The position numbers and the translations under genes were made by a program. Source: Bacteroidota bacterium (GTDB taxonomy: Bacteria > Bacteroidota > Bacteroidia > Bacteroidales > WCHB1-69). Taken from it: a DNA stretch of 64,000 nt. Positions 1-64,000 of the stretch are shown piece by piece (within the stretch, counting starts at the first letter, position 1; each line of letters opens with the position of its first letter). The DNA lies in contig JAEZOU010000003.1 of assembly GCA_023413895.1 (NCBI GenBank), forward strand, positions 62,254-126,253, in the 5' to 3' direction. The notes below the pieces were generated by a model. That model was not told the origin of the DNA. It did no database searches and saw nothing but the letters and a program-made list of their open reading frames with translations.

Positions 1-1
1 C

Positions 2-742
2 AACTATCTTCAATTTCAAAAAAGCCTAATAGAGAATTACTTTGAAAATTCCAAAGTTGATAAAGTAATCAACAATAGAATCGAAATCGAACAAAATGGC
101 GTGGGTATCTATAAAGATGTTGCCAAATCATACAAAAAACTATTCAAAAAGATCAACCTTTCCCCAGTTTTTAGTAACCTACAAGGATATTATAATTACA
201 TAGAAATGCTTGATTCTCTCAATGTAATCCAACAACAATATTTACAAGTGATTGAAAAAAGAAGATCTATTTCCGAATTAAATTACGCTATTCTAAATAA
301 TCAAGAAGCCTGCTGTAAGAAAATTAATAAAATATACAAAAGAGCATTCTCCTCTACCAATTTCACACCTCAATTTAAGACAGCTCAAGATGGAGAAAAA
401 ACATTAGAAGAGTTAGATGATTTCATTACAATTCAGAATTATGTAATTACTGCTCAACAATATAAACAAACTATTACAAAGAATGAAATAGAATTTAAAA
501 CAGCAACACGCAAATTTAGAAATATCAAATCTGCATATTTTAACATTGCAAAGAGTTTCAATACAAATTACGATTTTACCCTTGTCAAAAATGCACAAGA
601 ATATAATCAACAATTGGAAGAGTTCATTCGCTATCAACAACAATTTATTTGGATTCTGAAAACACCTACGGTGAAAGAAATCAACAAAAAATTGCGCAAT
701 ATTACAGATAAAAAGAGTATTACAAATATAATCGGATTATAA
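2..742 (+). CDS. hypothetical protein, 5'-truncated by the window edge (Q/N/K-rich)
   Basis: The reading frame is open from nt 2 with no stop before the listed GTG at 101. The TAA stop at 740-742 directly abuts the next ATG (743). I recognise no motif. Confidence 0.45.
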   Translation, partial: NYLQFQKSLIENYFENSKVDKVINNRIEIEQNGVGIYKDVAKSYKKLFKKINLSPVFSNLQGYYNYIEMLDSLNVIQQQYLQVIEKRRSISELNYAILNNQEACCKKINKIYKRAFSSTNFTPQFKTAQDGEKTLEELDDFITIQNYVITAQQYKQTITKNEIEFKTATRKFRNIKSAYFNIAKSFNTNYDFTLVKNAQEYNQQLEEFIRYQQQFIWILKTPTVKEINKKLRNITDKKSITNIIGL

Positions 743-1744
743 ATGTCAATTAAATTAGGAATCAACGGATTAGGAAGAATTGGAAAACTTGTTTTACGAC
801 TAACACTCGCTCAAAACAATATTGAAGTGGTACACATCAATGATATGATGAATACCGAACTAATGGCACACCTTCTCAAATATGATAGTATTCATGGGAA
901 ACTGAACGCTTCGATAACATTTGATGACAATCATATCATCATTAATGGCAAACCAATTCGTGTGACTAATGCCGCACACCCCTCTGAAATTACATGGGAA
1001 GAAACTGGCACTGAAATTGTTCTTGATTCTAGTGGGCGTTTCAAAACCTATTCAACTTTAGAAGGGCACCTTAATCACGGGGTAAAAAAAGTAGTACTTA
1101 GTTGCCCTCCAGATGACTATTCTATTGAGAGAGTTGTTGTTATGGGTGTAAATCAGAATACGATTCTACCTACAGATCGCATCATATCCAATGCGTCTTG
1201 CACTACTAATTGTGTTGCAATAATGTTAAAAGTTCTACTCAATGAATTTGGAATCGAGAATGCTTTTATGAATACAATCCATCCAACAACCAACAATCAA
1301 AACCTACAAGATGGATACCACTCAGACTACCGCCGCGCACGTTCAGCAATTAACAATATCATTCCAACCACTTCGAGCGCCGTTCGCAGTGTACACCGAA
1401 TTTTCCCTGAACTACAAGATAAATTTAATGGGTTTGCTACACGTATTCCTATATTAGATTGTTCATACGTAGAGGTGTGCGCAATGCTCCAAAAAGAGGT
1501 AACCCGCAACGAAATCATCTCCGCATTTAAAAAATATAGCTCAGATCCTCAAATGTGTAAATTCTTGGAATTTACACAAGATCCTATTGTAAGCAGCGAC
1601 ATCACCGACAACCCCCATTCCGCAATCTTTGACGCTCTTGCAACCCAAATTCTTGGCAACAGATTTATCCAAATTCTTGGTTGGTACGATAACGAATATG
1701 GATATTCATCCCGAACCATTGACCTTATTAATTACATTGCATAA
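743..1744 (+). CDS. gap: glyceraldehyde-3-phosphate dehydrogenase, type I
   Basis: 333 aa. It has the N-terminal NAD fold GINGLGRIGK, AHLLKYDSIHG, the catalytic SNASCTTNC and the C-terminal WYDNEYGYS. Confidence 0.9.
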   Translation: MSIKLGINGLGRIGKLVLRLTLAQNNIEVVHINDMMNTELMAHLLKYDSIHGKLNASITFDDNHIIINGKPIRVTNAAHPSEITWEETGTEIVLDSSGRFKTYSTLEGHLNHGVKKVVLSCPPDDYSIERVVVMGVNQNTILPTDRIISNASCTTNCVAIMLKVLLNEFGIENAFMNTIHPTTNNQNLQDGYHSDYRRARSAINNIIPTTSSAVRSVHRIFPELQDKFNGFATRIPILDCSYVEVCAMLQKEVTRNEIISAFKKYSSDPQMCKFLEFTQDPIVSSDITDNPHSAIFDALATQILGNRFIQILGWYDNEYGYSSRTIDLINYIA

Positions 1745-1746
1745 TA

Positions 1747-4700
1747 ATGGAAGATAAAAATTTCTCAACTCAAAGCGACCATATCATCGAGTCCGATGCG
1801 CTAAAAGCCAACATCGAACAGATGAAAAATATCAAACCTATCATTCCTGAAGAACATCTTTGGCTAATCGCATTCTCCGAAAATCTATGGGGAATCCACA
1901 AAAAAACAGAGGAATTCTTTAAAGAATACAACCACCCCTACTCCAATAGAAATATTATTGTTAACAATATCGTTGATATCACAAATTCCTACTTCAGAAT
2001 TTATAAAGAGTTCTCTGATGAGGACCTAATTAAAACATTCAATATCCTTTTCGATATATTCGAAAAACTTCTACAAGAAAAACTAACTGATGAATTGGGT
2101 AAAAACCTAGTAACCAATTACCTAACGTTCTTGTTCAAAAACTATTCCCTGCTCCAAAATAAAAAGGAATTACTTATCAGAAGTATTGATATTCTGAGTC
2201 AAAATCTCGAACAAAATGAGTTCCGATATATCAGCAATATGGGGCATTTCCGCAAAAACTTAGCTTGCGCAGTTTATAATCCGCTGGTTCAAAAAAAGAT
2301 TATTGCTTTTATGCGCAACCTAAATGAGAAAAACTTGCATTTCTGGGACGAAAGTACACGTATCAACGAATGGTATGACACACATAAAAGCAGATTTTCA
2401 ACTGATTATTCACATGCCATTGATAAATTAGGACGAAAATTCTTTGATTCCCAATATGAGCAACTCAAAAAGGCAGAAACCTGGGAAGATTTAGTTGCTA
2501 TCACTTTTACATTTTCTGACATTATAAACGCTCTCAAAAAAGAGATTGAAACATTTAAAACAATTCCCGAACAATTCTGCTATCTCTTCTACCTTCTTCA
2601 CCTAAAAGGAACTATATACCATCGTGATTATCTGATTATTGAACTAAATAAAGTTATTAAACGATTTAGTACAGAATTAGATGAAGAGCAAGCCATACTT
2701 TCCATGGACGAACTATTTATCCATTTCAAGGATTTTAAAGAATCGCACGTTAACCTCATCTTAGACTCTATCCTCTCTCTAGGAAAAGAGATTATTGCAA
2801 CACATAATAAAAAATTAATCCATCACTTTGAAAATGAGGTTATTAAATTTGGATTTGAATCTCCAGGAATTGCTTATTTGACCAACGATTGGGAACTAAA
2901 AGTAAATCCTGCACACATCAAAAATATTCGTGTATGGCTCGAACTTATTGAATTCGACCCCGAAATGATGAACAAACTACTTTCGGCCTTAATTATCAAC
3001 CTGAGAGTAGGCGGAATCTTTATTTTCGATACTGATTTCTTCCAAAAAGACGTTACAAGACTACTAAACTCCAAAGTATCACCTAAATACAAACAAATCA
3101 AGCAACTTTCTCGCATATTTCCTGTTTTCTTCAATGAAATTGGTGCAGAAGGTAAACTCCGAAATGTTTCCACCCAAATTGATGAATTAGCTCACCGTAA
3201 TGATAAACTAATACATTTTCTCCGAAAACAGATTCATACAGAGGGAAATAACTCCCATATCGATATTACTAAAGAGGTAATTTTATTCTGGAATGACCTT
3301 AAGAAATCCCGATTGGCCAAAATCGTTCCACCTAATGTTTACGAAGAGATCAACCCGCGTGGCGAGTGGACTGTAGGAGTGCATAAAGTGCTAAATCGCC
3401 TATATCGTGCTGGTAATTGCACACTTGAACAACTGCTTGAACTCCCTAAAGAAGAGGTGCAAAAGTTGTCTGAAACAATCGAACACGATTCTCAACTCGA
3501 CGTCAGCCGCGTTTGCCTTATCATCGAACTTTATCAACTTCTCAAAGAGAAATATGTATTTGAAACAAAAGATATTAGTTCTATCATTAGAAGATATAAT
3601 TTCTTTGATAATGAGGAGATTGTAAATTTCGAAAAATATCTCGAGGAAGCAAATTATATTGGCGCCCTAAAGCAGATTTATGGCTTCATGAAGAAACTCA
3701 ACAATATTATTTTTGATGCTAAAGAAAGTCTCGGTTGGGAAAACATATACTACAAACGCCATATCGCTTTCGGAATTCCATCAATGTATGGCAGATACCA
3801 AGAACCTAAATTCGATGCTCTCGGTCTTACATTCCGTCTCGAAACAATGGCTTCTATTTTAATTAATAATATTATTAATCAGGTTAATACTGAATATTTT
3901 ACACTAAATTCTCTCAATCATACTTTTGAAGTAATCCAACTACTTAGAGATGGACTCAGCTTGGACGGAATCTACGACCAAGGGTTTGAGTCTAATATAA
4001 AAATGCTACAATATAGCTTAACATCTAGAAGTTTTACAATCAAACAATATATAAATATTTTCCAATTTATGGAAAATAGTATCAAGGAGATTACTCACAA
4101 ATATTTTATCCGACCTTACGAACGCCTTCTACACACTATTATTCCACTATACGCTACTGAAGAAGAACGCAACGATCCAAAACTTCTTAGCAAACTAATT
4201 GTACAAAAATCTGAAAATTTCTATCGCGAACTCATTTCATCAGCATTTATTGTGCAACCCATTGACAACTTTATCGGAACAATTCTGAATAACCTAAGAA
4301 AACAAATCAATAGCCTTTCTGACTCCGAAATTCAAAGTTTAATGTCGTACGATAGAAATTTGGTTTTCAGTCCTTTATATAAAGAAACCCCCACATTAGA
4401 CAATCAAGTTTTCTTGGGTTCTAAAGCCTACTATCTAAAAAACTTATACCTAAATAAATTCCCCGTACCCCCTGGCTTTGTTATCACAACTGAGGTCTTC
4501 CGCCGAATGAATGCCATTCAAAAAATTCCATCACTTTCAGCAGAAATTGATGCTATTATCAAGGAAAATATTACCGAATTAGAGAAAATTTCTGGATTAG
4601 AGTACGGAAATCCAGAAAAGCCGCTTCTTCTTAGCGTACGCTCTGGTGCCGCTATATCTATGCCTGGCGCTATGAATACATTCCTCAACGTCGGTATGAA

Positions 4701-5877
4701 TGATGAAATTACCGAAAATCTTAGCAAACGCGATAACTTCGCTTGGACATCATGGGACTGCTATCGTCGCTTACTGCAAACCTGGGGGATGTCTTTTGGC
4801 TTGGAAAGAAATGATTTCGACCAAATCATCTTAAATTACAAGAAAAAATATAATGTAAATCAGAAGATCGAGTTCACTCCTGCAATGATGCGTGAAATCG
4901 CTTTTGCATACAAACAACTGCTCATTGATAACAATATTGAATTTGAAAGTGACCCATTCCTACAAATTCGACAAGCAATAATCGCTGTCTTTAACTCTTG
5001 GTTTACCGACCGCGCACAAGTCTATCGCGACCACATGCAAATCGCTAACGAGTGGGGAACCGCTGTCATTGTGCAGAAAATGATCTTCGGAAATATACAT
5101 CGCGAATCGGGATCTGGCGTCCTCTTTACCCACGATCCTCAAGAGAAAGAATCTCGCATCAGCCTTACCGGTGATTTCTCTTTCCTTAGTCAAGGTGAAG
5201 ATATTGTGGCTGGACTTATCAATACCCTACCCATCAGCGAACACCAACGAATCAAATACTACCACAAATCACCATTCTCGCTCGAAAGTGCTTATCCTAA
5301 AATCTATAATAAACTAAAGGAAATTGCTAAAGATATGATTGAAAAACATAGCTTTGGACACCAAGAGATTGAGTTTACTTTTGAAACAGATAAAGCTGAA
5401 GACCTATTCGTACTTCAAACCCGAAATATGACCTTTACCAAACAAGAAAATGTGGAAGTATTTGCTACTTCTGAAGACCAAATGGTGCGAGTAGGAAGCG
5501 GTATAGGAATTGGAAATAAAGTACTTAACGGAGTAATTGTTTTTGACTTGCAAGACGTGGCAACAATGAAACGCCAAACTCCATTCAAAAATGCAGTTCT
5601 CGTTCGCCCCGATACAGTTCCCGACGACATCGAAATTATCTTCGAATGCGAAGGACTACTTACTAGTCGCGGAGGTGCAACTTCTCACGCCGCTGTTACA
5701 GCCGCTACTCTCGGTAAAACTTGCGTCGTAAACTGCGTCGATATGATTGTTTACGAAAAGAATAAAAAATGTATCATCAACGATGTGCAATTCAAACTTT
5801 TCGACGAAATTGCTATTGACGGAACCAATGGTATAATATATAAAGGTAATTATCCTATCAAATTTCAAGAAATCTAA
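1747..5877 (+). CDS. large dikinase-like protein: unrecognised ~880-aa N-terminal region + PPDK/PEP-synthase-type ATP-grasp domain + phosphohistidine swivel domain, with no PEP/pyruvate TIM-barrel
   Basis: 1376 aa. From about residue 890 it carries PPDK N-domain motifs: PVPPGF, LLSVRSGAAISMPGAMNTFLNVG, WGTAVIVQKMIFGN, GSGVLFTHDP and SQGEDIVAG. The motif GGATSHAAV follows (His codon 5686-5688). The ORF ends ~60 aa later. The start lies 2 nt after the gap stop. Confidence 0.75.
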   Translation: MEDKNFSTQSDHIIESDALKANIEQMKNIKPIIPEEHLWLIAFSENLWGIHKKTEEFFKEYNHPYSNRNIIVNNIVDITNSYFRIYKEFSDEDLIKTFNILFDIFEKLLQEKLTDELGKNLVTNYLTFLFKNYSLLQNKKELLIRSIDILSQNLEQNEFRYISNMGHFRKNLACAVYNPLVQKKIIAFMRNLNEKNLHFWDESTRINEWYDTHKSRFSTDYSHAIDKLGRKFFDSQYEQLKKAETWEDLVAITFTFSDIINALKKEIETFKTIPEQFCYLFYLLHLKGTIYHRDYLIIELNKVIKRFSTELDEEQAILSMDELFIHFKDFKESHVNLILDSILSLGKEIIATHNKKLIHHFENEVIKFGFESPGIAYLTNDWELKVNPAHIKNIRVWLELIEFDPEMMNKLLSALIINLRVGGIFIFDTDFFQKDVTRLLNSKVSPKYKQIKQLSRIFPVFFNEIGAEGKLRNVSTQIDELAHRNDKLIHFLRKQIHTEGNNSHIDITKEVILFWNDLKKSRLAKIVPPNVYEEINPRGEWTVGVHKVLNRLYRAGNCTLEQLLELPKEEVQKLSETIEHDSQLDVSRVCLIIELYQLLKEKYVFETKDISSIIRRYNFFDNEEIVNFEKYLEEANYIGALKQIYGFMKKLNNIIFDAKESLGWENIYYKRHIAFGIPSMYGRYQEPKFDALGLTFRLETMASILINNIINQVNTEYFTLNSLNHTFEVIQLLRDGLSLDGIYDQGFESNIKMLQYSLTSRSFTIKQYINIFQFMENSIKEITHKYFIRPYERLLHTIIPLYATEEERNDPKLLSKLIVQKSENFYRELISSAFIVQPIDNFIGTILNNLRKQINSLSDSEIQSLMSYDRNLVFSPLYKETPTLDNQVFLGSKAYYLKNLYLNKFPVPPGFVITTEVFRRMNAIQKIPSLSAEIDAIIKENITELEKISGLEYGNPEKPLLLSVRSGAAISMPGAMNTFLNVGMNDEITENLSKRDNFAWTSWDCYRRLLQTWGMSFGLERNDFDQIILNYKKKYNVNQKIEFTPAMMREIAFAYKQLLIDNNIEFESDPFLQIRQAIIAVFNSWFTDRAQVYRDHMQIANEWGTAVIVQKMIFGNIHRESGSGVLFTHDPQEKESRISLTGDFSFLSQGEDIVAGLINTLPISEHQRIKYYHKSPFSLESAYPKIYNKLKEIAKDMIEKHSFGHQEIEFTFETDKAEDLFVLQTRNMTFTKQENVEVFATSEDQMVRVGSGIGIGNKVLNGVIVFDLQDVATMKRQTPFKNAVLVRPDTVPDDIEIIFECEGLLTSRGGATSHAAVTAATLGKTCVVNCVDMIVYEKNKKCIINDVQFKLFDEIAIDGTNGIIYKGNYPIKFQEI

Positions 5878-5893
5878 CTTAATACACATTAAT

Positions 5894-6568
5894 ATGAATG
5901 ATAAATTGTGCAAACTGCTTATCGATAAAGGTGAATTAAAACAAAATATCTTTGCCTCTACTTTAGACGCAATGCAAATGTTTAAAGATGCTGCTAAAGA
6001 ATTTGACGACCACTTTAAAAATGAATATGCAGATGACCACGAAAAAATTAACGTGCACTTTAATAATAAAAATCAATACCTCTTCCAAATGAGATTCGCT
6101 GGCGATGTTCTCATATTCCTAATGCATACTAATATCTTTGAATTCCCTCGCGACCACGAAGTGATGAGAACACCCTACATTCGCCAAGATAAAGAAAGGT
6201 CCTACTGTGGAATGATCTCTATCTTCAATTTCCTCTCTGATTCCTTAAAATACAACCGCATTAATGATATCGGTTATATGATTGGAAGAATTCTTATCAA
6301 CAAAGATCAACATTACTTCGTTGAGGGAAAAAGAGAGCTCGCTCAAATACTAAATAACTTCAGCGAGAACAAATTTTCTCCCGAAATTGCTAGGAAAGTT
6401 TTACACTCCGCAATCGAATATACGATAAATTTTGACCTTTTGCTTCCAAATTATGAACTCACAAAAGAGATTTCTGTCGATAATATCCTCCAAATTGAGG
6501 ATCAAGGCATGACTATCAAAACTGCTAAACGTCTGGGTTTCAGGTTTGAACGAGACAAAAATCAATAA
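5894..6568 (+). CDS. hypothetical protein (last gene of the gap/dikinase-like run)
   Basis: 224-aa ORF starting 16 nt after the previous stop. No recognisable motif. It is followed by an A8T9 palindrome. Confidence 0.55.
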   Translation: MNDKLCKLLIDKGELKQNIFASTLDAMQMFKDAAKEFDDHFKNEYADDHEKINVHFNNKNQYLFQMRFAGDVLIFLMHTNIFEFPRDHEVMRTPYIRQDKERSYCGMISIFNFLSDSLKYNRINDIGYMIGRILINKDQHYFVEGKRELAQILNNFSENKFSPEIARKVLHSAIEYTINFDLLLPNYELTKEISVDNILQIEDQGMTIKTAKRLGFRFERDKNQ

Positions 6569-6614
6569 AAAAAATTTTTTTTCATTTTTTGGCTGCGCGT
6601 ATTCTAAAAACTAT

Positions 6615-6622
6615 TACTTTTG
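6615..6622 (+). promoter_or_regulatory. Bacteroidota -7 promoter box (TAnnTTTG) for tRNA-Glu
   Basis: TACTTTTG lies 21 nt upstream of the mature tRNA 5' end. Confidence 0.5.
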
Positions 6623-6642
6623 CACTCATCAAAAACGGAAAC

Positions 6643-6717
6643 GCCGCGTTCGTCTAGCTGGCCCAGGACGCAAGGTTTTCATCCTTGAAATCAGGGGTTC
6701 GAATCCCCTACGCGGTA
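6643..6717 (+). tRNA. tRNA-Glu (anticodon UUC)
   Basis: Hand-folded cloverleaf. Acceptor stem GCCGCGT/ACGCGGT (1 G-U). D stem GTCT/GGAC. Anticodon stem CAAGG/CCTTG with loop TTTTCAT (anticodon TTC). T arm AGGGG-TTCGAAT-CCCCT. Discriminator A. CCA is not encoded. Confidence 0.9.
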
Positions 6718-6723
6718 CCCCTT

Positions 6724-6752
6724 AAGGCAAAACATTACGTTTTGCCTTTTTT
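6724..6752 (+). terminator. hairpin + T-run after tRNA-Glu
   Basis: AAGGCAAAAC-attac-GTTTTGCCTT followed by a T run. Confidence 0.6.
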
Positions 6753-7051
6753 GTTTTTACCTATGCAGAAAATTTGAGTTTTACTCTCTGACTCCTCTAC
6801 ACGCAAAGACCACATACTTGCTACCAGATTGTCCTCTCAAATTTCAGATATTTACCAAACATATACAACTATCGCATGATTCTATTCCACAAACCATATT
6901 TATTCTTTTATTCACATTCTAAAAACCTCAATTTATATCAGACACCAACAACTTATTGCATCCCATCTTAAAACAAAAAATAGCACTTTCCGTCTAGTCT
7001 TTTATTCTATATTTTTACTAAAAACAAGCCTATTTGTATTATTTTTTTTCG

Positions 7052-7059
7052 TACTTTTG
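7052..7059 (+). promoter_or_regulatory. candidate -7 box upstream of gyrA
   Basis: TACTTTTG lies 68 nt upstream of the gyrA ATG. It overlaps an imperfect hairpin, ACTTTTGTA..TACAAAAAGT. Confidence 0.4.
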
Positions 7060-7126
7060 TAAGATAATACAAAAAGTCTCAAGATATTAAAAATCAACAA
7101 TATAACAATATAAAAAAGGAAAGAAA

Positions 7127-9628
7127 ATGACAGAAGGAGAAAAAATTGTTCGCGTGAACATAGAAGACCAGATGAAAACAGCATATATCGACTACTCTAT
7201 GTCAGTAATCGTTTCTCGCGCCCTCCCCGATGCGAGAGATGGGCTAAAACCCGTACATAGAAGAATCTTATATGCTATGTGGGATACCGGAATCCTCTCC
7301 AACAAACCATACAAGAAATCTGCTAGTACCGTCGGTGAAGTATTAGGTAAATACCACCCACACGGTGATACTGCTGTTTATGATGCATTGGTTCGCTTGG
7401 CTCAAGATTGGACGCTCCGCTACCCATTCGTTGATGGTCAAGGAAACTTTGGCTCCGTCGATGGTGATAGCCCTGCAGCAATGCGTTATACTGAAGCTCG
7501 TATGCGCAAAATCGCAGAAGAGATGCTCGTTGACATCGACAAAGATACTGTGATGTTTGTCAACAACTTCGACGACTCACTCCAAGAACCATCAGTTCTT
7601 CCTTCCAAAATTCCAGCACTCCTCGTCAATGGCTCCTCTGGTATTGCTGTTGGTATGGCAACAAACATGGCTCCACACAACCTAACAGAGGTTTGTAACG
7701 GAGTATGCGCCTATATCGATAATCCTGATATCACAATTCCCGAACTTATGGAGCATATACAAGCTCCAGACTTTCCAACGGGCTGTACCATATATGGTTA
7801 TGAAGGCGTAAGAAATGCTTTCGAAACAGGTAGAGGTAGAGTTGTAATGCGCGGAGATGCTATTATCAATGAAAATAATGGAAAAAATACTATCACTGTT
7901 GTATCTCTCCCCTACTTGGTAAACCCTTCTGAAATGATTAAAAGAACCGTCGAACTGATTCGTGAAGACAAAATCGACGGAATCTCCAATATTGAGAATC
8001 TTTCAAGCAAGAAAAATGGAACTAAAATTGTATATGAACTAAAAAAAGATGCTGTTCCTAACGTAGTTCTCAACAAATTATACCAATACACAGCATTACA
8101 ATCCTCTTTCAGCATTAACAACGTAGCTCTCGTTAACGGACGCCCTATGTCGTTAAATTTGAAAGACTTAATTTCTGAATACGTAAAACATAGACATAAC
8201 GTAATCATTCGTCGTACTGAATTTGAACTCAAAAAAGCGCAAAGTCGCGCTCATATCCTCGAAGGATTCTTAAAAGCACTTGACATTATCGACGAAATTA
8301 TTCACCTTATCCGTGCGAGTGCAACTCCAGCAGATGCAATCACGGGATTGATGGAAAAATGGGATTTCTCCGAAATTCAAGCCCGAGAAATCGTGGATAT
8401 GAGATTGCGCCAATTAACAGCTCTCGAAAAGGATAAACTCCAAAATGAGTTTGATGAGTTGATGAAGAAAATCAAATATTACCAAGATGTTTTAGCAGAT
8501 TACAACTTACAAATGAAAATTGTAAAAGATGAGATTATGGAAGTGCGCGAAAAATATGGTGATGAACGTCGCTCCCGTATAGAATTTTCTGCAACTGACT
8601 TCTGCATCGAAGACACAATCTCCGACGACGAAGTGGTAATTACCATCTCTCACCTTGGCTACATCAAACGTACTCCATTAACCGAATATAAAGTACAAAA
8701 TCGTGGTGGAAAAGGATCTAAAGGATCTTCTTCTCGTGAAGAAGATTTCACAGAACACCTCTATACAGCAACCAATCATAACCACCTTCTCTTCTTCACA
8801 GAAAAAGGTAAGTGCTTCTGGCTTAGAGTATTTGAAATTCCAGAAGGAACCAAAACATCCAAAGGACGCGCTATTCAAAACCTTATCAATATTGAGCAAG
8901 ACGATAAGATTAAAGCCGTTATCAATCTTAAAACATTATCTGACACAGACTATATAAACAACAATTATATCATTCTTTGTACCCAAAAAGGTATCATTAA
9001 GAAAACCTCTTTGGAAGCTTATTCACGCCCACGCCAAAATGGTATCATAGCTATCAACATTCGCGAAAACGACCACCTACTAGAAGCTCACCTTACCAAT
9101 GGCGAAAGCGAGATTATGATGGCTCTTAACTCAGGAAAAGCGGTACGCTTTAATGAAAATACGGTACGTCCAATGGGAAGAAATGCATCTGGAGTTCGCG
9201 GTATTACCTTGGCAGACGAAAACGACTTCGTTGTAGGTATGATTAGCATCAACAACCTGAGAGATAATATTTTAGTTGTTTCTGAAAATGGATACGGAAA
9301 ACGTTCATTACTAGAAGATTACAGAATTACAAATCGTGGTGGAAAAGGTATTAAAACTATCAGTATCAGTGAAAAAACAGGTGGTTTGATTGCACTTAAA
9401 AATGTTACCGACAATGATGACCTTATGATTATCAATCGCTCGGGAATCGCAATTCGCCTACATGTTGACCAGTTACGCGTACTGAGCCGCGCAACACAAG
9501 GCGTTAAATTAATCAATTTAAAAGAGGGAGACATTATTGCAGCCGTTTCTCAAGTTCCACGTTCTGAAGATGAAATGGAAGGTGAAGAAGTTATAGAACA
9601 ACCTTCTGAAAACATTACTAATGAATAA
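7127..9628 (+). CDS. gyrA: DNA gyrase subunit A
   Basis: 833 aa. Contains [13 protein letters not shown], the QRDR sequence [20 protein letters not shown] and the active-site region [11 protein letters not shown]-terminal beta-pinwheel repeats are present. Confidence 0.95.
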
Positions 9629-9648
9629 ATTTCTTAACATAAGAAAAT

Positions 9649-10839
9649 ATGATAAAAAATAAACTTTTAACGTTGGGATTACTTCTCCTTTTCAGCACTG
9701 TTTTTGCTCAAAAACCATCATTAACAAAAGCATATAACTATTATTATGAAAAGGACTTTGCAAATGCTAAAGAAGCAATTGACTTATGCACACAAGATGC
9801 TAAGTTATCCACAAAAGCAAACACTTGGCTCTACAAAGGCAATATCTATTTTTATATAGCTAACGAAGAGTTTGAAAAACGCAAAACCGACGAAAATTAC
9901 ATATTCGTTTATCCAGATGCAGCTTCTGAAGCATACAAAGCATTTCTCAAAGCAAAAGAGATTAATGCCAACATTGAAGGTTCTGGAATGCTTACTCCCG
10001 ATGAAGGCTTGAGCAAAATTTATCTTCTACTATTTTATACAGCTGCTGATTTCCTTAATACAAATAATTTCACAAAAGCGAAAGAAATGTTAAAAGAAGC
10101 GGTTGAAAGTTACGAAATGTTCAACCCACCATTCTACCCATTAAATGGTGAACTTTACTATTACTACGCTTACACCCTCGAATCACTGAATGAACTCTCT
10201 GAAGCAGAGAAATATTACAACAAAGCTATTAATGATAATCCTAACAACTACAACGCATATTTTCGTCTTACTGAACTTTACAAAAAAGAGAACCAATTAG
10301 ATAAAATGAAAGAGGTCTTGGAGGCTGGGAAAAAATCATTTCCAAGCGAGCCTGCCTTCTACATTGCTACAATTGAATACTATTTTACGAAAGGTGAAAA
10401 AGAAAAAGCTACTGAGATGTTAAAAAACATCCCTCAAACTGCCTATCAAAATGCTGACATGTTGGGAAATATTGCCAATTTCTATATTCAAAATAAGGAC
10501 TATCATCAAGCCTTGGATTTGTTAAAAAAAGCTAATAAAATCAACCCCAATAATTTCGTTATACATTATAATATGGGAGTTTGTTATTACTATCTTTCCG
10601 AATCTACCTTCACTGAACTCAATAAGTTAGAAGCAGAAGGCAAGAAAGATGAAGCAACTCCTTTACGTACAGATTACGAAAATTATCTTCACTATGCGAC
10701 ATTCTACTTTGAAAAAGTATTAGAAAAAGAGCCTAACGATTTAAACGTTCTTAAATCATTAAAATCAATATACGCAAGAACGCAATCATCAAAGATTGAT
10801 GAAATTAATAACCGAATAAATCAAATTGAAAGTAAATAA
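9649..10839 (+). CDS. secreted tetratricopeptide-repeat protein
   Basis: 396 aa. Signal peptide (LLLLFSTVFAQ). Repeated A/Y/L-patterned TPR-like helices (YNKAINDNPNNYNAYFRL, ALDLLKKANKINPNN). Confidence 0.65.
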   Translation: MIKNKLLTLGLLLLFSTVFAQKPSLTKAYNYYYEKDFANAKEAIDLCTQDAKLSTKANTWLYKGNIYFYIANEEFEKRKTDENYIFVYPDAASEAYKAFLKAKEINANIEGSGMLTPDEGLSKIYLLLFYTAADFLNTNNFTKAKEMLKEAVESYEMFNPPFYPLNGELYYYYAYTLESLNELSEAEKYYNKAINDNPNNYNAYFRLTELYKKENQLDKMKEVLEAGKKSFPSEPAFYIATIEYYFTKGEKEKATEMLKNIPQTAYQNADMLGNIANFYIQNKDYHQALDLLKKANKINPNNFVIHYNMGVCYYYLSESTFTELNKLEAEGKKDEATPLRTDYENYLHYATFYFEKVLEKEPNDLNVLKSLKSIYARTQSSKIDEINNRINQIESK

Positions 10840-10861
10840 AAAAACAGCAAAATTAACAATT

Positions 10862-12073
10862 ATGAAAAAGTCATTATTTTTAGCATTATTTATGCTAGTA
10901 AGCACAACATTCGCATTTGCTCAGCCATCATGTGTACAAGACATTTGGCAAACTCTCAACAATGAGCAATACATTAAAGCTCAAAAATTGATGGAATCTT
11001 GTATGGTTGGTAACGAGGGTAGTGCTATTACATGGTTAGTAAAAGGAAATGTCTATTTAAAACTTTACGATTACGAAAATACTCGTGCTACTGAAAATCC
11101 ATCTTACAAACCACGTTTTCCATTAGCACTTGAAACCGCTAACGAAGCATTCTTCAAAGCAATGGAGATTAATCCTGATGTAAAACCTCTTTCTGGTATG
11201 GTTTCTCCTACCGATGGCCAACTTCTTTGCGCATATCCAATTCAAGAGATGGGAAATGCTGAAAAAGAAAAAGGAAATTGGGACAAAGCTATTGAATACA
11301 TTGAAAAAGCAATCAAATCATACAAAATTGATGCCAAAAGAAATAGTTTGTACATTGCATACGCATACATCGATATTGCAACTTGCTACCAAAAGAAAGG
11401 TGACGATGCTAAATATTTGGAATATATGAGAAATTCTGCAGAATTACGTCCTAACATTCCAGAACTTTACACCTCTTTGTATGACATTTACAAAGCAAAA
11501 AATGACACTGTAAACTGTTTAAGTATCTTAAAATTAGGAGAAAAAGCTGTTCCAGATTCATTGGCTGCTGACATTCAAGGAGCATACTTAGATTACTATG
11601 CATTTATCGGAGAACAAGAAAAAATGCAAACTATGGCAAACGAAATCTTAGCTAAATATGGAAATAATGCTGCTGTTGTTTCTTCAATCAGTACACAATT
11701 AATTAATGGTAGATCTTACGAAACAGCAAAAGCTGCTTTAAATAATGCAATTGCAACAAATCCTACCAACTTCGATCTCATTCAAACAATGGCAGACTGC
11801 TACTATTTTGAAGCTATCGACAAGCAAAATGAGGGAACTGATATCCAAAAGAACAGCAAAGATGCTGATAAATGGGATAGAATCAATGCATTGAAAGAGC
11901 AATCTGATGCACTCTTTACTGAAGCTCATACTTGGTTGGAAAAAGCATACCAAATCAACAATAACGATCCACGTAACGTAAAGATGTTAAGACAATTAAA
12001 ATTACGTTTTAGAATGGAAGTTCCTGCTGATTTACAAGAAAAATATGATTCATTTTACAAAGAAAACAAATAA
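10862..12073 (+). CDS. secreted tetratricopeptide-repeat protein (paralog-like neighbour)
   Basis: The start is taken at the internal Met that begins the signal peptide MKKSLFLALFMLVSTTFAFAQ. TPR-like repeats are present. The listed GTG/ATG at 10826 overlaps the upstream gene. Confidence 0.65.
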   Translation: MKKSLFLALFMLVSTTFAFAQPSCVQDIWQTLNNEQYIKAQKLMESCMVGNEGSAITWLVKGNVYLKLYDYENTRATENPSYKPRFPLALETANEAFFKAMEINPDVKPLSGMVSPTDGQLLCAYPIQEMGNAEKEKGNWDKAIEYIEKAIKSYKIDAKRNSLYIAYAYIDIATCYQKKGDDAKYLEYMRNSAELRPNIPELYTSLYDIYKAKNDTVNCLSILKLGEKAVPDSLAADIQGAYLDYYAFIGEQEKMQTMANEILAKYGNNAAVVSSISTQLINGRSYETAKAALNNAIATNPTNFDLIQTMADCYYFEAIDKQNEGTDIQKNSKDADKWDRINALKEQSDALFTEAHTWLEKAYQINNNDPRNVKMLRQLKLRFRMEVPADLQEKYDSFYKENK

Positions 12074-12076
12074 GCT

Positions 12077-12634
12077 ATGGTCATTGAAGAATTAAAACAA
12101 TCGGAAGCCTTATTAGAAGGTCACTTTCTACTCTCATCAGGAAGACATAGTAACAGATATTGTCAATGTGCAAAATTGATGCAATATCCAGAACGAGCAG
12201 CAAAAGTTTTAAAAGTAGTTGCTGACAAATTAAAAGATGTCAAAATTGATATGGTAGTAGGGCCAGCAATGGGTGGCATTATCGTTGCATACGAATTAGG
12301 ACGCCAACTAGGAGTTCCTGCTATTTTTACAGAACGCGAAGAGGGACAAATGACACTTCGTAGAGGTTTTGAAGTAAAACCTGGACAACGTTTGCTCATT
12401 ACAGAAGATGTTGTCACTACAGGAAAATCATCATTAGAGACTATTGAGGTTTTAAAAGGTTATGGAGCAGAAGTTGTGGGTATTGCATGTATTGCCAATC
12501 GTTGTGCAGTAGAATTGGAATATCCTATTTTTGAAGCCATTAAATTAGATATCGAAAGCTGGGAAGCTACCGATTGTCCTCTTTGTAAAGAGGGAAAACC
12601 TTATATTAAACCTGGTTCAAGAAAAATTAAATAG
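12077..12634 (+). CDS. pyrE: orotate phosphoribosyltransferase
   Basis: 185 aa with the PRPP-binding motif [13 protein letters not shown] and a type I PRTase fold pattern. Confidence 0.8.
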
Positions 12635-12651
12635 AAAAGTTAAGATCTACA

Positions 12652-13653
12652 ATGGCAAGTGAGAACTTTATTGACTATGTAAAAATATTTTTCCGATCAG
12701 GAAATGGCGGAGCGGGCAGTGCGCATTTATTGCGTACCGCCCGCAACCCTAAAGCTGGTCCAGATGGTGGAGATGGTGGCAAAGGCGGTGATATTATTCT
12801 CAAGGGCAATCGTAATTTATGGACACTATTACACTTGCGCTATACAAAACACATTTTTGCTGAAGATGGTGGAAATGGACAAGGTAACAAATGTTTTGGA
12901 AAAAATGGGAAAGATGCCATAGTGGAAGTTCCATTAGGGACAATTGTTCGAGACGTAGAAACAAACGAAATTCTTGGAGAAGTTATTAATGACGGAGAAG
13001 AGGTTATTATTTTTAAAGGTGGACGTGGAGGATTAGGAAATGTACATTTCAAGTCTCCTACTATGCAAACTCCAAGATTCGCACAACCAGGAGAAAGTGG
13101 TATTGAAGGTTGGGTTGTACTAGAGCTAAAAGTATTAGCAGATGTTGGGCTTGTAGGTTTTCCTAATGCTGGAAAATCAACCTTAATTTCTGTAGTTTCC
13201 AATGCGAAGCCCAAAATTGCAGACTATCCATTTACAACACTCACGCCGAACCTTGGCATGGTATCGTACCGTGACAACAAATCATTTGTAATTGCTGATA
13301 TTCCAGGAATTATCGAAGGAGCTTCCGAGGGGAAAGGTATTGGTTTAAGATTTTTACGTCATATAGAGCGAAATGCACTTTTACTCTTTATGGTTCCGTG
13401 TACTACCGAAGAGATAAAAAAAGAGTACAATATATTAATAAATGAAATTAGATCATACAACGAAGAGTTAATGGATAAAAAAAGAATATTAGCCATTACC
13501 AAGTGTGATTTACTATCAGAAGAGGAATTAAAAGAGGTTAAAAAAACAGCACCCAAAAATGTAAAAATTGTCTATATTTCTTCCTTTACAGAAAAGAATA
13601 TCACTAAATTAAAGGATATAATTTGGGAAAAGCTCAATGAAATCGACAATTAA
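12652..13653 (+). CDS. obg: GTPase Obg
   Basis: Gly-rich Obg fold ([23 protein letters not shown]) followed by the G domain GFPNAGKST and DIPGIIEGA. Confidence 0.9.
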
Positions 13654-13740
13654 ATTCACACTTAAAACACTGATAATCAACAAACAAAAATAAAAATAAG
13701 AAAAATTCAAAAAAAGTATAGTAGGTTACAAAAAAAGTTG

Positions 13741-13748
13741 TATCTTTG
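13741..13748 (+). promoter_or_regulatory. -7 promoter box upstream of rpmG
   Basis: TATCTTTG lies 38 nt upstream of the rpmG ATG. Confidence 0.5.
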
Positions 13749-13786
13749 CAACCTCAAATGATGAACGAAAAAATACGTAATTAGAA

Positions 13787-13975
13787 ATGGCAAAGAAAAA
13801 TAAAGAAGCACGTCAACAAGTGATTTTAGAGTGCACTGAACAAAAAGCAAGTGGAGTGCCAGGAATGTCAAGATACATTACTACCAAAAATAGAAAAAAC
13901 ACAACTGAGAGATTAGAATTAAAAAAATATAATCCTTATCTTAAAAAAGTAACAGTTCATAAAGAAATTAAATAG
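13787..13975 (+). CDS. rpmG: 50S ribosomal protein L33
   Basis: 62 aa. The pattern MAKK..R..V.LECTE...SG..G.SRY.T.KN..N...RLELKKY.P is typical of L33. Confidence 0.9.
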
Positions 13976-13983
13976 TTTTAACA

Positions 13984-14139
13984 ATGGCAAAGAAGGTTGT
14001 AGCAACATTAAAGAAAGAAGGTGGAGTAACCTTCACACGCGTCGTAAAAATGGAACGTTCACCAAAAACAGGTGCGTACACATTTAAAGATGTAATTGTA
14101 GAAACTGAAAATGCAAAGGACTTTTTAGCTAAAAAGTAA
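13984..14139 (+). CDS. DUF4295-type small protein (51 aa), the usual Bacteroidota partner of rpmG
   Basis: Absent from the ORF track because it is shorter than 60 aa. ATG at 13984, TAA at 14137-14139. Translation: MAKKVVATLKKEGGVTFTRVVKMERSPKTGAYTFKDVIVETENAKDFLAKK. It sits 8 nt after rpmG. Confidence 0.75.
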   Translation: MAKKVVATLKKEGGVTFTRVVKMERSPKTGAYTFKDVIVETENAKDFLAKK

Positions 14140-14164
14140 TATTTTGTTTTCATGGTTGAGGTTA

Positions 14165-14198
14165 GAGTGAGAATGGGATTCCTTTCCTGTTCTCACTC
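14165..14198 (+). terminator. hairpin after the rpmG/DUF4295 pair
   Basis: GAGTGAGAA-16 nt-TTCTCACTC, a 9-bp stem. Confidence 0.45.
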
Positions 14199-14255
14199 GC
14201 TCATTTTTAGAAGAACATATTGCTTCAGCATTTGTTCACATAAATAAAAAGGTAA

Positions 14256-15440
14256 ATGGAGAGCATCAAGCACATATTTAAGATTGGAGTAGGTCCATCT
14301 AGTTCACATACTATGGGTCCTGCCAAAGCAGCCAAAGCATTCAATGAGGCTAACGCTACAGCACACCATTTTAAGATAACCTTATATGGGAGTTTAGCGG
14401 CTACAGGAAAAGGTCACTTTACAGACGTAGCCGTTTTAAAACAATTTCCCAATAACAACGCAAAAATTATCTGGAAACCAGAAATTTTCCTTCCAGAACA
14501 TCCGAATGGTATATTATTTGAATCGTTCAGTGAAACAGATGAACTACTCACGCAACAGAAAGCATTTAGTGTTGGAGGAGGAGACATCTCCTACACAGGC
14601 GAACGAGTTTTAAAAGAGGAGATCTATCCTCTTTCATCAATGGAAGATATTTTACGCTATCTACAAAACCGAAAGTTATGGGAATATGTTTCGGAATGCG
14701 AGGAGAGCGACATTTGGGATTATCTTTCTGAAGTTTGGAAGCAAATGATGAAATGTATCCAAGATGGTTTAGAACACGAAAGTACACTACCGGGCTGTCT
14801 TCAACTTCCGAGAAAAGCTTCCACATTAAATTCGCGTTTACAAGGTATGAATAGTTTCTCTCAGCGTCGTTACTCCTCAATGGTTTACGCTTTAGCGGTT
14901 GCAGAAGAGAACGCTTCGGGACAAACCGTGGTTACGGCACCGACATGTGGTTCTTGCGGCATTCTTCCAGCAGTATTGAGAACCTATTATGAATATTACG
15001 ACAAGAGCGAGAAGAAAATTCTGCATGCACTTGCCACAGCTGGCATTATTGGGAATCTCATCAAGACGAATGCATCAATAAGTGGTGCAGAAGTGGGTTG
15101 TCAAGGTGAAGTTGGAGCAGCTTGTTCAATGGCATCTGGAGCAATTTGTCAACTATTAGGAGGTTCATCGTATCAGGTAGAATACGCAGCGGAGATGGGT
15201 TTAGAGCATCACTTAGGACTTACCTGCGATCCCGTTTGCGGATTGGTACAAGTTCCTTGTATTGAGCGAAATGCTTTCGCGGCAGTACGAGCTATTGACT
15301 CTGGTATGTATGCTTTACTTTCAGATGGAAAACACCTCATCAGCTTTGACAAAGTAGTAAAAGTGATGAAAGCCACAGGTCACGACCTTCCTTCTTTATA
15401 CAAGGAAACTGCGTTAGGAGGACTAGCCGCAGAGCAATAG
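14256..15440 (+). CDS. sdaA: L-serine ammonia-lyase (iron-sulfur-dependent, single chain)
   Basis: 394 aa. Contains GVGPSSSHTMGP, a CGxxP-type Cys cluster (PTCGSCGILPA) and GLTCDPVCGLVQVPCIERN. Confidence 0.85.
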   Translation: MESIKHIFKIGVGPSSSHTMGPAKAAKAFNEANATAHHFKITLYGSLAATGKGHFTDVAVLKQFPNNNAKIIWKPEIFLPEHPNGILFESFSETDELLTQQKAFSVGGGDISYTGERVLKEEIYPLSSMEDILRYLQNRKLWEYVSECEESDIWDYLSEVWKQMMKCIQDGLEHESTLPGCLQLPRKASTLNSRLQGMNSFSQRRYSSMVYALAVAEENASGQTVVTAPTCGSCGILPAVLRTYYEYYDKSEKKILHALATAGIIGNLIKTNASISGAEVGCQGEVGAACSMASGAICQLLGGSSYQVEYAAEMGLEHHLGLTCDPVCGLVQVPCIERNAFAAVRAIDSGMYALLSDGKHLISFDKVVKVMKATGHDLPSLYKETALGGLAAEQ

Positions 15441-15536
15441 TAAACTCAGCAAGGTAAATAGTAAATACAATAGTTTTTCCCTTTTGCAAGAGGAATAAAA
15501 TGATTATTTGCGGAAGGATTTGCGCACAAAAAGAAT

Positions 15537-15708
15537 GCGTGAGGGATTGCAGCGGTTATGAGCGCCGGTTTAGTACTTAAGAACTTAAAAATTAGAACTA
15601 AGAAATTGGATTTTAGGGAGAAAAGGTAGCGAGAGGAATAGGCGCGAAATTTGAGCGGAAAGCCCGACGGCGTGCGTTGGATTAGGCGATAGAAAAGCCG
15701 GCACGCCC
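15537..15708 (+). repeat. GC-rich interspersed intergenic repeat, copy 1 (weaker similarity to copy 3 extends upstream to ~15513)
   Basis: Shares three blocks with the copies at 23426, 58824 and 60436(-): GCGTGAGGGATTGCAGCGGTTATGAGCGCCGG, GGCGCGAAATTTGAGCGGAAAGCCCGACGGCG and GTGCG..AGCCGGCACGCCC. It lies between the convergent sdaA and fabZ. Confidence 0.85.
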
Positions 15709-15737
15709 AAACAAAAAAAACAAAAATTAGCTAATAC

Positions 15738-15772
15738 CTTCAGAGGATTAGCCACTGACCAATCCTCTGAAG
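15738..15772. terminator. strong hairpin between convergent genes (probable fabZ-operon terminator)
   Basis: CTTCAGAGGATT-11 nt-AATCCTCTGAAG, a perfect 12-bp stem 20 nt from the fabZ stop. Confidence 0.6.
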
Positions 15773-15791
15773 TGAATCAACAAGATAAATT

Positions 15792-16223
15792 TTATGGAAT
15801 AGAAACCTTATCATTATCAACAAGGACGAATGTCAACAATCCTGATACACAAAGATTTCCTGATACTTTAATTTCAGCATTAACGACAAAAAGAAGATTT
15901 TTACGTTGAATAATTTGAGCTTTTATTTGCAACACATCTCCAGGTCGTACTTGATGTTTAAAGCGCACCTTATCGATACCTGCGTAAAAAGGAGTTCTTC
16001 CGACGAGTTCATCAACTAGGAGTAAGCATGATGATTGTGCCATAATTTCGCAGAGGATTACGCCGGGCACAACAGGATAACCTGGGAAATGCCCTTGTAA
16101 AAAGAACTCATCACCTTTTACAGTATATGTTGCATAAGCCACATCATTTTCAAGATGGACCTCATCTACGAGCAACATTGGGGCTCGATGAGGCAAAATA
16201 TTCATTATTTCAGTCCGATTCAT
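15792..16223 (-). CDS. fabZ: 3-hydroxyacyl-ACP dehydratase
   Basis: 143 aa hotdog fold with ILPHRAPMLLVD and GHFPGYPVVPGVILCE. Confidence 0.85.
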   Translation of the reverse strand: MNRTEIMNILPHRAPMLLVDEVHLENDVAYATYTVKGDEFFLQGHFPGYPVVPGVILCEIMAQSSCLLLVDELVGRTPFYAGIDKVRFKHQVRPGDVLQIKAQIIQRKNLLFVVNAEIKVSGNLCVSGLLTFVLVDNDKVSIP

Positions 16224-16232
16224 ATTTCAAAA

Positions 16233-17468
16233 TTAATCGTTACAAATACGAAGAGCAACACAACCATTTTGTCCTCCAAATCCAAATGAATTTGAAATTG
16301 CCATATTGGCATCGTAACGTCTTGCCACATTAGGCACATAGTCCAAGTCACAATCAGGATCTGGAGAAAGCAGGTTAATAGTTGGCGGGAGGACACCATT
16401 TTTCAGAGTTAGTGCAGTAGCTATTAATTCAACAGCTCCAGCGGCGCCCAACAAGTGTCCCATCATTGATTTATTTGAGCTAATAGGAACATTAGCGGCG
16501 GTTTGATGTCCCAGAGCTATTTTTATAGCTTGAGTTTCTGATTTATCATTAAGAGGAGTTCCTGTACCATGAGCATTGATATATAATTTATCTTTATCAG
16601 AGTTATAATTTGCTTCTTGGAGTGCGAGAGCTATTGCCCGAGCGGCGCATTTTCCTTCTGGATGAGGAGCAGTATAGTGGTGGGCATCGCAGGTATTTCC
16701 ATAACCACAAACTTCTGCATAGATTTTGGCACCTCTTTTCTTAGCGTGCTCATACTCTTCTAAAATCATCACTCCGGCTCCTTCACCGATAGTAAAACCT
16801 TGTCTTCGAGAATCAAATGGGAGAGAAGCTGTTTCGGGATTATTCGTTCTGGAGAGGGCACGACAATTTGTAAATCCGCCTATAGCGATAGGAGTAATTG
16901 CGGCTTCGGCACCGCCAGCAATAATTGCATCGGCATATCCGCCTTTAATACAACGATACGCTTCGCCAATGGCATGTGTAGAACTTGCGCAAGCCGTAAC
17001 TACGGGCAGGCAGGGGCCTTCAGCGTGATGAATAATAGCTACATTTCCAGCAGCCATATTAGGAATCATCATAGGAATAAATAGAGGAGAAACTCGTCCT
17101 GCACCATTTTGTAACATCTTAGTATGTTCATTATGGAAAGTTTTAATTCCACCAATACCTGAGCCTATATAGACGCCTAATCGGTCAGGGTTTACAGAGA
17201 GTTGGCTATCGGTCATTGCTTGTTGAGCTGCTGCCATAGCATATTGAGTAAATAGGTCTGCGCGACGCGCCATATCCTTATCAACTCCAAAATCTTCAGG
17301 TTTAAAATCTTTAACTTCACCTGCGATTTTCACTACCAATTCATCAGTTGGAATAGATGTAATTTCAGAAATTCCTAATACACCATTTTGCAAACTATTC
17401 CAATAAGTAGCAATATCCTTTGCGATGGGAGAAATCACCCCCATACCTGTTATAACAACACGTTTCAT
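16233..17468 (-). CDS. fabF: beta-ketoacyl-ACP synthase II
   Basis: 411 aa. Active-site Cys in VVTACASSTHAIGEA, His in NAHGTGTPLND, and SNKSMMGHLLGAAG. Confidence 0.9.
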   Translation of the reverse strand: MKRVVITGMGVISPIAKDIATYWNSLQNGVLGISEITSIPTDELVVKIAGEVKDFKPEDFGVDKDMARRADLFTQYAMAAAQQAMTDSQLSVNPDRLGVYIGSGIGGIKTFHNEHTKMLQNGAGRVSPLFIPMMIPNMAAGNVAIIHHAEGPCLPVVTACASSTHAIGEAYRCIKGGYADAIIAGGAEAAITPIAIGGFTNCRALSRTNNPETASLPFDSRRQGFTIGEGAGVMILEEYEHAKKRGAKIYAEVCGYGNTCDAHHYTAPHPEGKCAARAIALALQEANYNSDKDKLYINAHGTGTPLNDKSETQAIKIALGHQTAANVPISSNKSMMGHLLGAAGAVELIATALTLKNGVLPPTINLLSPDPDCDLDYVPNVARRYDANMAISNSFGFGGQNGCVALRICND

Positions 17469-17486
17469 TTCAATATATTAATTAGA

Positions 17487-18437
17487 TTAATTCCATTGTA
17501 AAACACATGCACCAGAGACGAATCCTGCGCCAAAAGCGCTCAGCACCAAATTATCTCCGGATTTTATTTTATTAGTTCTCACCAATTCATCTAAAAGGAT
17601 TGGGATACTAGCGGAAGAGGTATTTCCGTATTTATCTAGATTGAGAGGGAACTTCTCTTTATCGCAGTTGAAATTAGCTCTAATAGAATCTATAATACGA
17701 GCATTTGCTTGATGTAGTAAAAACCAATCCACCTGAGACATTTCCAAACCTGCTTCTTTCAGTACCACATTTACATCCTGAATTGAGGAAGAGACAGCCA
17801 TTTTAAAAACATCACGGCCAGACATTACTAATGGATTTTGCATTTCTGTTCCTTCATCAAAAGGAGTTTGCTCCATTTTTCTTTGGTAGTAAAGCACTTC
17901 GGGTTTTGAAGTTGTGGTTAAGCGAATCGACTTCAGTCTATCTCCTTGAGAAACCACAACTGCTCCAGCGCCATCGCCGAAAAGCACAGAAGTATCGCGT
18001 TCCTTCCAATTGCAAAATTTTGAAGGCTCTTCGGCACAAATAATCAGAATATGGTTTGCGCGACCAGCTTTCAGCAAAGCTTCTGCCATATCTAAGGCAA
18101 AAATAAAACCCACGCAAGCACCATTAATATCAACACAAGGGCATTGAGCTTCCAACCGTTTCTGGAGAATGCAGCTCATTGCTGGAGTTACAAAATTATT
18201 TGCCACATTAGAACATATAATATAGTCTAATTGTGAAGGGTGAATATTGGCTGCTTCAATAGCAGACTGAGATGCTTTAACAGCCAACTCTAATAAATCT
18301 TCCGTAGTGATTAATCTACGTTCCTTAATTCCTGTTCTTGAGATAATCCATTCATCAGAAGTATCCAAAAATTTCGACAAATTTTCATTTGTAACCGATT
18401 GTTGAGGCAATGCGCTGCCTGTTCCTACTATTTTCAT
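17487..18437 (-). CDS. fabH: beta-ketoacyl-ACP synthase III
   Basis: 316 aa. Cys in NGACVGFIFAL, His in LLHQANARI, Asn in YGNTSSASIP. Confidence 0.85.
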   Translation of the reverse strand: MKIVGTGSALPQQSVTNENLSKFLDTSDEWIISRTGIKERRLITTEDLLELAVKASQSAIEAANIHPSQLDYIICSNVANNFVTPAMSCILQKRLEAQCPCVDINGACVGFIFALDMAEALLKAGRANHILIICAEEPSKFCNWKERDTSVLFGDGAGAVVVSQGDRLKSIRLTTTSKPEVLYYQRKMEQTPFDEGTEMQNPLVMSGRDVFKMAVSSSIQDVNVVLKEAGLEMSQVDWFLLHQANARIIDSIRANFNCDKEKFPLNLDKYGNTSSASIPILLDELVRTNKIKSGDNLVLSAFGAGFVSGACVLQWN

Positions 18438-18493
18438 GTGTATAGTTTTTACGATGGCAAAAGAACAATATTTTACTTTTTGTATTTCTGTAA

Positions 18494-18600
18494 TGTGGTA
18501 GAAATCAATAATTTTGTGGTAAAATCATCAAATATGGGGTGAAATTTTTGATATAAAGGTGAATTAGAAAAAAACAAAAAAAGGATTGGGGTGAATTAGA
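18494..18600 (+). promoter_or_regulatory. array of five phased direct repeats (consensus GKGGTRAAWT); candidate LytTR operator
   Basis: TGTGGTAGAAATC (18494), TGTGGTAAAATC (18515), TGGGGTGAAATT (18535), AAAGGTGAATTAG (18555) and TGGGGTGAATTAG (18587). The GGT cores sit at 18497/18518/18538/18558/18590, giving spacings of 21, 20, 20 and 32 nt. Confidence 0.55.
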
Positions 18601-18611
18601 AATAAAAGTTG

Positions 18612-18619
18612 TATTTTTG
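18612..18619 (+). promoter_or_regulatory. -7 promoter box for the LytTR gene
   Basis: TATTTTTG lies immediately downstream of the last direct repeat and ~95 nt upstream of the ATG at 18714. Confidence 0.45.
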
Positions 18620-18713
18620 CCAAATGAAAGGAGGTTCAATTGCACAACTAATTAACCAATTGATAAATTCTGAATAAAGATTACCCATAAACGCATAACA
18701 ACAAGACCGCCTT

Positions 18714-19574
18714 ATGATGATAATCAATGACTTAACAAGAAAAAAAGATATCTTTCGATTTATTCTTAGTGTTGCTTTTTTTGCTATTATTTTTGTATTG
18801 ATATACAAACCTGCAGGATTTCAATACATATTAAAAAGCGACAACAATCTCACTTGGTTTCTTGAATGTGGCACCATTATTGGGGTTGGAATGATAATAT
18901 TGATTTCTAGTAGACTTATTTTATATCGAGTTTCTCAAAAGAGAGAATTAACAGACCTACAATATGCCGTTTGGCTTATAGGAGAAATTTTTCTTCTCAC
19001 CTTTATATTAACCTTATGGGCATACTTTTTAAATCCTGATGGTCCTTCGTTTTTGGATATGGGATTTCGTATGTTTGTGAATATCATTAGTATATTAGCT
19101 ATTCCATATACGATTGGAACTTTATTAGAGATTTTACGCTTAAAAAACCGGAAACTTGCGGAGTCAGAGAATCGCAAAATAAAAGTTGTGGGTTCACAAC
19201 CCACAACCATTAATTTTTATGATAGAAATGGAAAATTTACAATTTCCATCAAGAAAGAAGATATTCTATACATCAAATCTGCCGATAACTACGTTGAGAT
19301 TTTCTATTTAGATGAGGGAAAAGTTATGAATCAACTACTTCGCAACTCGTTACGGAATATTGAGAATATGTTTGTTTCAGCAGGGCTCATTAGATGTCAT
19401 CGGCTTTACGTTGTCAATATGCAGAAAGTGAAATTAGTAAAACGTTCTAAAGAATCAATATTAGTTTTAGAGTTATCCGAAACGACAGAATCTATTCCTG
19501 TTTCTTCCACATACACAAAGAGCATCATGCAATATATTACAGAGACTAGTGCAGAGAATGCTGCAACAGAATAG
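18714..19574 (+). CDS. membrane-anchored LytTR-family DNA-binding protein (no receiver domain)
   Basis: 286 aa. It has ~4 predicted TM helices in the first ~150 aa. The C-terminal LytTR pattern is ILYIKSADNYVEIFY...LIRCHRLYVVNMQKV. Confidence 0.75.
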   Translation: MMIINDLTRKKDIFRFILSVAFFAIIFVLIYKPAGFQYILKSDNNLTWFLECGTIIGVGMIILISSRLILYRVSQKRELTDLQYAVWLIGEIFLLTFILTLWAYFLNPDGPSFLDMGFRMFVNIISILAIPYTIGTLLEILRLKNRKLAESENRKIKVVGSQPTTINFYDRNGKFTISIKKEDILYIKSADNYVEIFYLDEGKVMNQLLRNSLRNIENMFVSAGLIRCHRLYVVNMQKVKLVKRSKESILVLELSETTESIPVSSTYTKSIMQYITETSAENAATE

Positions 19575-19576
19575 AA

Positions 19577-21292
19577 TTATCTTAAATTTGCAAGAAGATC
19601 GTTCTTCAACTCTGGAGTAAAACGAATAATTGACGTTTTATTCTTTAGAATTTCAGCCATTCCCCAATGGATCATCAACTTACAAGAGTGCAAATAAGTA
19701 TTATTCCGATTTGCATCTAACAATAGGAGTGTACACATAATTAAGATAGCAGATGATTCCACTAACTTTCTAGCATTCAAGTCGAAGGAAGTTGGCTTAT
19801 CGGAGAATTGTTCTGCGGTAGCGCACATCTCCGCATAATATTGTTTCATTACAAGCATTTGTTCACGCAGTTCTTGCAATTCAGCAGAGATTGATTTTGA
19901 GAGATAGTTTTCTACTTTTTGCAAGAAGAATCCATTTGTTACACCTCGAATTGCTGCGACCACTTGTAATTGAGAAGTTCCTTCATAGATTGACAAAATA
20001 CGGGCATCACGATACAATCGTTCGCAAGCGTACTCTTTCATATAACCGGAACCACCATGAACTTGAATAGAATCGTAAGCAATTTGATTTGCATACTCAC
20101 TTGAGATTAACTTCAGCAGAGGCGTATAGAAATCTGCACTTTTTTGATTCTCTTTCAATTCAGTTTTCTCCTCAGCAGTTAGCGGACGTTCTTTAGCGAT
20201 AGCTTCCAGAGCCTTATAGTGATCCACGAATCGAGTTGTTTCGTACAATAGTGTACGGATTGCGTCAGTTTTAGCACGCATAAGAGCAAGCAATTCATAA
20301 ACTTGTGGAAAACTTAGGATCGAATTTCCAAATTGTTTTCGTTGTTTAGCGTAGCACAATGCTTCTTGATAAGCAGCTTCGGCCAATCCAACAGATTGAG
20401 CGCCAACGCCGAGACGAGCACCATTCATCAGCGACATCACATATTTTATCAATCCGAATCTTCTATTTCCCACTAATTGAGCGGGGGCATTATCGAATAC
20501 GATTTCTGCGGTTGGAGAACCTTTAATTCCCAATTTATTTTCTATTCTTCTAATTTTTACTGCATTACTTTTTCTATCATAAAGAAAACAAGAGAGGCCA
20601 CGTGCATCATCTGTTCCCTCTTCAGAGCGTGCCAAAACCAATTTTATATCGGCATCACCATTGGTTATAAAACGTTTAACACCATTCAATCGCCAGCAAT
20701 TGGCTTCTTCATCGAACGTTGCCTTTAGGCGTACGGATTGCAAATCAGAACCTGCATCTGGTTCTGTAAGATCCATTGAGCAAGTAGCACCGGCGTGGAT
20801 TCTAGGTAAGAATTGTTCTTTTTGTTCTTCAGAGCCAAATTCACAGATTGTTGAAGCGCAATCTTGCAATCCCCAAATATTGGCAAAACTAGCATCGGCA
20901 CGAGAAATAATCTCGGCTGCCATTACATAAGGAAGATACGGGAAATTCAACCCGTTATACTTACGAGGTAGCGCCATACCATAGAGTCCAGCATCGCGCA
21001 ACGCATTATGATTTTGCGAAGTTCCTGAAGCATAAAGAATTTCATTATTCACCACCTTTGGACCTTCAGCATCAACGCCTTCTGCATTTGGAGCTATCAA
21101 ATCTGCGGCGATCTCACCTACAATTTCCAAAACTAACTTATAGTTTTCCATTGCTTCTTCATAACTTGCAGGAGCTTCTACATAAGATTTAGCATCCAAA
21201 AAATTTCGTTCCTTCAAATTTACGATTCGTTCCATATCATCATTTTGAAGATGGAACAATAGATTTTTATTATCTGAGAAAAAATTAGCCAT
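19577..21292 (-). CDS. acyl-CoA dehydrogenase (long, ~570-aa form)
   Basis: 571 aa. ACAD motifs are present (CSMDLTEPDAGSD, RFITNGD, QVHGGSGYMKEYACERLYRDARILSIYEGTSQ). It lies directly downstream of etfA. Confidence 0.85.
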   Translation of the reverse strand: MANFFSDNKNLLFHLQNDDMERIVNLKERNFLDAKSYVEAPASYEEAMENYKLVLEIVGEIAADLIAPNAEGVDAEGPKVVNNEILYASGTSQNHNALRDAGLYGMALPRKYNGLNFPYLPYVMAAEIISRADASFANIWGLQDCASTICEFGSEEQKEQFLPRIHAGATCSMDLTEPDAGSDLQSVRLKATFDEEANCWRLNGVKRFITNGDADIKLVLARSEEGTDDARGLSCFLYDRKSNAVKIRRIENKLGIKGSPTAEIVFDNAPAQLVGNRRFGLIKYVMSLMNGARLGVGAQSVGLAEAAYQEALCYAKQRKQFGNSILSFPQVYELLALMRAKTDAIRTLLYETTRFVDHYKALEAIAKERPLTAEEKTELKENQKSADFYTPLLKLISSEYANQIAYDSIQVHGGSGYMKEYACERLYRDARILSIYEGTSQLQVVAAIRGVTNGFFLQKVENYLSKSISAELQELREQMLVMKQYYAEMCATAEQFSDKPTSFDLNARKLVESSAILIMCTLLLLDANRNNTYLHSCKLMIHWGMAEILKNKTSIIRFTPELKNDLLANLR

Positions 21293-21307
21293 ATCAATAA
21301 ATTTAAA

Positions 21308-22330
21308 TTATTTCTGACAAGCAGAATAACACTTTATCAACTTTTCCAACACTGACGTTACATCACCCACAATTACATAATCAGCCATTGTATTAATGGG
21401 TGCTAATGGATCGGTATTGATAGAGATAATTTTGGCTGATTCAGCCATTCCTGCGCAATGTTGCACAGCACCTGAGATACCGCATGCCACATACAACTTC
21501 GGGCGTACTGTCACCCCCGTTTGGCCGATTTGGCGTTGTGGTTCGGTAAAGCCTGCATCAACGGCAGCACGCGTTGCACCCACCTCACCGCCAATCAATG
21601 AAGCATATTTGTGCAACAACGAGAAATTCTCTTTTGAACCAACTCCATAGCCACCGGCAACAATAATTTGTGCATTCTTAATATTGATGGAGTGAGCTTC
21701 TACCTCTCGGGTTATAATTTCCACAGCAAGATCTTCATCATTCAGAAATAATTGAGGGTTAATTTTTTCCACAACACCTTTATATTCTGTGTTATAAACC
21801 TCTTTTTTCATTACACCTTCTCGTACGGTTGCCATTTGTGGGCGTGTTTCAGGATTCACAATAGTAGCAACAATATTTCCACCGAAAGCAGGACGAATTT
21901 GGTATAAAAGTTGAGAATATTCTTTCCCTTTTTTAGCATCCGTATAACTTCCCACCTCCAAATTTGTACAATCAGCAGTCAATCCGCAGGAGAGACGTGA
22001 GGCCACGCGTGGAGCGAGGTCTCGGCCGATATGAGTTGCTCCCAAGAGCAAAATTTGAGGATTATATTGTTTCACGACATTCACTAAAATTGAAAAATGG
22101 GGCAAAGTTCTGTAAGGAAACAGATGATTAGAATTTGCCAAAATCACTCTATCGACGCCATATTGAAACAACTGATTTTCAGCACCATTTAAATCATCAC
22201 AAAGCACTAAAGCATCAACTTGCACCTTTAACTCATCTGCTAATTTTCGAGCTTTTGAACATAACTCCAAGCTCACTTCAGCAAACTCACGATTATCATT
22301 AACTTCGCAATAAACTAAAATATTATTCAT
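21308..22330 (-). CDS. etfA: electron transfer flavoprotein subunit alpha
   Basis: 340 aa with the FAD-binding C-terminal pattern IGQTGVTVRPKLYVACGISGAVQHCAGM. Confidence 0.9.
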   Translation of the reverse strand: MNNILVYCEVNDNREFAEVSLELCSKARKLADELKVQVDALVLCDDLNGAENQLFQYGVDRVILANSNHLFPYRTLPHFSILVNVVKQYNPQILLLGATHIGRDLAPRVASRLSCGLTADCTNLEVGSYTDAKKGKEYSQLLYQIRPAFGGNIVATIVNPETRPQMATVREGVMKKEVYNTEYKGVVEKINPQLFLNDEDLAVEIITREVEAHSINIKNAQIIVAGGYGVGSKENFSLLHKYASLIGGEVGATRAAVDAGFTEPQRQIGQTGVTVRPKLYVACGISGAVQHCAGMAESAKIISINTDPLAPINTMADYVIVGDVTSVLEKLIKCYSACQK

Positions 22331-22338
22331 AAAACTGA

Positions 22339-23202
22339 TTAACTTAAAATGTGTGTATCCATCAAATCCTTAGTTAACGTCATCAAATCCTCGTCAGAAT
22401 TTGACAACACTTGAGATTCCTTTTGAGCGAGCACCATACTTTCAATATTCTTCACTTTAGTTGGCGAACCTTGCAAACCCAAACGTTGCGGATTTGCGTT
22501 AATATCTTCTGCATTCCACTCTATTATTTGAAGATAATCTTTTGATTTAAAAATAGTTGAAACATTATCGAACTTACCTTCATGAAGTGATGTTGCATAC
22601 TTATATTTCATTACTCTAAGAGCATTTCTAAAACGGCAAGATTTTGCAGAACTTTGCACAGTAATTAGAGCAGGAAGAGTAGTTTTTACCACCTCAATAC
22701 CATTTTCGAGTCTGCGTTTTACAACGATTGCATTTGGAGTAACTTCCAGGGCCTCTTCGGCATAAGTAATTTGAGGGATATTCAGTTTTTCAGCCACTTG
22801 TGGCCCTACTTGTGCGGTATCACCATCAATAGCTTGGCGGCCACACAACACCAAATCTACGGCACCCAACTTTTTGATAGCCATAGATAAGGCATAAGAA
22901 GTTGCCAATGTATCGGAGCCTGCAAAACGGCTATCACTAATAACGGTACCCGAATCGGCACCTCTAAATATTGCTTCACGGACAATTTCAGCTGCGCGAG
23001 GCGGTCCCATTGTCAAGACATGCACTTCAGCATTACAGAGATCTTTGATCGATAGTGCCATTTCGAGCGCATTTAAATCTTCGGGATTAAAAACAGCGGC
23101 GAGTGCACCACGATTTATCGTACCATCGGTACGCATAGCCTCCTTACCCACATTTCGGGTATCGGGCACCTGTTTCGCCAATACTACAATTTTCAAACTC
23201 AT
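22339..23202 (-). CDS. etfB: electron transfer flavoprotein subunit beta
   Basis: The start is taken at the second Met (MSLKIVVLAKQVPD), the typical EtfB N-terminus. The listed start at 23223 adds 7 aa. Confidence 0.85.
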   Translation of the reverse strand: MSLKIVVLAKQVPDTRNVGKEAMRTDGTINRGALAAVFNPEDLNALEMALSIKDLCNAEVHVLTMGPPRAAEIVREAIFRGADSGTVISDSRFAGSDTLATSYALSMAIKKLGAVDLVLCGRQAIDGDTAQVGPQVAEKLNIPQITYAEEALEVTPNAIVVKRRLENGIEVVKTTLPALITVQSSAKSCRFRNALRVMKYKYATSLHEGKFDNVSTIFKSKDYLQIIEWNAEDINANPQRLGLQGSPTKVKNIESMVLAQKESQVLSNSDEDLMTLTKDLMDTHILS

Positions 23203-23266
23203 AATAAAAAATTTTGGCTGCAAAACAAATAAAAAAAGGCGATAACAAATCGGAGGATAACAATAT

Positions 23267-23341
23267 TGCAGGTAAAAGGGGGTAATATTCCGTTAAAACG
23301 CAGAATTTGGGGTGTATTTTGGAATAATGTGGTGAATTAAG
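23267..23341 (+). promoter_or_regulatory. second cluster of the GKGGTRAAWT motif, upstream of etfB-etfA-acd
   Basis: GGTAAAA (23271), GGGGGGTAATATT (GGT at 23281), TTGGGGTGTATTTT (23311) and ATGTGGTGAATTAA (23331). The spacings are 10, 30 and 20 nt. Strand orientation is the same as in the fabH-proximal array. Confidence 0.45.
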
Positions 23342-23425
23342 GGCCCAAAGGAGCGTAAAAAGGATAGTATTGGATCGAAAGATGAGTAAAATTTTGCAGA
23401 AAAAAAATAGGAAACGGGGCAAAAT

Positions 23426-23589
23426 GCGTGAGGGATGGAAGCGGTTATGAGCGCCGAATTTAGAACTTAGATCTTAGCATTAGAGTTAGGGAATGGTGAA
23501 GAATTGAAGCGAGAGACAGCGGCGCGAAATTTGAGCGGACAGCCCGACGGCGCGGGCTGGAATTTGTGCGTAGGATAGCCGGCACGCCC
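23426..23589 (+). repeat. GC-rich interspersed intergenic repeat, copy 2
   Basis: GCGTGAGGGATGGAAGCGGTTATGAGCGCCGA ... GGCGCGAAATTTGAGCGGACAGCCCGACGGCG ... GTGCGTAGGATAGCCGGCACGCCC. It lies between the divergent etfB and rpe promoters. Confidence 0.85.
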
Positions 23590-23659
23590 AAATAAAACTG
23601 AAGATTCAAAAGGCAAATTAAAACACCGATTTTGATAGAGAAAAAATCAAAAAAAATTA

Positions 23660-23667
23660 TACTTTTG
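23660..23667 (+). promoter_or_regulatory. -7 promoter box for rpe
   Basis: TACTTTTG lies 20 nt upstream of the ATG at 23687. Confidence 0.5.
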
Positions 23668-23686
23668 CACGCTTAAAAATAAACAG

Positions 23687-24358
23687 ATGAGTAATATTAT
23701 TTCGCCCTCACTTTTATCCGCCGATTTCGGCAATTTATCTTCTGATATTCAAATGCTTAACGACTCAGAAGCTGATTGGTTACACCTTGATATTATGGAC
23801 GGAATTTTCGTTCCTAATATCTCATTTGGCATGCCAATTGTTCGAAAAGTAAGAGAACTTTCAGAAAAGCCGCTTGATGTTCACTTGATGATTATGCAAC
23901 CCGAACGCTATATTGAAGAGTTTAAATGCTGCGGTGCAGACCTTTTGACTATTCATTATGAAGCATGCACACACCTTCACCGAACCATTCATCAGATTAA
24001 AGATATGGATATGTTGGCGGGGGTAGCGCTTAATCCCCACACACCCGTTTCTCTTTTAGAAGACATTATTGATGACGTTGATTTAGTGTTGATTATGTCT
24101 GTAAATCCAGGTTTTGGTGGGCAGAAATTCATTGAACGCACATATCAAAAAGTTAGAGACTTAAAGGAGATGATTGAGCGCAATGGATCTGAAACCTTGA
24201 TTGAAGTTGATGGTGGGGTAAACCTTGACAATGCTCCTTTGTTGCGCGAAGCTGGTGTTGACGCCTTTGTTGCAGGCAATACTGTTTTCAAAGCCGCCAA
24301 TCCTATCGAAACTATTTCATTACTCAAAGACTCTGATAAATCTGAAGAAACAGAATGA
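23687..24358 (+). CDS. rpe: ribulose-phosphate 3-epimerase
   Basis: 223 aa with LHLDIMDGIFVPNISFG, MSVNPGFGGQKF and EVDGGVN. Confidence 0.9.
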   Translation: MSNIISPSLLSADFGNLSSDIQMLNDSEADWLHLDIMDGIFVPNISFGMPIVRKVRELSEKPLDVHLMIMQPERYIEEFKCCGADLLTIHYEACTHLHRTIHQIKDMDMLAGVALNPHTPVSLLEDIIDDVDLVLIMSVNPGFGGQKFIERTYQKVRDLKEMIERNGSETLIEVDGGVNLDNAPLLREAGVDAFVAGNTVFKAANPIETISLLKDSDKSEETE

Positions 24359-25923
24359 AAGCTTGGAAAGTATTCCTCTTTATTGTCTCAGTCATAGGCT
24401 TACTAACTATCATCTCATTGCTTATTCCTGCGGAAGAATGGAAGGTTGGTAAGTTAACCTTAAAATTTCCGAAACCTGAATCGATTTTGGTTCGAGAAGA
24501 GGAAGAATATATTGACCCAGAAGAGATTATAAAAGCTTTAGAATTAGAAGCCCGCATCATAGATTCTACATATAAGAGTTTGGAGGACACAGTAGCGTAC
24601 TATAAGAAAGCGATGGCAATGCCGACCAAATTCTGCTTTCCGAATAACGATTACACCTATTACGACCATTTCTTTGCTGCATTAGAAAGTGCACGTAGTC
24701 AAGGACGCACGATTCGAATTATGCACTACGGAGACTCTCAAATCGAGCTTGACCGCATCTCATCCAATATTCGAGAGTACTTTCAATCACATTTTGGGGG
24801 TGGTGGGCCAGGACTTCTTCCACTTGTTGCCTCAGTTGGCTCGCCCACAATTTATCAATCATACTCAGGGAACAGCACACAATATGCACTTTACGGAGAT
24901 GGTTCGAGAAATTCGGATCGCAACTATGGCGTAATGGCCAAATCTTTTAGAATTTATGGCAATAATAGTTTTTATGTTTCATCTCCGAAAAAAGTAAAAT
25001 CGGTAAGGCAAAAAAGTTACAATAAGATCCAGCTTTTCTGTACACCTCGCAAAGGAAATTTCAAAGCAACTTTAATTAGCAAGGCCCATGGGGTGCGGCT
25101 TGAGCAACAGGCTGATAGCAATGGAACACAACTACTTACATGGAATTTAGACACAGCTATCAGTAATTTTACGCTTCAACTTTCGGGCGAAGCCGACATT
25201 TACGGCATTGCTGTTGACAATGGTTATGGGGTTGCTGTTGACAATATGCCGATGCGTGGAGCCAGCGGGACATTCTTTTCTCAAATGAGTGATTCACTTC
25301 TATCACACTATTTTGAAATAATAGATGTTGGAATGATTATTATGCAATTTGGTGGAAACAGCGTTCCCTCGTTACATAGTGAAAAAAGTGTTGACAAATA
25401 CGTAGAAAGCATTGGAAGACAGATTCGCTTTATGCGAAGAGTACGTCCAGGCGTTCCCATTCTGTTCATTGGGCCATCAGATATGAGCACACGCATTAAT
25501 GGAGTAATGAGCACTTACAAATGGCTTCCGCTTTTGGTCGAAAAACTTAAGGCGACGGTCGTTGAAAATGGCGCTGCATTTTGGGATTTGTACAATGTAA
25601 TGGGCGGTAAAGGCTCTATGATTTCTTGGGTAAAAAAAGGTTGGGCAGGTAAAGACTACATCCACTTTTCAACTCAAGGAGCTCAACAAGTGGGCGAGGT
25701 TCTGACTCAATCATTTCAATCGATGTATGAATTTTATAAACTTCGCAAGACCAATCCTGAGATAGATTTTAATGTGATTTGGTCTAAAATTCCTCAAGTT
25801 CAGCAACAAGATTCGCTCAACAATAGTTCCAAAGATATAATTCATACACAACATTATACAGGGAAAAACAGCAAGAAATCAACTCCACAAATTGTAACTT
25901 CTGACACTAATCAAAAACTATGA
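24355..25923 (+). CDS. SGNH/GDSL-type hydrolase or O-acyltransferase-like protein, N-terminal membrane anchor
   Basis: 522 aa. Block I HYGDSQ, block III FGGNS, block V DYIHFS. ATGA overlap with rpe. Confidence 0.6.
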   Translation: MKAWKVFLFIVSVIGLLTIISLLIPAEEWKVGKLTLKFPKPESILVREEEEYIDPEEIIKALELEARIIDSTYKSLEDTVAYYKKAMAMPTKFCFPNNDYTYYDHFFAALESARSQGRTIRIMHYGDSQIELDRISSNIREYFQSHFGGGGPGLLPLVASVGSPTIYQSYSGNSTQYALYGDGSRNSDRNYGVMAKSFRIYGNNSFYVSSPKKVKSVRQKSYNKIQLFCTPRKGNFKATLISKAHGVRLEQQADSNGTQLLTWNLDTAISNFTLQLSGEADIYGIAVDNGYGVAVDNMPMRGASGTFFSQMSDSLLSHYFEIIDVGMIIMQFGGNSVPSLHSEKSVDKYVESIGRQIRFMRRVRPGVPILFIGPSDMSTRINGVMSTYKWLPLLVEKLKATVVENGAAFWDLYNVMGGKGSMISWVKKGWAGKDYIHFSTQGAQQVGEVLTQSFQSMYEFYKLRKTNPEIDFNVIWSKIPQVQQQDSLNNSSKDIIHTQHYTGKNSKKSTPQIVTSDTNQKL

Positions 25924-27182
25924 AAAAGCTACTTTTTAGCATACTTATTATATTGGGAACACTCTCAATAGTAGCCCAAGAGGTGCAATATGTAGCTCTT
26001 GACACTTTTCCTTTCATCAAGTATGAAGCAGACACACTTGTCTTCGACAAAGACACCTCTCTTTTGGGTAATTTTTTCAAAAAGATGGAGAAGTTGATTG
26101 AAAATAATGAAGGAGAAATCAATATTATACAAATCGGAGGATCACATATTCAGGCGGGTACCATGTCACATACCATCCGTCGTAATCTACTACTCGCCTA
26201 CCCTACTTTAATTTCCAATCGTGGATTTGTATTTCCTTACTCCGTTGCTCCCAAATGTAACAATCCTATCGACTACCGAGTGCGCAAAAACGGAGAGTTT
26301 TCATTGGTAAGAAACGTTTATAAAGACCATAACAAACCACTAAACACCAGTGGTATAGCTGTATATACATCAGATACATTTCCAGAAATCACTATTCAAT
26401 TCAAAGATTCTATTCTTAAATTTCAAACTAAGAAACTCACTTTAGTAGGACATTCACAACCCAGCTACGTTGTACCTACAATTTGGGTAGATAGTTTAGA
26501 ATATTTTCCAACATCAATTGACACTATTTTAGGTCGTTACGTATATGATGTTGAATTTGGAGATAGTTTCACACTTCATCCCAACTGTAATGGCGACTCG
26601 CTGCAAGAGTTCACCCTGAACAGTCTCATTTTAGAAAATAGGAAACCAGGAATAACATTTCACTCGATAGGTGTTAATGGAGCGAGCGTTCCTGCCTATC
26701 TTCGTTGCGAAAACTTTGCACGTGATTTAGATCTTTTTCGTCCAGACTTAGTTATTTTCGGCATTGGAATTAATGATGCTTTCGATGCAGACTTCAATGC
26801 AGAAACTTTTGAGCAAAACTACATTCAGTTAATTCAAAAAATTCAAACCTATAATCCAGATTGTGCCTTTATCTTCTTTACGAACAACGACTCTTACAAA
26901 AAAGTTGCACGCAGAAAATATCAAGTAAACAGAAATGCTACTGAAGTTCAACGTGTTATGTACTCCTTGGCAAAGCAGACGCGCGGAGCCGTATTTGACC
27001 AATTTGAAATTATGGGCGGAATGACCTCAATGTACAAATGGTACACCAATAAGTTAGCAAAATATGACCGCGTCCATTTTACCAACGAAGGTTATGTGCT
27101 GATGGGAAATCTCTTTTACAACGCTTTCCTTCACGCTATGAAGAAGTATCAAAATAGTAATCAATCACTTAACATCGAATAA
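25920..27182 (+). CDS. SGNH/GDSL-type hydrolase-like protein, secreted
   Basis: 420 aa with a signal peptide. Block I variant IGGSH, block III GIGINDAF, block V DRVHFT. ATGA overlap with the upstream gene. Confidence 0.6.
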   Translation: MKKLLFSILIILGTLSIVAQEVQYVALDTFPFIKYEADTLVFDKDTSLLGNFFKKMEKLIENNEGEINIIQIGGSHIQAGTMSHTIRRNLLLAYPTLISNRGFVFPYSVAPKCNNPIDYRVRKNGEFSLVRNVYKDHNKPLNTSGIAVYTSDTFPEITIQFKDSILKFQTKKLTLVGHSQPSYVVPTIWVDSLEYFPTSIDTILGRYVYDVEFGDSFTLHPNCNGDSLQEFTLNSLILENRKPGITFHSIGVNGASVPAYLRCENFARDLDLFRPDLVIFGIGINDAFDADFNAETFEQNYIQLIQKIQTYNPDCAFIFFTNNDSYKKVARRKYQVNRNATEVQRVMYSLAKQTRGAVFDQFEIMGGMTSMYKWYTNKLAKYDRVHFTNEGYVLMGNLFYNAFLHAMKKYQNSNQSLNIE

Positions 27183-27197
27183 AACCCTTTAGAGGAG

Positions 27198-28916
27198 ATG
27201 AACTTAGAAAATATCAAGACATTTTTCACAACACTTCTATCATTCGATGACAAATATCCTTTGTTATTCACTCAATTTTATTTTTGGGCATTTTTCGCGA
27301 TAGTATTTGCAGGCTTTGCCGTTTTGCGTAACAAAATACTTCTTCGCAATACCTACCTCTTCTTTATCAGTTTATTCTTCTACTATAAAACCTCTGGATT
27401 ATTTGTTCTTCTTCTGATTTTCACTACGTTAGTATGCTTTATCACAGGGCGTGCCATTGATAAGTCCGCGCGAAATTTATTCCGCAAATTCTTTCTTTTT
27501 TTAGGAATCACATTAAATCTTTTTGTGCTATTCTACTTCAAATATGCATATTTTTTTACGGAAGTTTACAACTCCATAATGCATACTGAAATTCCTGTTA
27601 TCAATTATTTAGCGCAATGGACTAATGAATTTTCAGGCAAGGAGGTTTTCGATGCTAGTAAGATTCTTCTTCCGGTCGGTATCTCTTTCTATACATTCCA
27701 AAGTATTAGTTACATTATTGATGTTTATAGAAAGAAAATCACGCATATTCCTAATATTTTAAACTTTGGATTTTATGTAAGTTTCTTTCCAGGATTGGTT
27801 GCGGGACCAATTATTCGTGCAAGCCAATTTATGCCGCAACTTTACAAGAAATATTTCCTTACTAAACGTCAATTCGGCATTGCAATCTTCTGGATTCTAA
27901 ATGGTTTACTCAAAAAAATTATTATGAGTGACTATTTAGCCGTAAATTTTGTTGACCGAGTTTTTGACAATCCAGACCTATTCACTGCATTTGAAAACTT
28001 GTCGGCGCTTTTCTGCTATTCATTGCAAGTATATGCTGACTTTTCAGGTTATACCGATATTGCCATTGGAGTTGCGATGCTGATGGGCTTCTATCTCCCA
28101 CAGAACTTCAATTCGCCATACAAAGCCACCAATCCTGGGGCATTTTGGAGACGCTGGCACATCTCCCTCTCCACTTGGTTGAAAGACTATCTTTACATTC
28201 CGCTTGGCGGCAACCGTAAGGGCAAATTCCGCACGCAAGTTAACCTGATGGCCACAATGCTTTTAGGAGGTTTGTGGCACGGCGCAAGTTGGAATTTCGT
28301 GATTTGGGGCGGATTGAACGGCGTTGGAATTCTTCTATACAAATGGTGGCGAAACGTGAAGAAATTGCCTCGTACGATTAGCTCCGCGATTGTTTTCGCT
28401 GGATTTATCGCATTACAATACTACTACCCACGCCCAATTTTTATGATTGGCGTAGTCTGGTCCGGCACCTTCTTCTTCGGCATATTTATCGATTGGATCC
28501 ATCGTAACTGCTTTAAATTCAGGCCTATTCATTGGTTGGAAAGATGTTGGTGCATCTTCCAAACCTTTATCTTTATCTCTTTCACCCGACTCTTTTTCCG
28601 CTCCGGATCCAATCTTGACCCTGCGGAAGCTAATGCTACGGCATGGAACACTGCAAAAAAGATGGTAGGACAAATTGGAGGCACTTGGAATGTGGAAGCA
28701 ATTCCAGATATTATCTCTACCTACGCATCTGTTTTCATCCTCTTTGTAGTCGGAATGATTATCCACTGGCTACCGGCAAAATGGAAACAATGGTACAGAA
28801 TCCAATTCGCATACCTCCCCGTTTGGGTAATGATGCTGATTTGCGTTGCTGCAGTGTTTGTCGTTTATCAATTTGTCACTGCTGAGATGCAACCTTTCAT
28901 TTATTTCCAATTTTAG
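27198..28916 (+). CDS. MBOAT-family membrane-bound O-acyltransferase (AlgI/PatA/DltB-like)
   Basis: 572 aa polytopic protein. Contains FYTFQSISYIIDVY, WRRWHISLSTWLKDYLYIPLGGNR and the conserved His in GGLWHGASWNF. Confidence 0.85.
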   Translation: MNLENIKTFFTTLLSFDDKYPLLFTQFYFWAFFAIVFAGFAVLRNKILLRNTYLFFISLFFYYKTSGLFVLLLIFTTLVCFITGRAIDKSARNLFRKFFLFLGITLNLFVLFYFKYAYFFTEVYNSIMHTEIPVINYLAQWTNEFSGKEVFDASKILLPVGISFYTFQSISYIIDVYRKKITHIPNILNFGFYVSFFPGLVAGPIIRASQFMPQLYKKYFLTKRQFGIAIFWILNGLLKKIIMSDYLAVNFVDRVFDNPDLFTAFENLSALFCYSLQVYADFSGYTDIAIGVAMLMGFYLPQNFNSPYKATNPGAFWRRWHISLSTWLKDYLYIPLGGNRKGKFRTQVNLMATMLLGGLWHGASWNFVIWGGLNGVGILLYKWWRNVKKLPRTISSAIVFAGFIALQYYYPRPIFMIGVVWSGTFFFGIFIDWIHRNCFKFRPIHWLERCWCIFQTFIFISFTRLFFRSGSNLDPAEANATAWNTAKKMVGQIGGTWNVEAIPDIISTYASVFILFVVGMIIHWLPAKWKQWYRIQFAYLPVWVMMLICVAAVFVVYQFVTAEMQPFIYFQF

Positions 28917-29036
28917 CGAAAAAGAGTTTTTATGAAATAAGATTTGTTGATCAGTTTTATTTGTAAGTTACTTGAAATCAACGTTTTACCCCCCGAAAAA
29001 ATTTACATTCACCACTAAACATACACAAAAATAATA

Positions 29037-29044
29037 TATCTTTG
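29037..29044 (+). promoter_or_regulatory. candidate -7 box upstream of the small lipoprotein gene
   Basis: TATCTTTG lies ~130 nt upstream of the ATG at 29177. A 7-bp hairpin (TTTCCTT..AAGGAAA) sits in the putative leader. Confidence 0.35.
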
Positions 29045-29176
29045 CGCTACCGATTTCCTTCCATTAGAAAGGAAAAATACTGACCAAAATTAAGGATTTT
29101 CTATCAAGAAATTGAATACAAATTTGGATATAAAACTAAAAAAAGGTTGTGCCCGACACGTAACAAGGGAATGAAT

Positions 29177-29547
29177 ATGAAAAACTAAAATTATTACTTG
29201 TACTTTGTATTTCTGCAATTTTATTTTCTAGTTGTGCTGGATTTAATAGTACTATCTATCCTAAGGAAAGCCCTGCGCACACACAAGTTCTACTGCAGGA
29301 GAACAATTTCAGAGTTATCAAAACAGTGGAGGGAGAATGGTCTGCGACCTATATTTTAGGAATTGGCGGCTCATCGAAAGAATCACTTCTCAATAGTGCA
29401 ACATCAAATATGTACAAAAATGCACAATTAACAGGAAGCCAAACTATTATTAATATAACTAGCGTAGTGTCTAGCAAAACTATTTTGGGAATATATACAA
29501 AGAAAACTGCAATTGTATCAGGTACTATTATTGAATTTATTGAATAG
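29177..29547 (+). pseudogene. small lipoprotein gene with its start codon out of frame at an A5 run (frameshift, phase-off state or homopolymer sequencing error)
   Basis: ATG(29177)-AAAAA-CTAAAA reads MKN-stop. With one extra A it would read MKKLKLLLVLCISAILFSSCAG..., a signal peptide plus lipobox, continuous with the listed ORF ending at 29547. The long frame has no ATG/GTG/TTG between its upstream stop (29161) and the lipobox. Confidence 0.65.
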
Positions 29548-29588
29548 AACCGTTTGAATATTAACAATCGATTGCAGGTATAATAGAA

Positions 29589-29626
29589 AAGGAAACGTCA
29601 GCATCAGCAAGCGTTTCCTTTTTTTT
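29589..29626. terminator. hairpin + T-run between convergent genes
   Basis: AAGGAAACG..CGTTTCCTT followed by T8. Confidence 0.6.
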
Positions 29627-29648
29627 ATAAAATCAATTATACTGCGTC

Positions 29649-31520
29649 TTATTCCATCACTTTTTGTCCTAATTGCAAACCGAGGTTATACAGTCTTTCG
29701 ATATCCTCCTCTTTAATTGGAGCGCCCAACACTTCAGCAGGTTCAGTAACTACATTCCACTTGCAGTACTCAGCTTGTGCTTTCAAAGTTTTCAAGCCAC
29801 CGCCACTCCAAGAAGCGCCACCAAAGAGCGCATAAAATCTATCTTTAGGTTTAAATTCAGCAATTTCGTGAAGAAGTAAAGTCATATTAGGGAATATTGA
29901 GCCATAGTGGGAAGATGCCCCCAAAACAACTCCTTTATATTTCCAAATTTCGCTCATAATAATAGAAACATCTGTTTTGGAAATATCAAAAATTTTAATT
30001 TCTTTTACACCAGCAGCAGAAACACCACGTGCAATAATATCAGCCATTCTTCCTGTATTTCCATACATTGAAGCGTACGCAATAACTACACCTTTTTGAG
30101 TTTCATGCTTACTCCATTGAGTATAGCGGGACAGCACCCATTCCAAGTTAGTTCGCCAGATAAGACCGTGAGAAGGTGCTATCATCTTAATAGGAAGTGG
30201 AGCTACTTTTTGGATTGCTTTCAATGCCATAGGAGCTACTTTACCAACAATATTTGCATAATAGCGACGCATATCATCTTCATAAAAATCAAGATTTACC
30301 TCATCATCGAAGATGGTTCCATTCAGGGTTCCGAAACCTCCGAATGCATCATTTGAAAATATAATCCCCGTTGTTTGTTCAAAAGTCACCATCGATTCTG
30401 GCCAGTGACACATTGGAGCAGTAAAAAATTGCAATGTATGCTTACCTATTGGCAACTCTTCTCCATCAACAACTACTTTTTTATTTGCAATCGGGCCATA
30501 GAAATTTTCCAAAGGTCCGAAAGTTTTCTCATTTCCGATCACGGTCACATTTGGATATGCAGAAACCACTGCTGCAACAGCACCGCTATGGTCTGGTTCA
30601 TCGTGATTGATTACCAAGTAATCCACTTGACGTTCTCCCAGAACTGCTTTGATTTGGGACAGATATTGGCTCATAAAGCCAGACTCTACTGGGTCAATCA
30701 ATACAACCTTATCATCTACAATAAGATAAGAGTTATAAGAAACGCCATTAGGAATTTCGATATGATTTTCGAACAATTCTGTACGACGGTCATTTACACC
30801 TACATAGTATATATTTTCTGCTAATTCAAACTGTAAATTTTTCATTGGGTTGTTGTTTTGATTCTTTTCTACTTGATTTGTACTAATTTGTGGTATAGAG
30901 ACTTCTGGTTCTGTCGATTCAGCGACATACTCGAACTCACTTTTTCCGTGTTTACAGATAGGACAGATAATATCATCCGGAAGATCGTTACCCTCATATA
31001 CCCAACCGCATAGAGCACACACCCAACACCCTTTTTTAGGAGCTGCCGATGGTTTCACATGATGTTGATAATAATCATACGTTACAGAATCATCATCAGA
31101 AATTACTTGTGCATCAACAAGATCTGCAACAAACATTGTGTGGGTACCCAAATCTACTATTTGTGCAGTTTGGCAAGACAAAAAGGCATTAGCATTATGC
31201 GACAAATACAATACATTGTTAGCAGCACGTTCAAAACCAACTTTATCGGCAAATTTTTCTGTATCACTTCCGGAGTGGAAGCCGAAACGTTCGTAAACAG
31301 AAAATGGAGTTTGCGTAGTAAGAACAGAAATATTAAACACACCTGATTCCATAATCAGACGATGAGTATAATTTTGTTTATTTACCACAATTGAGATTCG
31401 GAGCGGATTATCTGTAACTTGTTGAACAGTATTAATAATACAACCATTATCAACCCCATTAGAATGGGTTGTCAACACGTACAAACCATAACCAATTTTA
31501 AAAAGTGCTTTGGTATCCAT
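29649..31520 (-). CDS. flavin reductase-rubredoxin-flavodiiron protein fusion (putative self-sufficient NAD(P)H:O2/NO oxidoreductase)
   Basis: 623 aa. Residues 1-155 form a flavin-reductase-like split barrel. Residues 163-198 form a rubredoxin domain (CWVCALCG...CPICKHG). Residues 226-623 form the FDP core, with the diiron motif HDEPDH and a C-terminal flavodoxin-like domain (VVIAYASMYGNTGRMA). Confidence 0.8.
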   Translation of the reverse strand: MDTKALFKIGYGLYVLTTHSNGVDNGCIINTVQQVTDNPLRISIVVNKQNYTHRLIMESGVFNISVLTTQTPFSVYERFGFHSGSDTEKFADKVGFERAANNVLYLSHNANAFLSCQTAQIVDLGTHTMFVADLVDAQVISDDDSVTYDYYQHHVKPSAAPKKGCWVCALCGWVYEGNDLPDDIICPICKHGKSEFEYVAESTEPEVSIPQISTNQVEKNQNNNPMKNLQFELAENIYYVGVNDRRTELFENHIEIPNGVSYNSYLIVDDKVVLIDPVESGFMSQYLSQIKAVLGERQVDYLVINHDEPDHSGAVAAVVSAYPNVTVIGNEKTFGPLENFYGPIANKKVVVDGEELPIGKHTLQFFTAPMCHWPESMVTFEQTTGIIFSNDAFGGFGTLNGTIFDDEVNLDFYEDDMRRYYANIVGKVAPMALKAIQKVAPLPIKMIAPSHGLIWRTNLEWVLSRYTQWSKHETQKGVVIAYASMYGNTGRMADIIARGVSAAGVKEIKIFDISKTDVSIIMSEIWKYKGVVLGASSHYGSIFPNMTLLLHEIAEFKPKDRFYALFGGASWSGGGLKTLKAQAEYCKWNVVTEPAEVLGAPIKEEDIERLYNLGLQLGQKVME

Positions 31521-31522
31521 AA

Positions 31523-32500
31523 TTAATTTTCGTTATTATTTCTTCGTAAATATTGTAATCTTTCCATCAACTTCACATTACTATTATTGCAAAGATTGCC
31601 TCTAAACTGTTGTACACTATCAAATTGATGTTTTTGCATCCATAAATTCAAATCATCAAGGATTGTATGAATTACAGAAACGCCTTGGTGGAACAATACA
31701 GAGCATAATTGCACAACGGTTGCTCCTGCTAAAATTTGTTTTACCACATCTTTTGCATCGTGAATTCCTGTTGAAGCAGCTAAATGGCACGGAATTTTTT
31801 GTGCAGCCAACAAAGAGACCCAGCGCAAAGTTGATCCATTTTCTTCTGGAACCGAAAAAGCGTGTCCAGGCACAACTTTCATCTCTTCTACATCAATATC
31901 TGAATTATAGAATCGGTTAAACAACACCAAACCATCTGCACCATTTTCTACTAAACGGAAGGCAATATGTGCGATATTAGTAAAATGATCACCAATTTTA
32001 ACAGAAACTGGAATTTTCACAATAGTTTTTACCGATTTTAGAATTTCTATCATTTTATCTTCAATATCATCTGCAGTTACAGTTCTATCAAAGGGAGAAA
32101 TAGCGATATTTAATTCCAACGCATCAGCGCCAGCGTCTTCAAAAATCTTAGCAATATTTACCCACTCACCTGCGTCGGTACAATTAATACTAGCAATAAT
32201 TGGAATATCAACAGCAGTTTTTGCTCCACGTATCAATTCGGTATATAACTCTATTTCGTTACCACGCAAATAGGAAACCATATAGGCGTACATTTCTGGA
32301 TCATTGTCATAAAAATCGTGGCTTTCCTCTTTTCTAACATCCTTCAAAATTTGTTCTTCAAAGAGAGATTTCAAGATTACTGCGCCTGCACCTGCCTCTT
32401 CACATGCTTTTACGCCTTCGACAGTTCCTGTCAATGGTGAACTTCCGACCACAATTGGATTTTTAAGTTCAAGTCCTAAATAATTCGTTGATAAGTTCAT
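31523..32500 (-). CDS. dihydroorotate dehydrogenase-like / dihydropyrimidine dehydrogenase PreA-like flavoprotein
   Basis: 325 aa TIM-barrel flavoenzyme pattern (LKNPIVVGSSPLT, NIAISPF, GADGLVLFNR, AASTGIHDAKDVVKQILAGA). It ends 2 nt before the FDP-fusion start. Confidence 0.65.
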   Translation of the reverse strand: MNLSTNYLGLELKNPIVVGSSPLTGTVEGVKACEEAGAGAVILKSLFEEQILKDVRKEESHDFYDNDPEMYAYMVSYLRGNEIELYTELIRGAKTAVDIPIIASINCTDAGEWVNIAKIFEDAGADALELNIAISPFDRTVTADDIEDKMIEILKSVKTIVKIPVSVKIGDHFTNIAHIAFRLVENGADGLVLFNRFYNSDIDVEEMKVVPGHAFSVPEENGSTLRWVSLLAAQKIPCHLAASTGIHDAKDVVKQILAGATVVQLCSVLFHQGVSVIHTILDDLNLWMQKHQFDSVQQFRGNLCNNSNVKLMERLQYLRRNNNEN

Positions 32501-32523
32501 AGTTATTATATTAAATTCATTGG

Positions 32524-32531
32524 CAAAAGTA
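32524..32531 (-). promoter_or_regulatory. -7 promoter box for the DHOD-like/FDP operon
   Basis: TACTTTTG on the minus strand, 24 nt upstream of the ATG at 32500. Confidence 0.5.
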
Positions 32532-32563
32532 CAACAAATTTAGATTTTTTGCAACCATTTTAT

Positions 32564-32595
32564 ATAAAAAAAGCGGCATATATAATATACCGCTT
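32564..32595 (-). terminator. hairpin + T-run after pruA
   Basis: On the minus strand, AAGCGG..CCGCTT with an AT-rich inner stem, followed by T7. Confidence 0.6.
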
Positions 32596-32616
32596 AAAAT
32601 ATACATTTCTATGCAA

Positions 32617-34242
32617 TTATCCTAAAAAAGGATAACGATAATCTGTTGCTGGGGCGTAGGTTTCTTTAATACAACGAACACTTATCCAACGCATAAGGTT
32701 TAGCACACTGCCTGCCTTATCGTTTGTACCAGATGCACGAGCACCACCAAATGGCTGACAACCTACTACAGCACCCGTTGGTTTGTCATTGATATAGAAA
32801 TTTCCAGCTGTATGACGGAGCATCTGTTCAGCAGTTTCAATAGCATATCGATCTTGTGCAAAGATAGAACCTGTTAATGCGTATGGAGAGGTTTGATCGC
32901 AAAGGCGTAAAGTCTCTTCATATTTTTCATCTTCATAAACATAAACAGTGATTACAGGCCCAAAGATTTCTTCACAAATAGACTCATAATCAGGTGTTTT
33001 AGCCACAATGATTGTGGGTTCTACAAAATAGCCCACAGATTTATCACAATTTCCTCCCAAAACGATTTCTGCATCTTTAGAATTCCTTGCTCGTTCGATA
33101 TATCCAGCAATATTATCGAACGATTTTTCATCAATTACAGCATTGATAAAGTTTGAAAAATCGCGAACGTCACCCATTTTCACAGTTTGCATCATCTCTT
33201 TAATATGTGCTAATGTTGGTTCCCACAATGATTTAGGAACGTATGCACGAGATGCTGCAGAACATTTTTGACCTTGGAACTCGAATGCGCCGCGCAATAT
33301 TGCTACAGCCAACTCACGAGCAGGTGCCGAATGATGAGCAAAGATAAAATCTTTTCCTCCAGTTTCACCAACAATTTTTGGATATGTATTGTAAATGTCA
33401 ATATTTTCACCTATTAACTTCCAGAATTTTTTGAAAGTTGCGGTACTTCCTGTAAAGTGAATACCAGCTAAGTGCGGAGATTTGAAAGCCACGTCACTAA
33501 TTACAGAACCACTTCCTGGCAAGAAATTGATAACACCATCAGGGAGTCCTGCTTCTTGTAATAGTTTCATTAAATAGTAGTTAGAAAGAAGAGATGTAGT
33601 TGATGGCTTCCAAATGGTAACGTTACCCATCAAAGCTGGAGCCACATTCAAATTTAAAGCAATAGATGTAAAATTGAACGGAGTGATAGCATAAACGAAA
33701 CCTTCCATTCCACGATACTCAAGGCGATTTAACATTGTGTGGTCGGAAAGTGGTTGTTGACAATACAATTGTGATGCGAAGAAACTATTGAAACGCAAGA
33801 AGTCAATTGCTTCACAAGGACAATCAATTTCTGCTTGCATTGGGCTTTTCCCTTGTCCCAACATACTAGAAGCATTCAATACATATCTATATTTAGTAGC
33901 CAAAAGTTCAGCAGCCTTCATCATAATTGATGAACGTTGAATCCAAGGCATCTCTTCCCAACCTTTTTTAGCTGCCATTGCAGCATCGATAGCCATTTCG
34001 ACCTCTTTTTTACCGACTTTATGGTATTTTGCCAAAACATGTTGATGTTCTGTAGGCATAACCACGATTCCCATATCGCCGGTTTTCACCTCTTTTCCAC
34101 CTATGATTGCCGGAATTTCAATCACTTGATTATACTGACGTTCCAACTCTTGTTGCAACAATTCTCTTTCTCTGGTACCAGGAGCATAAGAGTAAACAGG
34201 TTCATTTTGAGGTTCTCTAAAAACGTAGTTTGAATTGTTCAT
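32617..34242 (-). CDS. pruA: L-glutamate gamma-semialdehyde (1-pyrroline-5-carboxylate) dehydrogenase
   Basis: 541 aa aldehyde dehydrogenase with ETGGKDF and the catalytic Cys in EFQGQKCSAASR. Its length and N-terminus are typical of stand-alone P5CDH. Confidence 0.8.
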   Translation of the reverse strand: MNNSNYVFREPQNEPVYSYAPGTRERELLQQELERQYNQVIEIPAIIGGKEVKTGDMGIVVMPTEHQHVLAKYHKVGKKEVEMAIDAAMAAKKGWEEMPWIQRSSIMMKAAELLATKYRYVLNASSMLGQGKSPMQAEIDCPCEAIDFLRFNSFFASQLYCQQPLSDHTMLNRLEYRGMEGFVYAITPFNFTSIALNLNVAPALMGNVTIWKPSTTSLLSNYYLMKLLQEAGLPDGVINFLPGSGSVISDVAFKSPHLAGIHFTGSTATFKKFWKLIGENIDIYNTYPKIVGETGGKDFIFAHHSAPARELAVAILRGAFEFQGQKCSAASRAYVPKSLWEPTLAHIKEMMQTVKMGDVRDFSNFINAVIDEKSFDNIAGYIERARNSKDAEIVLGGNCDKSVGYFVEPTIIVAKTPDYESICEEIFGPVITVYVYEDEKYEETLRLCDQTSPYALTGSIFAQDRYAIETAEQMLRHTAGNFYINDKPTGAVVGCQPFGGARASGTNDKAGSVLNLMRWISVRCIKETYAPATDYRYPFLG

Positions 34243-34288
34243 ATTAATTAATTTTAATGGTGAATAAATATTTCAAATTAAGCGGCTG

Positions 34289-34296
34289 CAAAGATA
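34289..34296 (-). promoter_or_regulatory. -7 promoter box for pruA
   Basis: TATCTTTG on the minus strand, 46 nt upstream of the ATG at 34242. Confidence 0.5.
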
Positions 34297-34398
34297 ACTT
34301 TTTTTATCTACAATTTCCTGATTTTTCACAAAAAAAATATGGATATAAAAAAAGACGCACCATAGGCACGTCTTTTTATAAATAAAGGCAAAACCTCA

Positions 34399-34968
34399 CT
34401 ATTCTACTACTGGAGCTTCTTCAACATTACGAGTTGAAAGAACTGTAACCACAACGGTTCCAGGATTTTCAATTAAAGTAAGACCTTCGATTTTAATATC
34501 ACTAACTTTGATAGTATCGTTAATATCAAGAGATGAAATATTTAAGGTGATATTTTCTGGAATATTCTTTAATTCACCTCTAACTTTCAATTTTCTTACT
34601 TTTTTTGCTAATTTACCACCACGCAATACACCAGGAGAAGTACCTTCAATACGAACTGGAATACCAATTGAGATCTCTTTTCCGTCAACAACTTCTAAAA
34701 AGTCAACGTGTAACAACTTATCTGTAATTGGGTGGAATTGTGTTTCTTTAATAATAGCGATATGTTTTTCACCATTAATATCCAATTCTGCATATTTTAC
34801 CTCAGGTGTATAAATAATGCTTTGGAATTGTTTTTCATCTACTACGAAGCGAAGTTGTTTTTCACCGCCATAGATTACACAAGGGATAAGTCCTTGATTT
34901 CTTTGTGCTTTTGCATCTTTTTTCCCTACGTTCTCTCTAAGAGAACCGCTCATAGATACTGATTTCAT
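34399..34968 (-). CDS. rplY: 50S ribosomal protein L25/general stress protein Ctc
   Basis: The start is taken at the internal Met (MKSVSMSGSLRENVGKKDAKAQRNQGLIPCVIYGG). The longer listed ORF would run through its own promoter box. Confidence 0.85.
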   Translation of the reverse strand: MKSVSMSGSLRENVGKKDAKAQRNQGLIPCVIYGGEKQLRFVVDEKQFQSIIYTPEVKYAELDINGEKHIAIIKETQFHPITDKLLHVDFLEVVDGKEISIGIPVRIEGTSPGVLRGGKLAKKVRKLKVRGELKNIPENITLNISSLDINDTIKVSDIKIEGLTLIENPGTVVVTVLSTRNVEEAPVVE

Positions 34969-35011
34969 TTCTTTAATTTTTTTGTTAATACGTTTACTTA
35001 GAAAAAGTGCG

Positions 35012-35019
35012 CAAAAATA
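35012..35019 (-). promoter_or_regulatory. -7 promoter box for rplY
   Basis: TATTTTTG on the minus strand, 44 nt upstream of the ATG at 34968. Confidence 0.5.
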
Positions 35020-35055
35020 GAATTTTTTTTTATATGATTGTATGCAAAAAAATAT

Positions 35056-35063
35056 TATTTTTG
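35056..35063 (+). promoter_or_regulatory. -7 promoter box for the PpiD-like gene
   Basis: TATTTTTG lies 38 nt upstream of the ATG at 35101, divergent from the rplY box. Confidence 0.5.
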
Positions 35064-35100
35064 CACCCTCAAAAATTAACGTTAAAAACATATTATATTT

Positions 35101-37272
35101 ATGGCAGCAATTGGTTCAATTCGCAAACACGGAGTCTTGTTGATGGTTATCATTGGAGTTGCGCTCCTTGCATTTCTCTTATCAGACTTAGATCAATTAG
35201 TATCTTCATTTTCAGACAGGAACACCATTGTTAAGATGGATGGAAAAGAGTTAAATGATGAGTATCGCATACTTTATGAGCAAAACACATCATTACAAAG
35301 ATTTCTCGGACAAAAGACCTCTCTTACAGAAACTGAGGTTGCACAAATTCACAACATAACTTGGGAAATTCTCCTAAACGAGATTAACACAGACAAAGAA
35401 TTAGCCGCATTAGGTTTATCATTCTCCCCTGAGAAAATTGAAGAAATTAAGACAAATATGTTGGCAAGAATTTCAGTAGAATCTCCTCGTACTGAGATTG
35501 ATTATTTTGCACAACTTTTGGTTTCTCAAGGCGAGCCTCTAGAATCTGTAGTAAGTTTCTTAACAAACATCGAAGAGGTTAGAAACGTGCCTGGTTACGA
35601 AGAATTTTACAATGCATACAAAGCTATTGAAAGAAAAGAGATTCTTAATCAAAAACTTAATACATATTTAACAGCTGCAAATGCATCTGTACAATTATCC
35701 ACTCCTCTTGTACAACAATTTGCTGCTGATAACAAACGTGCGCAAGTTCAATTCTTTGCTTTAAATCCAAATACTCCTGAATTTAAAGATTTAAAAGTAG
35801 AAGTTTCTGAGCAAGAGATGAAAGATTACTATGCTAAAAATAGTAAGAAATACAATGTTAAGGAAAATATGCGTGATATCAACGTGGCAATTTTCCCTAT
35901 TCTTCCATCAGCACAAGACAAACAGGTTATTGCAGATAGCGTAAATGCACAATATGCAAGATTTGAAGCTGCAACTTCTCTAGCTGAATTCAATGCTAAC
36001 GAGTATTTCAACCCCGTTGATAGCACTTTCTATTCACGTGCTCGTTTTGCAGAAATCTATCAAATTGATACACTTACAAAAGCATTCTTTGATCAACCAG
36101 CAAATACAAATGTTGCACCTATCAATTATCAAGATAATGTATGGATTTATGGAAAAAGCTATAGCGAAGTAATGCGTCCAGATTCAATTATGGTTGGTTA
36201 CTTGATTGTTGATTTCAAAAACGATAATAATCCTAATGGAACAAGAACACAAGAGGAAGCTACACTTTTGAAAGATAGTTTACAAAATGTTCTAACAACA
36301 GGCGCTGCAAATATTTTCCAATTAACACCTCAATATTTAGGTGGTCGCGATGCAGCTGATACTACTGCTTGGTTAGTGGATGGTGCTGTAATTCCTGCCG
36401 TTTTTGATGGCCTTTTAAATAGTACTAATGGTTTATATATATTTAACCATCCATCTGCATACATTATTTATCAAGCAATTACGGCAACTCAACCTATTAC
36501 AAAACGTCAAATTGCTTTCTACACAAAAGAGATTATTCCTTCTGACAATACCATTTCTGCTACACGCGCAGAGGCAAACAAACTTACCTCTTCAGTAACA
36601 TCTGCTGATGGTTTAGTTGAATACGCTAACCAAAACGGTATCCAAGTTATTAATGGCACAGATGTAACATCTATTGCAGCATCTATCCAACAATTACAAA
36701 ATTGCCGTGATTTAGTAAAATGGTCTTTCAACGAAGATATTGAAGTTGATGCTATCTCTCCCGTATTTGAAGTTAACGAAAACATGTTTGTTGTCGGCGC
36801 AGTAAAAAATATTAAGGAGAAAGGTGCAATGAAATTTGAAGCTGCTAAAGCTGCTATCGAGGCTGAATTAGTTGCTAAGAAGAAAATTGAAACTATTGCT
36901 AACAACTTGCAAGCAGAACTAAAAAACACCTCTATGGCTGATGCTGCTGTTAAACACAAAGTGGCAATGGCTGATAGTGTAAACCTAACATGGGGTGGCA
37001 ATCAATACGCCAACCGTAATATTGAAAGCAAAGCTATCGGTCAAATCTTTACCCTCACTCCTAATACTCCAACTGCTGTTAGCGGAAACAATATGGTTTA
37101 TGCAATCAATGTAATGAACATTACTGAACCAGTTCCTGCATCAGCTAACTTGCAAGCCGAAACATACGCATTACGCGATATTCTTATCGGTAGAAACAGA
37201 GGTGCTTATAGCATTCTTCAAAAATTAATGGACAATACTAAAACATTAGATAAACGCGCTTTAGTTTACTAA
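35101..37272 (+). CDS. PpiD-like periplasmic chaperone (N-terminal anchor, SurA-N-like region, degenerate parvulin-like segment)
   Basis: 723 aa. The N-terminus MAAIGSIRKHGVLLMVIIGVALLAFLLSD is typical of PpiD. The central segment RPDSIMVGYLIV...GGRDAADTTAWLVDG resembles a parvulin domain but is degenerate. Confidence 0.6.
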   Translation: MAAIGSIRKHGVLLMVIIGVALLAFLLSDLDQLVSSFSDRNTIVKMDGKELNDEYRILYEQNTSLQRFLGQKTSLTETEVAQIHNITWEILLNEINTDKELAALGLSFSPEKIEEIKTNMLARISVESPRTEIDYFAQLLVSQGEPLESVVSFLTNIEEVRNVPGYEEFYNAYKAIERKEILNQKLNTYLTAANASVQLSTPLVQQFAADNKRAQVQFFALNPNTPEFKDLKVEVSEQEMKDYYAKNSKKYNVKENMRDINVAIFPILPSAQDKQVIADSVNAQYARFEAATSLAEFNANEYFNPVDSTFYSRARFAEIYQIDTLTKAFFDQPANTNVAPINYQDNVWIYGKSYSEVMRPDSIMVGYLIVDFKNDNNPNGTRTQEEATLLKDSLQNVLTTGAANIFQLTPQYLGGRDAADTTAWLVDGAVIPAVFDGLLNSTNGLYIFNHPSAYIIYQAITATQPITKRQIAFYTKEIIPSDNTISATRAEANKLTSSVTSADGLVEYANQNGIQVINGTDVTSIAASIQQLQNCRDLVKWSFNEDIEVDAISPVFEVNENMFVVGAVKNIKEKGAMKFEAAKAAIEAELVAKKKIETIANNLQAELKNTSMADAAVKHKVAMADSVNLTWGGNQYANRNIESKAIGQIFTLTPNTPTAVSGNNMVYAINVMNITEPVPASANLQAETYALRDILIGRNRGAYSILQKLMDNTKTLDKRALVY

Positions 37273-37291
37273 TCATAATTGAGCGACAAAA

Positions 37292-37349
37292 AACATTCAG
37301 TCAGATTAAACTTTCAACAAAGTCTTCTATCTACTGAATGTTTTTTTTT
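37292..37349 (+). terminator. long-loop hairpin + T-run after the PpiD-like gene
   Basis: AACATTCAGT-31 nt-ACTGAATGTT followed by T9. Confidence 0.5.
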
Positions 37350-37358
37350 ATTTTTAAT

Positions 37359-39947
37359 ATGCAAACAAAATTTTTTTTCCTACTTTTTACTTTTTTTGCG
37401 AGTTCTCTTTTCGCTCAAAACTATCCAACTTCTAACCAAGGGTATAGTGGTTCTGTATCTGGTACCATTGTTGACTCGCACAAAAAACCGATTCAATTTG
37501 CAACAATCTACGTAAAACGTGTTTCCGACTCTCTTGTGGTAACCGGAGGTGTTACTGAAGAATCAGGAAAGTTCTCCATTACTGAAATTCCTTGGGGAAC
37601 CTTCTTTATCGAAGTAAGCTATATGGGATATGCACAACATCAAACAGCAGAATTCACTCTTGATGCTGGTACCCCACACCATAAGTTAGGGCAATTTATG
37701 CTCCGACAACAATCTACAACACTAGAAGGAATTGAGATTTCTGTTCAAAAAAACATGATTGAAACTAATCTTGACAAAACGGTTTACAATGTGGAGAACA
37801 GCGTTACGTCAGAAGGTGCTACAGCTGTGGAAGTTTTAGAAGAGGTTCCTGCCGTAGATGTAGATATTGAAGGCAATGTACAACTTCGGGGTAGTAGTAA
37901 CATTACTTTGCTAATTGATGGACGTCCGACAGAGCTTACATTGGACCAAATTCCGGCAAACGATATTGCCAGCATTGAGGTTGTTACCAATCCTTCTGCA
38001 CGTTTCGACCCTGATGGAATGGGCGGTATTATCAATGTGGTACTCAAGAAAAAAAGAGTAAGTGGATTCAATGCTCTCTTTAGCTTAAATGGAGGATTTA
38101 ATATTTTCCAAAAGAAAGGCTATTTCAGCAATGGAAATGCTAATATGAATCTGAACTATACCTATAATAAGATTAACATCTACTTTACCTATAATTATAG
38201 AAGAGGAAATCGCCGTTCAGCAGGTACGTTGGAAAGAGATAGTTGGTTTCACAACGACACTACACATCTTTCGCAAGCCAACAACCAATGGTCAAACTCT
38301 AACGGTCATAACACACGCTTTTCGCTAGATTATTTCATTAACACAAAAAACACCTTAACACTCAGCGTTGGTTTTAACCACCATAGCAGTCAAGATAGCA
38401 GTTTTACCAACTCTTTGAGTTCAAATGTTTTTGGAGAAACTCTAATTCCTTATTCTAGTTACAATCAATTAGGCAAAGAGATTTGGAAATCAAACAACAT
38501 CTACTCCAGCCTTTTTTACAAGAAAACCTTCGCACGCAAGGGGCAGGAATTAACTGCAGACCTTATGTACACTGAAAGGAACAACAAGAGTTTTGATAAT
38601 TCGTTGCAAAACTTTACGCTTTATGATGGAACTCCTAACTATTTCCAAAAGAGTGAGACATTAGGAAAAAACCGAGTTGCCAACGGACAGGTTGATTTCG
38701 TAACACCAGTAGGAAATGGCGGAAGAATTGAAACTGGATATAAATTCACTTACAGAACGATGGAGCAAGATTATTCACTATTCTATGGTGAATCTGACAC
38801 AACTGCAATTGAAGATATTCAACAAAGCAACGACTTCACCTACAAAGAGACTTTGAATGCTGCATACTTTATCTACTCCAATACTTTCTGGAAAAAATTC
38901 AAAATGCAATTAGGATTGCGCGGTGAATTAGCAAATACCAATTCACACTTAGAATCATCCGACACTTCTTATAAGAAAACATACTTCAATATCTTTCCAA
39001 CAGTTCACTTGGTATATGACTTTAACGAGCAACACGCACTACAATTTAGCTATTCTCGAAGAGTTACGCGTCCACGATTTTGGGATTTGAATCCATTTGT
39101 AAATGCATCCAATAAACTAAATTTACGAATGGGAAATCCGAACCTAACACCTGAATTTGCCAACAATATAGAGCTTACATACGTTACAAATTTTAAAAAA
39201 ACCTCATTCAATGTAGTAGCTTTCTATCGCCAAAGAACCGACTTGATAGGACGTTATACTGAACTTCACGAAGCATTGATTGAAGATGGCTACATATTCT
39301 ACGAACTTTATGATGGTGAAATCTATCAAACTCCAGTTACATCCGAGTTTGACTCATTGGAATCGTTCACATATACATTAACTTCCAACCAAAATATTAA
39401 TAAGAGCCAAAGTTATGGTTTTGAATTGATTTATAATCAAAGACTTTGGAAATTTTGGAGAATAACCTTCAGTGGAAACTTCTATCGCACCAAGATTGAC
39501 ACGACCTTCTTGATTGATCCGAATTTAGCAGCAGATTGGTCATGGGGGTTCCGTTTAAATCAAACCTTTACACTTCCACATGATTGGAGTATTCAGTTGA
39601 ATTTCCGTTTCCGTTCACGCTCACTAACCACAGGAAGTATGGGTTGGGGTACTGGCGGTGTAGGACAAGGAAAACGTAATGCAAACTACTCGTTAAACTT
39701 CGGTCTAAAAAAATCTTTCTTCAACAAACAACTTAGTATCAGCTTAAATATCAGAAATTTAATCTATAATCCTGTAACAAAAATTCACTCTTACTCACAC
39801 GAGGCAACGCAAGGATATGACTCATACAGCGAACGCTTCCGGAGCGCATATCAAACTAATCTCACAATCACTTACAAACTTAATAACTACAAGCGCCGAA
39901 TGGATGAGTTTAATGGCGGAGAAGAGGAATATATGATGGAAGAATAA
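37359..39947 (+). CDS. TonB-dependent-receptor-like outer membrane beta-barrel protein with a carboxypeptidase-regulatory-like N-domain
   Basis: The start is taken at MQTKFFFLLFTFFASSLFAQ, after the terminator. A plug-like segment (LEEVPAVDVDIEGNVQLRGSSNITLLIDGRP) and a long Y/N/S/T-rich beta-barrel follow. Confidence 0.75.
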   Translation: MQTKFFFLLFTFFASSLFAQNYPTSNQGYSGSVSGTIVDSHKKPIQFATIYVKRVSDSLVVTGGVTEESGKFSITEIPWGTFFIEVSYMGYAQHQTAEFTLDAGTPHHKLGQFMLRQQSTTLEGIEISVQKNMIETNLDKTVYNVENSVTSEGATAVEVLEEVPAVDVDIEGNVQLRGSSNITLLIDGRPTELTLDQIPANDIASIEVVTNPSARFDPDGMGGIINVVLKKKRVSGFNALFSLNGGFNIFQKKGYFSNGNANMNLNYTYNKINIYFTYNYRRGNRRSAGTLERDSWFHNDTTHLSQANNQWSNSNGHNTRFSLDYFINTKNTLTLSVGFNHHSSQDSSFTNSLSSNVFGETLIPYSSYNQLGKEIWKSNNIYSSLFYKKTFARKGQELTADLMYTERNNKSFDNSLQNFTLYDGTPNYFQKSETLGKNRVANGQVDFVTPVGNGGRIETGYKFTYRTMEQDYSLFYGESDTTAIEDIQQSNDFTYKETLNAAYFIYSNTFWKKFKMQLGLRGELANTNSHLESSDTSYKKTYFNIFPTVHLVYDFNEQHALQFSYSRRVTRPRFWDLNPFVNASNKLNLRMGNPNLTPEFANNIELTYVTNFKKTSFNVVAFYRQRTDLIGRYTELHEALIEDGYIFYELYDGEIYQTPVTSEFDSLESFTYTLTSNQNINKSQSYGFELIYNQRLWKFWRITFSGNFYRTKIDTTFLIDPNLAADWSWGFRLNQTFTLPHDWSIQLNFRFRSRSLTTGSMGWGTGGVGQGKRNANYSLNFGLKKSFFNKQLSISLNIRNLIYNPVTKIHSYSHEATQGYDSYSERFRSAYQTNLTITYKLNNYKRRMDEFNGGEEEYMMEE

Positions 39948-39948
39948 C

Positions 39949-40362
39949 ATGAAGAGATACGTTGCACTATTTTTTATCATTCTCACCAATGCAATTCTAT
40001 TTGCTCATGCAATAGTTCCGCATCACCATCACGGAATGATTATAGTGTGGCATCTTCACGGAACAACGGAAAAAGTTCCTCACACAGAGGATACCACACC
40101 TTGTCCCTGTCAACGGCAGGAGAAACAAGACACCGAACCCTCTTGCCTGTTGAACCAACCTGTGATTCTTCCCTCAACACATAATTTTGCTATTTTCTCT
40201 CCTTCATTCGAAATACCCAATCCATTACACATTGAATATCAACCTCTAATAGAGGAGATTGAATTATCGTCATTCTATAATCAAAACATTCTAAAAATCC
40301 CTGACCGAAATCAAAAGCCTATGGTCAGAGGTTGGTCAACACTAGCTCCACCGATTTGTTAA
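39949..40362 (+). CDS. small His-rich membrane/secreted protein (HAIVPHHHHG)
   Basis: 137 aa. Hydrophobic N-terminus, then a PHHHH run and a CPC pair. It starts 1 nt after the receptor stop and lies upstream of the RND efflux operon. Confidence 0.5.
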   Translation: MKRYVALFFIILTNAILFAHAIVPHHHHGMIIVWHLHGTTEKVPHTEDTTPCPCQRQEKQDTEPSCLLNQPVILPSTHNFAIFSPSFEIPNPLHIEYQPLIEEIELSSFYNQNILKIPDRNQKPMVRGWSTLAPPIC

Positions 40363-40425
40363 CTTGTACACTTTTTGAAAATCACAATCTATTCTAAAAA
40401 CACAAGTTAATTAAATCAATATATA

Positions 40426-41952
40426 ATGAAGAAATTATTTTTTATTCTTCTTACGTCTATTTTTTTTGCATCATGTGGACATAAGGAGGAAGCTCATAAT
40501 CATGACCATCACGGTCATAGTCACGAACATGAACACGAACATAACGCTAAACTTCATCTAACGGGGTATAATGATACTTTTGAAGTTTATGCGGAAGCAG
40601 ATCCATTCGTAACGGGCCAAGAATCTACTATCTTAACACACATCACTTGGCTGAATAGCTTTAAACCTCTATCATCAGGCAAAGTAACTGCCACATTAAA
40701 TGTTGGAGGCAAACAACACATCTACAAAGCAGACCTGCCAATTCAAGCGGGTATTTTTAGAATTGTTATTACGCCAGAAGAATCTGGTACTGCAACTCTT
40801 ACCTATAAAATAGAGACGCGTGACAGCACATCTACTATCGAAATAAAGGGTATCGATATTTATACAGATGAGCATGAAGCTCACGAAATGGCAGAGGCAA
40901 TTACTCCGAAAAGTATCAACGGCATAAACTTTACTAAAGAACAGGGTTGGGAAGTAGATTTTGCTACAGAACAAGCTACGTATGAACCTTTTGGACAAAG
41001 CATTAAAACGATAGCTCAAGTACAACCTACACCTAACGATGACCGCGTTGTTACTGCAAAAAGTTCTGGAATCATTCTTTTGCCACACAATGCACTTTAT
41101 GCAGGGTCAACAGTAACAACTGGCCAACAAATCTGCACGATTACAAGTCAGGGAATGGAATCAAACAACTTAGGTATTCGCTTTATCGAAGCTCAAAACA
41201 ACTACACAACCTCAAAAGAGAACTACGAGCGCAATATGCAGTTAGCAAAAGATAAAATTGTATCGCAGAAGGAGTTATCCGAATCTAAACGTGAATATGA
41301 AAACTGCAAAGCTATTTATGACAACATGCTTAAAAACTTCAATTCTGGAAGTGAAACTGTTAGTTCTCCTATTAATGGATATGTCAAAGAAATCTTTGTT
41401 CAAAATGGAACTTTTGTTGAAGTAGGAACCCCAATAATGACAATTTCTGAAAATCGTGATCTAATTCTAATTGCAGAAGTTCAACAGAAATATCTTCCTC
41501 TTCTTGCCAACCTTTATACGGCAAACATTCGCAATCCACACAACAACACCTACATTTCATTAGATTCCTTAGAAGGGAAAATTATTTCTTACGGAAAATC
41601 CTTACAATCTGATTGTTACCTTATTCCTGTAACAATGCAAATTCGTAATACAAACCACTTTGTTGCAGGAGAATTGTTAGACATTTACCTCAAGACACGT
41701 TCTTCCGAATCTGTAATCAGTGTACCAACAAGCGCCATACTCGAAGAACAGGGAACCTACTATGTAATGGTGCAACTTTATCCAGAACTATTTGAAAAAC
41801 GAGAAGTTAAATTAGGTGTAAGCGATGGACAGCGTACTGAAATTAAGCAAGGTATCAAAGCACACGAACGCATTGTTAGCCGAGGTGCAACCATTGTAAA
41901 ACTCTCTCAAGCCAGCGGAAGTCTAGATCCTCACGCAGGTCATGTTCACTAA
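40426..41952 (+). CDS. efflux RND periplasmic adaptor (CzcB/CusB-like) lipoprotein with His-rich termini
   Basis: 508 aa. Lipobox FFASCG. The N-terminal tract is HNHDHHGHSHEHEHEHN and the C-terminus is DPHAGHVH. It shows the HlyD/MFP barrel-sandwich pattern. Confidence 0.8.
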   Translation: MKKLFFILLTSIFFASCGHKEEAHNHDHHGHSHEHEHEHNAKLHLTGYNDTFEVYAEADPFVTGQESTILTHITWLNSFKPLSSGKVTATLNVGGKQHIYKADLPIQAGIFRIVITPEESGTATLTYKIETRDSTSTIEIKGIDIYTDEHEAHEMAEAITPKSINGINFTKEQGWEVDFATEQATYEPFGQSIKTIAQVQPTPNDDRVVTAKSSGIILLPHNALYAGSTVTTGQQICTITSQGMESNNLGIRFIEAQNNYTTSKENYERNMQLAKDKIVSQKELSESKREYENCKAIYDNMLKNFNSGSETVSSPINGYVKEIFVQNGTFVEVGTPIMTISENRDLILIAEVQQKYLPLLANLYTANIRNPHNNTYISLDSLEGKIISYGKSLQSDCYLIPVTMQIRNTNHFVAGELLDIYLKTRSSESVISVPTSAILEEQGTYYVMVQLYPELFEKREVKLGVSDGQRTEIKQGIKAHERIVSRGATIVKLSQASGSLDPHAGHVH

Positions 41953-41973
41953 CCCTTTAATTTTCTGAATATT

Positions 41974-44900
41974 ATGTTGGATAAAATCATAAAATTCTCA
42001 CTAAACAACAAATTTTTTATCATTGTTTGTTATTTAGTGTTAACGATAGCAGGTATATACTCTGCACGTCAAATGGATATTGATGTATTTCCGGACCTTA
42101 CAGCACCAACGGTAGTCGTAATGACTGATTGCCACGGTATGGCTTCAGAAGAGGTAGAAAAACTCGTCACCTACCCTATTGAAACAGCTGTAAATGGGGC
42201 TGTTGGCGTTCGTCGTGTTCGCTCTAGTTCCTCACAAGGTTTCTCTTTTGTGTGGGTTGAATTTGATTGGGGTGAAGATATTTTCCGTGCACGACAGATT
42301 GTAAGTGAAAAACTTGCAACTATCAATGCACAGATGCCAGATGGTATTGACCAACCCACTTTGGCTCCACAATCTAGCGTAATGGGAGAAATATTTTTTG
42401 TATCGCTGCAAGCAGATAGCACCTCAATGCTTGACTTACGCACGCTTGCCGATTGGACCTTGAAGCCACTCATTTTAGCAACAGGAGGAGTTTCTCAAGT
42501 TACCGTAATTGGCGGTGACCACAAACAATATCAAATACTTGCAGACCCACAACGAATGGGCTACTACGGCGTCTCATCTGGAGAACTTATTGAAGCTTGC
42601 AAAAGTATCAATGACAACTCCTCCGGAAACGTAGTGAGACAATATGGAAACGAATATGTGGTACGAGGAATTGCACGAACATCTGATCTTAATGAGTTAG
42701 GAAACACCTATATCAAATCAATGAATGGTAAACCTATACGCATCAACGATGTTGCTGAGGTGAAAATAGGAGCATCAACAAAGATGGGACATGCTGCTGA
42801 AAACACTAAACCATCTGTTGTTCTTTCCATCTCCAAGCAACCCAATATCAACACATTAAATGTTACGAAGGCAATTGAGAAAAATCTCAAAGAAATTCAA
42901 AAAACATTACCTCCTGATGTAAAAGTGAATACTGAAATCTTCCGCCAATCTGACTTTATCGAAACCGCTGTTCACAATGTCGGTCGTGCTATTTTAGAAG
43001 GTGGTATTCTCGTTATCGTTATTCTACTACTTTTCCTCGGAAATTTCCGTACCACCATTATTTCTCTACTTGCTATTCCCTTATCTTTATTAGGTTCAAT
43101 CATTGTGCTAAATCTTTTAGGTATGACCATAAATACAATGAGTTTGGGAGGTATGGCCATTGCCATTGGCTCGTTGGTTGACGATGCGATTATCGATGTA
43201 GAAAATGTTTATAAACGACTCAGACAAAATAGATTAAAACCGAAAGAGGAGAGAGAGTTAGACTTTGATGTGGTTTTCCACGCCTCTTCAGAAATCCGCT
43301 CCTCTATTATGAATGCTACATTGATTATTATGGCAACATTTCTTCCGCTTTTCTTCTTATCAGGAATGGAAGGAAGAATGCTTCACTCATTGGGTATCAG
43401 CTTTTTAGTTTCGTTATTCATCTCTCTTATTGTAGCAATGACTCTCACGCCACTGCTTTCAAAAATGCTCCTAACAAATGAAAAATTCCTAAGTAAAAAC
43501 GAAGAGGATAAATGGCTAGTTAGAAACATTACACAGTTATATAAACGCTCTCTAACTTGGGTATTGGATCACAAAAAGTGGGTTGTGAGCTCAGTTTTAG
43601 TACTATTCCTCATTTCAGTGATACTTTTCTCACGTTTCGGACATAGTTTCCTGCCTGAGTTTAATGAAGGAAGTTTAACCATTGCTGTAGTTACCAAACC
43701 TGGTACATCACTAGAAGAAAGTGATAACATTGGACGATTAGTAGAGCAGGAACTGCTTTCCATTCCAGAGGTGCGCAGTACTTGCCGTAGAACGGGACGC
43801 GGGGAATTAGACGAACACTCCCAAGCTACCAATAGTGCAGAGATTGATGTCAACTTCGATTTAATGGAGCGGGATCAAGAGAAATTTTTAGCAGAGGTCA
43901 GAGAAAAACTCGCTCAAATTCCTGGGATAGCATCTTCTGTAGGGCAACCGCTCGGGCACCGCATTGACCACATGCTCTCTGGAACTCGTGCTAATATTGC
44001 CATCAAAATCTTCGGAACTGACTTAAATAAAATGTACTTGGTAGGAGAAGAGATTAAACAAGCTGTGAGTGGAATTGATGGACTTGTAGATGTTTCCGTA
44101 GATCAACAAGTGGAGGTTCCTCAACTTCAAATTCGCGCTAACCGCGAGAAATTAGCTTTTTATGGTATTTCTTTGGAAACTTTCAATCAATATATTAACT
44201 ATCTATTGGGAGGAGAAAAAATTACGGACATCTACGAAGGGCAATGCAAATATGATTTGGTTGTTAAATTAGCAGGCGATTATATTCACTCTATTGATGA
44301 GATAAAAAATGCACTGATAGATACATACGATGGAAAGAAAATTCCCCTTGAACAAGTTGCAGACATCGTTTCCGTATCGGGGCCCAATAGTATTAGTCGT
44401 GAAAATGTACAACGAAAAATTGTAGTCTCAGCCAATGTTGCAGGTGGAGACCTAAGTGGATGCGTTGAGCAGATTGAAAAAAACATTACCGAGAAAGTAC
44501 AACTTCCTGAAGGCTATCGCATTGAATATGGTGGTCAATTTGAAAGTGCAGAAAAAGCTTCTAAAACATTGACTCTTCTTGCTATTGCAGCTGTTTTTGT
44601 TATATTTATGCTTTTATATCGAGAATTTCACAATACGAAATTAGCGTCTCTTGTACTTTTAAATCTTCCTTTAGCCTTGATTGGCGGCGTTTTTGCTATC
44701 CAATTCAGTTCTGGCATTCTTAGTATTCCTGCCATTATCGGTTTTATCTCCCTTTTCGGAATTGCAACACGAAACGGACTTCTTTTAGTATCTGGTTATG
44801 AACGTCTTCGTAACCAAGGAATTGCTATTGACCAAATCATTATTCAAGGTTCGTGCGACCGCCTCAATGCCATTTTGATGACAGCACTAACAGGTGCTTT

Positions 44901-45057
44901 AGCATTAATTCCGATGGCAATTAACGGAAACGCATCGGGTAATGAAATTCAGAGTCCAATGGCAATTGTAATTTTGGGAGGATTAATAACATCCACAATA
45001 TTAAATATTTATATCGTTCCAATTATCTATATCTGGTTACATAAAAAACTGAATTAA
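41974..45057 (+). CDS. CusA/CzcA-family heavy-metal efflux RND transporter
   Basis: 1027 aa with 12-TM RND architecture. GGMAIAIGSLVDDAIIDVENV is the HME-type TM4 motif. Confidence 0.9.
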   Translation: MLDKIIKFSLNNKFFIIVCYLVLTIAGIYSARQMDIDVFPDLTAPTVVVMTDCHGMASEEVEKLVTYPIETAVNGAVGVRRVRSSSSQGFSFVWVEFDWGEDIFRARQIVSEKLATINAQMPDGIDQPTLAPQSSVMGEIFFVSLQADSTSMLDLRTLADWTLKPLILATGGVSQVTVIGGDHKQYQILADPQRMGYYGVSSGELIEACKSINDNSSGNVVRQYGNEYVVRGIARTSDLNELGNTYIKSMNGKPIRINDVAEVKIGASTKMGHAAENTKPSVVLSISKQPNINTLNVTKAIEKNLKEIQKTLPPDVKVNTEIFRQSDFIETAVHNVGRAILEGGILVIVILLLFLGNFRTTIISLLAIPLSLLGSIIVLNLLGMTINTMSLGGMAIAIGSLVDDAIIDVENVYKRLRQNRLKPKEERELDFDVVFHASSEIRSSIMNATLIIMATFLPLFFLSGMEGRMLHSLGISFLVSLFISLIVAMTLTPLLSKMLLTNEKFLSKNEEDKWLVRNITQLYKRSLTWVLDHKKWVVSSVLVLFLISVILFSRFGHSFLPEFNEGSLTIAVVTKPGTSLEESDNIGRLVEQELLSIPEVRSTCRRTGRGELDEHSQATNSAEIDVNFDLMERDQEKFLAEVREKLAQIPGIASSVGQPLGHRIDHMLSGTRANIAIKIFGTDLNKMYLVGEEIKQAVSGIDGLVDVSVDQQVEVPQLQIRANREKLAFYGISLETFNQYINYLLGGEKITDIYEGQCKYDLVVKLAGDYIHSIDEIKNALIDTYDGKKIPLEQVADIVSVSGPNSISRENVQRKIVVSANVAGGDLSGCVEQIEKNITEKVQLPEGYRIEYGGQFESAEKASKTLTLLAIAAVFVIFMLLYREFHNTKLASLVLLNLPLALIGGVFAIQFSSGILSIPAIIGFISLFGIATRNGLLLVSGYERLRNQGIAIDQIIIQGSCDRLNAILMTALTGALALIPMAINGNASGNEIQSPMAIVILGGLITSTILNIYIVPIIYIWLHKKLN

Positions 45058-45060
45058 AGT

Positions 45061-46236
45061 ATGAAAAGAATCCATATAACTATATTCGTAATCTTGTTTA
45101 CATTTCCGCTATGGAGTGCGAGCCAAACGTTAAATCAGATTCTCAACACTATCGAAAACAACAACCTAACTTTAAAAGCTTTCCACCAATTAGGAGAATC
45201 TGAAAAAGTAAGTAACAAAGTAGGCATTGCACCGAGCAACCCGAGTGTTGATTTTACTTACGCATGGGGTTCCCCAAATATGGGAAATAAGATTGCACTT
45301 TCCGCAAGTCAAAACTTCTATTTCCCTTCGGTTTACGTTAGAAAAAGTCAGATAGCAAACCTCCGAAATGACCAAGTTGACTTGAATTACCAAATAAAAC
45401 GAAACGAAATTTTGGGTGCAGCAGCTCAAGTTTGCAATGAAATTGTCTTCTACAATGCTCTCCTTCAGGATTTGGAAAAATGTGCAAAAAATATTACGGG
45501 ATTATCTGAAATTTACAAAAAAAAATTAGATGCTGGCTCCTGCAATATTTTTGAATACAATAAATTTAAAATCAATGCTTTAAATATTGAACAAGAGATA
45601 ATTTTGAAAAAAATAGAACGAGATGCACTTCTTCGTAATCTGGTTACACTAAATGGAGGCGTTCCTATAGAAATATCTCAAAATGAGGTTATTATAGATA
45701 ACTTTGAAAAAGATTTTGAAGTTTGGTATCAAAATGCTGAACAGAAAAATCCATTACTACAAATTCAAAATAAAGAGATTGAAGTAAGCAAACGTCAAGT
45801 CCAATTAGCACAAGGAATGTACGCACCTCAATTCAAAGTAGGATATGCCTTAGAACATCTGCCATCTGAACAATTTAGTGGTATTACTGCAGGAATTTCC
45901 ATCCCTCTTTGGGAAAATCTAAATTCTGTCAAACATTCTCAAGCACAAAGGATTGCAACGCAAGCTATCGCCTACGACAGCAAAACGCAATTCTACAACG
46001 AAATGAAAACCATTCATGCCCGTTTGATAGCGCTACTTCAGATAAGCCAAGAGTACCGCGAAAGTATTGTACAAATTGAGAATTTAGACCATATTACTCG
46101 CGCTTTGGAAAGCGGAGAAATCTCCATCGAAGAATTTTTCTTGGAATATAGCGCATTTCACGACAGCCACGTTACGCTACTTAACATACTGCTTGAAGCG
46201 GCTCAGTGCCGTGCAAAGTTGCATCTTTATGAGTAA
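45061..46236 (+). CDS. TolC/CzcC-like outer membrane efflux protein
   Basis: 391 aa with a signal peptide and two-repeat coiled OEP architecture. It starts 3 nt after the RND pump gene. Confidence 0.75.
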   Translation: MKRIHITIFVILFTFPLWSASQTLNQILNTIENNNLTLKAFHQLGESEKVSNKVGIAPSNPSVDFTYAWGSPNMGNKIALSASQNFYFPSVYVRKSQIANLRNDQVDLNYQIKRNEILGAAAQVCNEIVFYNALLQDLEKCAKNITGLSEIYKKKLDAGSCNIFEYNKFKINALNIEQEIILKKIERDALLRNLVTLNGGVPIEISQNEVIIDNFEKDFEVWYQNAEQKNPLLQIQNKEIEVSKRQVQLAQGMYAPQFKVGYALEHLPSEQFSGITAGISIPLWENLNSVKHSQAQRIATQAIAYDSKTQFYNEMKTIHARLIALLQISQEYRESIVQIENLDHITRALESGEISIEEFFLEYSAFHDSHVTLLNILLEAAQCRAKLHLYE

Positions 46237-46256
46237 TTTGGTAAACATCTAAGAAA

Positions 46257-46287
46257 AAAGCTAACTAAAATATGGTTAGCTTTTTTT
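46257..46287 (+). terminator. hairpin + T-run after the efflux operon
   Basis: AAAGCTAAC-9 nt-GTTAGCTTT followed by a T run. Confidence 0.6.
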
Positions 46288-46355
46288 CTATTGATGCTAA
46301 ATAATTGAATTTCTAATTCCGAGATTATTTTAGAGTAAGTAACACAAAATTTATG

Positions 46356-46363
46356 TATCTTTG
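46356..46363 (+). promoter_or_regulatory. -7 promoter box for mtnN
   Basis: TATCTTTG lies inside the longest listed ORF, which argues for a downstream start codon. Confidence 0.5.
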
Positions 46364-46373
46364 CAGGATTAAA

Positions 46374-47150
46374 ATGTTACTGATGAAAAAATCACCGATT
46401 GGAATTCTCTGCGCAATGCAGGAAGAAGTTGCGGACATTCTAAAGTGCATCGAAAATGCAGTGCAAACTGAAATTGGATGTCGTACCTATTACAAAGGAA
46501 CTATCTGTGAGCAAGAAGTGGTAGTCGTTTTCTCGCGATGGGGAAAAGTGGGCGCAGCCACAACAACGACAATGCTAATCGACCATTTTAAAGTTTCGGA
46601 AATTATTTTTGTGGGCACTGCTGGCGCACTCAACGCAGAACTTAACGTGGGCGACATCGTTATTGGTAAGCAGTTTCTCCAACACGATTTTAATTGTGCC
46701 CCCATTCTTAAACCTTACGAATTACCATTTATCAAACGCAGATTTTTGGAGGCTGCAGATACTCAAATTCAAAAAGCAGAGAAAGCGGTTTCCACATTTT
46801 TACAACCCCATAACTTCACACAATCTTTCTCTCAAGAGCAACGGGAACTTTTCCATCTGCAAAATCCTAAATATAAAGTCGGTCAGATTGCCAGCGGTGA
46901 TTCATTTTTCTCAACAGATAAGCAAAAACAAGAACTTCTTGAAAAATTTCCATCACTCCTATGCGTTGAAATGGAAGGTGCTGCCGTAGCACAAGTCTGC
47001 TACGAATATGAAATACCTCTCACCGTAATTCGTGTTATTTCAGACTCTGCAAACGACAATGCCACTATTGACTTCAATAAATTTATCAAGGAAGTAGCTG
47101 CAAACTACTCAAAACAGATTGTATTAAACTTATTAAATCCAATATTATGA
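46374..47150 (+). CDS. mtnN: 5'-methylthioadenosine/S-adenosylhomocysteine nucleosidase
   Basis: IGILCAMQEE, FVGTAGAL, VEMEGAAVAQVC and IRVISD motifs. The start is at 46374 or 46383, since the listed start at 46353 precedes the promoter box. Confidence 0.8.
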   Translation: MLLMKKSPIGILCAMQEEVADILKCIENAVQTEIGCRTYYKGTICEQEVVVVFSRWGKVGAATTTTMLIDHFKVSEIIFVGTAGALNAELNVGDIVIGKQFLQHDFNCAPILKPYELPFIKRRFLEAADTQIQKAEKAVSTFLQPHNFTQSFSQEQRELFHLQNPKYKVGQIASGDSFFSTDKQKQELLEKFPSLLCVEMEGAAVAQVCYEYEIPLTVIRVISDSANDNATIDFNKFIKEVAANYSKQIVLNLLNPIL

Positions 47151-48121
47151 AAAAAATATCTTTATTATGCACACTAATTTTTGCTATTTTATTCGTTAAC
47201 GCACAAGATTTTCCATCAAATGGTGATTTTGAGGACTGGACAAGCTCCACTAAACCTGAAGGTTGGACATTAGAAATCGAAGGAACTTTTGAAAACACAA
47301 TTCCGATAACCTATCCTTTAGGAGCTAGAACTTCTGATGCACATTCAGGAAGTTACGCTGTAAAGCTTACTCCTTCACAAATTCCTATGTCAGAAATGAC
47401 AATTCCTGGCGTTTGCCAACTGGGAAGTTCTGAAAGCGTTAATCTTACCTTGGAGGATATTGAAACTTTGGTAAATTTCACTAACAGCGACTTTACCAAC
47501 TTCGATATGAATATGATTACTACCCTTTCTGAATTCAGCCACATTATGGCCCACGGAGTACCTGTTGACGAAATACCAAGTGAAGTCAGAGCTTGGATAA
47601 AATTTCACCCTTATGCAGGAAGCACAGATAAAGCAACCTTTATGGCTGTAGCTTTCAGCACACTCTTCTCTGTAAAAATTCCTACTGCCTACGGAATCTA
47701 TACAACAGAAGAAACGATTAGTGATTATCAACAAATTCAATTTCCACTTCAACAACTTGCACCTGGTGCAAGCTGCGATTCAATTATTCTTCTAATGATG
47801 GTAAGTGGAACAGAATCTAGCTTACAATCAGCACTTTATATTGATGATGTAACAATGCTTTTTGACACATGGGGAATTGATGAAACTGATAATTTCGTTC
47901 AAATTTACCCAAATCCAGCAAACGATGTGCTTACAATTTGCAACGAAGTTAGCGGTGATTTTAGCATTCGTCTCTATGATATGACGGGCAAAGTTCTTCT
48001 TGAAGAAAAAAATATATCCGAGAAAATTACTATCAACACCTCCAAATTTGCTCCAGGAAACTATATTGTACAAATTTCACAAAACAATACGCTTACACAT
48101 CAAAAGGTAATCATTTATTAA
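47147..48121 (+). CDS. secreted protein with a T9SS (Por) C-terminal sorting domain
   Basis: 324 aa with a signal peptide. The C-terminal ~75 aa (VQIYPNPANDVLTI...GNYIVQISQNN...KVIIY) match the T9SS CTD pattern. ATGA overlap with mtnN. Confidence 0.75.
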   Translation: MKKISLLCTLIFAILFVNAQDFPSNGDFEDWTSSTKPEGWTLEIEGTFENTIPITYPLGARTSDAHSGSYAVKLTPSQIPMSEMTIPGVCQLGSSESVNLTLEDIETLVNFTNSDFTNFDMNMITTLSEFSHIMAHGVPVDEIPSEVRAWIKFHPYAGSTDKATFMAVAFSTLFSVKIPTAYGIYTTEETISDYQQIQFPLQQLAPGASCDSIILLMMVSGTESSLQSALYIDDVTMLFDTWGIDETDNFVQIYPNPANDVLTICNEVSGDFSIRLYDMTGKVLLEEKNISEKITINTSKFAPGNYIVQISQNNTLTHQKVIIY

Positions 48122-48126
48122 TATAG

Positions 48127-49077
48127 ATGAAACTTTGGTTAGCCCCACTACACGGTATTACTTATTACTACTTCCGTAATACTTTTTTACGCCATTTTTC
48201 AGGAATAGATGCTATCATCACTCCCTTTGTCCCCGTACAAGAAACGAACAAATTAAATGTAGGGAAGTGGTTAGATTTTCATTCTGAAAACAACCCTTTT
48301 TGCGATATTATTCCCCAATTAATGGGTAATATTCCTGCTCATTTTACGGACACAATTCGCGCACTACAAGACCGTTACGGATTTACTCAATTCAATTGGA
48401 ATATTGGTTGTCCGATGAATGCAATTGTCCGCAAACAGCGAGGTTGCGGAATTATGCCCTTCCCAGATAAGATTGAAACTGTTGTGGAAGAGGTATTTAG
48501 CAAAACGAACTGCAAATTTTCTCTTAAAATGAGATTAGGTCTCGAAAACCGCGATGAAGCATACCAAATTATAGAACGCCTCGCCCCCTACCCCATTGAT
48601 TTTTGGGTGATTCATCCACGATTAGGAATTGAACAGTACGCCTATACTGTTGATTTAGAAAACTTTGCAATGTTACTAACTATAACAAATACTCCAATTG
48701 TATATAGCGGAGATATTCTGACTCCTAACGATGTTCTCGTATTGCAAGAAAGATTTCCACAAATTGACAATATTATGTTAGGTCGCGGAATCTTAAAAAA
48801 TCCATTTTTAGCAGAACAGATACAAAAAAAATCTTCTTCTGCCGCAGCAGAAGAAGATTGGAAGATTCGCTTTTATAATTTCTACAAGGATTTAGCCTCA
48901 ACTTATTTGTCGATCAAACCAGAAAATGCTACTCTTGCAAATTTTAAAGAACTTTGGCACTATTTTTCCATTCTTTACAAGCTTACACCCTTGCAGCTCC
49001 AACAACTTTTGCGTATTAAATCGTGGGACGATTTCTTCGCAAAAACGTTAGAGATTATCGTCTCTGAACACGTTTAA
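48127..49077 (+). CDS. tRNA-dihydrouridine synthase family protein
   Basis: 316 aa with a Dus-like NIGCPMNAIVRKQRGCG segment and TIM-barrel pattern. Confidence 0.7.
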   Translation: MKLWLAPLHGITYYYFRNTFLRHFSGIDAIITPFVPVQETNKLNVGKWLDFHSENNPFCDIIPQLMGNIPAHFTDTIRALQDRYGFTQFNWNIGCPMNAIVRKQRGCGIMPFPDKIETVVEEVFSKTNCKFSLKMRLGLENRDEAYQIIERLAPYPIDFWVIHPRLGIEQYAYTVDLENFAMLLTITNTPIVYSGDILTPNDVLVLQERFPQIDNIMLGRGILKNPFLAEQIQKKSSSAAAEEDWKIRFYNFYKDLASTYLSIKPENATLANFKELWHYFSILYKLTPLQLQQLLRIKSWDDFFAKTLEIIVSEHV

Positions 49078-49990
49078 TTGTCAAATGTTTTTGAGACCAA
49101 GGAGAATACACTGCTGATTGTGTTTCAATTGTAATAATTTCACTTTCTTCATCATGAAAACTATTTAAATGAAGGTGAAGAGCAGTTGCAATTGCTGCAA
49201 TTTCTTGTCCTGTAATTGATTCCTCATCTTTAACCAATTCTGGCTTTGGAGTTGAGGTTGAGGTTGCAGTTGCTTGTTGTGCTGCGGCATTCATTTTCTG
49301 TTTTTTACGATTAAATATTCCGAACACTTTCAACATTATATAGATCAACACAAGAGCACTAAACACTACAGCCATTGAGATAACAGCTAAACCTACTCCA
49401 AATGGATCAGACTTCATCAACTTTTCCGACTTTGTAACATCCATATCAACTTTGTTTGTAGATCCAGGAGTAAAATAATCTAAGTATCCTAATTCAGGTT
49501 CTCCATCAACGATAGCGCCGAAAGATTTATCCGAATTTCTCAAACTTGCAGGATAAGGGAAAATATGAATCAAAGTCTTTGCATTAGAACTGATAAGTGC
49601 CACATAATTATTCTTAGATTCATTAGGATCGAAATTTGTATGGAAAGTTCCATACAATGCGCTATTATCAAGATAGAAAACTATATGACCTCTTTGAGGA
49701 ATTTGCGTTTTAACATCAGTTGATGGAATTCTATACCAATTAGGATTTCCATTACCTGCGGCAAGTCCTGTAGTATCATCTGTCAAATAACAACCTGCGA
49801 TGTTTACAGTGTTATAAGAAGTGTTAAAAATTTCAACCCAAGGAGTATGACGGCCATACTCGTCGATAAAATTCTTTTCATTTTTAATGAGTAATTCATT
49901 GATTCGCAAATCTGTAATCTGTTGTCCAAAAGTAACAGAAACAGAGAAGACTGCAACCAAAAGAATACACAGACGTTTAATATTTTTCAT
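49055..49990 (-). CDS. lamin-tail-domain / OadG-like membrane protein (decarboxylase gamma-type subunit)
   Basis: 311 aa. Signal peptide, LTD-like N-domain (LRINELL...WVEIFN...CYLTDD), one TM helix, and a C-terminal ITGQEIAAIATALHLHL OadG-like tail. It lies downstream of the carboxyltransferase gene. The 3' end overlaps dus by 23 nt. Confidence 0.6.
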   Translation of the reverse strand: MKNIKRLCILLVAVFSVSVTFGQQITDLRINELLIKNEKNFIDEYGRHTPWVEIFNTSYNTVNIAGCYLTDDTTGLAAGNGNPNWYRIPSTDVKTQIPQRGHIVFYLDNSALYGTFHTNFDPNESKNNYVALISSNAKTLIHIFPYPASLRNSDKSFGAIVDGEPELGYLDYFTPGSTNKVDMDVTKSEKLMKSDPFGVGLAVISMAVVFSALVLIYIMLKVFGIFNRKKQKMNAAAQQATATSTSTPKPELVKDEESITGQEIAAIATALHLHLNSFHDEESEIITIETQSAVYSPWSQKHLTIKRVQRR

Positions 49991-50021
49991 TGTGTTTCAA
50001 TTAAAAATTAGCAATTACTTC

Positions 50022-51581
50022 TTATAAAGGCAAGTTATCGTGTTTTTTAGCTGGATTTTCAAGACGTTTATTCTTAAGAGATTCCAAAGCACGGATAACT
50101 CTGAAACGAGTATTGCGAGGTTCGATAACATCGTCGATATAGCCATATTTAGCCGCAACGTATGGGTTAGCGAAAGCATCGCGATATTCAGTTTCTTTTT
50201 CTGCGATAAATTCTGCTTGTTTTTGAGGATCTTCGATAGCTTTAATTTCGCGACCCATCAAAATTTCCACAGCACCTTTACCACCCATTACAGCGATTTC
50301 AGCAGTTGGCCATGCGTAGTTGATATCACCACGTAAATGTTTAGAACTCATCACGCAATATGCTCCACCATAATTTTTACGAAGAATAACTGTAACTTTA
50401 GGAACTGTACATTCACCGTATGCATAAAGCAATTTTGCTCCGTGGAGGATAATTCCGCCATATTCTTGACCTGTTCCTGGTAAGAAACCTGGAACATCAA
50501 CCAAAGTAACGATTGGAATATTGAACGCATCACAGAAACGAACGAAACGTGCGCCTTTACGTGATGAATTAATATCAAGAACACCAGCCAAATATTTAGG
50601 TTGATTAGCAACGATACCTACAGACATTCCATTGAAACGAGCAAAACCTACTACGATATTTGGTGCATAGTTTTGTTGAATTTCCAAAAATTCTCCATTA
50701 TCAACGATTCCGTGAATAACCTCTTTCACATCGTAAGGTTTGTTTGGATTATCAGGAATAATGGAATTCAAAGTATCTTCCAAACGATTGATTGGATCTT
50801 CTGTTGGTTGATATGGAGGTTCTTCCATATTGTTAGAAGGCAAATAACTAATTAACTGACGTAACATAGCGATACCTTCCTCTTCATTTTCAACTGCAAA
50901 GTGAGCAACTCCTGATTTAGAAGCGTGAACAGATGCTCCACCTAAATCTTCTACTGTAACGTCCTCATTAGTAACTGTTTTCACCACTTTTGGACCTGTT
51001 ACGAACATATAGCTCGTATTTTTAGTCATCATAATGAAGTCTGTCAAAGCTGGAGAATATACAGCACCACCTGCACAAGGTCCGAAAATAGCTGAAATCT
51101 GTGGAACTACACCTGAAGCAAGAATATTTCTTTGGAAAATTTCAGCATAGCCAGCCAAACTATTTACACCTTCTTGGATACGTGCTCCACCTGAATCATT
51201 AAAACCGATAAGAGGAGCACCCACTTTCATTGCTTGATCCATAACTTTACAAATTTTGTTAGCTACACTTTCTGAAAGTGAACCACCAAAAACTGTAAAA
51301 TCTTGAGAATAAACATACACTAATCTTCCGTTAACTGTACCATAACCTGTAATTACGCCATCGGTTAAAAATTTCTCTTTTTCAAGACCGAAATTGGTAC
51401 AACGGTGAGTTACAAACATGTCAAACTCCTCGAAACTTCCCTCATCTAAGAACATAAGAATTCTTTCGCGAGCAGTAAACTTTCCTTGTGAGTGTTGTTT
51501 GTCAATTCTCTTTTGACCTCCACTCAAACGAGCTTCTTCACGCTTTTTAAGCAACTCGTTAATTTTTTCTTGCATTATCAT
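50022..51581 (-). CDS. methylmalonyl-CoA decarboxylase alpha / acyl-CoA carboxylase carboxyltransferase subunit
   Basis: 519 aa with carboxyltransferase motifs ([41 protein letters not shown]). The start may be the third codon, ATG at 51575. Confidence 0.85.
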
Positions 51582-51658
51582 AACTTGCTTATATTAAATT
51601 AATTACATTTGAAACCAAAAAAGTTTTCAACACTAAAAAGTATATTTTTTAGCGAGTG

Positions 51659-51666
51659 CAAAATTA
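51659..51666 (-). promoter_or_regulatory. -7 promoter box for the carboxyltransferase operon
   Basis: TAATTTTG on the minus strand, ~77 nt upstream of the start. Confidence 0.45.
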
Positions 51667-51722
51667 CATCATTTTTTGAAAAAAACAAACTTAATTGGGG
51701 AAAAAATCAAGATTTTATTTTT

Positions 51723-52508
51723 TTATTCATACAATCCTTTTTTCTTTCCAAAACTATATGATATATAAGCATTTAGAAATACTGGAGTTGGATTATTGAA
51801 AGCCATTTGTTGAATAAAAGGAAAAACTGCATCTGCAGAGATTCCTACCTCAAGGATATGCGACCTATATTGATCTTTACTAAAATCGAAACTTAACCCA
51901 GTTTTAGCATACGCTCCAGGTCGAAAAGCAACTCCTTTGAATGAATAATACCATTCGGCACCCCCTAAAATATTACTCACATCGTGTATGTTAGGGTCAT
52001 AACGTTCGGTTTGTACGATATAATTCATATCTGGATAGGTTACATACAAAACATCGAGATAAACGGGAAACCCTAGTCCGAGAGCAAAACCGAAAGAAAA
52101 TGAATAACGCACCTCAACACCTCCCCAATAGGGTTTATGATGCAAAATACGTTGGTATCCATAGCCTACTCGCCAAAAGAAAAGGTCATATAACTTGCCA
52201 TAACAAAAAGGACGACTTTCCTCCCAATAAACACTCTGAGCACGCAACTGTTTATAATGCATACTATAGAGAAAATCGGTTTCAAAATAGTGCTTATTGC
52301 GATAATCGGGTAATTTTCCTACTTGGAAACCAATTCCTGCCCCACGGGTATTCAAAAAAAAGGACAAATTCCATTCACGCGACTTTACCTGAATGATTTC
52401 AGTTTCACCTACCTCTTGTGCTTCCAAAGAGAAAATAGCAAATAAAAAAAGCACGACAACAACGGTCCTGCTTCCTATTTTTTCAAGAATTTTCCCTATT
52501 GGAATCAT
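51723..52508 (-). CDS. hypothetical secreted / outer-membrane-like protein
   Basis: 261 aa with a signal peptide (VVVLFLFAIFSLEAQE). Aromatic-rich alternating pattern. No motif recognised. Confidence 0.5.
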   Translation of the reverse strand: MIPIGKILEKIGSRTVVVVLFLFAIFSLEAQEVGETEIIQVKSREWNLSFFLNTRGAGIGFQVGKLPDYRNKHYFETDFLYSMHYKQLRAQSVYWEESRPFCYGKLYDLFFWRVGYGYQRILHHKPYWGGVEVRYSFSFGFALGLGFPVYLDVLYVTYPDMNYIVQTERYDPNIHDVSNILGGAEWYYSFKGVAFRPGAYAKTGLSFDFSKDQYRSHILEVGISADAVFPFIQQMAFNNPTPVFLNAYISYSFGKKKGLYE

Positions 52509-52522
52509 AGCTCAAAACACTT

Positions 52523-52660
52523 TTACTCAGCAGTTTGCTCTTGCTGTGGTTGATAGTTTTGTGAATAATGTCCGTACGCTGCGCACTTATGATACTCGCA
52601 AGCTGACATAATCAAAACAAAACAAAATAAAACTGCAGCGATTACAATATTTTTCTTCAT
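52523..52660 (-). CDS. small lipoprotein (45 aa), absent from the ORF track
   Basis: ATG at 52660. Translation: MKKNIVIAAVLFCFVLIMSACEYHKCAAYGHYSQNYQPQQEQTAE, stop TAA at 52525-52523. Signal peptide with lipobox IMSAC. It lies 14 nt upstream of the next minus-strand gene. Confidence 0.5.
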   Translation of the reverse strand: MKKNIVIAAVLFCFVLIMSACEYHKCAAYGHYSQNYQPQQEQTAE

Positions 52661-52674
52661 ATACGTTATTTTTT

Positions 52675-52682
52675 TAATTTTG
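52675..52682 (+). promoter_or_regulatory. -7 promoter box for the Omp85-like gene
   Basis: TAATTTTG lies 18 nt upstream of the TTG start at 52700. Confidence 0.4.
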
Positions 52683-52699
52683 CAAAAATAAACAAAAAG

Positions 52700-54457
52700 T
52701 TGAGACCTTTGCTTTCTTTTCTAAAAAATATCGACAAAGATAAACGGATAACGCTGATTATAGGTTATTTATTTTTTGTTCTATTCATTTTTTCCGCAGG
52801 AGGCAAAAAAACTTATGCGCAAAAATTAGAGATTACTTGCTTCGAAACCCAAAATCAAGTTTTACGAAAGATTTCTCCTGATTCTATTTTTCTTCCCCAA
52901 AAAATCAAACTATCAGAGGTTGAAAAAAGGTTTCAAAAAGCGATTTCAAAGAATCAAAAAAATGGTTATTTAAATTTTTCAATTGATACTTTTTACAAAG
53001 TAAATGACACACTTAACGTTTTGATATATAGAGGGAAAAAGTATGAGAATTATCATTTTCTTATCCCTGATAGTTCACACAATTTTATTGATAATTCAAT
53101 ACTTCGAGGATACGTTTCCCATAATACAATCCCATGGGACAAGTATATCCCCTTTGCTAACAAATTTGTGGAATTATACGAAAATCATGGCTACCCTTTT
53201 GCGTCAATACGCATCCAGAATGTGCCCAAAAGTTCGAACGTTACACTCGCTTTAGAAACAGGTCCATATATTCGATTCGATTCGATTGTAATGAAAGGAG
53301 ATGCAAAAATAGGAAATGGGTTTCTGCAATCTTACTTACGATTTAGGCATGGCAAACCTTACAAAGAGAAATATGTTAAAAATATTTTGCAGTTACTATC
53401 GGAACTTCCATATATCACATTAACGAGAGCACCAGGTGTAGAATTTTCGCAAGAAGGTGCCACTTTGTATATTTTTGCAAACAAACGCAAAATTAATCAA
53501 TTTGATGGTTATATCGGGTTGGTTCCTATAGATGAGAAAAGTGGAAAAGTAGCACTTTCCGGAGAAATTAATCTGCATCTTCGAAACCTTTTCACTATCG
53601 GAGAATCCATAGATTTACAATGGAAAGCAAGCGAAAGATACTCTCAGGACCTCAATATCCACGCTAATTTTCCTTGCTTACTACGTACACCATTAGGAAT
53701 TGACGGCACTTTTATTTTAGAAAAAAAAGACACTGCTTACATTAATAATCAATATAAAGTTGGAATCCAATACAACTTTTCAGGCAACAATTTTCTAAAA
53801 GTATATTATGCTAGACACAACTCTAACCTCATTAACAATAACAATGATATACAAAATGATATACAAATAGATATTTGGGATTACTACAAAAAAAATGTTT
53901 ACGGCATAGAGTTTCATTTTCGGCGATTAGATTATCTCTACAACCCCAAAAAAGGAATTGATATTCAGTTTGATTTTAATCTTGCACAAAAAGTTAATGA
54001 AAGTCTTGAAAAAAGTACCCAAACATCAATCATTACTAATATAACAGGTTATATTCCTATCAAAAAATGGTGGACTATAGTAATTTGCGGAAAACATGGC
54101 TCAATTATCAGCAATAGTTTGTTATCCAACGAACTTTTCCGCATTGGAGGCATCGGCACCTTACAAGGATTTAACGACAAATCGCTTTACGCTTCATCAT
54201 ACACCATAGGTGCAGCAGAATTACGTTTCATTTTTGCCAAAAATGCTTACATAAATTTATTTGTAAATGGTGGGGTTTTGAAAAAACAAACAATACAACA
54301 ATCTTCAAAAGATTTCCCCATAGGATTTGGAATTGGCACAACGTTAGAGACTAAAGCAGGACAATTTTACATTAGCTACGCATTAGGAAAACTCAAAGAT
54401 AGTCAAATCTCTTTCAAAACCGGCAAAATACACTTCGGAATTTTAGTCAACTTCTAA
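52700..54457 (+). CDS. Omp85/BamA-family (surface antigen D15-like) outer membrane protein
   Basis: 585 aa with a TTG start. A POTRA-like N-region is followed by a beta-barrel. The loop-6-like motif is RIGGIGTLQGF and the C-terminal residue is aromatic (..ILVNF). Confidence 0.6.
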   Translation: MRPLLSFLKNIDKDKRITLIIGYLFFVLFIFSAGGKKTYAQKLEITCFETQNQVLRKISPDSIFLPQKIKLSEVEKRFQKAISKNQKNGYLNFSIDTFYKVNDTLNVLIYRGKKYENYHFLIPDSSHNFIDNSILRGYVSHNTIPWDKYIPFANKFVELYENHGYPFASIRIQNVPKSSNVTLALETGPYIRFDSIVMKGDAKIGNGFLQSYLRFRHGKPYKEKYVKNILQLLSELPYITLTRAPGVEFSQEGATLYIFANKRKINQFDGYIGLVPIDEKSGKVALSGEINLHLRNLFTIGESIDLQWKASERYSQDLNIHANFPCLLRTPLGIDGTFILEKKDTAYINNQYKVGIQYNFSGNNFLKVYYARHNSNLINNNNDIQNDIQIDIWDYYKKNVYGIEFHFRRLDYLYNPKKGIDIQFDFNLAQKVNESLEKSTQTSIITNITGYIPIKKWWTIVICGKHGSIISNSLLSNELFRIGGIGTLQGFNDKSLYASSYTIGAAELRFIFAKNAYINLFVNGGVLKKQTIQQSSKDFPIGFGIGTTLETKAGQFYISYALGKLKDSQISFKTGKIHFGILVNF

Positions 54458-54957
54458 TAATTTGAAGTAATTGTATCGGGATCGATTTCTAATATTCTAA
54501 TGTTGTATTTAGGAACACCTTTTCGCACCACTTTGGGTGTATCAGGAGCAGAGTTGAGGTTCTGCGCAGGTTGTATCGTTGTTACAGATGGTGTTTGGTG
54601 CTTCACTTGAGGAGGATTTGGCACTTGTTCCGTAACAATTTTCATATCAGCAATAGTATCTTCTACTGGAATTACCACGGTATCAATAGGTTGAGAAATA
54701 GAATCCTCTTCTATCTCAACTATAGTTACGGGCACTGTAGGTATAGTTTTTTGCTTTTGAATATTTCTTACTATTGCATACGTTCCTCCGGCCAACAACG
54801 AAACTGTTACCACAGATGCAGCTACAATCTGTGCTACTGAAAAGGCGGCAACTCCCGCTTTCTTAGCAAAAAGAAGCCAAAACAGCGGACAATATCGAAA
54901 CTTTTTCTTTTCCGCTTTATTTTTCACTAATTCGTCAAAACTATTATCTTCTTTCAT
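54454..54957 (-). CDS. putative anti-sigma factor (single-pass membrane protein)
   Basis: The start ATG at 54957 overlaps the sigma-factor stop (ATGA). There is one TM helix (VAAFSVAQIVAASVVTVSLLAGG) and a P/T/V-rich C-terminal region. Confidence 0.5.
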   Translation of the reverse strand: MKEDNSFDELVKNKAEKKKFRYCPLFWLLFAKKAGVAAFSVAQIVAASVVTVSLLAGGTYAIVRNIQKQKTIPTVPVTIVEIEEDSISQPIDTVVIPVEDTIADMKIVTEQVPNPPQVKHQTPSVTTIQPAQNLNSAPDTPKVVRKGVPKYNIRILEIDPDTITSNY

Positions 54958-55496
54958 TGTGCCAAAATCATCATTTTCAATTTTGTTCTTGCAAAATTCA
55001 AGTGCCAATGTGAGGTACCTTCCTTCATATTTAACATTTCTGCAATCTCTGTATGCGAGTATCCTTCAAATACATAAAGGTTAAAAACAGCTTTACTTGT
55101 AGGTGGCAATTGTTGGATCATCAGCATTAACTCATCAGAAGAGAGTTTTGAGATAGCTGCATTCTGATCGACGCCCTCCCAATTTAGTTCTTGTAAATCC
55201 TCCATACTCACCTCTGCGTGATTACAATAACGGCGCTGATAATCCAATGCGGCATTCACCATCACTCGTTTCAGCCATGCCTCAAAAGAACCATCTGGTT
55301 TATATTTATGCAAATTTTCAAAGATCTTGATAAACCCCTCATTCAACATATCTTGCGCTTCATCTTTATTTTGTGCGTAACGATAGCACAAATGAAACAA
55401 CTTGCTATAAAACAACTTAAACAGACGATGCTGCGCTGCTCGCTTTCCATCGATACAATCTGCAATCAGTTGTGAATAATCTTGTTGTTTCGACAT
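54954..55496 (-). CDS. RNA polymerase sigma-70 factor, ECF subfamily
   Basis: 180 aa. Region 2 is AQDMLNEGFIKIFENLHKY. Region 4 HTH is GYSHTEIAEMLNMKEGTSHWHLNFARTKL. Confidence 0.85.
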   Translation of the reverse strand: MSKQQDYSQLIADCIDGKRAAQHRLFKLFYSKLFHLCYRYAQNKDEAQDMLNEGFIKIFENLHKYKPDGSFEAWLKRVMVNAALDYQRRYCNHAEVSMEDLQELNWEGVDQNAAISKLSSDELMLMIQQLPPTSKAVFNLYVFEGYSHTEIAEMLNMKEGTSHWHLNFARTKLKMMILAQ

Positions 55497-55814
55497 CGCT
55501 TAATGTATAAACGTAATAATGGAAAAAAATCTTTGGATAATTATTGGCTTTAACGAAAAAAAAAACTATTTGTTTCATTTCGAGAAAAATTTAGCTCTGA
55601 AGGTCATGTTAATATCTTTTTTTTGCGGAATTTCAACTATTTTTCTTTAATAATCCGTTGAAAAATCAGTATTATTTCAGTAATAATCATAGCCTTTTAG
55701 AAAAACTCCACAATCCATTAAAACAATAAATACCTATAAAACAAGTATTTACACACCAACAAGAATTAAAATATTTTTTATTGTAAAAAAGGGGTTTTGT
55801 AATTAAAAAAATTG

Positions 55815-55822
55815 TATTTTTG
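55815..55822 (+). promoter_or_regulatory. -7 promoter box for rpmB
   Basis: TATTTTTG lies 48 nt upstream of the ATG at 55870. Confidence 0.5.
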
Positions 55823-55869
55823 CACCTCGAAAAAAGTACGAAAGAATAACATAAAAAAACAGAATAACG

Positions 55870-56106
55870 ATGTCAAGAGTTTGTCAAATTACAGGAAAAA
55901 AGGCATTAACAGGAAATCATGTTTCCCACTCTAATATTAAAACTAAAAGAAAATTCAACCCAAACTTACATAGTAAAAAATTCTTTGTTCCTGAAATGGG
56001 TGGTTGGGTAATGATGAAAGTTTCTGCAAAAGGTATCAGAAACATGACTAAAAAAGGAGTGTGGAACTGCATTATCGAAGCTAGCAATAAGGGTTATATT
56101 AAATAA
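55870..56106 (+). CDS. rpmB: 50S ribosomal protein L28
   Basis: 78 aa. MSRVCQITGKKALTGNHVSHSNIKTKRKFNPNL is a canonical L28 N-terminus. Confidence 0.9.
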   Translation: MSRVCQITGKKALTGNHVSHSNIKTKRKFNPNLHSKKFFVPEMGGWVMMKVSAKGIRNMTKKGVWNCIIEASNKGYIK

Positions 56107-56227
56107 ATATTATTGGATTTTAATGGGGTAAAACTGCTGCATCATTATGGTGTGGCAGTTTTTGTATTAAATACACAATAATTAGAAGAAATCTTCGTAT
56201 TAGTAACAGTTTTTAGTAAAATAAATT

Positions 56228-58723
56228 TTGAAACAGATATCTATACTTCTTCTCTTTCTATTTTTGCTGTTTACAACAAAAGCACAATCTTTTATATTTG
56301 GAACAGTAACAAGTGAAAATGGCCAACCCATTGACAACCTAGTTGTTTCAAATATTGGTATGCAAGAACGCGTATTTACCACATCTGATGGAAAATACAA
56401 ACTTGAAATTCCAGCTGAAGAAAACATCCAGATTCTGTTTCATCACATCTCTTTTACAGACTCCATTCTTACCCTTAAACTTTCAGCAAATGAGCAGCGA
56501 CAATTAGACATAACGCTCCGTCCTATAGGAAAAGTTTTGGAACAAGTAGTAATTTCGGCAGAACACCAAGATGGCTACGAGCGCATCGATCCCAAGCTAT
56601 CTTTCAAAATGCCATCACCCACCAATGGTGTAGAAGGTTTGCTTAAAGGTTTCCAAGGTGTTTCATCCACCAATGAACTAAGTTCGCAGTATAATGTACG
56701 CGGTGGAAATTATGATGAAAACCTCATTTTTGTCAATGGCATTCAAATTTATAGACCTTTTTTGGTGCGCAGTGGGAATCAAGAAGGCCTTAGTTTTGTC
56801 AACCTCGATCTTACCAAGAGCGTAAAATTCTCAGCTGGAGGATTTTCCGCAGAGTATGGAGATAAAATGTCATCGGTATTGGATGTCGAATACAAAAAAC
56901 CTCGTAAATTGGGAGGCTCGCTATCTTTTGGTTTTTTAGGGGGAAGTGCCCACATAGAAGGTACCATAAAAGACAAAAAGAAGGAAAGGGAAATATTCAC
57001 TTACCTTGTTGGCGTGCGCTACAAATCAAACGCATACCTACTCAGTTTTATGGATACAAAAGGTGATTACAAACCTCACTTTTTCGACACTCAAATGCTA
57101 CTTACTTGGAATATTGCGCCCAAGTTTAATATTAGTTTCTTAGGTAATTTTGCAATTAATAGCTACTTATACGCACCCACAATCCGTACCACACGCTACG
57201 GAACTACTGATGTTATGCGGCAATTTACTGTTTATTCAGAAGGACAAGAGGTGGATAAATATGAGAGCTATTTAGGTGGCTTGACCTTTACCTATAATCC
57301 TACACAGAAGAACACACTTCGCTGGATTATCTCTTCATATTATGCTAAAGAGAAGGAAACCTATGACATTTTAAACGAGTACTTTTTATCCGACTTAGAA
57401 GGAGATATGAGTGGAGAAACTGATGATGTAGCGCAAGAAATTTCGCGTAGGGCAGTGGGGGGAAGTTTGGAACACGTCCGTAACTCATTAACAGCCGCCG
57501 TTACAGCATTAGACTTTAGTGGCACACATCGTTTTAGTAACCATGTTTTCACGTGGGGCATCAAGGCACAAAGTGAAATTATCGAAGACCGCATAAAAGA
57601 ATGGACGATGTTCGATTCCACAGGATATACTCTACCAGCAATTCCCACAACTCCAGGCACTATTATTCCGTTTGACGATCCCTCACGTATTTTAGATATA
57701 GGAGTGAACAACTATTTCACTTGCCAAAACGCCATTAACACGTTACGAGCAACTGGATTTATACAAGATAGTTGGGGATTTGAAAGTGGAAACACAAAAT
57801 TTATTTTAAATGGCGGAATCCGTTTCCACTATTGGAGTTTTAACAATGAATTTACGGCATCGCCTCGTGTTGCTCTACGTATTCTTCCTAATTGGAAAAG
57901 AGATTGGAGTTTTGGCATAAAGACGGGAGTTTACTACCAATCGCCATTTTACCGCGAAATGCGCCGTCCTGATGGCACTCTCAACTCTAACATTAAATCC
58001 CAATACTCCTATCAAATTTTAGGTTCATCAGAATACAACTTCAAGATGTGGAAGAGACCATTTAAGTTCACTACTGAAGTTTACTATAAACACCTTGAAA
58101 ATTTAGTTTCCTATTCACTTGACAACTTGAGAATTACCTACAGTGGAGAGAATGATGCTCACGGTTATGCAACGGGAATTGACATGAAATTAAGCGGAGA
58201 ATTTATCGATGGATTGGAATCATGGGTTAGCCTATCCATAATGAAAACTGCAGAAGATTTATACAACGACTTTTACTATACACCCGAAGGAGAACTTGTA
58301 CGACCTAGATATATTCGTAGGCCCTCAGATCAACGTTTTGCATTTAACATCTTCTTCCAGGACCACGTACCCGGTTTCCGACCTATTCGTGTACACCTTA
58401 ACTTCGTTTTTGCCAGCGGATTACCACATGGTGCACCACATACCGAACGCTACCAACAAACTTTGAGTATGCCGTGGTATCGCCGAGTTGATATCGGATT
58501 TTCGTACGTTTTTCTAGAACAAAATCGCGACAGATATACCCATAAAAGCCGTTTCGTCCGTGCCATTGGTAATGCTGGAATCTATCTTGAAGTTTTTAAT
58601 ATTCTGGGTATCAACAATGTGTCATCATACACCTGGTTTACAGATATTAACGGCTTACAAAATGCAGTTCCCGACTACTTAACGCCGCGACTTATCAACT
58701 TGAAATTTGCGGTAGATTTTTAG
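56228..58723 (+). CDS. TonB-dependent receptor with a carboxypeptidase-regulatory-like N-domain
   Basis: 831 aa. The start is TTG, the only start-like codon after the in-frame stop at 56222. It has a signal peptide, a plug-like region (SSQYNVRGGNYDENLIFVNGIQIYRP) and a C-terminal barrel ending in ..KFAVDF. Confidence 0.8.
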   Translation: MKQISILLLFLFLLFTTKAQSFIFGTVTSENGQPIDNLVVSNIGMQERVFTTSDGKYKLEIPAEENIQILFHHISFTDSILTLKLSANEQRQLDITLRPIGKVLEQVVISAEHQDGYERIDPKLSFKMPSPTNGVEGLLKGFQGVSSTNELSSQYNVRGGNYDENLIFVNGIQIYRPFLVRSGNQEGLSFVNLDLTKSVKFSAGGFSAEYGDKMSSVLDVEYKKPRKLGGSLSFGFLGGSAHIEGTIKDKKKEREIFTYLVGVRYKSNAYLLSFMDTKGDYKPHFFDTQMLLTWNIAPKFNISFLGNFAINSYLYAPTIRTTRYGTTDVMRQFTVYSEGQEVDKYESYLGGLTFTYNPTQKNTLRWIISSYYAKEKETYDILNEYFLSDLEGDMSGETDDVAQEISRRAVGGSLEHVRNSLTAAVTALDFSGTHRFSNHVFTWGIKAQSEIIEDRIKEWTMFDSTGYTLPAIPTTPGTIIPFDDPSRILDIGVNNYFTCQNAINTLRATGFIQDSWGFESGNTKFILNGGIRFHYWSFNNEFTASPRVALRILPNWKRDWSFGIKTGVYYQSPFYREMRRPDGTLNSNIKSQYSYQILGSSEYNFKMWKRPFKFTTEVYYKHLENLVSYSLDNLRITYSGENDAHGYATGIDMKLSGEFIDGLESWVSLSIMKTAEDLYNDFYYTPEGELVRPRYIRRPSDQRFAFNIFFQDHVPGFRPIRVHLNFVFASGLPHGAPHTERYQQTLSMPWYRRVDIGFSYVFLEQNRDRYTHKSRFVRAIGNAGIYLEVFNILGINNVSSYTWFTDINGLQNAVPDYLTPRLINLKFAVDF

Positions 58724-58823
58724 TTCTCATTAATTTTTCCGAGAAATTAGATAGTTTTCCTCAATGGATATAACTTCTGCAGGAAAAAGGATTGCGCACA
58801 AAAACAGAATGAGACTATTGCCT

Positions 58824-58995
58824 GCGTTAGGGATTGCAGCGGTTATGAGCGCCGGTTTTAGAATCTAGAATCTAGAGTTAGAACTTAGAATTGGATTTAG
58901 GGAAAGATTATAGTGAGAGAATGAGGCGCGAAATTTGAGCGGAAAGCCCGACGGCGAGCGGGTAGCATCGTGCGCAGGAAAGAGCCGGAACGCCC
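58824..58995 (+). repeat. GC-rich interspersed intergenic repeat, copy 3 (5' extension similar to copy 1 from ~58787)
   Basis: GCGTTAGGGATTGCAGCGGTTATGAGCGCCGG ... GGCGCGAAATTTGAGCGGAAAGCCCGACGGCG ... GTGCGCAGGAAAGAGCCGGAACGCCC. It lies between convergent genes. Confidence 0.85.
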
Positions 58996-59005
58996 AAATA
59001 AAAAA

Positions 59006-59521
59006 TTAAAACAGATATTGGATTGCATCTTTTACGATAAAAATTAGCACCACAACTGCGTAAACCACCTTCATAAAGGTACCCAAAAGAAAGCCCACAA
59101 AGGAACCGAGTGCCGCTCGAAACGCATTTTCGTGATTCTTAGCGATCATCTCTCCTATCAACGCTCCCAAAAATGGACCTAAAAGTAGTCCGATAATACC
59201 AAACGGACCGATTACAATTCCCAATAGCGGCAAAACTAAAACACTTACAATCAAACCTATAGTACTTCCGCGTACACCTTGTTTTGTACCTCCAAAAAAT
59301 TTGGTACCATAAATCGGAATTATATAATCTAACACCGTAATAACCAACGCTGTAGCTCCCATAATCACTAAAAAAGCAAGATCCACTTCAAAATTTGGAA
59401 GCAGAAGGAACAACAATAACGATACAAAACTGAGAGGCGTTCCTGGTAATCCAGGTAATATTGCTCCAATTAAACCGACAATGCCCAAAATTAGCGCACC
59501 TATAATCACCAAATATTCCAT
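59006..59521 (-). CDS. DUF456-family membrane protein
   Basis: 171 aa, G/L/I/V-rich with 4 TM helices. The N-terminus ...GAILPGLPGTPL is characteristic of the family. Confidence 0.65.
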   Translation of the reverse strand: MEYLVIIGALILGIVGLIGAILPGLPGTPLSFVSLLLFLLLPNFEVDLAFLVIMGATALVITVLDYIIPIYGTKFFGGTKQGVRGSTIGLIVSVLVLPLLGIVIGPFGIIGLLLGPFLGALIGEMIAKNHENAFRAALGSFVGFLLGTFMKVVYAVVVLIFIVKDAIQYLF

Positions 59522-59542
59522 AATTTCATTATTTTCAAAATA

Positions 59543-60364
59543 TTACAGATTCCAAAAAGAGAAATCAATATTAGCTTCAATACTATTTTCAATCTTATCG
59601 TCTAGTTGCGGAAAGAAATCTATTTTTGTCATTGCCTCCACCTCATCAACGGTTTTGCAGAAAGTTTTTAAAGGTCGCGTTCCGGCCTTGTTTTCAAAGT
59701 AAAAGCCGATAGCTTGATAGGTTCCGCCCATAGGAATCAACAATACCTTATAGAAAGCTTCAGGTACTGAAATATCACAACTTCCAATTACTGAACAATT
59801 TGAAGACACAATAGGTCCACAAACCACATAAACAGATCCATATTGTTGCGCCCAATTGCGCACCTTCTCCTCCAAACTTTTCCAAACACCAGCATTTAGA
59901 TTATGATTTTGAGGACAAATATTAGACAGATAAAAACTCTCTCGCATTGCTTGTTCGTCCCACTTCATATCTCCAGCAGGGGCCATGTGGCCGCGATCAT
60001 AACCTGAATTGGAGTAATCGCGAGTTTCCGGGCAAACACCACGAACTTCTGGGTCAGGAATAAAATGTCGCGCTCGTTCACATGTTCCTTCACTCTCAAA
60101 CTTTGTGAGTTCATACGCTACCCAATTGGGAATTCGCCAATCTGCATTGTAGCTCACCGTAAACCCCTTATGTTCAACAACCTGCGATGTTCTATTTTGA
60201 GTAAAAACAGGAATTTCTAACTTATCTATCTGAACTATTTCAAAATATTCCTTCTCCTCAGCTGCTATATTTTTCTTAGTTTGTGCCAAGAATAGCAACA
60301 ATAAAACAATTCCCAAAACAATTACCAACATCGACACCGCTGGTGATTTTAATCTCTTTGCCAT
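59543..60364 (-). CDS. DNA/RNA non-specific endonuclease (NucA/EndoG-type, beta-beta-alpha-Me), membrane-anchored/secreted
   Basis: The start is taken at MAKRLKSPAVSMLVIVLG (60364), 24 nt downstream of a minus-strand TAATTTTG box (60388-60395). The catalytic motif is SGYDRGHMAPAGD, followed by NICPQNHNLN. Confidence 0.8.
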   Translation of the reverse strand: MAKRLKSPAVSMLVIVLGIVLLLLFLAQTKKNIAAEEKEYFEIVQIDKLEIPVFTQNRTSQVVEHKGFTVSYNADWRIPNWVAYELTKFESEGTCERARHFIPDPEVRGVCPETRDYSNSGYDRGHMAPAGDMKWDEQAMRESFYLSNICPQNHNLNAGVWKSLEEKVRNWAQQYGSVYVVCGPIVSSNCSVIGSCDISVPEAFYKVLLIPMGGTYQAIGFYFENKAGTRPLKTFCKTVDEVEAMTKIDFFPQLDDKIENSIEANIDFSFWNL

Positions 60365-60435
60365 CTTATAATTTTTAGAATTTTGTGCAAAATTACAATT
60401 TTTATTAATGTGAAAAAGATTTATAAAAATTATTA

Positions 60436-60609
60436 GGGCGTGCCGGCTTTTCCCACGCACAAGCCACCGCGCTGCCGTCAGGCTTTCCGCTCAAATTTCG
60501 CGCCTCTTTCTCTCGCTACAATTTCTCTTTAAAATCCAATTTCTAAGCTTCAAGCTCTAAATTCTAAAATTCATGGCCGGCGCTCATAACCGCTGCAATC
60601 CTTCACGCA
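60436..60609 (-). repeat. GC-rich interspersed intergenic repeat, copy 4 (inverted orientation)
   Basis: The reverse complement reads GCGTGAAGGATTGCAGCGGTTATGAGCGCCGG ... GGCGCGAAATTTGAGCGGAAAGCCTGACGGCA ... GTGCGTGGGAAAAGCCGGCACGCCC. It lies between the divergent nuclease and hydF-like promoters. Confidence 0.85.
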
Positions 60610-60734
60610 CCCATTTGCCTCTACCTCATTGCACTTGCAACAAACACCTCTTGCGTTCTAAAAAACACAAACTTCCAAATACCAAAAGCTTCTGAAAGAT
60701 TCTCAAAACATTCTTTAAATAGCAAAAAAAATCA

Positions 60735-60742
60735 TACTTTTG
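60735..60742 (+). promoter_or_regulatory. -7 promoter box for the HydF-like gene
   Basis: TACTTTTG lies 36 nt upstream of the ATG at 60778. Confidence 0.5.
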
Positions 60743-60777
60743 CCACCCAAACTCTACTCGCATAAAAAGAGAATACA

Positions 60778-61968
60778 ATGAAAGCATCAAGCATACATAT
60801 CGGCATTTTCGGCAGAAGGAATCAAGGCAAAAGTGCACTCATCAATGCGTTAGCGGGACAAGAGATTGCGATAGTTTCTGACACTGCTGGCACCACCACT
60901 GATCCCGTAAAAAAATCGATTGAAATTTTTGGCATTGGACCAACAATTTTAGTGGATACAGCAGGCATTGACGACATTGGCACATTGGGAGAAATGCGGG
61001 TGCAGAGGAGCTTTGAGGCGATAAAAACCATTGACATTGCACTATTAGTTACCGCAGGAGAACAAGTGGGGGCACCTGAAGAACAAGTAATTGCGGAACT
61101 CCATCGCTTTAACATCCCTTTCATTTGGGTTTACAATAAATCAGACTTACGCCCAATACCAACCTCATTACAACAACAATTTGAGCAAAGTCATGCACCT
61201 TGGGTAAGTTGCAGTGCACAGACAAAAGCGGGAATCGAAGAACTTATCCGAAAAATTGTCGAAATTACCCCTGCAAGTATGCATCAACGCCCCACCCTAT
61301 TGGGCGACCTCATTCCTAAAAATGCGGTAGTACTTTTAGTGATGCCGCAAGATGCTGAGGCACCTGAAGGACGCCTAATTCTTCCACAAGTACAAACCCT
61401 GCGCGACCTTCTCGACAATCACGCTATCACTATTGCAATACAGCCTGAAGAGTTGCGCACTACGCTTCAAAAAATCACTCCAGACTTAATTATCACTGAT
61501 AGTCAAGTTTTTGAGTATGTATCCCAAAATATACCTAAAGAGATTCCACTAACGAGTTTCAGTATTCTTTTAGCGCGAGCAAAGGGGAACTTTGAACTCT
61601 TTTTACAAGGAACCTCTTATATTTCACAACTCAAAGATGGTGATAATATCTTAATTCTAGAATCCTGCACACACACCACCTCTTGTGGTGACATTGGACG
61701 TCATAAACTTCCAAATCTGCTCCAAAAAGTAACGGGGAAACAACTTCGCTTTACCTTTGTTGCCTCTTTAGACCCGCTTCCTGAACTTACCGACATATCC
61801 TTCGCTATTCAATGTGGTGGTTGTATGGTTACACGCAAGCAATTGCAAAACCGCATTTTACAAATCGTTGAAGCAGGAATTCCTATTTCAAACTACGGAA
61901 TGGCATTAGCATTGCTAACTGGAATTTTTGAACGCGCAACGCAGATTTTCCTGAAACTGACGGAATAA
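60778..61968 (+). CDS. hydF: [FeFe]-hydrogenase maturation GTPase HydF-like protein
   Basis: 396 aa. The N-terminal GTPase motifs are GRRNQGKSALINAL, TTTDPV, DTAGIDD and NKSD. The C-terminal cluster-binding region has ESCTH...QCGGC, against a family consensus of CxH...HCxxC. Confidence 0.65.
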   Translation: MKASSIHIGIFGRRNQGKSALINALAGQEIAIVSDTAGTTTDPVKKSIEIFGIGPTILVDTAGIDDIGTLGEMRVQRSFEAIKTIDIALLVTAGEQVGAPEEQVIAELHRFNIPFIWVYNKSDLRPIPTSLQQQFEQSHAPWVSCSAQTKAGIEELIRKIVEITPASMHQRPTLLGDLIPKNAVVLLVMPQDAEAPEGRLILPQVQTLRDLLDNHAITIAIQPEELRTTLQKITPDLIITDSQVFEYVSQNIPKEIPLTSFSILLARAKGNFELFLQGTSYISQLKDGDNILILESCTHTTSCGDIGRHKLPNLLQKVTGKQLRFTFVASLDPLPELTDISFAIQCGGCMVTRKQLQNRILQIVEAGIPISNYGMALALLTGIFERATQIFLKLTE

Positions 61969-61978
61969 AAAAAAACTC

Positions 61979-61986
61979 TATTTTTG
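61979..61986 (+). promoter_or_regulatory. -7 promoter box for the yhhQ-like gene
   Basis: TATTTTTG lies 89 nt upstream of the ATG at 62075, implying an ~80-nt leader. Confidence 0.5.
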
Positions 61987-61991
61987 CATCC

Positions 61992-62074
61992 TCGTTTCTA
62001 ACAACGAATGGCAGTTCGAAACCCTCCTGCCAGATAATGAGAATTTTATCGAAACAAAACTAACGGAATTAAAA
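61992..62074 (+). promoter_or_regulatory. structured 5' leader (two hairpins, possible pseudoknot); candidate cis-regulatory RNA
   Basis: Hairpin 1 is TCGTT-tctaac-AACGA (61992-62007). Hairpin 2 is TGGCAG-ttcgaaaccctc-CTGCCA (62009-62032). The loop sequence UUCGA can pair with UCGAA at 62049-62053. An A-rich tail ACAAAACUAA sits at 62054-62063. Confidence 0.35.
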
Positions 62075-62782
62075 ATGAATGAAATTCTTCTCATCTCATC
62101 CCTACTTTTTATTTACGGGACAACACTCTTGGCGTATCGTTTCCTCGGACGCGCAGGACTTTTCGGCATGACCGTTGCCGTCACAATTTTAGCCAATATT
62201 GAAGTGGTAATTCTCATTACAGCATTCGGCATTGAGCAAACATTAGGCAACGTTTTATTTGCAACAACATTCCTCATCACGGATATCCTTTCTGAATGCG
62301 AAGGGAAAAAATACGCCAATCGTGCGGTTGTAATGGGGCTTTGGGCTTCTCTATTCTTCTTGATAATCTCCCAAAGTTGGCGAATGTATCAACCATCTAT
62401 CAACGACACAATGCACCCGATGGTTTACCAACTCTTCTCTTTGACACCGCGTATTATCATTGCCTCATTTATTGCCTTTGCCATCAGTCAGTTTTTTGAC
62501 GTGTGGATTTACCACAAATGGTGGCAATTTACTGAAAAGCGAACAGGCTCTCGTCATCGCTTCCTTTGGATACGCAACAATGGCTCTACACTCATCAGTC
62601 AATTCTTTAATACTCTTATTTTCACGGCTATAGCATTTACAGGCATTTATAACTTCAAAACCTTATTCTATATCTTTACCTCCTCTTATATCATTTATTT
62701 CATTGCTAGCTTGCTAGACACACCAATTGTATATTGGGCACGAAAAATCAAAGAAAAACAAAGTCGAACTGAAATAAAATAA
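62075..62782 (+). CDS. yhhQ: YhhQ/COG1738-family queuosine-precursor (preQ0/preQ1) transporter
   Basis: 235 aa polytopic protein. The family-like motifs are FATTFLITDILSE, AFAISQFFDVWIYH and RNNGSTLISQFFNTLIFT. Confidence 0.7.
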   Translation: MNEILLISSLLFIYGTTLLAYRFLGRAGLFGMTVAVTILANIEVVILITAFGIEQTLGNVLFATTFLITDILSECEGKKYANRAVVMGLWASLFFLIISQSWRMYQPSINDTMHPMVYQLFSLTPRIIIASFIAFAISQFFDVWIYHKWWQFTEKRTGSRHRFLWIRNNGSTLISQFFNTLIFTAIAFTGIYNFKTLFYIFTSSYIIYFIASLLDTPIVYWARKIKEKQSRTEIK

Positions 62783-62814
62783 AAAGTCGGCGTAGTGTGT
62801 GCTACGCCGACTTT
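62783..62814. terminator. strong bidirectional hairpin between convergent genes
   Basis: AAAGTCGGCGTAG-tgtgtg-CTACGCCGACTTT, a perfect 13-bp stem. Confidence 0.7.
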
Positions 62815-62833
62815 CGAATATTAAATTTCAAAA

Positions 62834-63292
62834 TTAGTTTAATTCTCCATTAAACTCTAAAATTCTCACTTGAGTTGTTAATGTTGCTATCAACTCAACT
62901 TCATATTTAACCTCTAAATGAAGAGACGAACCGTTAAACTTAGCCGTTACAATTACATTCTTGATATTTTCTTCTGCACTATTCAACAAATTAGTCATAC
63001 CTGTATTTTGGGTAAGAGATGCGAAAAGTGTGGTTAACAACTCTACATTATCGGTATTAGCCGTAAAAGTATTATCACCTGTATAATCCATTGGGAGAAC
63101 GTAGTAAAGTAGAATACCATCCTGCACGACAGGATTTTCACCAATCATCACCTTACCTTCTTTAGAGGTGCTTTGAGAAATTAATGTAAATGTTCCGTGG
63201 TAAGTACCTTTTACTTTAGATCCTTCGCCACCAAAATTACAAGATGTAAGTCCTAAAATTAGAACCATCAAAATAGGTAAAATTTTTTTCAT
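62834..63292 (-). CDS. hypothetical lipoprotein
   Basis: 152 aa with a signal peptide and lipobox (LGLTSCN). No other motif recognised. Confidence 0.5.
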   Translation of the reverse strand: MKKILPILMVLILGLTSCNFGGEGSKVKGTYHGTFTLISQSTSKEGKVMIGENPVVQDGILLYYVLPMDYTGDNTFTANTDNVELLTTLFASLTQNTGMTNLLNSAEENIKNVIVTAKFNGSSLHLEVKYEVELIATLTTQVRILEFNGELN

Positions 63293-63439
63293 ATTCTGTG
63301 ATTTTTAATTATTAAATTGGCTGCAAAAGTACATAAATTATCTTTTCTAATCACAAATAAAGAGAGTTAAGTTTAAAACTTATCAAGAATAAAAGTTGAT
63401 AAAAAAAACCAACATATAAATATATATTATATTATTTTG

Positions 63440-63447
63440 TATTTTTG
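63440..63447 (+). promoter_or_regulatory. -7 promoter box for pheT
   Basis: TATTTTTG lies 36 nt upstream of the ATG at 63484. Confidence 0.5.
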
Positions 63448-63483
63448 CCGCCTTAAAATCACTATAAATAAATTGACAAAACA

Positions 63484-64000
63484 ATGAAAATATCTTTCAA
63501 TTGGCTGAAACAATATTTAAGTTTCGACTTGAACCCGGAAGAAACCGGAAAACTCCTCACAAATTGTGGATTAGAAGTTGAGAATATCGAACTTTTTGAA
63601 ACCATCAAAGGTGGACTCAAAGGGTTAGTTGTAGGTGAAGTTTTAACCTGCGAAGATCATCCGGATTCGGACCATCTCCACGTTACTACAGTTGACGTTG
63701 GCGGCGAAAAGATTTTAGACATTGTTTGCGGAGCACCCAATGTAGCAGCAGGACAAAAAGTTATTGTTGCAACCATTGGAACAATACTTTACGATGACGA
63801 CAAGCCCTTCACCATTAAGAAATCAAAGATTCGCGGTTGCGTATCAGAAGGTATGATTTGCGCTGAAGATGAAATTGGAGTAGGTTCAGCACACGATGGC
63901 ATTATGGTTTTACCTGCTGATGCCAAAGTTGGAACGCCCGCTGCTGACTACTTCAAAATTGAAAGCGACTATATTTTCGAGATTGGACTAACACCGAACC
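63484..64000 (+). CDS. pheT: phenylalanine--tRNA ligase beta subunit, 3'-truncated by the window edge
   Basis: Absent from the ORF track because there is no stop in the window. The translation MKISFNWLKQYLSFDL...VVGEVLTCEDHPDSDHLHVTTVDVG...DIVCGAPNVAAGQKV...IRGCVSEGMICAEDE is the canonical PheT N-terminal tRNA-binding domain. Confidence 0.9.
   Translation, partial: MKISFNWLKQYLSFDLNPEETGKLLTNCGLEVENIELFETIKGGLKGLVVGEVLTCEDHPDSDHLHVTTVDVGGEKILDIVCGAPNVAAGQKVIVATIGTILYDDDKPFTIKKSKIRGCVSEGMICAEDEIGVGSAHDGIMVLPADAKVGTPAADYFKIESDYIFEIGLTPN

Follow-up and report, generated by a model that had tools for sequence, protein, structure and literature searches.

The two ends of a repeat of approximately 175 nt, four copies of which lie between genes in the window (the whole 64,000-nt stretch of Bacteroidota contig JAEZOU010000003.1 that was analysed), pair with each other, and this pairing is under selection. 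What is conserved at the ends is complementarity, not sequence. Judged by its likeness to published alignments, the repeat is a new, enlarged variant of the known orphan motif Flavo-1, and the helix that closes it, P1, is a real and general feature of that motif for which no earlier description was found in the library searched. The reading preferred here, held at a probability of about one half, is that the repeat behaves like a REP, its single-stranded DNA folding and being recognised by a putative protein; a structured RNA is its close rival.

Copies of the repeat

The four copies in the window, and a fifth that has decayed, are located as follows.

6760-6938, minus strand: decayed fifth copy, seen by synteny alone with the intact copy L054:2930-3102 (pairwise alignment; nhmmer E = 2.8 only)
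15536-15712, plus strand: copy 1; P1 halves GCGTG at 15537-15541 and CACGC at 15702-15706
23425-23593, plus strand: copy 2; P1 halves GCGTG at 23426-23430 and CACGC at 23583-23587; P2 variant GGGATG / CAGCCC
58823-58999, plus strand: copy 3, the subject of the preliminary description, running from a T through the two P1 halves to CCAAAT, with an A-rich tract to about 59010 (nhmmer 164.8 bits, alignments and segment map)
60432-60609, minus strand: copy 4; P1 halves GCGTG at 60604-60608 and CACGC at 60438-60442; P2 variant AGGATT / AAGCCT

The preliminary description had read the ends correctly as GCGTT and AACGC-CC in copy 3 (CC at 58994-58995) and as GCGTG and CACGC-CC in copies 1, 2, and 4. 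Because four sequences with a single covarying pair make weak evidence, more copies were gathered. When one genome per species was scanned for the invariant 18-mer GGCGCGAAATTTGAGCGG, about 50 copies turned up in a single genome, that of an uncultured Bacteroidales MAG (CALGTS01), and one more on a short contig assigned to an Elusimicrobiaceae bin; the other matches were chance occurrences in unrelated genomes. The window is syntenic with CALGTS010000025 at approximately 90-93% identity (96% in one stretch), and orthologs of all four window copies are present on that contig. A metagenome scan, for which the other conserved block served as the pattern, added about 50 copies and several distant relatives, and a viral scan with the 3′ core added 26 elements in phage contigs; blastn searches of plasmid and phage collections gave no match for the repeat. 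The comparisons below draw on two samples: 49 distinct full copies, of which the window supplied 4, the syntenic MAG 44, and another source 1; and 85 distinct copies, all intergenic, that stand for no fewer than 47 independent loci in one genome.

Pairing of the ends

When RNAalifold was applied unguided to the 49 copies, it predicted a terminal helix in which all five pairs are intact in 49/49 copies and four of the five have undergone double changes. In this alignment P1 joins columns 2-6 with columns 193-197, and its pairs are composed as follows.

Pair 1 (outermost): G-C 49
Pair 2: C-G 47, U-A 2
Pair 3: G-C 45, A-U 4
Pair 4: U-A 43, C-G 6
Pair 5 (innermost): G-C 25, U-A 16, A-U 8

The covariation score was 0.157, compared to 0.048 for shuffled alignments, and was reached in none of 500 column shuffles; when the 3′ partner was slid by 1-3 columns as a control, pairing fell from 93% to 29-45%. 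In the larger sample of the same repeat, the five pairs are Watson-Crick in 85/85 distinct copies, which carry nine P1 haplotypes: GCGTG, GCGTT, GCGCA, GCATT, GCGTA, GTGTG, GCATG, GTGTT, and GGGTT.

For an alignment-free test, elements from genomes, metagenomes, and phages were selected on three criteria alone: a 5′ core, a 3′ core, and a P2 whose two strands are complementary. In 118 of 121 such elements, the five starting bases have their exact reverse complement at most 160 nt past the 3′ core, compared to a mean of 12.7 and a maximum of 23 elements when the 5-mer was swapped for that of another element. The three exceptions comprise L144, whose partner lies further downstream, and two false positives in coding sequence. 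There are 18 complementary haplotypes across the 121 elements, those of the wider family including CGGTT/AACCG, GCGCC/GGCGC, CTGTG/CACAG, GGCTT/AAGCC, and GCGAT/ATCGC.

The proposal that the ends pair and that the pairing is selected is thus borne out by the counts in all these samples and by the shuffle and slide controls. With four sequences alone, one double change could have been due to chance or simply inherited, the complementarity of the window copies then being a coincidence of shared ancestry with no structural meaning; after 0/500 shuffles, 18 complementary haplotypes, and a swap control of about 13/121 against 118/121, that explanation is refuted. The GCGTT/AACGC combination of copy 3 is common to its ortholog L003, and the double change is therefore older than the split of the two genomes. 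It had also been argued that neutral decay would look different, and it does: the fifth copy in the window has decayed beyond recognition, while its ortholog is intact. Terminal inverted repeats bound by a transposase are unlikely, since nine end haplotypes coexist in one genome.

Arms, loops, and tail

Comparison of the copies shows that a single strand of the repeat folds into a three-way junction closed by P1 (5 bp). In copy 3, its segments are as follows.

58824-58828, plus strand: P1 5′ half GCGTT, pairing with 58989-58993; 100% paired in the 85 copies, in nine haplotypes
58830-58835, plus strand: P2 5′ half GGGATT, pairing with AAGCCC at 58944-58949 (three G-C, one A.G, two U-A); the outer helix of Flavo-1
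58839-58848, plus strand: P3 5′ half (GC) and invariant internal-loop strand, GGTTATGA; invariant in 48/49 copies
58849-58853, plus strand: P4 5′ half GCGCC, pairing with GGCGC at 58925-58929; swaps at columns 29/127 and 30/126, variants in L095 and L033b
58854-58924, plus strand: variable core, poor in C, made of degenerate repeats of 7 nt (TAGAATC / TTAGAAC) and a purine-rich stretch after them
58925-58951, plus strand: block B, comprising the P4 3′ half, loop GAAATTTGA, the P3 3′ half, the P2 3′ half, and the junction GA
58952-58987, plus strand: P5 arm, CGGC ... GCCG around tandem G.A pairs, with a variable interior and a conserved GTGCG
58989-58993, plus strand: P1 3′ half AACGC, then the invariant CCAAAT tail at 58994-58999

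The RNAalifold consensus contains 23 pairs, none of which is broken in the 49 copies and nine of which have changed on both sides. A single A separates P1 from the long irregular arm formed by P2-P4. Within this arm, P2 sets GGGAUU opposite AAGCCC, with an A.G pair inside, and covaries at columns 8/149 and 13/144; among the 85 copies, the pair at 13/144 is U-A in 55, A-U in 22, and G-C in 7, and another P2 pair is G-C in 73 and A-U in 11. P3 consists of GC opposite GC with A.G and G.A pairs on its flanks, and in the invariant purine-rich internal loop GGUUAUGA stands opposite GAAAUUUGA; the P3/internal-loop block was outside the pattern used to find copies.

The earlier suggestion that GCGCC and GGCGC close the variable core proved correct, in that they form helix P4, which covaries, has swapped pairs (GCCGC/GCGGC) in some copies, and takes the forms GCAGCGC/GCGCTGC in L095 and GCCCGC/GCGGGC in L033b. 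Two additional G-C pairs, which had been placed beyond a 2x2 mismatch, were refuted, because the G residues belong to P2, where they pair with the CCC of block B, and the CC of GCCGG pairs with the CGGC of P5. Changes from G to A at column 8 or 9 are matched by U at column 149 or 148, while GCCGG stays constant.

The P2-P4 arm is capped by the C-poor loop, which varies from 65 to 90 nt and consists of degenerate TTAGAAC heptamers followed by the purine-rich stretch; Tandem Repeats Finder (TRF) reports a period of 7 at 58859-58891, and no fold signal beyond base composition was found in this core. The GA junction leads to the second arm, P5, whose CGGC/GCCG helix is 100% paired, is extended by the tandem G.A pairs, and is replaced across families by CCC/GGG, CCCC/GGGG, and similar combinations. 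Its interior is poorly defined except for GTGCG. Two candidate pairings in this region were rejected: a clean hairpin P6 within the P5 arm occurs in only some copies, its 5′ side varying against the fixed GTGCG, and in a leader-arm pairing of the upstream TTGCGCA(C)AA with the conserved TTGTGCG of the 3′ arm the variants of one are unmatched by the other. The 3′ half of P1 lies one nucleotide past the P5 arm and is followed by CCAAAT and the A-rich tract, in which the A content is 65-71% at +5 to +16, compared to a background of 32%, independently of the orientation of the downstream gene.

Several resemblances to known structures were also discarded. A hammerhead-like core (UUAUGAG...CGAAA) seen by eye has neither the essential C3 nor G5, and the Rfam search of the window, in which only a tRNA reached its cut-off, gave no ribozyme match. 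A tRNA-like acceptor stem with a CCA end does not agree with the variable CC(C)A-like tail, and no discriminator pattern fits. Coding from the invariant ATG in GGTTATGAGC is contradicted by reading frames and lengths that differ, by eye, between copies.

Single-sequence fold energies were no better than those of shuffled sequences (z of about +0.4), and the structure is therefore argued only from the comparison between copies. The minimum-energy fold calculated under DNA parameters is P1-P5, and under RNA parameters P1 is not kept.

Relation to Flavo-1

Apart from a chance snoRNA, the sole Rfam family to match copy 3 in a permissive search was Flavo-1 (RF01705), at 17.8 bits and E = 0.37. The gathering cut-off of this family, 42 bits, was reached nowhere in the window nor in 10 loci with related variants. 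The helices of the Flavo-1 model fall on P2 and P3, and the centre of the repeat is treated as a 93-nt insertion; in the Rfam alignment, GGGAUUGCAGCGG lies opposite GAGCGGAAAGCCC with the model structure <<<-<<---<<, and these pairs covary in the 85 copies. Both Flavo-1 cores, GAUUG.AGCGG and AGCGGA.AGC, are present in the repeat together with the outer helix NNG/CNN and the U-A pairs, and the repeat is near-identical to published seed rows. In the published alignment (Weinberg 2010, PMC2864571), the large subtype begins with U-GCGUGAGGGAUUGCAGCGG and ends with AGCGGAAAGCCCGACC, which is the core of the repeat; the alignment and the repeat share GCGUGAGGGAUUGCAGCGG...AGCGGAAAGCCCGAC, and the segments GCGUG, GCGUU, GCAUU, GCGCA, and GCACA are unpaired in it (PMC2864571).

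When the Flavo-1 alignment was examined with its flanks, the partner of P1 was found just outside the motif, after a short hairpin equivalent to P5 and before CC(C)A. These flanks supply the pairs GCAUU/AAUGC, GCGCA/UGCGC, GCACA/UGUGC, and GCGCU/AGCGC, and P1 and P5 are seen in Flavobacterium johnsoniae, F. psychrophilum, Gramella forsetii, and others, with one exception; both helices are thus a general part of the large Flavo-1 subtype that lies outside the published model. In two flanks of the other subtype (UAGCC...CCGAUU) there was no P1 partner. No description of P1 or P5 was found in the literature naming Flavo-1 in the searched library.

The repeat thus resembles Flavo-1 in its 5′ core, (U)GCGUGAGGGAUUG.AGCGG, its 3′ core, AGCGGA.AGCCCGAC, helices P2 and P3, the phylum in which it occurs (Bacteroidota), its many copies per genome, and their intergenic position. 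It differs in a centre of approximately 93 nt (the loops GGUUAUGA/GAAAUUUGA, P4, and the heptamer-repeat core), compared to approximately 33 nt in Flavo-1, and in having P1, the P5 arm, and the CCA-type tail, all three of which are absent from the published model but present in its unmodelled flanks. On this evidence the repeat is a variant of Flavo-1 with an enlarged centre. Other organisms, some of them GC-rich, have relatives that carry the same GGUUAUGAG / GAAUUUGAGCGG loops but whose central stem is long and paired, and none of these relatives reaches the Rfam cut-off. In Rfam, Flavo-1 ranks with the most abundant small-RNA families, and it has had no assigned function since 2010.

Constraint in place and mobility

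Identity between the window and its relative was determined by region for the four orthologous copies, in genomes that have diverged by about 9%.

5′ block: 99.2%
Block B: 94%
3′ end: 97%
Arm interior: 74%
Variable core: 71%

Helix haplotypes are uniform within all 14 orthologous groups, and mismatched P1 halves, which would be expected from gene conversion of one end, were found in none of the 85 copies. Together with the conservation between orthologs, these observations show that each copy is under selection in place, on both the pairing and the loop sequences. At comparable orthologous sites no empty sites or recent insertions were found, all sites being filled, and variation between strains takes the form of decay, of truncation (L074), and of a 72-nt indel in the 3′ arm (L063 versus L107) that defines a long-arm subfamily. 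No target-site duplication was found; the constant flanks (T at -1, AAAT at +1) are not duplications.

These data bear on the possibility that the repeat is a selfish, non-autonomous element of the MITE/REPIN type, in which a folding transposition intermediate would be selected with no benefit to the host. Such an element would account for the number of independent loci (47 or more) within one genome, for insertion in either orientation, for the subfamilies, the truncated L074, the decayed copy, and the short/long arm polymorphism at one locus, and for the presence of the motif both on distant Bacteroidota chromosomes and in double- and single-stranded DNA phages. Published Flavo-1 copies also lie on the short records NC_006873 and NC_004703, which we take to be Bacteroides plasmids. 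However, it would be expected neither to lack presence/absence polymorphism at a genome divergence of about 9% nor to retain, as a dormant copy, blocks that are 97-99% identical in place around a core at 71%. No transposase was found associated with it, the terminal inverted repeat is no longer than 5 bp, and the missing target-site duplications and mismatched P1 halves count against it as well, making this explanation improbable. Comparison to known MITEs, such as Correia/NEMIS, leads in the same direction: size, copy number, intergenic location, and complementary ends are shared, but MITE inverted repeats are usually at least 10 bp, whereas the ends of the repeat are 5 bp and have no conserved sequence, and their variation with complementarity kept fits pairing and not recognition by a transposase.

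Genomic context and phage copies

The neighbours of the host copies are unrelated housekeeping genes. For 42 host copies, the orientations of the upstream and downstream genes relative to the element were counted as follows.

Upstream same, downstream opposite: 13 copies
Upstream same, downstream same: 13 copies
Upstream opposite, downstream same: 11 copies
Upstream opposite, downstream opposite: 5 copies

Co-orientation is thus favoured between tandem neighbour genes (13 to 5), and 16/42 copies are not downstream of a co-oriented gene. Since copies occur in both orientations within an apparent single replichore, exposure on the lagging-strand template can account for some of them at most. Neither transcription signal considered was accepted: the position-specific signals of a dedicated promoter are weak, with TTTG no more than 40 nt upstream in 19/44 copies and none fixed in distant relatives, and the U-run of an intrinsic terminator is absent after the structure on both strands.

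In one microvirus clade, the element precedes the Rep gene by 22-30 nt in 24/26 genomes and points the same way. A TAnnTTTG-type promoter and two small covarying hairpins lie upstream of it, and the Rep start codon follows it. The sense orientation is conserved in two microvirus clades; in another, the element is antisense to every gene. It is also antisense in three related phages, 7-9 nt past the stop codon of a terminase-like (TerL) gene, and these three carry three different P1 haplotypes. In the clade of 26 genomes, a single-locus lineage, P1 switches in place among GCGTT/AACGC, GCGTC/GACGC, and GTGTT/AACAC, and changes in P4 are compensated. On the plus strand, the outer pair is A-C in one lineage of phages. 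Within the clade of 26, P5 has been lost in one subgroup and most of the element in two genomes; the element is therefore useful to the microvirus, not essential. A role as the integration site of Alpavirinae proviruses was discarded, as these integrate at dif-like 13-bp sites (PMC3091885).

Single-stranded DNA or RNA

The 21 core pairs of the 85 copies comprise 1781 Watson-Crick pairs, 3 G-U, 0 A-C, and 1 other, which makes G-U roughly as scarce as mismatches. This rarity, the lack of a fixed orientation, and the copies in single-stranded DNA phages, where the element adjoins the Rep gene, are the reasons for leaning toward single-stranded DNA. The fold obtained with DNA parameters, the lack of conserved promoters and terminators around the copies, and the F. 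psychrophilum transcriptome cited below count in the same direction. The repeat would then be a dispersed intergenic module that has to fold as single-stranded DNA in the manner of REP elements; its conserved loops would be recognised in the folded state by a putative protein encoded by the host or by the element, and the single-stranded state might arise from replication, from transfer, or in single-stranded phage genomes. Against this, the partner protein was not found, and in two microvirus clades the sense element is preceded by a consensus Bacteroidetes promoter and followed by the start codon. The sites free of new insertions, which give no sign of mobility, the two orientations within one replichore, the 13 to 5 lean toward co-orientation, and fold energies no better than those of shuffled sequences are unfavourable to it as well. 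Invariant G.A-rich loops in a three-way junction are also more usual in RNA than in the single-stranded DNA elements that are known.

As a structured non-coding RNA, the class in which Rfam places Flavo-1, the plus strand would be transcribed from a weak promoter of its own or by read-through from a neighbour; the junction and its conserved loops would bind a protein or act in cis on the stability, processing, or translation of an mRNA, and the A-rich tail would belong to the RNA. This alternative is possible, though given somewhat less weight than single-stranded DNA. It draws on the strong covariation, on the loops and junction just described, on the promoter-to-start-codon placement in 24/26 microviruses of one clade, on the lean toward co-orientation in tandem contexts, and on the A-rich tail, which is strand-specific and independent of context. 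The few wobbles in host copies are G-U on the plus strand (3, versus 0 A-C), and the plus-strand core folds at -14.0 kcal/mol, compared to -5.7 for its complement; the latter difference, however, is one of base composition (z of -0.85 and -0.57). Flavo-1 was moreover rated as likely RNA when it was described (Weinberg 2010, PMC2864571). At 0.17% of pairs, though, G-U is far below the usual tolerance of structured RNAs, and the phage lineage with an outer A-C pair on the plus strand, the 16/42 host copies without a co-oriented gene upstream, the antisense placement kept in compact phage genomes, and TTTG upstream in only 19/44 copies with no terminator are all unfavourable to an RNA. In the F. 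psychrophilum transcriptome, Flavo-1 matches are sense, antisense, or outside transcribed regions, with no consistent expression (PMC9723704). This remark, the indifference to orientation, the rare G-U pairs, and the missing promoter speak against an RNA of the conventional kind, whether cis-acting or stand-alone.

Comparison to known single-stranded DNA structures

REP/REPIN elements, which are thought to act as folded single-stranded DNA, are the comparison made in the preferred single-stranded DNA reading. Like the repeat, they are short, dispersed, intergenic, and found in either orientation, their hairpin pairing is kept by compensatory change, and they persist for long periods at orthologous sites by vertical inheritance. 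The repeat differs from them in starting with (T)GCGTG and having no GT[AG]G foot, in forming a three-way junction with large conserved loops in place of a simple hairpin, and in not being arranged as inverted doublets. A link to a RAYT transposase was sought and not found: in approximately 1.7 Mb that was motif-scanned, no RAYT gene flanked by the repeat was seen, the one RAYT-like ORF (L164) has different repeats of its own, and the Flavo-1 core is absent from published tables of Bacteroidetes RAYT repeats (atypical REPs).

Integron attC sites share with the repeat paired ends conserved in structure, a centre of variable length, and folding of one DNA strand. They differ in standing in ordered arrays at cassette ends beside an integrase, with R/L boxes and extrahelical bases, whereas copies of the repeat are scattered among housekeeping genes and have highly conserved unpaired blocks; of the attC boxes (RYYYAAC/GTTRRRY), R boxes are absent from the repeat. 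The structured intergenic origins known from plasmids (sso) and single-stranded DNA phages (M13 IG, G4 oriC, the phiX174 n′ site) are comparable in that the microvirus element sits beside the Rep gene in a hairpin-rich non-coding region, whose neighbouring hairpins also change with compensation. Such origins, however, work in one orientation on the packaged strand, whereas one microvirus clade has the element inverted and two microvirus genomes have lost most of it. To our knowledge, the dozens of chromosomal copies have no parallel among these origins.

A broader version of the single-stranded DNA reading, which we regard as speculative and rather unlikely, is that Flavo-1-type elements as a whole are not small RNAs but structured single-stranded DNA modules found throughout Bacteroidota, a three-way-junction equivalent of REPs. 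They would be shared between chromosomes and single- and double-stranded DNA phages, read by a host protein, and would perhaps aid the conversion or replication of microvirus single-stranded DNA.

Implications

The published Flavo-1 motif is the inner part only of a larger fold, with P1, the second arm, and the conserved tail outside it. A large-centred variant exists that is missed by the Rfam model, and the same element is conserved in phages, including the tiny single-stranded DNA microviruses. The rare G-U pairs and the indifference to the direction of transcription raise the testable question of whether Flavo-1 is an RNA or whether Bacteroidota have in it a REP-like DNA element. Annotation of Bacteroidota genomes would gain from a Flavo-1 model that is corrected and extended.

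Core and flanking sequences

The variable core of the element, a ~175-nt intergenic repeat and enlarged relative of Flavo-1 (RF01705), is made up of degenerate 7-nt repeats (TTAGAAC or TAGAATC), as seen at window 58859-58891 and in the cores of all copies, where C is very scarce. Similar CUUAGAAU repeats come after one published Flavo-1 copy of F. johnsoniae. On the 3′ side, every copy is followed by an invariant AAAT and then by an A-rich, G-free tract of ~12-16 nt (window 58996-59010 for copy 3), both present regardless of the orientation of the next gene. In the 40 nt examined upstream, a weak motif, (T)TTGCGCA(C)AA, ends ~8-15 nt 5′ of many copies at a variable position (e.g., window 15508-15535). 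This motif is similar to the local -7 promoter box; its inconsistency is too great for it to count as a promoter.

Long-arm subfamily

An extra 72-75 nt within the 3′ arm defines a long-arm subfamily; the loci concerned, in sequence records (L numbers) other than the window, are:

L063:2302-2479, compared with L107 and L173
L002, L016, L040, L033 (~589-870), L128, L104 and L095, also listed

Both the short and the long form of the arm occur at one and the same locus among nearly identical strains.

Occurrence in phages

In the microvirus genomes (L318-L343), a noncoding region ~330 nt ahead of the Rep start carries a box resembling a promoter, TTATCTTTGC, and a pair of small hairpins that show compensatory variants (GCGC-GGTA-GCGC and GTCATC-TTG-GATGAC); the Flavo-1-type element comes next. 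One subgroup of these microviruses lacks the P5 hairpin, the second arm on the 3′ side, and most of the element has been lost from L328 and L336. The element is antisense to every gene in one microvirus clade. Antisense placement also occurs in one group of phages that carry a gene of terminase-like (TerL) type: there the element lies 7-9 nt past the TerL stop codon, and its closing helix P1 occurs as three distinct haplotypes. Antisense phage elements are:

L293:604-688
L316, reverse complement 3194-3278
L257, L260/L269 and L304

A RAYT-like transposase gene

One gene resembling a REP-associated transposase (RAYT) was seen:

L164:3966-4586, minus strand, RAYT-like HUH transposase gene

The REP-like repeats of this locus (3873-3913 and 4246-4310), inserted within the RAYT-like reading frame and also present downstream of the gene, are unrelated to the Flavo-1-type element.

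Arrangement and decay of copies

Negative GC skew, extending across nearly all 64 kb, suggests that the window belongs to a single replichore, yet it holds copies in both orientations. Inverted copies 3 and 4 (window 58823-60609) enclose genes for a DUF456 protein (59006-59521) and a nonspecific DNA/RNA endonuclease (59543-60460); this layout, which the related MAG also keeps, is probably a coincidence. The L047 copy has a truncated ortholog (L074:13420-13464) that retains only the element's initial 45 nt, with unrelated sequence thereafter. One further copy was located:

Window 6760-6938, minus strand, fifth copy, decayed past recognition, adjoining a tRNA at 6643-6717

Its intact ortholog is found in the related MAG (L054:2930-3102), and the decayed copy serves as a neutral-decay control inside the window.
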